Shown here one piece after another: positions 1 through 64,000 of a stretch of DNA of 64,000 bases (position 1 is its first letter; the number at the start of each line of letters is the position of its first letter). Below the pieces are notes generated by a model. The model was not told the origin of the DNA. It searched no databases and worked only from the letters and a program-made list of their open reading frames with translations. Where the stretch lies: the NCBI RefSeq assembly GCF_009914755.1, contig NC_060927.1. The stretch is one strand, 5' to 3'. Made by a program: the position numbers and the translations under genes. The DNA is from the human T2T-CHM13v2.0 reference genome, Homo sapiens.

Positions 1-574
1 GAAACTTTCCATAACAAAAAGTTAAAAATAGATCTTTGCTGTGTCAGGGATGGAGGTTCTTTGCTAGGTCTCCCTTTCAGGAAAAAAAAAAAAAAATGCC
101 ACTCAACCAGGAGAAATGAAATTGACTGACAGGTTCACTCCAAGGTTCACTCCAGCTTTCAAGTCAAGGTCTCATTCAGTCTGGGCCACCCCAGCCAATG
201 GCCAAGTGCAGTGCAGGCATGAGAGCCTGGCCATTTCTGCACAATGGGGACTCCCAAGTGGGCAGTTCTTGCTCAGGAGCTCCCCACTGGGTCAGTGGAG
301 ACCTTGTCAACACATCAATGCCCTGAGTTCTCCTGGCTCCTCCAGCTTCCTTCTCTCTTTCTGTTCACAGTGGTCAGGTGTGCATTGCAGTCTGCGGCCT
401 TTCCCCACTGGATCCTACCTCCACCTCCTTTTCTTTCCCAAGTGCAGCTCCTCAATAACTCCATCTTGGCAACCATGTCCCAAAAGACCTAAACTGACAC
501 AATTAAGATGCAGTTGCTTCCTTCCCTCCCAACCCCCTGAAAGCTCCAAAAATAATGAAATACATACCAGAGTT

Positions 575-1398
575 AAAAACATTGTACTATATTTAAATGT
601 TTGCATATAATATATTAATGTTTTTCACACTAAAAATATACAATGGCTATGTATAAAACCTGATTTTGGAAATAATATCAAAAATTACACGTGTGGTCCT
701 TTGGGGATACAAGGTCCAGCCAAGTGGCCATCCTCCCTTCCCACCCATGAGTAGGCCTGCCACATATCACAACCCTGGGAAACTCTCCAGGATCACCCAG
801 GCTGGGATAGATGGCCTCTCATATGCTCCCCATAACACCCTGTTCTCTGTCACTAGATTACTACCTTGTGCTGGCACTGGCTGTAAACATTCTGCCCCAG
901 CCTCTGCCTGCACCCTAACTCAGTAGTGAGAGGCTAGAGAGCCTGGCGCAGAGTAGGTAGGCACTCAGTAAATAATTTTGGATCAATCACTGAATGACTG
1001 ACTGAGGCATATGTCCCCAAAAGGACCCCAGATAGGAACCATCTCCACAGTGTTCCTGCAGTTTTATAAAAGGCTTGGGAAAAGAGAGTTAGTGACTCTT
1101 TTCAGTCTTGGGGGGATGTGGAGGTAGAGGAAGAAAACTACCTGGAGGTTCTATTTTAACCCTTTCTCAAGCCTGGGGACCTAGGGGCTCCTAGTCAGGC
1201 ACCTGTGGCCATCTACAGCAGGGCCCCTCACAGGTCAGGAGGGATGAGATCATATCCATTCCCTGCACTGCTTCTCTCCAAGAGGATGATCTCTTGGTTG
1301 TTTGTGAAGACAAGAGGCCCAGCAGCCTCTTCTGTTGAAGTGGACCTGAGCTGGCCCCAGCCAGGCTAACCCTCTAGCCAGCTAGCTTCTGGGGTGAA
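575..1398 (-). other. DZIP1L: DZIP1L 3'UTR (3' end approximate)
   Basis: Follows the TGA at 1399-1401. No canonical AATAAA seen; AATATA variants at 588-593 and 611-616 are followed on the minus strand by a GU/U-rich tract at about 545-580. Confidence 0.6.
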
Positions 1399-1560
1399 TC
1401 ACCAGGCAGGGACCCTGGGTTGGCCAGAGCTCTGTGGACCAGTGCCAAACTTCTCTGGGAGCTTTGAGCGAGACAAGGGCTTGGGTTTCTCTCTCTGGTC
1501 CAGGTCCAGAGGAAGATCTTCCAAGGAGGAGATCTCCAAGTCACTCTCATCTTCAGAAAG
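1399..1560 (-). CDS. DZIP1L: DZIP1L last coding exon (exon 16): LSEDESDLE...PRVPAW*
   Basis: CAG acceptor (plus ctg 1561-1563) after a pyrimidine tract; 162 nt in frame to TGA; completes the 767-aa protein. Confidence 0.95.
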   Translation of the reverse strand, partial: LSEDESDLEISSLEDLPLDLDQREKPKPLSRSKLPEKFGTGPQSSGQPRVPAW

Positions 1561-3210
1561 CTGCAGGGGGTAAAGGGGAGAAGAAAATGCATTTTGATAA
1601 GGGAGGAGGGTGGCTGAGAGCTAAGCACATTGCAGGATGGGAATGCAGAATGGAAATGGGGACAAATGCAGACTGGGAAGAAAGCAATAGGGAGATGCTA
1701 CTCCTCCTGACTTCTCAAGTCTTCCTGCCTTTGAGAACCTGCTTTAGTGACCTGGGATCAGGGTGATTTCAAATACCCCTGAAATTCTACTAACCAAACC
1801 CAGGCAAGTGCCTTGGAAAGGCCTATGTGCAGAGAAGGTTGCTCTCATTTTCACTTCAACTTTGGGCAGATTTTTAACTCCCTCTTGGACAGAGCCAGAA
1901 GCCCAGAAACTCGACTGTTCCAAGTTCGCGAGCTGAATGCACTGTGGGCTAATGACCCGCCTCCTCTCAGACAGGTTCCCTCAGGTCTGGTAAACATCCT
2001 GACTGAAGGAGCATGAGAGGAGCTTGGGAGCAACAGGAGTCCTTCAGCCTGGAAGGGTCTGCACTGCAGCCAGCAGGACAGCTCAGAGTCAGCCAAGGGA
2101 CCAGGCCACCCCCTGACCACAGCCACCTGCGTAGCAGCCCAGGCTTTCCCCTCTGGAGTCCTCAGTGCCCCTGCTGGCCACCTGGGCTTTGATACAAGCC
2201 ATCCTATGCATCTTCTCCAGGAATGTAAGACCGACCAATCAGAACCCATGCAGGGTGCAGGGCAGCAAGCATGCTCTGAGCGGCGCCTCAATCTGTTTGG
2301 GGCTGTTGGTGCTCTTTCACAATTTGGAAAAAGGAACAAGTTTTTTCTTTTCAATCATTTGGATGCATTACTCACAAACATACAGGAGCTGTGTGGTAAA
2401 CCAAACACACTGTGGTAAAGAGCAGGGAGTGCTATCAAAAACCAAAGAATGGTTGCCCACCACTTGAAATTTTAAAGCAATAGCACTGATTATCCCAGGA
2501 TGCACCTTTTTGATACAGAAAGGTGAGAAAGGAGTGTGAAGTAAAGGGAGCTCTAAAGTTTTCTGCTTGAAAAATAACAGCAGTGTGCAAGTTGTTCCCT
2601 GATGGAGGAGAGACGGGCAGTGAGGAGGGTCTGATGATGCTGGGGAAGCCCAACATCTGAGCTCTAAGTCTGAAAATCTGATGGTGGCTACAGTCTGAGG
2701 CAAGGAGGCTCAGGTTTCTAAAACAGAGGTATCTAAATATTCCCATCTTGTGCTGTTACCTACTCTGATGTGCTATGCGAGGCCACTCCAGTACCACCCT
2801 TGGGGGAGTCCGCTCCACACACATATTGTGTTAGGGTCCATGGCAGAGTGAGGGACTGGGGAGGAGCCCACTGTGGGATGAGACCGGGCTGGAAGAGCAG
2901 CTGCTGCAGGATGCCAGACACAGAGTCAGCTCCGAAGCTCTCCGAGAGGCAGGAGATGGGACAATCAAAACTTACTGAGCATTGCTTATATAATGAACCA
3001 AAAGGCTTTTTAATGTTAACTTGGATACAAGTATTCCAAACTGGCCATCTCTCCATGTGCACAGGGGCAGAGGGAGGTCACCCACAATGTCCCACTAGGG
3101 CAAAGGATGACACTTGCTGGGCCCTCCCCAACCTTCACCCCAGGCCCCCCAAACTCAGAGCTGGTTCTGTAGAGAATTCCAGAGTAAACTCTAAGCATCC
3201 TACATCCTAC

Positions 3211-3350
3211 CTGAGGCTTCCTTCCTGGTGTGGCAGCCCTCTGTGGCCCAGCATTGGGCATAAAAAACAGACTGACCCCTCCAGCAGGCTTCTTTGCTGG
3301 AGCTTCTAGCTGCTTCTCCAGGTTTTTGACCATCGACTGCACCAGTGTTC
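3211..3350 (-). CDS. DZIP1L: DZIP1L exon 15: (G)TLVQSMVKNLEKQLE...GRKPQ
   Basis: AG/GT boundaries, 140 nt, phase fits neighbours; lies in ORF 3016..3342. Confidence 0.95.
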
Positions 3351-6113
3351 CTGGAAGGTGAAAAAGTGGCTGTGTCAGTGGGAGAAGCCTAGAAAATGAA
3401 CATCTCAGTTTTGTGGCTCATGTCCAGGCTCCAGTGTGGATAGAGGGAATGAGCAGAAGGGCCAGGAGGAAGAAGGCTGAGCAACCACAAAAAAGGAGAC
3501 AGAGAAGGCCAGGCCAACAGGTACCCAGTGAACAGAGGCTTGGCATATTCTGAAAATGTGACTGTGCAAACTTAATGACATGGCTAGTGACAGAGGCTTA
3601 GGAAGCTGTGCTTCCCTCTAATGAGAGGCTGAGGCAGGACCTCTGCTCAGTGTGGGGAATGAACTGTATCACTAACATGCAGTTAGTTCCTCAACATCTT
3701 TATACAGAGACAAGAAGAAATATCATAAAGATTAGCACAGGAGGACCACAGGCAAGAATGACTTTCTGCAAAGTCCATGCAGGAAGCAGGAGCTAAGCAG
3801 TGACAGAGATCATCAAATAGATCCCTGATGCCTGGCACACCAAGGTAATGTATGAACCTCAGGAATGACCAGGAAGCAGGAAGCTAACTACAGCCTTCTA
3901 CGATTCAAATGAAATCAAGGTCTGAGCAGACTTTTGGAGCTACAACAGCCCTTGGCTCATTGATTCATTCAAGAAATGTTTGTTAAGGGCCTACGATGTA
4001 GCAGGCACTGTTTCCTTGCCCTCTCATTAATCACCTTGTCCAAATACCTCATTTTATAACAAAGGATCAGAAACCACCTGCACAAGGACAAGCAGGTAGT
4101 AAGTGGCAGAGCCAAGACTTTCTCTGAAGATTCCTAACACCCAGTCCCAAGACCTTGCCACCCTATTGCCCTTGCCTGGTGGGCATCGATACTTCTCCAA
4201 AGATCTGTTTCTGGTGAATTCTGATGGACTGGCAGGCTTGGCTTATGCTGTAAACATGGCCAAGTACTGCAGAGTCTATTAAGAGCAAGAAATTTGCAGA
4301 CCGCAAGCCTAGCCTGACATCCCAGGGTTTCTACTTACTGACCTTGGAAAGACAAAACTCTAAATTCCATATTCTTTAACACAGCCTTGGCTAGAAAATA
4401 CAACTGAAGCCAGAAGCTACAGGCCTCAGTTGGCAGTTTTATAGGAAAATCTTGAAAGAATGGGAGTAGACAGTTGTTTTGAAAAGAAGGAGGCTCAACT
4501 AGTCATTGCAACCTGTTAGATAGAAAATAATACGTTTAACGAATATTTTCATTCCACTTACCATGACAGTTAGCTCAGGTCTCTACAATGCCCTTTCCAC
4601 CAACAAGTTGAATTTCTAAGTCTCTTGGCTGAAAAGGGCAAAGAGCTTTCCTGTATGATGAAACAGGCTGCATGGCCCAAAGGCAGCCTGCTATAAAGGT
4701 TGACTGTGGCTGCCTCCTCTGTCTCAAGCTTTGCTGGGAAGCCACATTTTTCACAATTGAGTTGTTGCAAAAAGTTATGTGTGTTACACTCTATGTGTTC
4801 TTGAAAACTATATTTGTCAAAATGTTCATGGTAGGAAACTGTTTTCCCTTCAAGTTGTAACTGAGGTTTACCTTGGAGGCTACTTTGACCACTGTGATAT
4901 TTAACTCTATGACCACCAACTCTTGATCTGGTGCTAATGAACTCAAACAGCATTAAAGACTATGGGGATATTCTTAACATTGGGAACACAGCTAAAGGCA
5001 GCTCTTTCTGGGGGGAAAAATGGTTTACAAGTAAATAAATAAACAGTGACTCTAACACATTAACTTCAAAAACATCATACAGAATCTCAACTTGCCATGA
5101 CATCGTTCTGTGGTCTTGGGCCAGTCATAATGTCTATGAGGCTTAGTTTCAACTTCTGTCACGATGTGTGTGGCTCAGCCTTCCCTCATCAGTGCTGTGA
5201 GGAGTAAATGAGGAGACTTGTGCGAAGAGATCCACACAGAGCTGAGCACGCGGTGAGCACCCAGCAACACCAACATAGAGGGGAGAGCCTTCTCTCACAC
5301 GCCTCGAGCTTCCACAGAAGAAGGAACTTCTGCTCTACTCACCGAGATGGACAAGGATAGGAGAAACACCCTCCCAGTTTCTTCCCCACATACTACCCTC
5401 TCTCACAGAAGAAGCCAAGCAGAGGGGTGGGCCTACAACACACCCTGGGCCACGGCGCACCTGAAGGAGGGCCGCTGATCCAGAAGACAGTGCCAGCTCT
5501 TTCTCTCGGACCCTCCCCGCCCCTGTGGCTGGGGTTGGAGCCTGGCTGGAGTGTACCCTACAGCTGCCTGTTTAAGGGCCTGCACACTCAGGGTCTTCTT
5601 TGCAAACCCAGCCCTGCACACAAGTAAGATTGGGATCTGGATTTGGGGAGGCTGGAGGGGCCCCCACTTTGGCCTCAAGTGCGGGTTGTTCCTCTAATCC
5701 AGCCCTAACAGGAAGCCTATGCCTCAGGCATTCCTGGGCCCTGTCACCACTACTAGAGCGAGGCTTTGATCTCCCGTAGCTGGCCACAGTGTTTACTCTC
5801 TACTGGAAAGAACATGGAGGAGAAAAGGGGTGAATGGCTCCCTTCAACCTCCCACAGTTAACAATTTAATGACAAAACAAGGGGTAAAACTAAACCTTGC
5901 TCAAACTCTAGCTTTCTCCTGATATCTCTGCTATCCCACAAAAAAATATCTGAGGCGAAGGAGGACCATCCTTTCCAAGCCAAATAGAGAAAGAGATGTC
6001 AAATAAGAAAGCCTAAAGGAAGCTAAAGGGTGTTTCTGGAGCCTTGAGAAATCTGGGCTGGAGAAGGGCTACACCGGTGGTCCCAGCCCACTCACCCAAA
6101 GGTGCCAGCTCAC

Positions 6114-6283
6114 CTGAGCCCTGGCCAGGGGGCTGGGCATTCTCCTCCGAGGTCTCTGTGTCAGACCAGTCCCAGTCATCCTTGGGCCGGGGCACCATCC
6201 TGGAAGGAACTTTTGGGGGCTGTAGAGACACACGCTGCACACGGTCTCCCTCTGAGTCCTCTTCAGAACTGAACGGGGGCGTG
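6114..6283 (-). CDS. DZIP1L: DZIP1L exon 14: (S)TPPFSSEEDSE...PPGQGS(G)
   Basis: AG/GT boundaries, 170 nt; lies in ORF 6013..6345. Confidence 0.93.
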
Positions 6284-6733
6284 CTGCCACGAGGAGGAGA
6301 AGAAATGAGGGATGCATGGGCCAGAAAGAAAACTTCAAAAGCCAAACTTCACCACGCTTCAAGCTGGTTTGGTTTGCTCAGGGCCAGCCCTGCTCCCTCC
6401 CTCAGGCCCAGAAGACAGCCAGGAGACCCCTGGAGTGCAGCAGCCACACCAGTATCTCCCTTAGTAGAGCCCTGCCCATCTGAGGATCCAGCCCCTCTGG
6501 AGGGGGAACGGGTTTGGGGGAGGACATGGGTAAGGGGAGGGTGGGTTTGTCTTGGCTGGGAGCACAGGTTCTCAAGTCCAGAGCTCAGACTGGACCCCAC
6601 CTGAGGCACCTTCTATTCACATGTGTCTGCCCCCCTCCTATCTGCAGAAGCCTGGAGGGAGCCCAGAACAGGACTGCCTGAATCCAGGAGCCACCACTGC
6701 AGGTGGGGTGAGAGGGCAGAGTCTGGGGCTCAC

Positions 6734-6950
6734 CTCATCCCGGGCCCCGAGGAAGGAGGGGTGCTGGAGGGTCCATGCAGTCCGGGGCGTGGAGCGGGGG
6801 CGGACACCTGGGTCAGGCTGGAGCCATGGCTGCCATGGCTCTGACGAGTTGGTGGGGGTGGCTCTGCCGGTGTGGATGGCAAGGCCACCTGCAGGGTCCT
6901 GGTCTTTGGCTGGGCCTCTCTGGTGACCAGTGTGCTCTGCTGGCTTTTGA
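6734..6950 (-). CDS. DZIP1L: DZIP1L exon 13: (V)KSQQSTLVTRE...SGPGM(S), Pro/Ser-rich
   Basis: AG/GT boundaries, 217 nt; lies in ORF 6730..7002. Confidence 0.93.
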
Positions 6951-7624
6951 CTGGAAACACAGAAAGGAATGATTTTTGGAGTACACCCATGCTGGATCTC
7001 AAGCCTAAGAGGAGGGAGAAAGTGGCTCCAACACCCTGGAAATGAACAATTACTCCCTCTCCGTGCTGTAATAACCAGAGCAGATTTCATGACTGCTGCC
7101 AAATCAGGTGTTCTGCTGGCCAGATTCGAGGCTAGGACCACAGTTCCACAGTTTCATCAGAGACCAGGAGAGCAGCTGGGTGCTCCAGGGTCGTGTTGTC
7201 ATTACTGAAGACCAGCAGGAGTCCGCGGGCCTGAAGAGGGGCTCAGTAGTCCTAGATGGACTTCACCAAGGCTGCTACCCTCTCCCCAACCCACGCTACA
7301 GCCGCTGCACTGCAGGCAGTCCTGCAGGAAGACCCCACTGCCACCAGAGGTCGCCGCAGGACTGCATGAACCATCAAGATCCACTCAAACCTCCTCCCAA
7401 ATGCAGTCTGGGGCAAGGCAGTACCAAGGCAGGCAATTGGACACAGCCCCTCTGTTTTCCAAATTGCATCAAGACCTATAGCCACAAGAGCGGTCCCGGA
7501 TCAGCAAGTTTTTATGGGAAGAGAAGAGAGAGAGTGCATCACAGGGAGTCAGACATGTGTGGATTGGGTCACAATGTAAAATGAGTTTCTTACAGTAATT
7601 CAAGATCAGAAAATGTTTGAAATA

Positions 7625-8065
7625 CAGTTGACCCCGAAACAACGTGGGGTTGAACAGCCATGGGTCCACTTATACGTGGATTTTCTTCCGACTCTGCCAC
7701 CCGTGAGACAGCAAGAGCAACCCCTCCTCTTCCTCCTCCTCTTCAGCCTACTCAACACAAAGATAACAAGGATGAAGTCCTTTATGATGATCCACTTCCC
7801 CTTAATGAATAGTAAACATATTTGCTCTTCCTTGTGATTTTCTTAATAACATGTTCTTTTCTCTAGCTTACTTTATTGTAATAATACAGCTTATAATTCA
7901 TATAACATACAAAATGTGTGTTAATAGTCCATATTGTCGGTAAGACTTCTGGTCAACAGTAGGCTATGAGTAGTTAAGTTTTGGGGCAGTCAAAAGTTAC
8001 ACGCAAATTTTCAACTGCATGGGGGGTTTGCGCCCCTGACCCCTGCATTGTTCAAGGGCCAGCTA
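7625..8065 (+). mobile_element. Tigger2a/MER28-like non-autonomous DNA transposon
   Basis: TA then CAGTTGACCC at the left end and GTTCAAGGGCCAGCT at the right end (imperfect TIRs); interior matches the recalled Tigger2a consensus. Confidence 0.8.
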
Positions 8066-10225
8066 TGCACTGCTCTCAGTGAATGTGTCTACTCAGAAGT
8101 GGAGCTTCCAGGAAAGAGTGAACTGAAGAGAAGGGGAAGACAAAGACAAGCCTGCTGGGGGAAAATAACAATAGCTTCCCATGACTGTGTACCAGATACT
8201 AAGAAAAGCACTTTACATACAACCACTTGGCCCCCGAGCATCTTCAGAGGCTATCATTTTCCCTACAGAGGCTTGCCCTCAGCTCCACGGAAGAAAGTGG
8301 TGAATACAAACCCAGGTTGTCTGTCTGCCCTAATCTTGGGCCCTCACCGCTACTTCCCACAGCCTTGCCCAGGCCACAGAAGAGGCAGGGTCCAAGCAGA
8401 AATGGGAGGTGAGCATTAAGACAGCACTTGTGGGACCCAGGAAAAGAATAAAGGTGCAGAGCTGGAAGGAAAGGTCTACAAAATGCCACAAAAACACAGC
8501 GCTCATCTCACAACTCAGTAACATCTCCAGAGAAGGCAGAACCCCAGGGCCAGGGAAAGGGAAGGCTGCGAAGGGGGCTCTCCCTCCTGGCTTTTTTACT
8601 ACAGGAACAAAGGTGTGTGGGAGTGGGTGGGGCGTAGCACCTAGAAGGAGCAAGATACCTTTGCTTTCTCTTGGAAGCCAGCATTCCGAGGGTTTTTCCA
8701 TTCATCCTCCCCAAGTCCCTGTCCCCTCCCTCCTCTGAGCTCCCACCACCCCCATGCTTGGCTCCATCACATCACCTGGTCCTGGCTGATTTCCCAGGTG
8801 AGGTGGAAGGCCCTGGCACAGAGTCAACCTCAGCAAGTACTGTACTAAATGAATGAGTGGGCAAATGAATGAATGAACATTTGACTGAATGAGCAAAAGG
8901 ATATACGTTTAAATTGGAGCATCAAAGGCAGATTGGCAACCAGGACAAATACCCTTCTGTCTGAGATTTCTATGCAAGATAAAAACCGTCCTTTCCTTAG
9001 AGATTTTAAGGCCAGAAGTTTAAACTAAATATTATAGTTTCCCAGGTCATCAATACATTTTTTTACCATATTTTCATGCCAAAATGACAATGCTTTTAAG
9101 CACAAAATACCTGCTTGATACTTGTCCAAGTAATAATTTCCATGAGCTCACAGGATTGCTATGTTAGTCTTATTTTCTTCTAATTCACATGAGGAAAAAT
9201 AAAAATAAGTTATAAAATGATTGGTTGATGTAGCAACTAAAATCATCTCTCATATCCTCAGAGATACGTGGGCCATACTCTGCAAAATTTTTTTGCATGA
9301 AGAGCTCAAATCGGTTCTTCCTGGACACAGGAGATACAGAACTGGCCTCCTTCTGGCCACATGTGTCCCTGACTGAGGAGACGAAGTAAAAGGAGCAGGA
9401 CAGCACCTGCATGAGCAGACCAGACCCACTGAAGCCCTCCCCAGAGCCTCTCACCACAGCAGCCCAGACCCTCTTGGAACCCTCTGGAAACAGGGGGCTC
9501 TCAAACCTGGGAACACAAATACACTTGCTCCGTAAGAACAGACTCAAGGGTCCTGGTCCACAGAATTTCGTGTTCCACCAGAACCACAGGGCCTTCTCTT
9601 GTCATGACCCCCAGAGCATGGACAAATGGTAAAGTGGCAGCTATGACCTGGCCCAAGGAACCAACTATGAGCTCTGAGAATTCATCTGCGTGCAGAACTG
9701 GCCCAGTCTCTCATGCTCTCCCATGGCCAGAGCAGGGGCTATCTGAGCTCTGCAGAAGTTTACATTCAATTGATATTTGCCTCCACCTGCAGCTTCAATG
9801 CTCCCGGGCCTCTGCCTGCCTCCCCAGGCTGGCATGCCTGGTGTGTAGAGCCAGAAACTGAATAGGCTGCTCTCTGTTGAAGAGACACTCAACTGTGGTC
9901 GCAACAAGCCAAACAGAATGAAGGTGCTAAGGGAGGCAGCATGTCTGCACAGGGACAGTTCAGGCTGACAACAGGCTCCAGCTCCGGCTCTCCTCCAACT
10001 TCCCCGAGTGACCCTGGACAAATGCCCCCACTCCACCCCAGATCCTATTTCCTCAACAGAGAACTTCTGGACTCAGTCCCCTGTAAGGACCCTACCAGCT
10101 CAGCCCTTCAGAGAAGTGCCCCTAATGGGGGACAGAGACTATACCCTCCTCATGTGCAAACAAGTTTTGGCAAGAATGGGACCCTTACAGGTCACAGCCC
10201 TGAGCAAGCCCTCTCCCCAGTGTAC

Positions 10226-10418
10226 CTGAAGGCTGCCCGTCTGGCTGGGACACCACAGCGCCATTCTCCTGTCTCTCCTTCGCTCTGCTGGTGACTTCCT
10301 TGACAAGCTTTCCCCTCAGACTCAGAAATTCAGAAAACTTCCGGGCCTTCTGCTCCCGCTGGACTCTCAGCAGGGATTCCAGGTGTCTGAGAGTCTGAAT
10401 CGAGATTCCCTTTGCATC
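10226..10418 (-). CDS. DZIP1L: DZIP1L exon 12: DAKGISIQTLRHLESLLRVQ...DGQPS(V)
   Basis: Hand translation; TAG acceptor and GTAC donor; 193 nt. Confidence 0.93.
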
Positions 10419-13154
10419 CTAGAGGAGACAGGAGTTCACCTTTACAGAGAGAGGCTACCCTTCTTCTCCTTCCCCTAAGCCTCTCACACCTGCTGCTGCT
10501 GGCCTGGGAGTCTGTGATCAGTGCCTGGTGCTTTTCTTGCAGGACTGGGGGGCATGAAATGAGGATCAGAGAAGGGTAAGCAGCGGCTTCAAAGTTGCTG
10601 AAAGTGCAATGGTTCAGGGTTTGGGAGCCCCATCAAAATGTGCACAGCAGGATAATGCAAAGGACTGCGTCACAATTCTGACCACATCATAGCATAAGGG
10701 ACTTCGTTGGAACATGCTTTTCTACCATCTGACTGAATCCTAGGATAAGAGACCACAGCTTGCTCATTTTTGTACTCCCAATTACTATTATTATGCCAAA
10801 CACACTGTCCATGGCTAACAATGTTTAAAAAACTAAACTGCTGTAAACACAATCCAAGTACCCTTTCAAGACCTATTGGAAGTTGCTCGAGCTTTTGACA
10901 TCCACCCAGAGCCCATGGGAGGGTCCAGGGAGGCATCTGAATCCAAGATGAGGATTCATGCAAGGTTAGAAAGGAATGTCTTAATCAAATCTGAATATAG
11001 GGCCAAAGTTAGAGTAGTCAGTAGTTGAAAACAATCAAAGTAGTGACCATTCTTCCTAAAATAACCCTAGTTGTCTATTTTTTTTTTCTAACTTACTCTA
11101 CACAAACAGCATTCCAATAGTGTAATGCTTGGCTAATTTAATAATAGGTGTGTTTTTATTTAATAATAGATTTCATTGGTGCTTCTAATAATAACATACG
11201 TGTTCTGGTTAAGCACAATGGCATTCAAATACTAGTTGGAGAGAGAATCCATAGACCCTGTAAAGGAACTGGATCACTGCTGCAGACTCCCTGAGATGCC
11301 GAAAACCTGAGTCTGCTTGCTTTCTCAATGGGGAGGTTTGTGGTCTGGGGCAAGTTCCCAGCCCTGGTCACTGGCTGCTTGGAAATAGACTTGCTCCTGT
11401 TGGTGGGGCACAGTGCGAGTGAGACCGGACTTTAGGACCGCAGGCTGCGTGGAGATGGGCTGAGGCCTGTGACTGCCAGATTTCCCCCACTTCCCTGGCG
11501 ACCTGTATGACTCAGCAGAGGCAGCCATAATCCCCCTGGGAATATAACTCCATTGGACTGGGAACACACCCTCATCCCCAACAGTAGCTGCAGCAAGCCA
11601 CACCCAAGGAGAGGCTGAGCTCAGACACGTCTATCCCTGGCCCCACCTGGTGGTCTTCCTGCACCCGCCCTGGTAGCTGAAGACAAAGGTCATAATCCCT
11701 TAGGAGCTGTATGGCCCTGCCCACCGCCTGAGAAACCTGAATACTTAACCAGGTGTCCCTAGGGCAAGTAGGGAAGTATGCATCCTCCCTATAGGACCAC
11801 AGTTTGAAAGCACCACCTCCTAGCTGGAGGCCAACAAACACAAAACCAATGCACTAAACAAACAAAAAGAAAAAACAAGGACCCTCAAGAGTCCACTTCA
11901 CTCCCCTACTACCTCCACTGGAGCAGGTGCTGGAATAGTATCCACGGCTGCAAGACCTGAAGATGGATCACATCACAGGACTCTTTGCAGACACTCCCCA
12001 GTACCAGCCTGTAACTCTACTGGGTGGCTAGACCCAGAAGATCAAAAACAATCACTACAGTTCAGCTCTCAGGAAGCCCCATTCCTAGGGGAAGGGGGAG
12101 AGCACTACATCAAGGGAGCACCCCATGGGACAGAAGCATCTGAACAGCAGCTCTTGAATCCCAGATCTTCCCTCTAACATAGTCTACCCAAATGAGAAGG
12201 AGCCAGAAAAACAATTCTGGTAATATGACAAGACAAGGTTCTTTAACACCCACAAAAATCATACCAGCTCACCAGCAATGGATCCAAACCAAGACGAATC
12301 TCTGAATTGCCAGAAAAAGAATTCAGAAGGTCAATTATTAAGCTAATCAAGGAGGGACCAAAGAAAGGTGAAGCCCACCTTAAAGAAACAAAAAATGTTA
12401 TACAAGAGATGAAAGGAAAATTTTTTAGTGAAATAGCATAAATAAAAAGTTATCACAACTTCTGGAAATCAAAAACACACTTAGAGAAATGCAAAATACA
12501 CTGAAAAGTCTCAGCAATAGAATCAAACAAGCAGAAGAAAGAACTTCAGAGCTCAAAGACAAGGCTTTCGAATTAACACAATCCATAGAAGACAAAAAAG
12601 AATTTTAAAAAAATGAACAAAGTCTCCAAGAAGCTTGGGACCATGTTAAACATCCAAACCTAAGAATAATTGTTATTCCCAAGGAAGAAGAGAAATCTAA
12701 AAGCTTGAAAACATCTTCGAGGGAATAATTGAGGAAAACTTCCCCAGCCTTACTAGAGACCTAGGCATCCAAATACAAGAAGCTCAAAGAACACCTGAGA
12801 AATTCATTGCAAAAAGATCATCACCTAAGCACATAGTCAACCGGTTATCTAAAGTCAAGATGAAGGAAAGAATCATAAGAGCTGTGAGGCAAAAGCACCA
12901 GGTAACCTATAAAGGAACACCTCTCAGATTAACAGCAGATTTCTCAGCAGAAACCCTACAAGCTAGAAGGGATTGGGGTCCTATTCTTTAGCTTCCTTAA
13001 ACAAAACAATTATCAGCCAAGAATTTTGTATCCAGTGAAACTAAGCTTCATAAATGAAAGAAAGATACAGTCTTTTCCAGACAAACAAATGCTGAGAGAA
13101 TCCGCCACTACCAAGCCAGCACTACAAGAACTGCTAAAAGGATCTCTAAATCTT

Positions 13155-13235
13155 CTTTTTTAATTTATTTTTTTATTATACTTTAAGTTTTAGGGTACAT
13201 GTGCACAACATGCAGGTTTGTTACACATGTATACA
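13155..13235 (-). mobile_element. 81-bp L1PA 3' terminal fragment inserted in the L1PB
   Basis: Reverse complement of ...CATGTACCCTAAAACTTAAAGTATAATAAAAA, the L1PA 3' end. Confidence 0.85.
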
Positions 13236-14288
13236 GAAACAAATCCATGAAATACAACAAAACAGAACCTCCTTAAAGCATAAATCTCATAGGACCTATA
13301 CAACAATAATACACGAAAAAAAAAAAAGGCAAGGTATTCAGGCAACAAATAGCACAATGAATAGAATAGTACCTCACCTCTCAATACTAACATTGAATGT
13401 AAATGGCCTAAATATTCCACTTAAAAGATACAGAATGGCAGAATGGATATGAATTCACCAACCAAGTTTCTGCTGTCTTCAGAAGACTCACCTAAACTCA
13501 CATTAGGACTCACACAAACTTAAGGTAAAGGGGCGGAAAAAAAACATTCCATGCAAATGGATACCAAAAGCGAGCAGGAGTAGCTATTCTTATAGCAGAC
13601 AAAACAAACTTTAAAGCAACAGCAGTTAAAAAAGACAAACAGGGACATTACATAATGATAAAAGGACTAGTCTAACAGGAAAATATCATAATTCTAAATA
13701 TATATGCACCTAACACTGGAGTTTCCAAATTTATAATACAATTGCTACTAGACCGAAGAAATGAGATAGACAGCAACACAATAATAGTGGGGGATTTCAA
13801 GACTGCACTGACAGTACTAGACAGGTCATCAAGACAGAAAGTCAACAAAGAAACAATAGACTTAAACTATAACCTAGAACAAATAGACTTAACAGATATT
13901 TACAGAACATTCTACCCAACAACTGCAGAATATATATTCTATTCATCAGCACATGGAACATTCTCCAAGATAGACCAGATGATAGGCCACAAAACAAGTC
14001 TCAGTAAACTTAAGAAAATCGAAATTATATCAAGCACTCTCTCAGATCACAGTGGAATAAAATTGGAAATCAACTCCAAAAGAAACCCTCAAAACCATGC
14101 AAATACATGGAAATTAAATAACCTGTTCCTGAATAATCGTTGGGTCAACAACGAAATCAAGATGGAAACTTAAAAGTTCTTTGACTGAACGATAATAGTG
14201 ACACAACCTATCAAAACCTCTGGGATACAGCAAGAGCAGTGCTAAGAGGAAAGTTCATGGCATTAAATGCTTACATCAAAAAGTCTGC

Positions 14289-14548
<260 letters not shown>

Positions 14549-16081
14549 GGCTGAAAGAGCACAAATAGATAATCTAAGGTCACACCTCATGGAACTGGAG
14601 AAACAAGAATAATCCAAACCCAAGGAGACAATGGATCAGGACGAGTGGCTGAGGAGTGGGCCCAGAAGCCTTGGGTAGCAGCACTGGAGGTCCTAAGGAC
14701 TCCAGACTGTCCTTAAATGAGGAGGGAGCTTCCCAGAGTGGGGATGGTCAGCATCACTAATTACCAGGAAAATGCAAATCAAAACCACAATGTGATACCA
14801 CCTCACCCCTACAAGAATGGCCATAATCAAAAAATCAAAAATTAATAGACGTTGACATGGATGTGGTGAAAAGGGAACACTTTTACACTGTTGGTGGGAA
14901 TGTAAACTAGTACAACCACTATGGAAAAGTGTGGAGATTCCTTAAAGAGCTAAAAGGAGATCTACCATTTGATCCAGCAATCCCACTACTGCGTATCTAC
15001 ACTGAGGAAAAGAAGTCATTACATGAAAAAGATACTTACACATGCATGTTTATAGCAGCACAATTTGCAATTGCAAAAATGTGGAACCAGCCTAAATGCC
15101 CATCAATCAATGAGTGGATAAAGAAACTGATATATATACATACCATGGAATACTACTCAGCCCTAAAAAGGAACAAAATGATGGCATTTGCTGCAACCTG
15201 GATGGAATTGGAGACTATTATTCTAAGTGAACTCAGGAATGGAAAACCAAACATCGTATGTTCTCACTCCTATGTGGGAGCTAAGCTCTGAGGACACAAA
15301 GGCATAAGAATGGTACATTGGACTTTGGGGATTTGGGGGAAAGGGCATGGGGGTGGAGAGGGATAAAAGGCTACACACTGGGTACAGTGTATACTGTTCA
15401 CGTGATGTGTGCACCAAAATCTCAGAAATCACCACCAAAGAACTTATTCATGTAACCAAACACCACCTGTTCCCCAAAAACCCACTGAAATAAAAAATTA
15501 AATTTCAGATATTTTATCTGAAAATAAAATATACATACATACATGTATATACATACATACATGTAACTGCTAAAAAACTATAGGAAAATATAAGTTATTA
15601 CTTCTCAAAAAAAAAAACAAATAATTGGTGTCAGACACAGCTTTCAGTGATGCCCACACACAGCCACCTGCTGAGTGGACACAGCCACATGTACCACAGA
15701 TGATGGGCTTGCAGATGGATACTTACCCAAGGGGGGACCTATCCACAGGCCAGATTGAGCCAATTAAATTCCCTCTAGCAAAAAATTTAGAGACACAGAG
15801 GGAAGTAACCAATGAGTGGAGAACACTGAGCAATCAGGACTCAGGGTAGTATCGCCAGCCAAATAGGGCCAGTCTTGAGAAGCTGCTGGAGAAACAGAGG
15901 AAAGATATCACACTGCCGCTGTGAAGTGAGAAAGGCGTGCAGATGCCAGAGGAGCCCGGGCTGCCACAAGTGAGATGAATGAGCTCACAATGCAAAGAAC
16001 AATCGATCATTTGTCTGTCTGAGAACACTTAGTGTCTAAATCGTAGGTATCAGCCCTTAAAACGATGGCCCTGAAACTCAC

Positions 16082-16215
16082 CTTCCTTATCCCCATGCTT
16101 TCGAGCTTCTCTTCCAGGGTGTCCTCCAGGATTGGTCTGAAGTGCTTCAGCAAAGTGGGGTTACGCCTCAGAGCTGCCAGCACCTTGTGCTGTTCATCCT
16201 GGGAGTCCTCCATCT
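16082..16215 (-). CDS. DZIP1L: DZIP1L exon 11: (E)MEDSQDEQHKVLAALRRNP...MGIRK
   Basis: AG/GT boundaries, 134 nt; lies in ORF 16007..16231. Confidence 0.95.
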
Positions 16216-16552
16216 CTGTAGCATGAGACATTCACCCAGATCAGCCTGGGCACCTGAGTTCTCCATTCCCAGAGCCCTACTGCACCTGCCGAGCCCTCAC
16301 ACTGCCAGGAATCCTGGTCGGTTAACTCAGGACTTGGAGATTGCACTTGAGCCCTTAAAGCAGCTTGCTCTCTGGGCTCCCTTCTGATCTCAGATTCCAG
16401 GCCCCACTGCTGTGGGTTCCAGCCTAATCCTAGCCCCACCTGATACCCTCATCTCGTTTCCATGCCAGGCTCAATTCTGGTCCAGGTGATAAACTGGTGG
16501 ACAAGATAGACAGATCGCTGCTCCCTCAAGTTTACTGTCTAAACCGGAGATT

Positions 16553-17715
16553 CTCCCTCTAACTTTAGCATATATCAGAATCACCTGGGCATGGGTTAAA
16601 AATTAATAGTCCCTCACCTCACCCTCCAAAGAGTCTGATTCCATAAGTCTGGGGGAGGACCCTAGAATCTACATTTTAACATACTGAGATGATTCTGATG
16701 GAGGTAAGCCACAGACTATACTTTAAGAAATACTGACCTGAGGCTAGCAAAATAAGCAATTACAATTAAATGTGGTAAGTGCTACAAAGGAGCAGTCCAA
16801 GGTGAGTCAGGGAAGGCCTCCTACGGTGTTCTTCAGGTTCCATCTGGGGGCCTCTGTGGTAAGACCAGGACCAAGCCCTTTGACTCACTCAGTAGACATT
16901 AACTGAACAAGCAGCATGAGTGTAATCAGGCTAGGGCTGGATGCCAAGGACACAGAAGCCCATCTCTCGTCCCCCAAGGACCTCACTCACAATCAAGGGT
17001 GGTGAATTTCACTGCTGGCTGCGAGTTGGAATCACCCCAGGCTGATTCCATCAGAATCTCTCAAGGTGGACCCCAACGCTTGATATTTATATTTTAAATT
17101 CTCTAGATATTCTAATAAACAGCGAAGCCTGAGAAACAATGATTCTAGGACAATGGTCCTTAACTGTGAGCCAAAGCATCAGCATTACCTGGTAACTTGT
17201 GAGATGCAGATTCTCAGCTCCCACTCCAAATCTACTGCATCAAAAATTCTACAGGTGGAACCCAAAAATCTGGGTTATAATAACTCCTCCCCTACCACCC
17301 ATTCACCTCTGACCCTGCGTGATTCTGCTCAATAAAGTTTACACCAGGACATGAGCCTCAACCTTGTCTGCACATTGGAATCACCTGCGGAGCTTTAAAT
17401 GCTACTGGTGCCTGGAACCCACCCACTCCATGTTCTGCTTTAGGTAATGTGGGGGTGTAGCGTGGTCCTCCAGACAGTTCAAGCTTCCTGGGTGATTCTT
17501 AATGTTTAGCCAGTTGTAGACAGCCACTGGTCTCACAGTGGTTCTCAAACTTGAGCAAGAATCAGAATGCCCTGGAGAGTGTCTGAAAACAGATTGCTGG
17601 GTCCTGCCCCCAGAGTTTCTGCTTCAGTTTGTCTGGCATGGGGCCTGAGAATTACAACTTTGCATTTCTAAAAAATTCCCAAGTGATGCTCTTGCCTGCT
17701 GGTCTGGGACAGGAA
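16553..17715. mobile_element. Cluster of about five MER5A/B-like (hAT-Charlie) MITE remnants
   Basis: Recurring motifs ATCAGAATCACCTGG, CAGTGGTTCTCAAACTT and GGTGATTCT. Confidence 0.6.
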
Positions 17716-19149
17716 GAGGTAGACAAACAGTGTAGTAAGCAAGTAAAACCTCCACTGTAACAGCAGGGGCATGGCCACAGGATCCCCTGACTCATCAGTC
17801 TCAGGCTCCTCCTCTCTAGAACCCTGCATCCACTGTTTGAAGATGTGATTCATCCTATCTGAGTTACTCAACAGATACCTTCCTCAAAAGTGATACGCAA
17901 TTCTAATTTTTACAACTGTATCCCAAGGTTAAATGCACTGGGAGGGTAGGCGGAGGCAGTAGAGGACTAACTGGTTAAATAAATTTTAGTTCATCCATCT
18001 AAGGGAAGACTGCAAAGCCCTGAAAAAATAATGAAGCAGTTCTCTTTAAAGGGATATGAAACCATTTCCTAAGTAAGTTGTTAACAATATAACTAACTGC
18101 AGAACAATGTGTACAGTGTGTTCCCATTTGGGAAAAGGGAGAAGAATGGGTACACACATGTGCTTATATTTGCACATATTCCCATGTAGCATGGAACGAT
18201 AAATGAGAAACCATTAACAGTGAAACTTCTGGAGAGGAAACTGGATAGCTGGGCAGAAGGGAGGCCTGCTTCTCACTGCATACCCTTTTATACCATTCCT
18301 TTTTTTTTCCAAAGTGCATAGATTACCATCTCAAAAATAAAGAAAAACATTACATTAAAAAATAAAATACCCCATGATGAGCTCTTTGATGGCACAATTA
18401 AAACTTGTCTGGGTGTGTCCATTGGGGAACTCTGAAATTGTCATATCATTGCCTTGCTCAAACAAACGGGACCTGGTCAGTAGCTTTTCCAGTCAGCACT
18501 CACTCATCTGTCCTGGGAGCTTCCTCTCCCTGACTATCCCTAAGATCTTCTTGCAGTCAGGGAGCATCTCTCTTTTCTTCACTTTTCTTTTGCATCCCTT
18601 GGCTACATCTGGTTGAGAGGTCTGCGAATCAGAGTCAATCACTGGATAGGGTGAATAAAAACAGCAGGTGCCCAATGCTCTGAAAAGGGAGCCGAGGTGG
18701 ATTCCTATGCATTAGTCAGGCCCTGTGGGACCTATCTGCAGCACACTCACAATGTAGAAAAAAACAGCAAAGGCCATTTTAAGTCAACTAGGCGAGTTAT
18801 CTTCCACTGTTCTGCATAGTCGCAGGTGAGAGTCAGTAGGGCAGGCTGTGAATCAGACGTCCCTCCAAATCCTCACTCAGTTACCTGCTAGCTTTGTGAC
18901 TCTGGACAAGCTAATGACCCTCTCTAGGCCTGGGCTTCCCCATCACTAAACCAGCAGATTGTATGTTAGTACCTGCATGTCACATGCCTGGCACACAGAA
19001 GGTGTTAAGAAATATTATTTCATGTCCTTAGATCCCTCCACTCCAGCTTCGGATGTCCAGATACAGTTAAGTAGAGACAAACTAAACAAGGAGGAGGGCA
19101 GCAAATCTGTTTCTGCACTGGACACCCAGGAAAGAAAGTAAGGTCCCAC

Positions 19150-19203
19150 CTTCCTCTGGAGAGTCCTCCTCTGTGTCCACAGCCTTTGGCACCTTGTGGA
19201 TCC
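19150..19203 (-). CDS. DZIP1L: DZIP1L exon 10: (G)IHKVPKAVDTEEDSPEE(E)
   Basis: CAG/GT boundaries; 54 nt, symmetric phase 1-1. Confidence 0.92.
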
Positions 19204-20316
19204 CTGAAGAGAGGAGGAACAGTTAGTGGCACCAGTGCTCTGGACCCCATCCCTGACTAGAAGAAAAGTACAGAACCCCAGCTGAGTATGAGCCAGAAAG
19301 AGAAAACCCTCCAGTCAGTGCATCTTGACTGGAGAGAGGCAGGACAGAGCAGACACTGGCGGCAGAAAGATCAGAGTCCACACACTAGCTCTGCCCCTCG
19401 CTATCTGTGAAAGAGATGGCAAGTCCTTGAACCCCTCTAAGCCTGGGTTTCCCCATCTAGAAAACGAGGATAATTCAATAGTGAGCCATGTAATGAGATG
19501 ATGCATCTGAAGTGGCTGGGGAAGGGTGTGGCACATGTCTATTATCAATGGCTCTGCTCTAGCTCCATCCCTCAAGAGGGTCTCCATCCCTCAAGAAGTT
19601 CAGGGCCACAGGGGTCGGGCCTGTCTGAACTGGCTACACGGCTGGGAAGGGGATGGGCAGAAGGCAAGGGATAGGAAGAAATGTGAGTTTGCAAGAAAAG
19701 GCAGAAGTGTAGCTAAAGCCATAGGACAGGGGAGCTGGGGGTGGAGGATGAAGGGCCAAGCTTCACAAGGGGCTGTCCAAGGTCCTCTAAACAGGAGCAG
19801 TCCCCTGTGGGTTGCCGTCTACCTTTAGATGCCAGCACCTGCACCCCATTACACACAGACACACGCATCCCCACACCAGAGTACCCAAGAGGAGGAGACT
19901 GTATATGCCAAACAGGACACATTCACATGGGGTTGGGGTCAACTTGCTGAACATTGGGAACAAGGTAAAAGTTGCTGGCAACCCTGAATCCTGATTTTAC
20001 TCATTCGCTGCAGGCATGGTGAATTAGAAAAGCCTTCTCATGAGCCCCCACTCCACCCATAACCACCCTCCTCCCCACTGCCTCCATCCCTTTACAGACA
20101 GGAGCAAGCCAGGCAAGAAGCCCTGCCAGCTGCATGGGAAGCCTTCAGCACAAACAGAGCTGCAGCCTGTGTGGCCCAGAAGCCTGACACTACATGTCCA
20201 CAGGCTGCTGTCACCAATCCACCACCCATGAATTGACTGGGGGAGAGGGAAAAGGAGGGAGAAAAGCCAGAGACAATAGTCAAGACTGCTACACACTGCC
20301 CTGTGTAGACACTTAC

Positions 20317-20347
20317 CTTCCACCTTCCTGAGAGACAAGGACTGGAT
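20317..20347 (-). CDS. DZIP1L: DZIP1L exon 9: IQSLSLRKVE(G), 31 nt
   Basis: TTTGCAG acceptor and GTAAGT donor; needed to keep frame between exons 8 and 10. Confidence 0.92.
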
Positions 20348-22695
20348 CTGCAAAGAGGTGGAATAGAGCGGGTTACAACCAGCAGAGAACATTGTGAGAA
20401 CTCTGCTTTGAGCAGTGTCTGCCTAGCACAGTGAGGAAGGGATGGCTACAGATTCCATGACTCACGTTGGGAACTGGAAGGAGCTCAGATGCACCACCCC
20501 AGCCCCCTGACACATCTCTGGGGTCCGTGTGTGAAAGGGAATGGCAGCATGCTCCATTTTCCAAGGTGGGGAGGCAAGAATGTCCCCTCTTCAAAGAAGA
20601 ATTATGCCTCGAGGGCAGGAGCCCCATAGAAACAGAGTGGGACAGGCACACAGTTGTTCCTATTGGTATAATTCATGGAAAACAGCCAGGGCAAGGGAGA
20701 GGCTCCCTCCCACAATGCGGGCGTCTGAGCAGAGCACTCCCTGGGAGGAAGGAGTCAGACACATTCCCGGACAGGAGGCCAGATGTAGACATTCACTGAA
20801 CTGTCTGCTCAACCCCCCTGCTCCAAGAAGTTCCTGTTCCTTCCCCCTTCATGGCTGCAGGCAGGACAGCCACAGGTGAACAATGAGACTTCACACCACA
20901 GCCGGACCCAACACCCAAGTTAAGGCAAAGAGCTCTGGACTGGTAATGAATGATGTCAAAGCTGCTGGCAGCCAATTGTTTGTGGTTTTTCTTGGTTCGT
21001 ATATTTGTTTTACCACATAAAACAGATAAGCAGCAGAAGCTGATCTTCAGGGTAAAAGGAAAAAATAAAGCAGTTATAGAGAAAGGAACAGAGACACACA
21101 GAAAAGGAAAACTGATGACCACATTCATGTCTCTGGTTTCAGTTTACTCCCAGACTCAGCTGCTCCCTGCCGTGAGCTCTGTGAGATGCTCCATCTACCC
21201 TTATGACAAACTCCCTCTTCTACTTAAGCTTCGGTTGCTTTTTATTACCTGCAGTGGCACATGCTGACATATGACTCATCCAGTATCCATTCCCCACTGC
21301 TGTCTCCTTTGCCTACCTCTACTCCAAACTGCAAAACTAGTTGTTTACTTTCCCAGCCTTTTTTGCAGCTGTAGTTTCCCATGTGACACAGCTTTGACCA
21401 ATAATATAGATAAGCACAAGTCTTGGGAAGGGACCTTTTCATCAACTTCTTCTGCCAAATATGGTTGTATGGTTGGGGCTACAGTAGTCTGCTTGCAACA
21501 TGAAAGTGAAGCGGTAAACAAAAGTCATCACACTGAAGATGGTAAAAAGAAAAACACAGTCTGGATTCACAATGGCATACTACTTCTGCTAACCAAGCCC
21601 AGCAACTGTCACCTCTCTTGCTGTGAAAATAAAAATAATAGCCCCTAATAGACTATTCTGTTATCTTTAGCCAATAGGTTCCTAACTGAATCATTTGCAA
21701 ATAAGAGTTCTGAGTAACATACAGGACATTACAGCCAGCAGGGAACACTGTGGAAACTCTGCTGTGGTTTCCTCCTTAGGAAACCTCCAGACTAGAGCTT
21801 AGTGCAGAGCTGAGTGTTTTGGGGGGAAACTGAAAAGTAGCAAGACAGTGGGGTAGTTATGTCACCTGGGTGAAATGTGGCTGGGTGTGTGGGAAAGCAC
21901 AAATAGCAAGGGGTGCAGGAACAAGAGGCCAGGACTAGACAGTAACAGTGGGTGCTCAGCCCAGGGAAGCTGTGTGGAGCCTGGTCCATGAGGTGGGTGG
22001 CAGCAGAGGAAGATACAGATTTTCCACAGACCTGGGGCTCTGGAGGGGGAACTCAGCCTCGACTGGGCAGAGAATTGTCAGCAACAGGTAAAGAGTCACA
22101 GGGGCCAGCTTTAGGAGAAAGGTGCTAACTAAGTGCCTTTTCATCACACTGCTTTATCTCTCACCTCATCAGAGGCTGTTCATTTGTGAAAAAGGTACTG
22201 GTTAAGGAATTCTGCCTAAGAATACTGTGTAAAAAACACACGCTTTGCGTTCTTCCTGCCTGGCCAGAGTTGAATCTCATCACTTACCGAGTGCCCCGTG
22301 AGGACTTGAGTGAGGCACTTCCCTTCTCCAGCTTATTTCACCATCTGTCGAATGAAGATGGGGAGAAGGGGGATGCCTACCTTGAAGGATAGTAGTGAGG
22401 CTTAAATGAGGTAATAAGCAAAGTATCAGTGAGGTGCTGAGCGTTTTATATGGTCTCTGCTGTTAGAGTGGCCCCATCTGCCAGCAGCCCCTAAGGAGAT
22501 GGCACATCTTCAGCCTGGAAGGAGGCAGCTACAGCCTTATCATTTTGTGCCCTTCATGCCAGAGGACTCTTCTCTCTCCTTAAGGAGCCTGAGTGGTAAG
22601 ACTAGCACTGATGAGCCCAAAAGAATCCAAGGAGATCCTCACAGGAAAGAGGCCCAGGGACACCAAGGCCTGGCTGAAAGGAAGGGCAGACCTAC

Positions 22696-22836
22696 CATCT
22701 CCTCCTGGGAGGCAATGATCCTAGCTTGTTCCTGCAGCTGGGCACGGAGGGTGCTGATCTGGCACTGGGACTGGGCAGCTGCCTTCTTCTGATCCTGAGA
22801 CAGGGAGGCCTGGAGCCTCTGGTTCTCCTCCTGTAG
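22696..22836 (-). CDS. DZIP1L: DZIP1L exon 8: LQEENQRLQASLSQDQ...ASQEEM (coiled coil)
   Basis: AG/GT boundaries, 141 nt; lies in ORF 22639..22866. Confidence 0.95.
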
Positions 22837-23334
22837 CTGGCAGGCACAAGATGGCTGGTCAGTCAAATGTCTGCAGGGACATCTTAGTGCCTGGTGTCTG
22901 CAGGCTCAGCACCTGTAGGCAAGTGCCAGGCAAGCACAGTAAAGGATTTTGAGACCTGGACAGGCTTTCTAACAAGACAACCTTCCAGTCTGGGGACATT
23001 TTTGTGCTGTGCCTGAGAAGAAGTAAGAATGGAATGCATGCCTTTAAGACCAGGAGAGAAAGGTGTAGCCACCCATTGAAGAACAGTCAGATAAATTAAA
23101 ACCATTTGAAAATCATCAAATGGATGTTTTTAGGTGAAAACAAGAGGTGAAGAAAACAAGTTAACATGCTACTTCTGATGTAATAGCAGAAATAAAGTGA
23201 AAATATTTATTAATATTTGCATAAAGAAACTTTAGAAGAATACAAAAGAAAGCCATAAAAGTCACCTGAGCAGTAGGTGTTGGAGACAGGTAGATGGGGA
23301 CAGGTGGGAGTGAGACTCTACTCAGTGTATCTTA

Positions 23335-24864
<1,530 letters not shown>

Positions 24865-25543
24865 GAAAATGCTTCAGATAAAATAAAACCATCACATGTG
24901 AGTGATCATGCTTCCCTACACCAGAGTGAGGAGCTCTACCATGGACCAGACTGATCTAAGCCTTTTCATCTTCTGAGCTTTTTGCAGGCGGAACCTGGGG
25001 CTCTTATGAACCAGCTTCCTCCTCAACTTGCCTCCTGCTCAGGACATTTTTACAGAAGCTGTTTGCTCTGCCCTGAGGCCTGTTGCTCCCTGTTCACTGT
25101 TCTCAGTATCTAAGTCCTTCCCTTTGGACTCCTGCTGAACTATCACTGAGGCCCACAGCCGCCTGGTTCTCTCCTAGGGTGGGGGAATTTCAAAGAAGAG
25201 CCCAAACGTGAAACGACCAGGCGATTCATCTGAGGTTTATCGAACAACCCTCCCTGGAGGGCCTAAAGGGGTCACTGCAAAGAAGACCACAGAACAAAGG
25301 ATGTGTTCGATTCAGAGGAGAAGGCCTGGAGGCCCCTGCTCCTGGACAGGGAAGCTGCTGGCTGGACAGCTCACCCCTTCTGTGTACTGATGGGGACAGT
25401 AGCCAGGAGCAATATCTGCAGCATCTGCCAACCAGTTCCAGGTGAGATAGGGGAGATGGTGGGTGAGGGGGCGTGGAGAATGCTGAATTCTGAGAGGAGG
25501 TCACAGGAAACCAAGCTCCCCGAGATCACCCAACAAAAGCTAC

Positions 25544-25606
25544 CTCTTTCTTCTCAGCCATGTGCTCTTCATGCAGTTCCTTCACTTTTCTTTTCCACTC
25601 CGTTTT
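25544..25606 (-). CDS. DZIP1L: DZIP1L exon 7: KTEWKRKVKELHEEHMAEKKE
   Basis: TTTTTCAG acceptor and GTAG donor; 63 nt. Confidence 0.93.
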
Positions 25607-25619
25607 CTGAAAAAGATTA

Positions 25620-26230
25620 AAAGCTTATCAAATGGGCCCTTGCAGGTATTAAAACATGTTATAAAGCTACAGGAAGTTAAAAGTACTGGCTCATGGGTAG
25701 GCAGACAGAGTAGTGGAATAGAATAGAAAATCCAGACAAAGATGGAAATACATAGAAACTAAGTATGAGGAGAGGGAGATGGATTATTGACTAATGGTGT
25801 TGGAACAAATGGCTAGCTACCTGAAAAAAAATAGGAAGCTGGATCCTTATTACACATCTTAAAGCAAAATAAATTGTAGGTGGGTCAAAGATTTAACACA
25901 AAAAATAAGGCCAAAAAGTACTAAAAGAAAACACAGGAATGTTGTCTTTTTAAATCTCAGAGTGGGGAAGCCCATAAAGAAAATACGAATAATTGGATAA
26001 TTTTGACTACATAAACATTAATTCTTTGTTATATGGCCAAACCATAATACACAAAATTGAAGGACCAACAGAATACTGGGGAAAATAACCACAACTAGAA
26101 CAACAAAGGGCTGAGTTAATTTCCATACATTATACAAACTCACAAATTGATAGGGGAAACATCAATAATAGAAAAGCAGGCAAAGAATGTGAACAGAGTT
26201 CTCAGGAAAAGAATGGCCTCTTTATAATGT
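25620..26230 (+). mobile_element. Old L1M ORF2 fragment
   Basis: Decayed ORF2-like motifs (GGAATAGAATAGAAAATCCAGA, AATGGTGTTGGAACAAATGG, CTGGATCCTTA). Confidence 0.6.
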
Positions 26231-26424
26231 GAAACCTGTCAAACATCAATCGGCAGAAACACCTTACTGCTGATTGTTAGCTAGACTTTACATTTTTTCT
26301 CAAGAATCTTGGACAGCAGAAAGATAAGCACAACATGATTTAACACCTGTACCAACTACCCTTCTTTGCCATGGAATTATCAGTGATACAGACCATTTTA
26401 TAACCAGACTGCAGTAAAATTCAT

Positions 26425-26620
26425 CCAGGGGTGGCCAGAGCCACCTTCTACCAGCTGGTGAGAGCAGACTGTGCACAAGTCTTCCTGGCTCCATTCAGTG
26501 ACCTCACATTGATAGCAGGAAATCGGCCATGCTGGGAGTATTTACACCACGGAAATTGGCAAATGCTACAAATTAAAGCTTTTTTAATTCCAGAGAGCTG
26601 GTTGCTAAACAACTACCATC
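26425..26620 (+). mobile_element. MER63A-like hAT element
   Basis: GAAATCGGCCATGCTGGGAGTATTTACACCACGGAAATTGGCAAATGCTACAAAT matches the recalled MER63 core. Confidence 0.65.
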
Positions 26621-26961
26621 ACAACAATGGATGCATCCCAAATATCTTCAAACCCAAGAGACTGTCACAGTTTCTAAGAGTTGCTTCCAACTGGGTTAGA
26701 ATCAGAATGGGGCAAAGGTGCCAAATAAGAGACAGAGTTGTATGTATTTTTTAAAAGATCTTAGGCAAATCTGACATTGCACACATACCACCAGCCTCAC
26801 CTGAGAACCCTATTCTATGCTTTCATGTACTGGCAGAAGGTCTGAAAATATAGAACTTTGATGTCCTTCAACTTCTCTACATTCATAAATGAGAGAATAT
26901 ATTGGAAGAGAAGATGGCTCTTGGCTTCCTCTGGGAAGAAAGGCATGGAGCATCAGCTCAC

Positions 26962-27090
26962 CTGAATTTCTGTCTTCTCTCTCAGGGCCTGAAGCTCCCG
27001 TGCCTGCCGAAGCCACTCCTCTGACTCCTCATCTCGCAGTGATCCCAGCTTGGACTCCATCACACTGTGGGACTGCAGTGCCCGCAGTTT
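26962..27090 (-). CDS. DZIP1L: DZIP1L exon 6: KLRALQSHSVMESKLGS...EKTEIQ
   Basis: TTTTCAG acceptor and GTGAG donor; 129 nt. Confidence 0.93.
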
Positions 27091-28449
27091 CTGAAAAGGC
27101 CAGGGCATAGTTTTATTCAGATGAAGATCTCATCATGATGTTGTCTTTTATACCCAGAACAGTGTCAGAGGGGCACGCCTTACCCAACTCATCCTCCCAA
27201 CTCATCCTCACTAGATACCTACTCACCTACAGATATTCACACAAATCAGCATTCCCTTCACAAGGGCTCTCCTGGGGGCTCAGCCCTTGCATAGAAAAAG
27301 CAATTCCATGGAAGAACAAATTAAAGAGTGTAGTTTCCATTTCACTTAAATTCTGCTATACTCAAAATCCCGAGCTCTCCTGACTGCTGCCCCATTTCTT
27401 CCTCAGTCTGGAATACACTGATGAGAATGAGACTCTTAGAGCCTATGGGAGGGTCTCACCCCAGGCCACTCCCTGAGGACTCCTGCCTCTCTCCCTACAA
27501 AACATCCTGGCTGTCTCCAGAAAGGGCTTTGCACAGCTTGAAGTAGAGTCATCAATACCTAGTGATTCCTGGGCTAGCAGTGTGTGTGACCTGAAGAAAA
27601 AGGTACAGAAAATTGGATCAAAGAGAGGATGCCTTTCCACCCACCTTTGATTATTTCTTATAATATATGACTGTCGTAGTAACAAAAGCAACATATTTCT
27701 ATCTGTATGACTGTATAAAACTCATAAGCCCTATTAAGGCTTTAAGGATGTAACTCCAAGTGCCTAAGTTTAACTTGATATCATTCTTGCTAACACTTCT
27801 CAACTATTGCTAAACAATACTGGTTCCAAAGGTTAACAATTTCTAAACTCCCTGAATATTTTCAGAGTCAAATGCTTGATCAGATGTATGCACAACTCCC
27901 GGGTTCTAATGTGTCACTCCTGGTTTCCATATGCTGCTTATGACACACCACAGAGCTGACTTTCTTGGCATTACAAACCTTCGTGGTATTTCCATTTAGC
28001 TAGACACTCCCTTGGCATCTCAATTTACCCCAGGTCTAATCTAAAGTTCTCTCTTTAGTCAGGTAATGTAGCCAAAGTAAGCTCTCAGACTTCTGTATCA
28101 GGGAAAAAGTTTTGAGGAAAAAATATTTTCAATATACATATAGTTTTCATTGGCCTTCCTAACATCAGGAAGAATCATTTTTTGCATTTTGAAAATGGAC
28201 ATCTTACAGTGTTTTTTTTACAATCATTCTAAATGGAATCTTGCTGGTTTTTACCCTTAAAATTTTTTAAAAATACATTAACAAAATGACTACCCAACTG
28301 CACTGAGAATTTGGTATCCAGTTTGATTCCTATACTTTAATAAAAGTAAAACAATAAAATATTGAAAGGAGACAGGGTGAGACACACAAACATACAAACA
28401 CAATATAAGTAATCCTATAGGGGAAAGGTTTTTAAAAAAGAGTAAGATG

Positions 28450-28770
28450 GGCCAAGCGCAGTGACTCAAGCCTGTAATCCCAGCACATTGGGAGGCTGGG
28501 GTGGACAGATCACTTGAGCCCAGGAGGCCAGCCTGGGTAACATGGCGAAACCCCATCTCTACAAAAAATACAAAAATTAGCTGGGTGTGGTGGCACATGC
28601 CTATAGTCACAGCTACTCAGGAGGCTGAAGGAGGATCACTTGAGCCTGGGAGGTCAAGGCTGCAGTGAACCGTGATTGTGCCACTGCACTCGAGCCTGGG
28701 CAACAGGGTGAGAACCCATCTTAAAAAAATAAATAAATAAATAAATAAATAAAATTAAAAATTAAAAAAA
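28450..28770 (+). mobile_element. AluJ with (TAAA)n tail
   Basis: Alu dimer with GAGGATCACTTGAGCC, typical of J. Confidence 0.9.
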
Positions 28771-29472
28771 AGATAGCATGTTCCAGTTTAGGAGAACATG
28801 ATCCAAGTTAAAAAGGATATCATGGATGGTAAGGATTATGTCCTCATTCACCAAAACTCATAATTTTCTGACCAAAAGTAACCCTTTGACCCTTGAAGAG
28901 GTGGTTTCTGAACAACAACTTCAAATTCCTGTCAATACCTATTTATCAAACGTCTAGTCAGCTAGCACTGCGTCGGGGAAGTGTGGGGGTCAGGAGATGT
29001 TTGCATGTGCTTGGGAAGGATGGGTGTGGAGCTGTATATTAGGAGCATGAGGTCAATAGTGGAGCAGCATCTTCTCTTCCACAATCATCCCTGGCCCAGC
29101 TGGGAAGCATTTTGGATGGAAGCGCTTGCGTCATTTTAGGGAGCCCCCATCCCCACCCCAGTGCACACAGAGTTCTCGTTTCAACCCCTCCACCTTCCAC
29201 CTTTGGCTTTCCATCTCAGACAGGGATGATGGAGCACCCAAGACTCCAGGCATATGACAATTTCCTTTTGAAAAAAAATTTGCCTAGGTGCTTCTTTAGG
29301 TAAAACGTGGAATGACTGTGAAAAACGCTATTAGACAGTTCATTTTCAAAAACAAGATTCTCCTTGATCTAGGAGGACCAATGAGAGATAAATACATTTA
29401 AAAAATATTTTTCCTTGATACAGTTTTAGTCATGCAGGTTTATATGGGAAGATATGGTCAAGGGATAACTTT

Positions 29473-29742
29473 TTTTTTTTTTTTGAGAAGGAGTCTCACT
29501 CTGTCACCCAGGCAGGGGTGCAGTGGCGTGATCTCAGTTCACTGCAACCTCCACCTCCTGGGTTCAAGTGATTCTCCTACCTCAGCCTCCCAAGCAGCTG
29601 GGATTATAGGCACCTGCCACCACACCCAGCTAATTTTTGTATTTTCAGTACAGACAGGGTTTCGCCATGTTGGTCATGCTGAACCACCCACCTTGGCCTC
29701 CCAAAGTGCTGGGATTACAGGTGTGAGCCACTGCGCCCAGCC
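29473..29742 (-). mobile_element. AluS (small internal deletion)
   Basis: Poly(T) followed by Alu reverse complement; TSD AGGGATAACTTT. Confidence 0.9.
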
Positions 29743-29917
29743 CAGGGATAACTTTAATAAGGTTATCCTGCATAAACTTGTTAGTATATCCAGTAGAAGA
29801 ATAGGACCTTTGGAAATTATAGAGCTGGGTTCAAGTCCCAGCTCCATCTCTTCTTAGCTAAGTGACCTTGGGCAAGTTATATGGCCTCAATTTCTTTACC
29901 TATAAAGAAAGAATGAC

Positions 29918-30200
29918 GGCCGGGCGCAGTGGCTCATGCCTGTAAATCCCAGCACTTTGGGAGGCTGAGGTGGGTGGATCACTTGAGGTCAGAAGTTCAA
30001 GACAAGCCTGATCAACATGGTGAAACCCCGTCTCTATGAAAAATACAAAAATTAGCCAGGAACGGTGGCACACGCCTGTAATCCCAGTTACTCCGGAGGC
30101 TGAGGCACGAGAATCACTTGAACCCAGGAGACGGAAGTTGCGGTGAGCCGACACCACGCCACTGCACTCCAGCCTGGGCGACACAGCGAGACAGTGAGAG
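29918..30200 (+). mobile_element. AluSx-like
   Basis: GGCCGGGCGCAGTGGCTCA start; full dimer. Confidence 0.9.
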
Positions 30201-30315
30201 CAAGAAAGGAAGGTGGGGGGAGGGAGGGAGGGAGGAAGGAAGGAAGGGAGGGAGAGAGGGAGGGAGGAAGGAAGGAAGGAGAGGGAGAGAGAAAGAGAGA
30301 GAGAAAGAAATAAAA
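30200..30315 (+). repeat. (GGGA/GGAA/GA)n purine-rich simple repeat at the Alu tail
   Basis: Direct reading. Confidence 0.9.
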
Positions 30316-30969
30316 TAGCTTTTTTAAAAAAAAACTTTAAAAAGAAAGTACTAAACCAGTGATGCACCTATTCTGAGAATGTTATGGTTGATTGCTATGA
30401 AGATTAAAAGTTAGTATATATAAAGTATACTGCATGGGGGCTGGAAAATAGTAAATACAGTCATAAATGTGTGACCTCTGAAGACCCCAACAGAATGTCT
30501 GGCATGTAACCAGTATTCAGGGAATATTTGTTGGGAGAAAAATGCATTCAATTAAATTTTGCCCCATTTCTTGTCCAGTGATGAAAGCCCTTCGCAAAAA
30601 TAAGAATAATACCTGGAGATATTACTATATACCAGATACACTACTGATACATTACTACATGCTGGATAATGTTACATACTGTATATGTACTAATTTAACC
30701 CTCTCAGTAGCCTATCTTACAGAAATAAAACTGAGGCATGAGGAGGTTAACTAACTCATTCAAGGTCTCACAGCCAGAATGTTGACACAGCAGTGATTCA
30801 ACCCCAAGGCGTCTGAAATCTGGGCCTCTAATATCAGGCCTCTGATAACTGGCCTCACAGTGTTTTAGCTTCCAACAGCAGATGAAATAAAACCAGTACA
30901 AACTAAGAAATTTTGAGAATAAGCAGATTTCCAACAAAGAAACTTTAAAAAGCCTTTTATGTTGGGTAC

Positions 30970-31131
30970 CTCTTCTAGTGTAGAGTTCTGCTTGGCGACA
31001 TTTTTAAATTCATCCCAAAATAATTTTTTTAGTTTATCTATTTCCCCATAAAGTTTGGTCCACTCTTGCTCTTTCCATTTATCAAATTCTTTCTTAGCTT
31101 CTATTTCCCTCTGATGAATGAGCTCTGCTTC
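30970..31131 (-). CDS. DZIP1L: DZIP1L exon 5: EAELIHQREIEAKKEFDKW...NSTLEE
   Basis: TTTTTAG acceptor and GTAC donor; 162 nt; hand translation. Confidence 0.93.
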
Positions 31132-31319
31132 CTAAAAAGAAGAGCAAGAACAATATGATGATTAATTCCACATTACAGCAAATATTTACTAAGAACCTAC
31201 TTAGGCCTCCTTGTCTATGCAAGTCACTATGGAGACCCAAAGAGCATTCATCCCACAGTTCCCATTGTTTGGACTTGGGAGGACCAGTCTAAGCCTACTA
31301 AGTCTGCTACTTCTAAGCA

Positions 31320-32963
31320 TCTTCAGAAGTAGTAGATTCCTTCTCAAGAAACTACTTTATTTGCTCATCCATAAGAAGCAACTACTGAACCATTAGTTTT
31401 ATCATGAGGTTGCAGCAATTCAGTCCCATCTTCAGGCTCCACTTCTAAGTCTAGTTCTCTTGCTATTTCCACCACATCTGCAGTGGCTTCCTCCACTGAA
31501 GTCTTGAATCCCTCAAAGTCATCCACGATGGCTAGAATCAATTTCATCCAAACTCCTGTTAATGTTAATATTTTGACCTCCTCCAAAGAATCACACATTT
31601 TCTTAATGGCATCCAGAATGGCAAATCCTTTCCAAAAGGTTTTCAATTTACTTTGCTCAGATCCATCAGAGGAATCACTATCTATGACAGCTATAACCTT
31701 ACAAAATGTATTTCTTAAATAATAAAACTTGGAAGTCAAAATTACTCCTTGATACATGGGCTGCAGAATGGATATTGTGTTAACAGGCTTGAAAACAACA
31801 CAAATCTCCTTGTACATCTCCACCAGAGCTTTTAGGTGACCAGGAACATTGTCAATGAGCAGTAATTATTTTGAAAAGAATCTTTTTTTTAGCAGTAGAT
31901 CTCAACAGTGGGCTTAAAATATTCAGTAAACCATAGCTGTGCTGTCATCCGGACTTTCTTGTTCCATTTTTAGAGCACAGGTAGAGTAGAGCTAGCATAA
32001 TTCTTAAGGGCCCTAGAATTTTCACAGTGGCAAATGAGCATTGGCTTCAACTTAAAGCCACCAGCTGTATTAGACCCTAAAAAGAGAATCATCCTGTTCT
32101 TTGAAAGTGTGAAGCCAGGCTATAAAAGTTCTAGATGGCTTATTCCTATAGAAGGTTGTTTTTTCTACACTGAAAATCTGTTTAGTACAGTCACCTTCAT
32201 CAATTATCTTAGCTAGATCTCCAAGATAACTTGCTGCAGCTTCTACATTAGCACTTGCTGCTTCACATTGCACTTTCATTGTTATGGAGATGGCTTCTTT
32301 CCTTAAACCTATGAACCAATCTCTTTTAGCTTTCAACTGTTCTTCTGCAGCTTCTTCACTTCTCTCAGCCTTCATAGAAGTGAAGAGAGTTAGGTCCTTG
32401 CTTTGGATTAGGCTTTGGCTTAAGGGAATTTTGTGGCCGGTTTGATCTTCTATCCAGACCACTAAAACTTTCTCCATCTCAGTAATAAGGCTGTTTCACT
32501 TTCTTATCATTTGTGTGGTCAGTGGAGTAGTGCTTTGAATTTCCTTCAAATTTCCTTTGTATTCATAACTTGGCTGTTTGGCACAAGAGGCCTGCCTCTC
32601 AGCCCATCTCAGCTTTCGACATGCCTTCATCACTAAACTTAATCATTTCTACCTTTTGATTTAAAGTGAGAGATGTTTAAGTTTGCCATCTTATATGAAT
32701 AGTTTGTGGCACCCCAAAACAATTACAATAGTAACATCAAAGATCATTGATCACAGATCACCATAACAGATATAATAATAATGAAAAAGTTTGAAATATT
32801 GTGAGAATTACCAAAATGTGATACATAGACATGAAGTGAGCACATACTGTTGGAAAATGATGCTGATAAACTTGCTCAACACAGGGTTGACACAAACCTT
32901 CAATGTGCAAACAATACAATGTCTGTGAAGCACACAAAACACACAAAAAAAGAAGTATGCCTG
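31320..32963 (-). mobile_element. Tigger1 DNA transposon, decayed, with transposase remnants
   Basis: TIR CAGGCATAC next to TA at 32964-32965; pogo-type transposase fragments in ORFs 32070..32477 (CENP-B HTH region) and 31365..31823 (DDE C-terminal region). Confidence 0.9.
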
Positions 32964-33448
32964 TATTTGTCACAATACCAACTATGCAGCTGGTGCTCAA
33001 TAAATGCATGCTGAGGGGATGAATAATGAAGGGATGAGCAGGGCAACTTCATGTATTTTCATTCTACAAACATATACTGAGCATTGTCTCTGGGCTGGGT
33101 TCTGGAGCTTTCAGAATCAAACCCAGTCTTTGTCCACAAAAAGTTAACTAACAGCATTGTGTACGAAGCTAAAATTCAGGTTCAAATGCCCTCAGAGGGT
33201 GCTGACTAATGCAGGAAACTGCATCTCTCTGCTCTACTTTCGTCCACATAAGTCTGGCAAAAACAATTCAATTTTCCTTTCCAGGCTACCTAAAATCATT
33301 TGCCATGTCCAAGAAGGCACTATCCCAGCTCTGACTCCCAGCTCTGGGAAACTAGCTGGAATTTTTGCCCTGTGGGATTCATGTGCATCAAGGGTCTCCT
33401 GGGTAGTCCATGACCCAAGTCTCCCTGATGTTTTCTCTCCCTGCCCAC

Positions 33449-33570
33449 CTGGAGCTGCCGCTGCCTCTCCGCCTCCCTCTGGGCTTCCAGCTCCCCTTGG
33501 GTCCACTTTAGCTTGGCCCGTAGCTCTTCTAACACCTCTTCCACTGGCTGTTCCTGTTTCTTCTGTTTTC
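33449..33570 (-). CDS. DZIP1L: DZIP1L exon 4: (G)KQKKQEQPVEEVLEELRAK...RQLQ
   Basis: AG/GT boundaries, 122 nt; lies in ORF 33320..33637. Confidence 0.95.
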
Positions 33571-34085
33571 CTGTGGGGTCCACGCAAAGACAGGTGACCA
33601 GTTTAAGTCCAAAAATCAAGGGAGTGTAGTTTCTCACCTTGTCAATCAGCCATACCTCGGTCTCAAACCAGCTTCGCTACTTAGTACGTTGACATTGGGC
33701 AAAGAACATAACCTCCCTGTCCCTCTGTTTCCCCAAACTGGAAAATAGAGATAACAATAGCACCTAACTCAGAGGGCTGCTGTGAGGATGAAATGTGAGA
33801 ATGCAAAGTGCTTAGCATAGTGTCTGGCACGACAGCTCAAAAAATGTGAATTACTATTGTACTGTCACTTAAAATAAGTATTTTGACAGTACTGACACGT
33901 GGAAATAGAAATTTAAAATTACTATAGTAACAGAACAGAATATCAAATAGCATGTACACCAATTATCAATACAAAGAACATATCCATGTATCCTGACAGT
34001 AATCAGAGAGAATTTTAAAGTAATAAAAATCTGTAGTTTTAAGTTCACTTTTTTCAATAATGTAAGTGTATAGTTGTAAATTTCA

Positions 34086-34449
<364 letters not shown>

Positions 34450-35484
34450 TTAAATTGTTTAAGTGAACAAAAAGATTCAGAATGAATTATAAAAAACATC
34501 CTAACTAAACCACATACTGACGATAAAGCAAGAGTTAAGGGTCAAAAAAGAATACAATTATTCTTGAACATTTGTTACTTTTTAAAGCATATTTAGTGAT
34601 TACTAGATAAATCATACTGTTATTAAAATTCTAAGCCTTTTCCTTGAAAAGAGATGTGGCGTTTCTCAGGTTGGACATTTTACAAACAAACAATTTTTAG
34701 TTGCAGTAGAAATTAATTTGGTTTAATAACATGATTTGAGGCGACTGTGGAATAGGAGAGCTGGGCATCTGGGAAGTCAGCTGCCTGTGAATAAAGAGGC
34801 CATGACCATTAATATAGCAAAAGTGATCTTAAGAACACATTTCTCTCTCCTTACAGCACTTTACGTTAAGGAAATAAGAGATATGCTCAAAGATCTACAT
34901 GCAAGAATATCAATCATCATGTGATTTATAATAAATAAATGTTGGGGTAAGCCATATATTCAACAGGAGGAAATTGTGAAATAAATTATGATAGCCACTT
35001 AATGAAATACTATTCAGCCATTAAAAAATCACATTTTCAAAGATAATTTAATGACATTGGAAAATAAGACATATTCTTAAATGAAAATAAGCAATAGTCA
35101 AAGCGCACATTATATGATTATATATGTCTACGGAAAAACAATGACAGAGAATACACCAAAATATTAACTGCTGGTGATACCATCCATGGTTTTTATTTTC
35201 TCTTTTCTACTTTCCTATATTTAAATTTTCTATACCAGAGACATATTTTTATTCAAAAAAAATTTAAGGCATGGAAAATTTATTTTTCCTTAGCCTCCAA
35301 TGCAGAACTAAAAAGAATTAGATATACACTAAATACATAGTTTTAGGTAAGTGGTACTTTTTTTTTATGAAAAGAGAATTTGAATGATGGAAAATAGGAG
35401 GAAAAGTTTTACTTAATGGCATTTTTACATCTATATTTTGTGTTTTAACAAATATTTCTTGTTGAACCTCAAAAAGTGAATATA

Positions 35485-35795
35485 GGTTGGGTGCAGTGGC
35501 TCATGCCTGTAATCTCAGCACTTTGGGAGACCAAAGCAGGCAGATCACTTGAGCCCAGGAATTTGAGACCAGACTGGCCAACACAGTGAGACCTCATCTC
35601 TATGAAAAATTTTTAAAATTAGCCAGGTATGGTGGTGCGTGCCTGCAGTCCCAGCTACTCAGGAGGCTGAGGTACGGGGATTGCTTGAGCCCAGGAGGTG
35701 GAGGCTGCAATGGAGCCGAGATCAAGCCACTGCACTCCACCCTGGGTGACAGAGTGAGACCCTGTCTCAAAAAAAAAAAAAGAAAAGAAAAGAAA
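35485..35795 (+). mobile_element. AluJ
   Basis: Full dimer; TSD AAAAGTGAAT(A/G)TA. Confidence 0.9.
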
Positions 35796-36349
35796 AGTGA
35801 ATGTAAAATATGCAAATCTCTTTATGGGGAAAACATACAGCCTTGCTCCTCATTTTGGAATCTGAAATTGTAAAATTAAAGTGATTAGATCATGATAAGC
35901 TCAAGTATGTAGAAAAGTCAAAGAACTGGTCTGACTGCCCATTCACCCCATTTAGGCTTATTCGTGGCTGGCATCAGGGAACTGCAGATTCGCAGAAGGC
36001 TGGAAGGTAAGAGCCCTTCAAAGTCACTCCATCTGACTGCCCCATTCACAGTGAAGGCCACTGAGACACAAAGGGGAAAGCATGGACCGGGGTTACATAA
36101 TAAATAGCGACAGAGCTAAGAGTGAAATCTACCTGTCTGACTCCCAGCCCTTCTTTACACGTGGGGTCAGAAACCCTTCCAACCCATGTGGGCTCCCCCG
36201 GTGGTGGATGGTGGGATCATCCCATCCCCAATTGGACAGTGAGGTTCTGAGAGCAGTTTTGGGTGCTATAGGTGGTCACCACCCACTGAATACCAGCCCC
36301 AGCCCTTTCCACAGTCCCAGAAGGGGCCCGGGCTGCTGTCTGGACTCAC

Positions 36350-36434
36350 CACCTTCTGCCACGCCTGCATGCCTGCGCTGGATGTGGCCCCGGAGAAAGG
36401 TGGCATTCATGAATGTCTTGTCACACAGGTGGCA
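36350..36434 (-). CDS. DZIP1L: DZIP1L exon 3: CHLCDKTFMNATFLRGHIQRRHAGVAEG(G), C2H2 zinc finger
   Basis: C-x2-C-x12-H-x4-H motif; TAG acceptor and GTGAGT donor; 85 nt. Confidence 0.95.
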
Positions 36435-37450
36435 CTATACAGAGAGGAAGCAATGGGGAGTACAAGATTAGGTCACCTGAGTCAGCCTGGGATTTTCCCT
36501 ATATCAAAGCCCCCATCCCCTTGGGACCCCTGGGCTGCTTCAGAAATAAAGAATTTAATTTACTGAGCAAGGCAATGATGTCAGCCCATGCTGCCCACTA
36601 GGATCACCGGAGCTTTAAAATACTACCAGTGTCCCGGGAAACTGTCAACACTGGATATTTGATGATACTAAGGAATTTCTGTTGCTTTTTCAGAGTGTGA
36701 TGATGGTGTTTGTCTATGTTTAAAAGTCAGAGTCTTTCTCTTTTAGAGATACAAATAGAGACATTGAAATACTACAAATAAAATCATAATACTAATATGC
36801 TTCAAAATAATCCAGAAGTGAGGGAAAGTGGGCAGGGGAAGAGATGCAACAACACTGCCCATGGGTTGATACTGTTAGTGTGTAGATAAAGGTTCATTAT
36901 ATTATTCTCTCTACTATTGTACATGTTTGAAATTTTCCATAATAAAAAGTTTTTAAAATATGCCAATGTCTAGGTCCCATCCCAGGGTGGAGAAACACCA
37001 GAGGCAGAGAGGTTAGCAAATAAACAGCATCTGTAATTCCACATCCCTCTCCTAAGACATTTTAGACATAAGCAATCTATCACATCGTCTTCTCACTGTA
37101 AAATTTCAGAATTCTTCTCAACACAGCTTTGGAGGCTGCCATTGTTAGTTAATCCATAGGCAGATTATTTGCTATCTTTGCAGACAATTGTGACAGGAAT
37201 TGCCAGTTGTCCCCCAATACCCATTTTCCCTTTCTTCCTTGGTAATAGTAAGTCTGTGGCCAATGAGAATAAACACTCTATGTCCCAACCTTCCTAGCAA
37301 CCAGGTGTGTCCACAGGACTTACTACTAAAAGGGTTCTGACCCTTTTAATCATAAACATCATATCAATTATATCAATTTGTTATCAATTAATAATATATC
37401 ATAACGATTCCTTCTGTCCCACTGTGATATTGTGATACAATAAGAATGTA

Positions 37451-37728
37451 GGCTGGGCACAGTGGCTCACACTTAAAATCCTAGAACTTTGGGAGGCTGA
37501 GGTGGGCGGATCACTTGAGCCCAGGAGTTCGAGACCAGCCCGGGCAACCTGGAGAAACCCTGTCTCTAAAAAAATTAGACAAACATGGTGGTAGGTGACT
37601 GTAGTCCTAACTACTCAGGAGGCTGAGGTGGGAGGATCACCTGAGCCTGGGAGGTTAAGGCTGTGGTGAGCCATGATCAGACTGCAGCCTGGATGACAGA
37701 GTGAGACCCTGTCTCAAAAAATAAAAAA
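37451..37728 (+). mobile_element. AluJ
   Basis: Alu dimer; TSD AAGAATGTA. Confidence 0.9.
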
Positions 37729-37789
37729 GAATGTATATTTGGTCTTTGTTCCTTCCTAGTTTCTGGCAAGGAGGTCCTAAAACACTTAC

Positions 37790-38010
37790 AACAAGCTGGT
37801 TCAACCTGCAGCCAATAGGCCACATGTGGCCCAGAACAGCTCTGAATGCAGTCCAACACAAATTTGTAAACTTACATTATGAGATTTTTTTAGGAATTTT
37901 TTTTTTTAGCTCATCAGCTATCATTAATGTTAGTGTATTTTATGTGTGGCCCAAAACAATTCTTCTTCTTCCAATGTGGCCCAAGGAAGCCAAAAGATTG
38001 GACACACCTA
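37790..38010 (-). mobile_element. MER30 (hAT-Charlie MITE)
   Basis: Minus strand reads GTGTCCAATCTTTTGGCTTCCTTGGGCCACATTGGAAGAAGAAGAATTG. Confidence 0.8.
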
Positions 38011-38114
38011 ACTTACAATCTTCAGAGTGATAAGGGCAGTAAAGCACCTTTTGTAATAATATTTGGTCTTAGAGATTCTGAGATCCTTGGAATCTCCAGA
38101 GTAATAAGAGTGTC

Positions 38115-38529
38115 TACTATTGTTTGAATGTTTGTCCCTTCCAAATCTCATGTTGAAATTTAATCTCCAGTGTGGCAGTGTTGAGAGGTGGGGCCCAGTG
38201 GGAGGTATCTGGGTCATGGGGCAGATCCCTCATATATAGATTAATGCCCTCCCTTGGGGGTGAGGGAGTTCTCATTCTTATTAGTTTGACAGAGCTGGTT
38301 GTTAGAAAGAGCCTGGCATTCCTCTCCCCTTACTTCCTCTCTTGCAATGAGCTCTGGACAGGCCAGCTCCCCTTCACCTTCCACCAGGAGTGAAAGCAGC
38401 CAGAGGCCCTCATCAGGTGCCCAGTCTTGAACCTTCCAGCCAGCAGAACTGTGAGTCAAATAACCTCTTTTCTTTATAAATTATCCAGCTTCGGTATTCC
38501 TTTATTGCAACACTAAACTTACTAAGACA
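38115..38529 (+). mobile_element. MST (ERVL-MaLR) solo LTR
   Basis: TTTGAATGTTTGTCCCTTCCAAATCTCATGTTGAAAT start and CTAAGACA end. Confidence 0.8.
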
Positions 38530-39574
38530 GTGTTTTTTGTATGCTAATGAAAGGACTGTTGGCTGGGCACCTTCTGCCCCACCCCGCAAATGACTTTCTG
38601 GTGACCAACCCCCATCCTTTTTTTTTTTTTGGCTCATCAGCTCTCATTACGATTAAGATGCCGGGCTCAGGTAATCCTCCCAGGATGGGGGTTGGTCACC
38701 AGAAAGACCAAGGCATGGGTAGAGGGTTGGAACTTTCAGCCCCACCCTCCAGCCTCCAGGGAGGGAAGAGGGGCTGGACTACTAAGCAATGGCCAATGAT
38801 TTAATCAATTATGCATGCTTGGTGGAATCTTATAAAACCCCTAAATGATGGGATTTAGAGAATTTCCAGATTGGTAAACACTAAGGTGCTAGGAGATGTC
38901 ACACTCAGAAAGGGCAGGGAAGTTCCGAGTCCCTTCTCCCATACCTTGTCCTCTCTTGTCCTCAAGTGCATCTCTTCCATTTGACTGTTCTGACTTCTAT
39001 CCTTATAATAAACTAGTAATAAAGTGTCTTCTTCCTGAGTTCTGTGAGCCATTCTAGCAAATTATTGAACCTCAAGATGGAGTTATGGGAACCCTCAATT
39101 TGTAGCCAGTTAGTCAGAAGTACAGGAGGCCCAGGTATCTGAAGTGGGGCCAGTCTTGTGGGACTGATCCCTTAACTCATGGGATCTGATGCTAACTCCA
39201 GGTAGATAGTGTCAGAATTGAATTGAAGGGCACCCAGGTGGCATTGGAGAATTGGTTGGTGTGAGGAAGAAAAACACACATTTGGTGTCAGAAGTGTTAT
39301 AAGCAGAAATAGGTAACCCATCCATCCGTAAACTATGAATGTCTTAAAAACCTGAACCAGCATGATTTGTGCCCACATCCTCAGAGCCTGGCACAGGGCC
39401 TAGCCACCATGACAATTTTTATTAAAGGGCAAATGTCCCTAATCCATACTTCCATGGAGACACATGCAAACGCTCCATGTTGCTTTGGGAAATGAACTGT
39501 CACTTGGTTGAATAATGGAGTCAGTATTCCAGAATAGGCCTGGCTCCACCAATCCCTTGTCACACGTAGATTCA

Positions 39575-39810
39575 ACACATGCACACACAAACCCCTCACA
39601 CACACCTTTACACAACACACTCCTCTACATACACATACAAATCCTCCATCATATATAAATATGCACGCACTCACACCCTCTATAAATACACCCTTAGACA
39701 CATATACATCCTTCTTCTACATACTCATCCTTACATACACTCTCCATAAGTACAAACACACACTCTTACACACATATATACCCTTCATTCATTCACACAC
39801 ACACAAACAC
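39575..39810 (+). repeat. Degenerate CA/TA-rich low-complexity tract (continues at 41595-41870)
   Basis: Direct reading; the tract is split by the KRT8 retrocopy. Confidence 0.8.
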
Positions 39811-39812
39811 TA

Positions 39813-41584
39813 TTTTTTTTTTTTGGCAGAGATAGCTGAGGTTTTATTTTGGACCAAAAAAAAAAAGCAATTGAATTGTTTTGTAGCTGGAGGCATGGGC
39901 AAGGGGGGTCCCTAGGCAGTAAACTCCCCCGCAGGTGGGTTGAGGGCTAGGGCTGAGCCTCAGGTGGGTCTCCCGTTCCCTGTGCTACCCTGCACAGCAG
40001 CCTCCCCCGCTGGGCTCTGGGGCAGCCGCAGGAGGGGCAGGCTGGGAGGGGCTGCCACAGCTGTTCACTTGGGCAGGACGTCAGAGGACTCGGACACCAG
40101 CTTCCCATCGCAAGTCTCTATCTTCTTCACAACCACAGTGGCCCTGGTGGAGCTGGTGCGGCTGAAGGAGCTGGAGCCTGCGCCAGAGCCAAAGCTGGAG
40201 CCCAGGCCGTAGCTGAGGCCAGGGCTTGTGAGGCCCCCATAGGCCGAGCTCAGACCACCTGCATAGCCGCTGGTGGTCTTTGTATGGATACTTGTGTTCT
40301 GCATCTCAGACTCCAGCCGGCTTTCCTTGCCCTCCAGCAGCTTCCTATAGGTGGCGATCTTGATGTCCAGGGCCAGCTTGACATTCATCAGCTCCTGATA
40401 CTCACGCAGCTGCCGCTCCATGTCCTGCTTGGCCCGCTGCAGGGCGCCCTCCAGCTCGGACAGCTTGGCGTTGGCATCCTTAATGGCCAGCTCCCCACGT
40501 TGCTCGGCATCTGCGATGCCCTCTGGCCTTTGAGGCCCTCAATCTCAGCCTGGAGCCGGCTGATGTTCTGGTTCATCTCAGAGATCTCAGTCTTTGTATG
40601 CTGCAGGTCATCTCCATGCTTCCCAGCCAGCATCTGCAGCTCCTCATACTTGATCTGGTACATGCTCTCAGCCTCAGCCCAGCTGCAGTTGGCGATCTCC
40701 TTGTACTGTGCCTTGACCTCAGCGATGATGCTGTCCATGTCCAGGGAGTGACTGTTGTCCATGGACAGCACCACAGGCGTGTCCGAGATCTGGGACTGCA
40801 GCTCCCGGATCTCCTCTTCATACAGCTGCCTGAGGAAGTTGATCTCGTCAGTCAGCCCTTCCAGGCGAGACTCCAGCTCTACCTTATTCATGTAAGCTTC
40901 ATCCACATCTTTCTCGATGAAGGCAAATTTATTCTCCATCTTTGTATGCTTATTGATCTCATCCTCATACTTGTTCTCGAAGTCCTCCACCCAGCCCCTG
41001 CATGTTGCCAAGCTCTGCCTTCAGCTTCAGCTTCTCCTGGCCCAGAGTCTCCAGCTGCTGCCTAAGGTTGTTGATGTAGCTCTGAACATGTTGTCCATGT
41101 TAACTCTGAGCCGTCTTCTGCTGCTGCAGGAGGCTCCAGTTGGTCTCCAGCATCTTGTTCTGCTGCTCCAGGAACCATACCTTGTCTATGAAGGAGGCAA
41201 ACTTGTTGTTGAGGGTCTTGATCTGCTCCTTCTCCTGGGTGCACATGGCCTGAATGTTGGGGTCCACCTCCAGGTTAAGGGGGCTCAGCAGGCTCTGGTT
41301 GACAGTGATGGCAGTGATGCCTCCCATGCCACTGGCCCCACCATAGCCTCCGCCCAGGTCACCCCGGAAGCTGCTGCTGCCCACTCAGGAGAAGCTCAAG
41401 GAGCTGATGCCAGCACTGGGCCCACTCATGTAGAAGCAGCTGCTGAAGACCTGGGGGCCAGAGGTGGGCACCTTGTAGGACTTCTGGGTCACCCTGATGA
41501 ACATGGTGGAAGCAGGAGTGGAGGCAGGTGGGCTGAACCAGGCGGAGATTCCAGAAGGAGCAGAGAAGCTGCTTCTTGGTCACT
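39813..41584 (-). pseudogene. KRT8P: Processed keratin-8 pseudogene (probably KRT8P36)
   Basis: Intronless KRT8-like sequence: ATG at 41504, rod-domain fragments in ORFs 41100..41384, 40388..41011 and 40065..40421 (ending [11 protein letters not shown]) broken by frameshifts; AATAAA at 39843-39848; poly(A) at 39813-39824; TSD AACACTATT. Confidence 0.95.
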
Positions 41585-42057
41585 AACACTATTAATACAC
41601 CTTTTTATACATGCTCCAGAGTTGTATCCTTTATAACATAGTACAAGCACACATTACACACCACACACCCTACATACACACAGAGGTACCCTTCAAGTAT
41701 TCACACACACACACACACATTAAACACACACACATGTTCACATCATTTACAAACACACACACTCGCCATACATTCATGCATATACATACACTAGACATGT
41801 ACCCTCTCCATAAACACGCACACCTCCCACACATGTACAATCTACACACACATACACACACACACACACTGTAGAACCTAATGAGACACCCCCAGGCTCT
41901 CTGGCCATGAGCAGCATCTCTGAAATCTGCTCCTAACCAGTGAGAACAGCCCCCCAGCAGCCTTAAGGTCCCAGCAGTGCTGCCCAGTGGCAACAGTTGC
42001 CCCAGTGGCTGGGGCACACAGCCCTCCCACTCTCCCTGCCTGGTGGAGATTCCTCAC

Positions 42058-42558
42058 CGTGTGGTAGCTGTGGGTGCCTGTCTGCATTAGCAGCTGCTGC
42101 AGGGTGCTGATCATCTTGCGACGCCGGCGGCTCTCCTCCCGCACACCCTTGAGCTCGTCAGCCTGGCGTCCCAGCTCCTGCTGACCACGCTGCTGCTGGC
42201 CCAGGCTGGTCTGCAGCCGTGCCTCCAGCTGGGCAACACTGGCACTCAGGCAATCCTGGCAGTGCAGCAGGTACTCAATGATGAGCTGCGCCAGGCGCAG
42301 CACCTTGAGCAGTGCCGGGTCCACAGGCTGCCCACAGCGGCTGCACACCTCCCGGTCCAAGTTGCAGAAGGTGATGCCAGCAATATTCTCCTGCAGAGTG
42401 GCCACATCCAGTTCCCGGGCCACGCGGTCTACATCCAGGGTGCTAATGCGTCTCCAGTCCATGCTATCATGGCGAGGCTGAAACTTGAAGGTGGGGAACG
42501 TGTAGGCCCCAAAGAGGGGGCCACTGAGGCCCTCAGCAGTGGCAGCTGGGGACTGCAT
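42058..42558 (-). CDS. DZIP1L: DZIP1L exon 2 coding part: MQSPAATAEG...GTHSYHT (Dzip-like N-terminal domain); exon begins at 42639
   Basis: ORF 41878..42813 contains the DZIP1L N-terminus; TTTTCCAG acceptor just before 42639; GTGAG donor; 501 nt of CDS. Confidence 0.96.
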
Positions 42559-43973
42559 GGGCAGAGGAAGCCCTGAGCTGACCACCAGAGGAGGGGGGCA
42601 CCAAGGCCACGGCAGTAGGCCAAGGAGCTGAGAGAAGGCCTGGAAAATAAGAAGAGAGTCCAAGTTAGGTGAGGTGTGTGTGGCTGCACCTACTGTATAT
42701 CTGGCCAGCAAGGGCCTAAGCGGGGCAAAGTGAGGTGTCTGTGCAGCAGCTGTAGCATTCATGGTGTGTGCTGACATGGCCAGAGCTGTGGAAAGAAAAC
42801 ATGGGCTTTGCAATCACACAGATGTGGATTCGAATGCTCTGCCTTGGGCAAGTCCCTGCACATCTTTAAGCCTCCTGTGTCTAAGGAGGAACATGGGTCC
42901 CACTGTGCAGGCCTGTGGTGAGGAATGAGGCAAGTGAAGCACCCAGCCTAGTGCCTGGCACATAGCAGGTCCTCAGTGAGCCCCCTCTGCAAAGCCCACC
43001 TCCACTGCAGGAATGCCTGGCAAAGGCCTTTGTCAGCAGGTGACTATCAAATTTACAAATGGGTCCTTCTGCAACCCTATTTTTATCTCAAGATAAAGTC
43101 CGACAACTTGCTGTGAGTGACCAAGGTTCCTAATGTCCACCCTGTCTTCTCTTTCTCATATAACTACAGGATTCTAATGGAACACGAGTGAACTACCTTT
43201 CCCAGCTTCTCCAGCAATAACGTGTGATCATATGACTAAGTTCTCTCTCCTGGAATGTGAGTGAAATGATGTCCACCCCTGTCAGGAGGGGCTTAAGAGA
43301 GTTACGGAGTCTCTGCCACATGGTGCTCAATCCATCATGGGCTTTTTTTTAACTTAATAGTTAAGTAAAAAGATCTCTAGTTTCTTTGCCAAGACTCAGA
43401 TTCTACTCTCTAAACTCTTGGTGAGCATATGAACTGTTCTCTCTGAAAAGTAATTTGACAATATCAATGGGAATTTTGAACATTCCACTACTAAAAATTA
43501 TAATTATGCTACAAACTCATATGTACAAAGGTACTTGTGAAAAAATTGTCATTGTAGCATCTTTTATAAAAGCAAAGTAAAAGAAAAAGTAGAAGAAAGC
43601 AAAGTACAATGTATCTCTATGCAATGGAATATTATGCAGCTATTGATTGGTATAAAGCAGACTTACATGTACTGATATGAAATGATAATCTCCAATATAT
43701 ATATATGTAAACACACACAAAATAGGCATATATACCTCTATTTCTGTTTTAATGACATATTAATATAATCATATTTAATAACTCACCAAAGTGAAAGATA
43801 TATATCACATTAGAATGGTTGTCTATGAGAGGAGGGAGGGAAATGGGAGTGTGGAATGGGGATAAATAAATGGATGGATGGTGTGTGGGTGGTGATGGTC
43901 AGATAGACAGGTAAATAGGCCTTCACAGACCAATGATGATCATTTTATATAAATATATATATATATACATATT

Positions 43974-44312
43974 CAGTCGTCTGTCAGTGTCCATGAGGGA
44001 TTGGTTCCAGGACCCTCCTCAGATACCAAAATCTACAGATGCTCAAATTGCTTATACAAAATGGTGTAGTATTTGCATATAACCTATACACATTCTCGCA
44101 CACACTCTAAATCATCTCTAGATTATTTATAATACCTAATACAATGTAAATGCTATAAAAATAGCTGTTATACTTAATTATTTAGGAATAATGACAAGAA
44201 AAAAACTCTGTACATGTTCAGTACAGAAGAAACTATCCTTTTTTTTTCAAATATTTTTGATCCGCAGTTTGTTGAATCTGTGGATGCAGATCCACAGATA
44301 TGGAGAGTCAAC
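43974..44312 (+). mobile_element. MER2 (Tigger family MITE)
   Basis: CAGTCGTC...GGATTGGTTCCAGGACCC...ATACCAAAATC; flanked by (TA)n. Confidence 0.8.
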
Positions 44313-44642
44313 ATATATATACACCCATACACACACATACATATGAAAGACTCATATTTGTTATAATTAGTTTTATAATGAATAAAATATGCTCATTTAT
44401 AATTCATATGTATGATTCACTTATGTATATTATTTCATAAGCATAGACTGTTTCTGGAAAGATAGACAAGAAGCTATTAGCAATGGCTGCCTCTGGGAAG
44501 TGAAAATAGAGATTACAGGACTTTTATTTTTCACTTTCTACCTCTCTGTACTATTCAAACTTCTTATCATCATCTTCTATCACTTTTATTATTTTTTAAA
44601 ATAAAACATAGAATTTCAGTTCTTGCAGAAGTGAGAATCTGA

Positions 44643-45024
<382 letters not shown>

Positions 45025-45034
45025 CATGATTCAG

Positions 45035-45084
45035 ACTTTAAAAAGTGCAATAGAAAGTGCACTTTAAAAAGTGCAATAGAAAGT
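45035..45084 (+). repeat. 26-bp tandem duplication ACTTTAAAAAGTGCAATAGAAAGT(GC)
   Basis: Direct reading, two copies. Confidence 0.9.
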
Positions 45085-45138
45085 CAAAGAAGTCATCAGC
45101 TTCAGAAGGAAGAAGGCCTTTAAAAAATCGTAGGACTA

Positions 45139-45435
<297 letters not shown>

Positions 45436-45455
45436 CTAGGTTGGCCAAAAAAAAA

Positions 45456-45486
<31 letters not shown>

Positions 45487-45739
45487 AGGGCCTCCAGGAA
45501 CAGCCCCTGACCCCACTGAGCCACTGTCTTCTTCTGTGAAAGGCAGTGACAGGCCAGCCCTGCCTACCTCACAGGGTGCTATGAGACTTGGAGAAGATGC
45601 AAGGGGAAGGTGCTCAGTGATAACAATGGCAGCTCTGCAGGGAGTGTCACCCTCTGTGCTAGATACAAACTCCTAATACAAACCTACAAACAGGTATTAT
45701 TATTCTCATTTTACAAATAAGGAAACTGGTTTCTGGAGT

Positions 45740-46142
45740 GGTTCAGTGGCATCCCCCAAAGGTCATATGTTGAAAACTCAATCCCCAATGCAGCAGTGTT
45801 GAGAGATGGGACATTTAAGAGGTGATTAAGTCACGAAGACTCTGCCCTCATGAATGGATGAATGTCATTATTGTAGGAGTGGGTTAGTTATCACAGGAGT
45901 AGGTTCCTGATGAAAGGAGGAATTCAGTCCCCTTCCCTCTTGCTCTTATGCTTTCTTGACCTTCCACTCTCCACCAGGAGATGATGCAGCAGGAAGGCCC
46001 TTGCCCAATATTGGACTTCAAGCTTGATATTGGACTTGATATTGGACTTAAGCTTCCAGAACTGTGAGAAATACATTTCTTTTCTTTATAAATTACCCAG
46101 TCTGTGTCATTCTGTTGCAACAGTACAAAATGGATGAAAACA
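45740..46142 (+). mobile_element. MSTD-like MaLR solo LTR
   Basis: CCCCAAAGGTCATATGTTGAAAACTCAATCCCCAATG...ATAAATTACCCAGTC. Confidence 0.7.
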
Positions 46143-46316
46143 GGAGACCAGATTTGAAGTGTAATTGTAGGTTCATCTGGCACCAAAGCTTATGGACTCT
46201 GAACCACTCAACATTGATTCTTGGGGCTATTCCTCCTAAAATATTGCTTTGATCAGATTATCATCCTTTATCCCTTAAACCTCCAATTCATCCATTTACT
46301 CACTCCTCATTTATAG

Positions 46317-46765
<449 letters not shown>

Positions 46766-48095
46766 ACATGATACTCACCATGCTTAGCTCCAAAGCTGCA
46801 ACTGTGCCACCAGAGCCTCAGAGACGACTACTCACAACAAGCTGTGCCTCGGAGCAACAGCAGGTTACCAGGCATGCTGTGGGCAAGGGTAATAAGACAC
46901 CTGCTTCCTGATGTCCCAGCTCTCAGGTGAGCTCACCTGAGAACTGCACTGTTTAACTATTTAAGCTTTGGCGTCAGATGTTTGCCAACAGTCCTCTCTC
47001 TAATAATAAAGTCAAGAACTCTCCATCAGCCACTCTCTCTCTCATCTCTCCTCCTACCTTTTTGAATGCTCTTCCTTAAACAGTGGCTATTCTTTCCCCT
47101 TTCTTTTATGACAGGGTGTGCCACTGCCCCCTTGATATTCTGCTATCCACCTGCAACCCATTTCTCCCTGCACGCTATCCCTAGGAATGAGCTCACAGCT
47201 TCAGCTACTATAGGCTTGCTCTAGGCTGAGCCTCAGTCACCCCCAAATCTCTTTCTCTCTAGCCCCTCGGTCTCTTGTGATCTTATACCCAACCATTCCA
47301 TACTGATAATGCCAGGAATTGCAAACCCAAGTTCCACCAGGGCCAGAAAAGTAACATTAAATGCACAAAATGTAGCAGATATGAAAGAAACCACAGTACA
47401 TGTGTGATGATAAATGGCAACTCATTCTCCATCTTATTGTCCAAGGTACAATAAGGCAGTGGTTCTCAAAGTGTGGTCTCTGGACCAGCAGCATCAGCAT
47501 CACCTGGGAATTTGTTAGAAATGCAGATCCCCAGACTTACTGATTTAGAACCACTAAATCTGTGGAGTGCTGGGCTAGGAAACATTAGGGATTGTGGCAA
47601 ACCTGAGAGTGCAGGCCCTGTTTAAGGTGGGAAACCACTATTGAGCTCCAGCCACAGGGGAATGGATTTTGTGTTCCTTATTGGCTAATTCCAAATACAC
47701 TGAGTGATATTCAAAGACTTTGATGAACTGCTTCCAAAAGTACCTCTCTAGCTGCATCTCCCATTTACCATATTACTTGCCTTCCACACTTTCACACTTC
47801 TGGGCTGTTTATTTTATGTATAGACACTGTTTTTAAATGCTTTACAAAGAAGCACTCATCTATTTCTCAGGACAAGCCCTTGAGGAGGTACTATTATCAT
47901 CTAAGCCACAGAGAAATAAAGAAGCTTGCCCAAGATCCAGAGGCAAGATTCACACCCAGGCAGCCTGGCTCCAGTCTGGGCTAGCCTCTATTCTATGCTG
48001 CCTCTTGGTATAGATGGTCCTTTGCCACCTCCTTTTGTTCCAATTAAAGGTTGACACATGTTTCAAGGCCCTGCTTATAAATGATTACCACCATA

Positions 48096-49076
48096 TGGGA
48101 GTGTAAATTAGTTCAACCATTATGGAAGACAGTGTGGCGATTCCTCAAGGATCTAGAACCAGAAATACAAATTGACCCAGCAATCCCATTACTGTGTAGG
48201 TACCCAAAGGATTATAAATCATTCTACTATAAAGATACATGCACACATATATTTATTGCAGCACTATTAACAATAGCCAAGACTTGGAACTAACCCAAAT
48301 GCCCATTAATGATAGACTGGATGAAGAAAATGTGGCACATATACACCATGGAATACTCTGCAGCCATAAAAAATAATGAGTTCATGTACTTTGCAGAGAC
48401 ATGGATGAAGCTGGAAATCATCATTCTCAGCAAATTAACACAGGAACAGAAAACCAAACACAGCATGTTCTCACTCATAAGTGGGAGTTGAACAATGAGA
48501 ACACACAGACACAGGGAGGGGAATATCACACACCGGGCTTCCTGATATCCCAGCTCTCAGGGCTTAAAACCTAGATGACGGGTTCATAGGTGCAGCAAAA
48601 CACCATGCATGTATACCTATGTAACAAACATGCACGTTCTGCACATGTATCCCAGAACTTAAAGTAAAATTAAAAATAAAATAAATAGATCCCATTTGTC
48701 TATTTCGGCTTTTGTTACCATTGCTTTTGGTGTTTTAGTCATGAAGTCCTTGCTGGAAACCATCATTCTGAGCAAACTATCACAAGGACAGAAAATCAAA
48801 CACGGCCTGTTCTCACTCATAGGTGGGAATTGAACAATGAGAACACTTGGACACAGGAAGGGGAACATCACACACCAGGGCCTGTTGGGGGATGGAGGGC
48901 TGGGGGAGGGATAGCATTAGGAGAAATACCTAATGTAAATGACGAGTTAATGGGTACAGTAAACCCACATGGCACATGTATACATAATGTAACAAACCTG
49001 CACGTTGTGCACAGGTACCCTAGAACTTAAAGTATAATAATAAAAAAAAACTTCCCACAATAAAATAAATAAATAA
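48096..49076 (+). mobile_element. Two nested L1PA 3' ends: a twin-primed copy inserted into the tail of an older copy
   Basis: First 3' end at 48096-48685; inverted ORF2 piece at about 48686-48750; second 3' end at about 48751-49050; outer TSD ATAAATGATTA(C/T)CACCATA at 48077-48095 and 49077-49095. Confidence 0.85.
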
Positions 49077-50286
49077 ATAAATGATTATCACCATAAATCC
49101 CTGCTACGCTCACAGTCAAAGTTCCCTGCCCCTCCCCTGGGCTTCCAGAGCGCACAGCATACACTTTGTCTGTTAGGGTGTCTCTGCAACATTCATATCT
49201 CCATCCCATCAACAAATGATTCCTGAGGCCCTACTAAGTGCCAGGCATCATGACTGGCACTCGGGATCAATGTTGACCTGGGCAACTATCCCTGCCGTTG
49301 TTAATAAAAATAGTTCACATTTCTGGAATTCTATTATTTTCCATACACAGTGCTAAGGCTTTACATGTATTATCCCACTTAATTCTCACAACAACCTATT
49401 ATGCAGATGAAGAAACAGAGTGTGATCAAAGAGAGGAAACAGAGAGAGGAAACAAACAGGGGAAATGACTTTCCCACAGTCACACAACTAGTAAGTGATA
49501 GTGTCTGGCTCCAAAGTTTTTTTCTCCAGAGAGACAGAAAAATACACAGAAATTAACCCACAGAGCGGCAAGTGCCAAGACAGGAGCTGGGAAAGGGTTC
49601 TCTGGGAACACCAAGGAAGGGCCCATACCAGGATGCTTCTGTCTCCTTCCTCCCCCACTCCCCTGGCTGTGAACTTTACAGGGGCTGAGACCATGGCTTA
49701 TTCGTATCTGCTGTATCCCAGTCCCCAGCCCATTACCTGGCACCCAGATTGCTACTGAACGGAGCAAAATTGTTGAAATCTCAGCATATCTGACTTAAAA
49801 ATTCTGTTATTCTTAGGGTCTTGAAGTAATGGGGCTATGGACTGCCAAGAGTTAGTACAAAGAGTAAAAGCTGAGTAGGAATCCTTCATTCGGACTCATT
49901 GGAGGGAAATGCCACTCAGACTTAGTAAATGCTTTATTTGTTGACCATCTGCATCCAGAGTTTAATCCCATGGGCAAGTAATAAGAGCTGAGAGTGCAGG
50001 AGTCCCGGCAGGTGGAATCAGGCATATCAATGAGAAGTCGCAGTGCCCACGCTGACTGTCAAGATATGGCCTCAGTGTTGGAGCTTGCTTCCTGAGCAGC
50101 CCTGAAACCTTCATACTTACACTCTGAGCATACTCCATAAACACAGAAGGTGGCTGCCCCACTCCCAACTACACAGAATTAGGGGTCTGAGTTCATGAGG
50201 TTTTAATGTACCTCAAAAGTATTACTCATGTCTTTTTCTAGAACCCTAAGGGTCCAATTCTTAGATGTCCTAGAGCTCTGGCATTA

Positions 50287-50670
<384 letters not shown>

Positions 50671-51252
50671 TTATCAAACATCTATATGTCAGGCACTGTG
50701 CCTGCCTTTAAAAGTAGTAATTCTAAACTCATATAGCCTTGTAGATGGCTATGGTTCGTCTCATCTCACAGATGTAGAAACTGAGGCTCAGAGAAGCTAA
50801 GATCCCTGCTCACTCAGCTACTAAATAATGAAGCCAAGATTCAAACCAAGTTCTATCTGACTCCAGAGCTTTTGAATTATGCCAAACTCTTAATAATTAT
50901 GATAATTATAATGATATACAAATTATTTTCCATTATGGAAATTACAATACCTGAGTTTTCTTGATCAAAGTGCAAGCGCTGACAGAGTTTACAGCAAATC
51001 ACCACAGGGTTAGTGTTGGGGATTCTAAATTCTCCCTGTATTTCAGCAGGGCTTGTCTGAACCCGACTCAGCTCCACAGCTTGCGTCCTGATTAGGATAG
51101 GCGGACAAAAAGCCAAATGAGAGTGTTGCATGTTACCTGGAAACCATACACCCCAGGGGCAAGGACATCGTGCTTTTTTCAGACGAATTGTGAGCAGACT
51201 GCTTTTCCCACATCTGGGAATAAAAACACAAGGAAGAAATGACTCACTGTCA

Positions 51253-51545
<293 letters not shown>

Positions 51546-52306
51546 AGAGAAGAAATGACTCACTGTCATTAGGAAAACTGAAGCTGTTTAATCACCTTTA
51601 GATATATTGACAGGGTTTTGGGAAACTTCCCATTCCTAGACCAATATTATGAATAAGGGACCCAAAAGAATATTTGTGCTAACATTCAAACTTGCTTCAT
51701 TGTTAAGAGTTGGTTTCTGCCTGGGACAATCCCACACCCATCTAGAATATAGAAAACCCATCTACCACCCTTGCTTTGCACACTCCCAGTGACAAGTTGT
51801 TCACCACCTCACAAGACAGCCATCCCACTGTGAAACAATCCCTGGAGACTTTATGGTTCTTCTAAAACCGGCCCACCAATAATCTGTCAAAAATAACTCC
51901 CTCAAAATTGGCCAAACACCTTATTTTTTAACATAAACTGACAGCTAGACAACAACAACAACATCACCACTTTACTGTCTCTTCTGCTTCCTCAAGAATG
52001 CAGTCAAGAGGAGAACTTGAGGGAGCCAAGTTTCCAAGGTGGCTGCCAGGCAATCATTTACAAACCTGCCCTGGCTCCCAAGCTAACTTCAGCAGTGCCC
52101 ACTGGGGGAGCTCAGGCGTGTCATTAATGCTAATTGTTGTGGCTGCCAAGGAAACCTTCACACAGTTTGCAAACAGGCTATGCACACACAGTATGCAAGG
52201 GAGCTCCAGAGACCTCAACAGAGATGACAGGGACCTGGGAGCTCTCCTGAAGTACTGCCACTGCAGAGCTTAGCCTTATTCTCAGATTCCATGGTGTTCT
52301 CCTTTT

Positions 52307-52906
52307 CCACTCTTCCCTGACCCTCATGGGGGCTGCAGCGACTCCTAGAACCTTCAAGCAGCGAGACAAAGGTCCCCTCAACCGGGCACAGCGCTCTCCT
52401 TACACCTGGCCTCCTATTCCCAGCAACTTTAAGGAGATATTTTTAAGTGGCCATGGTTTTATCAAAAGCCTATTAAGTTTTTGCCACAAACGGATTTTAT
52501 TTAAAATAAAAATAGGGGTAGGTATTTGACTGATGTCTCTTGGGAGTGTTTTAGAGAAGAGGAATGAATACTGACATGTCCTATCTTCCCAGATGCAGAA
52601 TTGTAAAACAAACAAACATAATTGCTTTTCACATGTAAAAGAAAACTGGCTTAGAACATACTAGCGTTTTCTTTGCCATGAAGGAGTTCACCTTCAGTGA
52701 CTAAGCCAGAACTACTAGAGCTGCCAGGCCTAGGGACAGGAGACATTGCCAGTGCTTAGCCAGGCTGGCCAGGACTAACCATCTCTGCAAGGAGTCCACA
52801 AGAAGCCTCAGGGCAGCCTTTCCCTGCTCCTATCAATTTGAGTTGAGCAAAAAACCTTTGACCAAATATCAGCTCCATGGCACAACCCACAGTTATGGTG
52901 CCCACA
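52307..52906 (+). repeat. Left arm of ~600-bp inverted repeat (in DZIP1L intron 1)
   Basis: Reverse complement of 54747-55343; 22 substitutions and 2 indels by hand alignment; mirrored ORFs 52326+/55121- and 52400-/55035+. Confidence 0.97.
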
Positions 52907-53599
52907 TGAACTCAGGTTTCTGTTCCCAACCTGAAGCATACAACTTCATGAGGTATTTTATCAAGTTAGATAGTATCAAAAAATATTCCCAGATGAGGGA
53001 GGTGTCTGACCAAGACAGTCAGAAGGCCCCTTATCAGCCACTAGACTGGAGGATCAGCCTTCCCTAAGCAGGATTGTTCTCACTGGCCAGTCCTCACATC
53101 CGGGAGGGGGAGGAGAGGTGCTAGGGGCTGCAACTGAGAAGGGAGAGATCACCCACCCTATCTGCAGATGAGGGTGTGAGAAGCCAAGTCAGAACACCCC
53201 ATACTTCCCAGGCCTCTCTCCAAAGTCCTGTTAGAAATCGAATTCCAGGAGACCAGGCAGGGGCAGCCTAGGCCCTGGGCCCCTAGGAAGTGCTCCGTGA
53301 ACTAGGCCCTGCCCAGGCAGCCTCGGACCCCCTCCTCTGCCCTGCCTCCTGATCCCTGTCCTGCACTGAGCAGGTCTTCGGTGGACTTTATGCGCAGCCA
53401 CCTCAGGATGAAAATACCACGTCTGCCTCCTGCTGAGGTCCAGCCCAGGAAAGGAAGAAGGGGAACGAAAGATGCCAATGCGATTGCTTTTAAATCACCT
53501 CATTACTAAAAGAATCCTCCTTTACCTACGGCACTCAGATCATCAAGCCCTCCCAAATCACTTTTCTTTTTTCAAAAAGTAAAAACCCAAGGCCGTCTT

Positions 53600-54480
53600 C
53601 CCAGTGAAGCCGAGTCTTGGGGCATCCCGTCATTCGTCCCCCGCGCACGGGTCCTTCCCTCCCTGGGCGCCGCAGTTCGGAGCAGGCCGAGGGGGCCGGG
53701 CTGCAGGGCCGCGCCGGGCCAGAAGGGCGCGCCCTGGGCAGCGCGGACGCACGCAGCCGGCTCCTCCCGCGCCCCGCTGCACCCCGGCAGGGAGTTCGCC
53801 CCCGCTAATGTTTAACCTCCCGAATCGCTGATCCCTCGGACTGCAGCCAAGCTACCCACCCGCCCCGCTCCCGGGACGAATTCCTGGCATAGTTTTCCCG
53901 CGCGGCCCGCTCACCGTGGGGTCTCCTGGAGCCGGGGACGGCGGGAAGACGTCTCGAGGTGGCGGCTCCCATACTCGCCCCACGTCCCGCCTCCAGACTT
54001 GCTCCACCGCCCCAGACAGCCCAGAGATGGTTCCCGGAATGCTCACCGCCCGCCGTTCCCGGGATGCTTCCCCAGCCCCACGCAGTCCGGGCGCTCTCTG
54101 CGGCGGAGGCAGAGCCTGCCCGGCCCACTCCAGTGCCGCCAACCTGCGGGACCGCGGACAGAGAGCTCCTCGGTGCGTCGGTCAGCTCGTGGCTTGGGGT
54201 CTCTGGTGCCTCCAGCTCCTACTACAGCCGCCCCGCCCCACCTCAAGAAGAGGTGGAGCCTCTCCCGGCCCCTCTCGGACGAGCTATTTTTAGGTCTGTA
54301 ACGGATGGGGGAAGGCGGGAATGCCACGTTTAATCCGTTAGTAAAATCCAGGATCCAAGTGAATGGCTTCCTGGCCTTGCTGAGAGGCTGGACTTGCCCC
54401 GGTTTCCCCACACCCTGCCTCCGGTACAATCGATAGCCTGCTGTGCAGGGGCGGCCGCACCCCCCGGGCAGATAGCCCTG
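53600..54480. promoter_or_regulatory. DZIP1L: CpG island / DZIP1L promoter with GC boxes
   Basis: Only CpG-dense region in the window; CCGCCC motifs; lies 5' of exon 2 on the minus strand. Confidence 0.88.
53915..54200 (-). other. DZIP1L: Probable non-coding exon 1 of DZIP1L (TSS approximate)
   Basis: Donor ACG|GTGAGC ending at 53915, with a second candidate GCG|GTGAGC ending at 54047, inside the CpG island. Confidence 0.65.
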
Positions 54481-54746
54481 CCCACCCTCCTAAAGGGACC
54501 GTCCTGGTTTCTTCCTGACCGGATCCCAAGCTAGGAGAGTTCTTTGGGTGTGCCCCAGGTCTGATCAGACAGACAGCAGCCACCTTCCCTCCGCAGCCCC
54601 CACCCACCACCCCCTACCCTCCCAACCTGCTGGTTTGCCCTGGGGATGCCAACTTGGAAACCCAGGACTGAAAAACTTATTTTTTCTCCTGATATTAGTC
54701 CCTGATCTCTTCCCATAGTAGTAGTTGCTTTGCTGAGATTCCGTTT

Positions 54747-55343
54747 TGTGGGCACCGTAACTGTGAGTTGTGCCATAGAGCTGATATTTGGTCAAAATGT
54801 TTGTTGCTCAACTCAAATTGATAGGAGCAGGGAAAGGCTGCCCTGAGGCTTCTTGTGGACTCCTTGCAGAGATGGTTAGTCCTGGCCAGCCTGGCTAAGC
54901 ACTGGCAATGTCTCCTGTCCCTAGGCCCGGCAACTCTAGTAGTTCTGGCTTAGTCACTGAAGGTGAACTCCTTCATGGCAAAGAAAACGCTAGTATGTTC
55001 TAAGCCAGTTTTCTTTCACATGTGAAAAGCAGTTATGTTTGTTTTACAATTCTGCATCTGGGAAGATAGGACATGTCAGTATTCATTCCTCTTCTCTAGA
55101 GCACTCACAAGGGGCATCAGTCAAATACCTACCCCTATTTTTATTTTAAATAAAATCCTTTTGTGGCAAAAACTTAATAGGCATTTGATAAAACCATGGC
55201 CACTTAAAAATATCTCCTTAAAGTTGCTGGGAATAGGAGGCCAGGTGTAAGGAGAGCTCTGCGCCTGGTGGAGGGAACCTCTGTCTCGCTGCTTGAAGGT
55301 TCTAGGAGTCGCTGCAGCCCCCATGAGGGTCAGGGAAGAGTGG
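54747..55343 (-). repeat. Right arm of ~600-bp inverted repeat (upstream of the DZIP1L TSS)
   Basis: Reverse complement of 52307-52906. Confidence 0.97.
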
Positions 55344-55499
55344 GAAAAAAGCTCCTTTTCACACACACTCTCTCTCTCTCCACTCCGCAACTCTTCTCCC
55401 TCCCTCTTTCTCTTTTTTCCATTTCAAAGGCTTTCGTCCCACCACAATCTCAATCTGCCAAGCTCTACATTTTGAGGCAGCCAAAGCAAATGTGTATGG

Positions 55500-56583
55500 G
55501 AACAAGCGTTGTCAAGGACTTGCAGGGAAACTGGAACTCCTGTGCATTGCTGGTGGGAATGTAAAATGGTACCATTACTGTGGATACAGAATGGTAGTTC
55601 CTCAAAAAATTAAACAAGAATTGCCAAAAGATCCAACAATTCCATTTCTGGGTATATACCCCAAAGAACTGAAAGCAGGGATTCAAACAGATATTTGTAT
55701 ACTCATGTTCATAATAGCATTATTCACAATAGCCAAAAAGTGGAAACAATTCAAATGTCTATCGACAGATTAATGGATAAGCAAAATGTGGTATATCCAT
55801 ACAATGTAATATTAACTTTAAAAGGGAAGGAAATTCTGACACATGAATGAACCTTGAAAACTGTCTTAGTCTATTCAGGCTGCTATAACAAAATACCATT
55901 GAGTGGGTAGCATATAAACAATAGAAGTTTTTTTCTTACAGTTCTGGAGGCTGGGAAGTCCAAAATCAAGACATTGGCAGATTCGGTGCCTGGTGAGGGC
56001 CTGTTTCCTGGTTGATAGGCTGTCATCTTCTCACTGCACCCTCACTTAGTAGAAGGGGGCTGGCTAGCTCTCTGGGGTTTCTTTCATAAGGGCACTAGTC
56101 CCAATTATGAGGACTCTACCTTCATGACCTAACCACCCCCCAAAGGCCCCACCTCCCAATACCGTCACCTTGGGGGTCAGGATTTCAACCCCATTTTGCA
56201 GGGACACAAACATTCAGATCAAGGCAAAAGCATTATGCTAAATGAAATAAGCTGGACACAAAAGGACAAATATTGTATTATTCCACTTATACCTGGAAAT
56301 ATTGTATGATTCCACTTGTACCTAGAATAGTCCATTCACAGAGACAGAAAGTAGAATAGTGGTTACCAGTGGCTGGAGGAGGGGGAATGAGTAGTTATTG
56401 ATTCATGAGTACAGATTCTCAGTTTGGGAATGATGAAAAAGTTCCAGAGATAAATGGTAGTGATGGTTGCACAATAATGTGAATGTACTTAATGCCACTG
56501 AATTGTACACTTGAAAATGGTTACGATGGCAAATTTTACATTATGTACAGTTTATCACAATTTTTTAAACATTAAAAAAAAAT
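55500..56583 (+). mobile_element. L1MB-like 3' end, interrupted by an MLT1A LTR
   Basis: ORF2 C-terminal remnant in ORF 55492..55773; L1MB-type 3'UTR (GATGAAAAAGTTC, GTGAATGTACTTAATGCCACTGAATTGTACAC). Confidence 0.8.
55862..56226 (-). mobile_element. MLT1A0-like MaLR solo LTR
   Basis: TGTCTTAGTC...GCTGCTATAACAAAATACC...GGGACACAAACATTCAG. Confidence 0.8.
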
Positions 56584-58023
56584 AGTGGATGGAGCAGGGA
56601 CCAGGACTAAGTTGGGATATCTGTGCACCATGTATTCGGATGGGGGATCTTGTTCCTGCCGTCTTCTCCTAGTCAGGGCACTTTTTTCACCCCAGGATTT
56701 TCTGCCACCCACAAGAGCAAAGAGAAGAGTCCAGGCCTTGGGAGTCAAAGACACATCTACATTCCACATTCCCAAGCTACATAACCCTGGGAAAGTCACG
56801 TAGCCTCTCTGACCTTTCATTTTTCTCCTCTGTAAAATGGGAAAAGTAAACTCTACCTAGAAGAGTTGTTAGAATCAAATTAGCTAAATTACATGTAGGC
56901 TCTGCCCTGGGCCTACAAGTCAGTGGTGTGCACTCCTGACTTGACACTGTGAAATCGCCAAGGACATTTGCTTCTCAGCTCTCTTCCCACTGTATCCCTG
57001 AAATTTGCAGAAAGTAGTTCTGAGGATACCTTTGTGCATGTTATTTCCACCAGCCTCAATTTCCCCATGTGTAAATAGGGTGCCCTCCTTTGCAGGGCTG
57101 GTGTAAGAAAGTAGACTTGACATGCACCCAGATCTACCTTAGCCAAAAACCAAATCCTGAATCTTGAGCTGACTAAGACCTCATGCATGGAACCCTCACA
57201 CTCTTCCCTTACTGGGCCTTAGTTCAACACTCAACACAGGGAGGAGTTACTGCATGCCTATCATGTGCCAAGTTATTTTCTTAGTCCCAAGGATACCAAC
57301 AACCTCTAGAGGACTAGATCACTTGGCACTGGAAAGCTGTCATTTCTGCTGCCCACCTCTACTGTAGCACACACAAGCTCTGGCATCAGCCGTGGGGACA
57401 GGTGCATAGACCAAGGGAGACTGGCCCTAGCTGGCTAGTCCAGGAGACATTCCTGTCACCCCGAGCAGCTGGCCCATAACTGCTGGGTGGGAGGACAGGA
57501 GGATGGATTTTCAATATCCCAATGGCCCCTCACTCCCTCCTCAGCCCAGTACTAGTCACCCGCCCTCTGACCCAGCTCAGCCCCTTTCACAGACGGTCTC
57601 CCTCCTACACCTCAGGAAATAGGACACAGCCTAGACAGCCTGTAATAGGAGTGCCCTCTGCTGCCAAATGCTGGCATCACACCTTAGAAACCTGCTCTGG
57701 ATCCCATTCTCCTGAAGGGAAGTGTATCTGAGGTGTATGGGACAGGTCTCCCTGCGCTGGGATGCCGGCCACTAATGAGCCCTGAGGTGATTTTAGGTCA
57801 AAAGTGTATTGTTGGGTTTTCTGCGTTGATGTATAGATAGGCAGGCATACAGTCAGAGGAGGATTTTACATAAAATCTGGTTTGCTGGTTTCTGAAAAAT
57901 CTAAGAATCTAGCAACAAAAGAAAGGCCTGCACTCTGACATGTCTAGAACTGGCAGGATCTGAGAGGAAACTTTCTTAGGCAGATCGTACATTCTAGCCC
58001 AATCCCTGAAAAGTTCACTTTGA

Positions 58024-58590
<567 letters not shown>

Positions 58591-58599
58591 TAAGAATGG

Positions 58600-58975
58600 T
58601 TTTAAATGCACCAAGCAAAACATAGAATTACAGAGGACATCAAAATATTGAAAATATAGCTATGAAAACATAAGAAAATGTGTAAAATAATAGCATTTTT
58701 GTTTATTAATGCATTAAATGGCAAGATCTAGCATCTGACCTAAAAGTAGTAAGAGTGTAAACAATTATTTCAAGATATCCGTAATAACTTTAATGTGATA
58801 GGAAAAAACTAATATTTAATGACAAAGTCACAGGTTCTACTAATACTACTGTGGTTTGTGGCATACATTCATAATTGGAAGGAATGATACATTTTGATTA
58901 ACAGCTAGTAAAAATAAAGAGTAAGTTCCCAGACCCCCAAAATCTCTTCACAGCCCCCTAAATTAAGAATCCCTG
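58600..58975. mobile_element. hAT-Charlie-like remnant
   Basis: CTACTGTGGTTTGTGGCATACATTCATAATTGGAAGG resembles the recalled Charlie4 consensus. Confidence 0.45.
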
Positions 58976-59733
58976 CCCCAATACCACCAAGGAGAGTGCA
59001 CTAACCTTGTAACTTAGTTTAGAAGATACATCTGAGATTCAGGGTCCTGACAATTCCCTTGGGTGAGAGAGCTCTGCCTTTATTTCTTGAAGGGGAGCAG
59101 AGTGACAGAAGGGTAGGGAAGCATGGCATGAAACCCAAAAAACAAAAAAAAAGACAGGTTGGATTACATAAAAATTTTGAAACATATATGGTGAAAACAT
59201 CCTAAATGAGGTTAAAAAACAAAGAACTAAAAAAAATGCAGTGTAATGATACAGTATTCGTGACATTAATTTATAAAGAGTGCTTACAAATCAACAAGAA
59301 ATAGAACAACTCAAAAGAAGAGTGGACAAAAGATGAGATGATTCATATAATAAAAAAAATTGCCAGTTAAACATGTAAACAACCTTACCAAAATGAACAT
59401 AAAAATTACATGTTTTAAATTATTATACTGACCAAAATTAAATAGATGTTTTAAACTGGTGAAAAGTGGGAAAATGGGCAGTTTCAAACAGCCTTCTTGA
59501 AAAATAATTATCAAAATTTAAAGTCCTCAAAAATGCAGTAATCAGGATTTTTTGCTATAGTATTACATGTACTATTAAAATTAGAATAATGTAAATATCC
59601 ACCAATCAAATAATGATTGAGTAGATTATCATGTATCCTACAATGAAACACTATGCAACCATTATAAAGAAAAAAGTATATTATATCTTGATGTGCTAAT
59701 GAAAAAAGGTACCTACGACATACACATTTTTAA

Positions 59734-60065
<332 letters not shown>

Positions 60066-60758
60066 TAACATGTATCTTATGATTCCATTTGTATTTTTTT
60101 TAACTATTTATATGAGAAACTCAGGAATGGTATTCAAAATATTTAACGAGTCTGGCACAGATACCAACCAATCAGCACTGATGCTGGCTCTTACCCTAGA
60201 GAAGGAAAGAGACAGTCCTGTTGAATTGTGGGTGGGAGTCCTGGGGAAAAAGCAAGGGCAGACAAGGTGGCAGTGCAGGGTACTTGGAAGAGACTTCTTA
60301 CCAATAAGCGTGAATATATATGCAGAGAAAGAGCGAGAGGTACCTACAAACATGACAGTAGTACCCAACACGCACTTTCACTTTTTGCCCCACACAATCC
60401 TATTTGAAATTCTAAGAATGAGTAGGATTTGAAAAAAAATTAATACAGGGAAAAACACCAGCATGAGCCTATTTGCAAAATGTAGCCTGATATAAATTCA
60501 TGGCATAGATTCACAAAAGGCCAGAAGGAATCCAGGGTTATCTGGGGTCCCAGGAACCTCACATTTCTTACCACTTACTACTCTTGCCATCATCACCACC
60601 ACCATGTTTTGAAATGTTCCTTTTCACTAAGCAAACTGGATTCATTAAGTAATACATTATTATTTTATTTGCTACATTTTTTATTAATCAAAAACATAAT
60701 TTACTGCCAGGTAAAGCTCCCTATAAACATCAAATTATCATTAATGTCAAAATGAATT

Positions 60759-60793
60759 TGTGTATGTGTGTGTGCGTGTGTGTGTGTGTGTGT
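60759..60793 (+). repeat. (TG)n microsatellite
   Basis: Direct reading. Confidence 0.9.
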
Positions 60794-60795
60794 AC

Positions 60796-61095
60796 ATTTA
60801 TTTACTTATTTATTTATTTAAGATATGGTCTCACTGTCTTGCCCAGGTTGGAGCACAGTGGTGTGATCATAGTTCACCATAACCTAGAACCCATGGGCTC
60901 AAGTGATCCTCCTTCCTTAGCCTCCCAAGTAGCTAGGACTACAGGTGAGCCACCTTGCCTGGCTATTTGTTTTTTGTAGGGACAGGGTCTTGCTGTGTTG
61001 CCCAGTCTGATCTCTAACTCCTGGGCTCAAGCAGTTCTCCCACCATGGCCTCCCAAAGTGCTGGCGTTATAGGCGTGAGCCAATGTGCGTGGCCA
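60796..61095 (-). mobile_element. AluJ
   Basis: Diverged Alu reverse complement. Confidence 0.85.
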
Positions 61096-61439
61096 ATTCA
61101 CATATTTTTGAAATATCGAAAATATTTCTAATCAAACCCCTCAAAACCCTGTTGGTCAGGAATAGTTGAAGAACCATTTGTCATGCATTCTCCAAAAATA
61201 GAAGGGAGAGACAATGTATGTGTCCCTGCTTGTCTCTAAGACAGCTAGCCCTAGAAATCCTCATCTGTGGAGACAGTCAGGAGAGCTGAAAACCAGCAGT
61301 GGTTCCTAGGACACAACCCAAAAGACAGCCATGGGGTATGGCAGCAGGCCTCAGAGCCTGACGATGGTATCAGACATCTACAAGTCCAAAGCAAGTAGCT
61401 GTGAATAAATAAAGCTGGGACATGAGACTTGACTTGTAA

Positions 61440-61799
<360 letters not shown>

Positions 61800-62315
61800 T
61801 AGATGGATATAGTTTGAAAGGGTGTCATAATTTTACGTTTGGGGGCAAATATAAACTTTTTCCCATAAAGCAAACTATCAAAAGGAAAGTTCTAGAAAAT
61901 CTTGGCTAAGTGTTTGCTGAAGAAATATTAATTTTCATACCTCCTGAAAAGAAATAATAAATTATTTATTTATTTATTTGTAATTGACAAATAAAAATTG
62001 TATATATTTATGGTGCTTTGAACATGACATTTTGAAATGCAGGAGGTAAATTTTTATGTGAATCTAAAAAGGGCAGCAGTTTTAAATAGTCTGAGTTGGT
62101 AAGTTGCTTCTGTGGGCCAATTATGACAGGGTTAATGTGTATATTGGAAAGAGGTAGGGTAGAGAACAGCAGACACCCTGGGGAGGGGAGGAGACTGTCC
62201 CAGGATCATGAGGCCAGGGATTAGGATATAAGTGCTGAGGATCTCATCTGCTTGATCCAGCTGTATCTGCAGCATCTAAATCAATGTTTGGCACATAGAC
62301 CAGGCTCAGTTAATA

Positions 62316-62321
62316 TTTATT
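62316..62321 (-). terminator. A4GNT: Probable A4GNT polyadenylation signal (AATAAA)
   Basis: First AATAAA I see downstream of the A4GNT stop codon, about 530 nt after it. Confidence 0.7.
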
Positions 62322-62850
62322 GACTGAATGCATTAATGAATGTCAAAATCAGGACTAGAAATCAAGTCTCTTTTTACCTCAGTCAATGCTCTAACAGGTC
62401 CTGGAATTAATCTTACTGTATTAAATAGAACATGTAGCAAAACTGTTAGCTGCCTATCCCAGTACCCATTTTTTCTTCCTCCTTAAACTTCCCAGCCTCT
62501 CTTGCAGCTACATCTCAGTCAGTGCAATGTAAGAGAAAGTGTTATACGGTACTTGCAGGAAGTCTTCACAAAATAAAGCAAGTGCACCTTTCCTCTTTTC
62601 TTCATCCTACTGCCTGAAATGCAAACATGGTGGGTTGGAGGTCAAGCAGTCAAATGGACCATGGGTGTATGTTTTATAGCCAGTATCATTTGGGATTTTT
62701 CTATTACAGACAGAGAAAGCTAATCCTAACTGACATTTGAGAGGCAACCCTCTGCCCACCCCGCCAAGAGACAGTGGAGATCAAGTGAAAATGTGGCACT
62801 CCAGGAAATGTCCATTTCCACACTGCAGCAGCAGCAAACGAGTGTTAGCT

Positions 62851-63465
62851 TTATTTGTTACCTGGACCCAGCTCCCCAGTCACTGACCCCTCTGGGCCTT
62901 TAATCAGGTCCCTGTAAGTCCTGGGACAGTGCTTGCGATAGAGATTTTCCACCAGTGTGTTGCTTCCTCTAATCACAGCCCGCCCCTCCTGGTTCATGTG
63001 GTTCCACAAATGCAGGGCATAAGAGACATTGAAGCTTGGCTCTGTATCCCACACTTCATAGTAGCGCCTCCACTCTCGATAGGAGATGGGGTAAAATCTT
63101 TGGGGGTGTAAGAAGGATATGTTCAGACACCTGAGGTCGCTCACCTCCTGGAAGTCTTCAAGTTTACACCATACCCTCAACATCCTTGTCATCAACTCAG
63201 GGCCTTGGTTGCCCCAAATGGCTGAATTATAGTGTTCAACAAAGTTTTCCATGCATTCCCACAAAAAGGGGTGGTGGGGGAGGAACCCAAATATTCCATT
63301 ACTAGAGTACCGAGAAGCCTGCGCAGCCAAAAAGTTCTCCTCAGGGATGGGCCTGATGGAGATGACATCGGTGTCCATGTAGATGCCACCGTATTTCCAG
63401 ATGATGGCCAGGCGGGATGCATCCGAGCTGATGTGGAGCCAGTTTCTCTCTGCGCTGGCGTTGAT
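62851..63465 (-). CDS. A4GNT: A4GNT last coding exon (alpha-1,4-N-acetylglucosaminyltransferase, GT32): INASAERNW...ELGPGNK*
   Basis: ORF 62851..63483; SDASRL...KYGGIYMDTD (DXD motif), WGNQGP, HLWN; CTGCAG acceptor just before 63465; 204 aa + TAA. Confidence 0.96.
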   Translation of the reverse strand: MNASAERNWLHISSDASRLAIIWKYGGIYMDTDVISIRPIPEENFLAAQASRYSSNGIFGFLPHHPFLWECMENFVEHYNSAIWGNQGPELMTRMLRVWCKLEDFQEVSDLRCLNISFLHPQRFYPISYREWRRYYEVWDTEPSFNVSYALHLWNHMNQEGRAVIRGSNTLVENLYRKHCPRTYRDLIKGPEGSVTGELGPGNK

Positions 63466-64000
63466 CTGCAGGAGCAGGTGCAAATCAGCCCCAAGTAGCC
63501 AGGGGAAGAGGGAGGGGCATCACAGCAGGAGGCCAGGCCCAGAGAGGCTGGGGAGGGGTTAAAGAAGCCAGCTTCCCAAAATCCTATTTGCCACAGCCCG
63601 ATTTTGCAAGTTTACCAAACTTACCTCACTCTAAAATTTTTCATTTAAGTAAAAAGTTTGCAGCAATCAGTATCAATGGGAAAGTTTTAGCAGCTTTTAA
63701 AGATTTCATGAAATGGTTTTTTTAAAAAAACATTAAAGCATTGGAAAGATAAAGAAGAAATCCAGAAAAGATTTCACTATGCACTGTATGAGTCATTCTT
63801 CAACGTGGGTGTACATAAACTACAAATATGTAACTGTAGAGGAAGAACCAAATAAAGCCCTTAAAATGCTAACAACTGACAATGAAAAAAATCAGTATGT
63901 CTGCTATTTGAAAAATTGATAAAAAAATCTTAAAATGCATACCTTTGCTCATGTATTAATTCCTTTATTATTAAAGGAATTAATTTATTGAGGGCCTATT

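What the first reader, a model, noticed from the sequence alone, without database searches (positions are those of the whole stretch)
52307..55343. DZIP1L promoter and exon 1 boxed in by a ~600-bp non-TE inverted repeat: candidate invertible promoter cassette
Seen: arms 52307-52906 and 54747-55343 are reverse complements (~96%; 22 substitutions and 2 indels by hand). They match no Alu, L1, LTR or MER family I recognise. They enclose a 1,840-bp spacer that carries the whole CpG island, the probable TSS and exon 1. Established: intrachromatid recombination between inverted repeats inverts the spacer (e.g. the FLNA/EMD inverted repeats), and biallelic DZIP1L loss causes autosomal recessive polycystic kidney disease. 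Inference: one crossover would turn exon 1 away from the gene body and toward A4GNT, giving a copy-neutral OFF or rewired allele. Both breakpoints would sit in near-identical sequence, so exome and most short-read calling would miss it. It could be a recurrent polymorphic, somatic or evolutionary switch.
Basis: partly seen in the sequence, partly recalled or inferred. Interest (0 to 1): 0.85.

Follow-up and report, generated by a model that had tools for sequence, protein, structure and literature searches.

The report
Inverted duplication bracketing the DZIP1L promoter
A real, one-of-a-kind pair of ~600-base inverted copies brackets the DZIP1L promoter and first exon, but nothing found so far shows that the piece between them ever flips, so it is best read as an old fixed duplication.

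Summary
Arms 52303-52906 and 54747-55347 are reverse complements with 23 substitutions and 2 indels: 96.2% of 600 aligned bases, 95.4% with gaps. They enclose a 1,840-base single-copy spacer. It holds the whole CpG island (about 53500-54300) and DZIP1L exon 1.

The arms are not a dispersed repeat. The whole 3.1-Gb assembly holds only these two copies, also when one arm is searched in three pieces. A control repeat gave 7,865 candidates.

The "invertible cassette" reading has no support. A 2026 catalogue of 612 candidate repeat-flanked inversions merges 1,528 calls from 195 people with older predictions. It has no entry near this locus. A five-dataset gene-disruption survey does not name DZIP1L.

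The geometry can invert in principle: HsInv0061 has 654-base repeats around 1,674 bases. The layout mirrors the F8 intron-1 inversion. Here the arms are about 4% diverged and the longest perfect run is 124 bases.

Best reading: an old, fixed, locus-specific inverted duplication and a weak latent recombination substrate. Rare null alleles are not excluded. Interest is low to moderate.

The parts
52303..52906 (.). Left arm of the inverted repeat (604 bases). It lies in DZIP1L intron 1.
   Evidence: Only two genome copies. Both flanks are single-copy.
54747..55347 (.). Right arm of the inverted repeat (601 bases). It begins 552 bases upstream of the DZIP1L transcription start.
   Evidence: The inner flank is single-copy. 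The outer flank is unique until a dispersed repeat starts near 55501.
52907..54746 (.). Single-copy spacer of 1,840 bases. This is the segment that a crossover between the arms would invert.
   Evidence: for the limits; 1 place in the whole genome.
53500..54300 (.). CpG island of the DZIP1L promoter.
   Evidence: the seven 200-base windows starting at 53500-54100 have GC 0.56-0.78 and observed/expected CpG 0.70-1.01. One search shows the GC profile.
53915..54195 (-). DZIP1L exon 1 (non-coding, NM_173543.3), with its transcription start at 54195 and its splice donor just below 53915.
   Evidence: Hub annotation table. The GTGAGC donor is seen on the minus strand at 53909-53914.

Best explanation
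This is a locus-specific inverted duplication of about 600 bases, too short to count as a segmental duplication. It arose once in the primate lineage. One copy now sits in DZIP1L intron 1 and the other about 550 bases upstream of the transcription start, so the pair happens to bracket the CpG-island promoter and non-coding exon 1.

Both copies have since drifted apart roughly neutrally, to about 3.9% divergence. This genome carries the orientation that lets exon 1 splice to exon 2. I infer that this orientation is fixed or nearly fixed in humans.

Mechanistically the pair is a latent substrate for intrachromatid non-allelic homologous recombination. A crossover inside the arms would flip the 1.84-kb spacer and uncouple promoter and exon 1 from exons 2-16, most likely giving a null or hypomorphic allele. 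The short length, the roughly 4% mismatch and the 124-base maximum of uninterrupted identity should make such events rare. It is not a regulated switch.

Shown: the structure, the copy number, the contents of the spacer, and the absence from inversion catalogues.
Inferred: the single origin, the age, fixation, a low recombination rate, and the loss-of-function consequence.
For: Structure: searches show the arms with sharp ends on both sides and 23 substitutions plus 2 indels.

Copy number: searches find 2 of 2 first-look candidates in 3.1 Gb, both being the arms. This held for the whole arm and for each of 3 pieces at E <= 10. The control shows the same tool returns 7,865 candidates, with scored hits at 67-85% identity, for a true dispersed repeat next door.

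Surroundings: three of the four flanks and the spacer are single-copy; the right outer flank is unique for about 150 bases, until a dispersed repeat starts near 55501. There is no larger palindrome around the pair.

No other gene content: 0 Rfam matches, 0 tRNAs, and no ORF of 80 or more codons lying inside an arm.

No sign of recent homogenisation: the differences are spread over all six 100-base bins (7, 2, 5, 2, 2, 5). A perfect run of 124 or more arises in 7% of 20,000 random placements.

Orientation in this genome: the exon 1 donor faces exon 2 (plus the hub table).

Population catalogues:
- There is no entry for this locus among the 612 candidate repeat-flanked inversions.
- In that study only 6 of 319 (1.9%) inverted duplication pairs without a prior inversion call were polymorphic in 54 people.
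- DZIP1L is not in the held supplements of the five-dataset gene-disruption survey.
Against: Known inversions with similar geometry exist. HsInv0061 has 654/656-base repeats around 1,674 inverted bases. HsInv0040 has 755-base repeats around 3,589 bases. Even repeats of 140-420 bases are listed as polymorphic. So size alone does not forbid inversion.

My population evidence is indirect.
- I saw catalogues, not reads or assemblies.
- The catalogue discarded 622 candidate regions before testing.
- One of its two supplement files, and the HGSVC3 file, were cut when stored.
- The original Porubsky 2022 tables were not held.
- My hg38 coordinates are estimates from recalled gene positions, although searched a 60-kb span around them.

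About 200 long-read or Strand-seq individuals cannot exclude alleles below roughly 0.5%.

No non-human genome could be searched, so the single origin, the age and the constancy of orientation across species are untested.
Confidence: 0.72

Rival explanations
1. The pair mediates real but rare, possibly recurrent, recombination inversions in living humans. These would give copy-neutral null DZIP1L alleles that exome and short-read tests miss. This is an autosomal, weaker analogue of the F8 intron-1 inversion.
For: The architecture matches F8 Inv1: one copy in intron 1 and one inverted copy upstream (passages seen in PMC7098248). HsInv0061 and HsInv0040 show that repeats of 650-750 bases around 1.7-3.6 kb have produced inversions by homologous recombination, each of unique origin. 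Short inserts cannot span a 600-base arm (inference).
Against: There is no call at this locus in the merged catalogue or the gene-disruption survey. The arms are 96.2% identical with a longest perfect run of 124 bases. The F8 repeat, at 1,041 bases, is longer and by my recollection nearly identical. Similar-sized non-TE pairs that were tested (HsInv0062 at 668 bases, HsInv0064 at 520, HsInv0066 at 753, HsInv0032 at 721) were not polymorphic in 54 people.
Confidence: 0.15
2. The repeat is a consequence of an inversion rather than a cause. An ancient inversion made by staggered breaks would duplicate about 600 bases in inverted orientation at the two ends of the flipped segment. This is the model proposed for Drosophila inversion breakpoints, which I recall and did not look up.
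For: The homology ends sharply at all four junctions. There is no target-site duplication and no transposable-element signature. The copies are unique to this locus.
Against: It would require the promoter and exon 1 of a conserved ciliary gene to have faced the wrong way before the event. No outgroup sequence was available to test this.
Confidence: 0.05
3. The arms are two copies of a dispersed element (a solo LTR pair, or the long terminal inverted repeats of a DNA transposon).
For: In reverse orientation each arm begins TG and its complement ends CA, and each contains an AATAAA. These are weak, LTR-like hints recalled from memory.
Against: Only 2 genome-wide places match, for the whole arm and for each third. 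The positive control found thousands of candidates. There is no target-site duplication. RepeatMasker/Dfam was not available, so a very old family below about 65-70% identity cannot be excluded. Such an origin would not explain two copies that are 96% alike.
Confidence: 0.03
4. The mirror-image arms are themselves functional, for example as paired regulatory or boundary elements. They would also make the divergent transcripts from the CpG island carry the same 600-base sequence on both sides.
For: By geometry, transcripts leaving the island in either direction would read the same arm sequence (inference).
Against: There is no structured-RNA match. A recalled CTCF consensus has no match at 1 mismatch or fewer in the arms or the spacer. 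RefSeq functional elements lie only in the spacer (hub table). The substitutions look unconstrained: 17 transitions and 6 transversions, spread along the arm.
Confidence: 0.03

Closest known systems
F8 intron-1 inversion (int1h-1 / int1h-2), a recurrent cause of severe haemophilia A
   Same: One repeat copy lies in intron 1 and an inverted copy lies upstream of the gene. Intrachromosomal recombination separates promoter and exon 1 from the rest of the gene (PMC7098248, passages).
   Different: The F8 repeats are 1,041 bases long and 140 kb apart, and by my recollection almost identical. Here the arms are 601-604 bases, 96.2% identical and 1.84 kb apart. F8 inversions are documented in 2-5% of severe cases. 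None is documented for DZIP1L.
HsInv0061 and HsInv0040, validated human inversions with sub-kilobase inverted repeats
   Same: The geometry is almost the same: 654/656-base repeats around 1,674 bases, and 755-base repeats around 3,589 bases. Both are classed as made by homologous recombination and of unique origin.
   Different: Their repeats are annotated as transposable elements, and both orientations have been observed in people. The DZIP1L arms are not a dispersed element and only one orientation is on record.
HsInv0062, HsInv0064, HsInv0066, HsInv0032: short repeat-flanked candidates (typed 'IR' or 'SD') that proved monomorphic
   Same: They have repeats of 520-753 bases, typed 'IR' or 'SD' rather than SINE/LINE/LTR/TEs, flanking 0.26-4.1 kb. 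No second orientation was found in 54 people.
   Different: Those were at least predicted as inversions by an earlier study. The DZIP1L pair was never called. None of them was checked here for promoter content.
Bacterial invertible promoters (fimS, hin type)
   Same: A promoter lies between inverted repeats, and its orientation would decide whether the gene is expressed.
   Different: Those use short repeats and a dedicated site-specific recombinase, and they switch at high, regulated rates (recalled). Nothing of that kind is present or expected here.

Membership tests
Polymorphic inversion mediated by inverted repeats (InvFEST / HsInv type) | Inverted repeats of high identity at both breakpoints | tested here: met
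   The arms are 604 and 601 bases long and 96.2% identical. This is within the 140-base to 190-kb range of the catalogue.
Polymorphic inversion mediated by inverted repeats (InvFEST / HsInv type) | Both orientations observed among individuals | tested here: not met
   There is no entry in the 612-region catalogue within the searched 60-kb span (format checked). DZIP1L is absent from the held supplements of the five-dataset survey. This is indirect: no reads or assemblies were examined, so rare alleles are not excluded.
Segmental duplication (UCSC definition as quoted, plus the usual 1-kb minimum, recalled) | Length of at least 1 kb | tested here: not met
   The arms are 604 and 601 bases. This also explains why the pair was not in the catalogue's set of 319 untested duplication pairs.
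Segmental duplication (UCSC definition as quoted, plus the usual 1-kb minimum, recalled) | At least 90% identity, and not made entirely of transposable elements | tested here: met
   Identity is 95.4-96.2%. There are only two genome copies.
Dispersed transposable element (LTR pair or TIR transposon) | Many related copies elsewhere in the genome | tested here: not met
   2 places in 3.1 Gb match, against 7,865 candidates for the control repeat. Dfam/RepeatMasker was not available.
Dispersed transposable element (LTR pair or TIR transposon) | Target-site duplication flanking the element or the cassette | tested here: not met
   Inspection of the four junctions shows no direct repeat.
F8 int1h-type pathogenic promoter / exon-1 inversion | One copy in intron 1 and an inverted copy upstream of the gene | tested here: met
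   The left arm is inside intron 1 (42640-53914). The right arm begins 552 bases upstream of the start at 54195 (and the hub table).
F8 int1h-type pathogenic promoter / exon-1 inversion | Documented recurrent inversion in patients | tested here: not met
   8 papers hold both DZIP1L and 'inversion'. By title and abstract start, none concerns a rearrangement of this locus. 0 papers hold DZIP1L with 'inverted repeat'. Subscription journals are mostly not searched.
Site-specific invertible promoter (phase-variation switch) | A dedicated recombinase acting on short inverted sites | not testable with these tools
   No such system is known in human somatic or germ cells outside V(D)J recombination (recalled). 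Nothing in the locus suggests one: no ORF of 80 or more codons lies within the arms.

The most novel reading that the evidence does not exclude
The two arms occasionally recombine in the germline or in kidney cells. That would flip the DZIP1L promoter and exon 1 and create copy-neutral null alleles that exome and short-read sequencing cannot see. Such alleles would account for some unsolved recessive polycystic kidney disease cases carrying a single DZIP1L variant. The spacer might also differ in orientation among ape species.
Probability: 0.08. Interest if true: 0.6.

Novelty: new member of a known kind. Interest (0 to 1): 0.25.

Why it matters
DZIP1L loss causes a recessive polycystic kidney disease (OMIM 617570, as listed). 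A flip of the 1.84-kb promoter cassette would be balanced. Its breakpoints would lie in 96%-identical sequence, so routine testing would miss it. The F8 intron-1 inversion shows that this exact layout can matter clinically. If inverted alleles exist, a four-primer PCR or any long-read data set would find them at once.

If none exist, the locus is one more of the many short inverted pairs in the genome. One study counts 1,400-1,570 genes flanked by inverted pairs. It then has mainly bookkeeping value. It would also be an example that a promoter can sit between 600-base inverted copies for millions of years without flipping.

Tried and rejected
- Transposable-element origin: rejected by genome-wide copy number, with a positive control.
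- Larger palindrome or further inverted homology around the pair: none found.
- RNA genes or tRNAs duplicated in the arms, as in HsInv0278: none found.
- Coding potential in the arms: none. 4 ORFs of 80 or more codons overlap 52250-55400, and none lies within an arm.
- CTCF-like sites that an inverted pair would place in mirror orientation: a recalled consensus gave 3 window matches at 1 mismatch or fewer, none between 52000 and 56000. That count is not above chance.
- Clustering of differences as a sign of recent gene conversion: not significant (P = 0.07).
- Paralogues of the spacer: none.
- Earlier notes of this scan: not open.
- Porubsky 2022 (Cell): not held by DOI or PMC id.
- HGSVC3 supplement: its only numeric hit was an assembly statistic, and the file was cut.
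- Fernandez-Luna 2024: lists DZIP1L only at gene level, as 'flanked: yes, overlapped: no' in all three assemblies. This need not refer to this pair.
- Paper search to confirm hg38 coordinates: gave nothing usable.
- Comparison with other primates or mammals: impossible, because no eukaryotic genome other than the window's own is held.
Full report
**1. Observation**

- The repeat finder reports three abutting inverted pieces covering 52303-52906 and 54747-55347.
- BLAST of either arm against the window returns one 605-column inverted match: 95.37% identity, 23 mismatches, 2 gap openings, 961 bits.
- A global alignment gives 23 substitutions (17 transitions, 6 transversions, 6 in a CpG context), a 4-base indel and a 1-base indel. 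That is 96.2% identity over 600 aligned bases, or a Jukes-Cantor distance of 0.039.
- Homology stops abruptly at all four ends.
- The spacer 52907-54746 is 1,840 bases.
- In a self-comparison of 44-64 kb this is the only inverted pair above 92% identity. All the other pairs were 30-310 bases long at 67-93% identity, and there is no larger palindrome.

**2. What the pair encloses**

Windows with GC >= 0.55 and observed/expected CpG >= 0.6 run from 53500 to about 54300 (GC profile). The hub's RefSeq table places DZIP1L exon 1 at 53915-54195 on the minus strand. The sequence shows a GTGAGC donor directly below it on that strand. Coding sequence starts only in exon 2, so exon 1 is non-coding. The left arm is therefore in intron 1, and the right arm starts 552 bases upstream of the transcription start. 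The RefSeq enhancer and silencer features all lie in the spacer (hub table).

**3. What the arms are**

A search of the whole 3.1-Gb assembly with the left arm finds two places, the arms themselves: 2 candidates, 2 scored. The same holds for each of three ~210-base pieces at E <= 10.

As a control, the masked repeat at 55634-55902 gave 7,865 first-look candidates. The 40 scored hits elsewhere in the genome were at 67-85% identity. So the tool does see dispersed families.

- Three of the four flanks are single-copy.
- The right outer flank is unique for about 150 bases, until a dispersed repeat starts near 55501.
- The spacer is single-copy.
- I saw no target-site duplication at any junction.
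- There are no Rfam matches at E <= 1 and no tRNAs.
- No ORF of 80 or more codons lies inside an arm.
- A recalled CTCF consensus has no match in the arms or the spacer.

The arms are thus a two-copy, locus-specific inverted duplication. At about 600 bases it is below the usual 1-kb threshold for a segmental duplication. RepeatMasker/Dfam was not available, so an origin of the duplicated segment in some very old repeat cannot be excluded. That would not change the reading.

**4. Age and exchange between the arms**

The differences fall in all six 100-base bins (7, 2, 5, 2, 2, 5). The longest perfect run is 124 bases (52727-52850), followed by runs of 83, 74 and 62. A run of 124 or more occurs in 7% of 20,000 random placements of 25 differences. 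So there is no significant sign of a recent gene-conversion tract.

A distance of 0.039 between two copies lies between the human-orangutan and human-macaque divergences as I recall them. If the copies evolved independently, this puts the duplication roughly in the ape stem, some 15-25 million years ago. It would be older if conversion occurred. This is inference, because no other primate genome could be searched here.

**5. Does the spacer flip?**

Geometry. A crossover within the arms would invert 52907-54746. The start site would move to about 53458 and point to the plus strand, away from exons 2-16. It would point toward the 3' end of A4GNT, which is on the minus strand. The result would be antisense transcription, not rewiring. 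In this genome exon 1 faces exon 2, the orientation that the spliced mRNA requires.

Catalogue evidence. I read sections 4, 7, 10 and 13 of Moreira-Pinhal et al., Genome Res 2026 (PMC13629690), and searched its supplements.
- The authors merged 58 validated inversions, 1,528 candidate calls from five long-read, Strand-seq or optical-mapping studies of 195 people, InvFEST paired-end predictions and 319 inverted duplication pairs into 612 regions.
- They found 155 of the 612 to be polymorphic in 54 people.
- Only 6 of the 319 pairs without a prior call (1.9%) were polymorphic.
- Their tables give plain hg38 numbers.
- Searches for numbers beginning 138113 to 138117, and more widely 13808 to 13813, found no inversion entry. 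The only hits were a gene-model coordinate and a deletion label.

Coordinate caveat. My hg38 positions (arms near chr3:138.1136-138.1170 Mb) are estimates. They come from recalled positions of DZIP1L, A4GNT and CLDN18, which agree on the offset to within about 400 bases. The wide search allows for that uncertainty.

Second survey. I read passages of a study in Eur J Hum Genet 2025 (PMC12229492). It intersected inversions from gnomAD v4, DGV, 1KGP, Ebert 2021 and Porubsky 2022 with genes, and it tabulates gene-disrupting and intragenic events. Its two held supplement files contain neither DZIP1L nor the coordinates.

Other literature checks.
- The HGSVC3 supplement gave nothing relevant but was cut when stored.
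- Full-text searches found 0 papers with DZIP1L and 'inverted repeat'.
- 8 papers hold DZIP1L and 'inversion'. By title and abstract start, none is about this locus.

Weaknesses of this evidence. I saw no reads or assemblies. 622 candidate regions were discarded before testing. The original Porubsky tables were not held. About 200 individuals cannot exclude alleles below roughly half a percent.

**6. Can such a pair flip at all?**

Yes. The first part of the catalogue's Table S1 (70 rows) lists as polymorphic:
- HsInv0061: repeats of 654/656 bases, 1,674 bases inverted.
- HsInv0040: repeats of 755 bases, 3,589 bases inverted.
- Several with repeats of 140-420 bases.

Of the 18 rows in that part with repeats under 1 kb, 8 are marked polymorphic. 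All 18 had been selected because someone had already predicted or validated an inversion there, so this is not a base rate for an uncalled pair.

Four short candidates typed 'IR' or 'SD' rather than as transposable elements were not polymorphic: HsInv0062 (668 bases), HsInv0064 (520), HsInv0066 (753) and HsInv0032 (721).

In Giner-Delgado et al. 2019 (PMC6748972, passages), HsInv0040 and HsInv0061 are two of only three inversions among 24 made by homologous recombination whose haplotypes indicate a single origin. So short repeats recombine, but rarely.

From recalled knowledge, mammalian homologous recombination drops sharply below about 200 bases of uninterrupted identity and with a few percent mismatch. 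Both conditions apply here.

**7. Closest known system**

The layout is that of the F8 intron-1 inversion. That has a 1,041-base copy in intron 1 and an inverted copy 140 kb away outside the gene. Recombination between them removes promoter and exon 1 from the gene and causes 2-5% of severe haemophilia A (PMC7098248, passages).

The DZIP1L pair shares the layout. It is shorter, about 4% diverged and 1.84 kb apart, and it has no patient record. It is not a bacterial-type invertible promoter, because there is no recombinase and no short recombination sites.

Fernandez-Luna et al. 2024 (PMC11794170; abstract, section 8 and supplement seen) mapped all inverted pairs of at least 200 bases and 80% identity. 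They list DZIP1L at gene level as 'flanked' in GRCh37, GRCh38 and T2T-CHM13. That row need not refer to this pair. The pair itself is probably present in their genome-wide maps, which I could not see.

**8. Verdict**

Best reading (about 0.72): an old, fixed, locus-specific inverted duplication that happens to bracket the DZIP1L promoter. It is a weak latent recombination substrate.

Main rival (about 0.15): rare inverted null alleles exist.

Minor rivals: a footprint of an ancient staggered-break inversion, a transposable-element origin, and functional mirror elements.

It is a new member of a known kind. Interest is low to moderate, because the decisive test is trivial with public long-read data and could matter for diagnosis of a rare kidney disease.

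Noticed in passing
window 55360-55380: A short compound (CA)n(CT)n microsatellite lies 13 bases outside the outer end of the right arm. The left arm has no counterpart. It might mark the junction of the duplication event.
   Followed up: no
window 55501-55902: A dispersed repeat (853 and 7,865 first-look candidates; scored hits mostly 77-87% identical, one at 67%) starts about 150 bases beyond the right arm. It also matches 48096-48355 at 67% in direct orientation.
   Followed up: partly
window 46917-46946: A 30-base near-perfect palindrome, 93% self-complementary, lies in DZIP1L intron 1.
   Followed up: no
window 63955-63984: A 30-base AT-rich near-perfect palindrome, 93% self-complementary, lies just beyond the annotated A4GNT exon that ends at 63465.
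   Followed up: no
window 48410-49049: Two adjacent direct copies of about 280 bases at 75% identity lie inside a masked repeat block.
   Followed up: no
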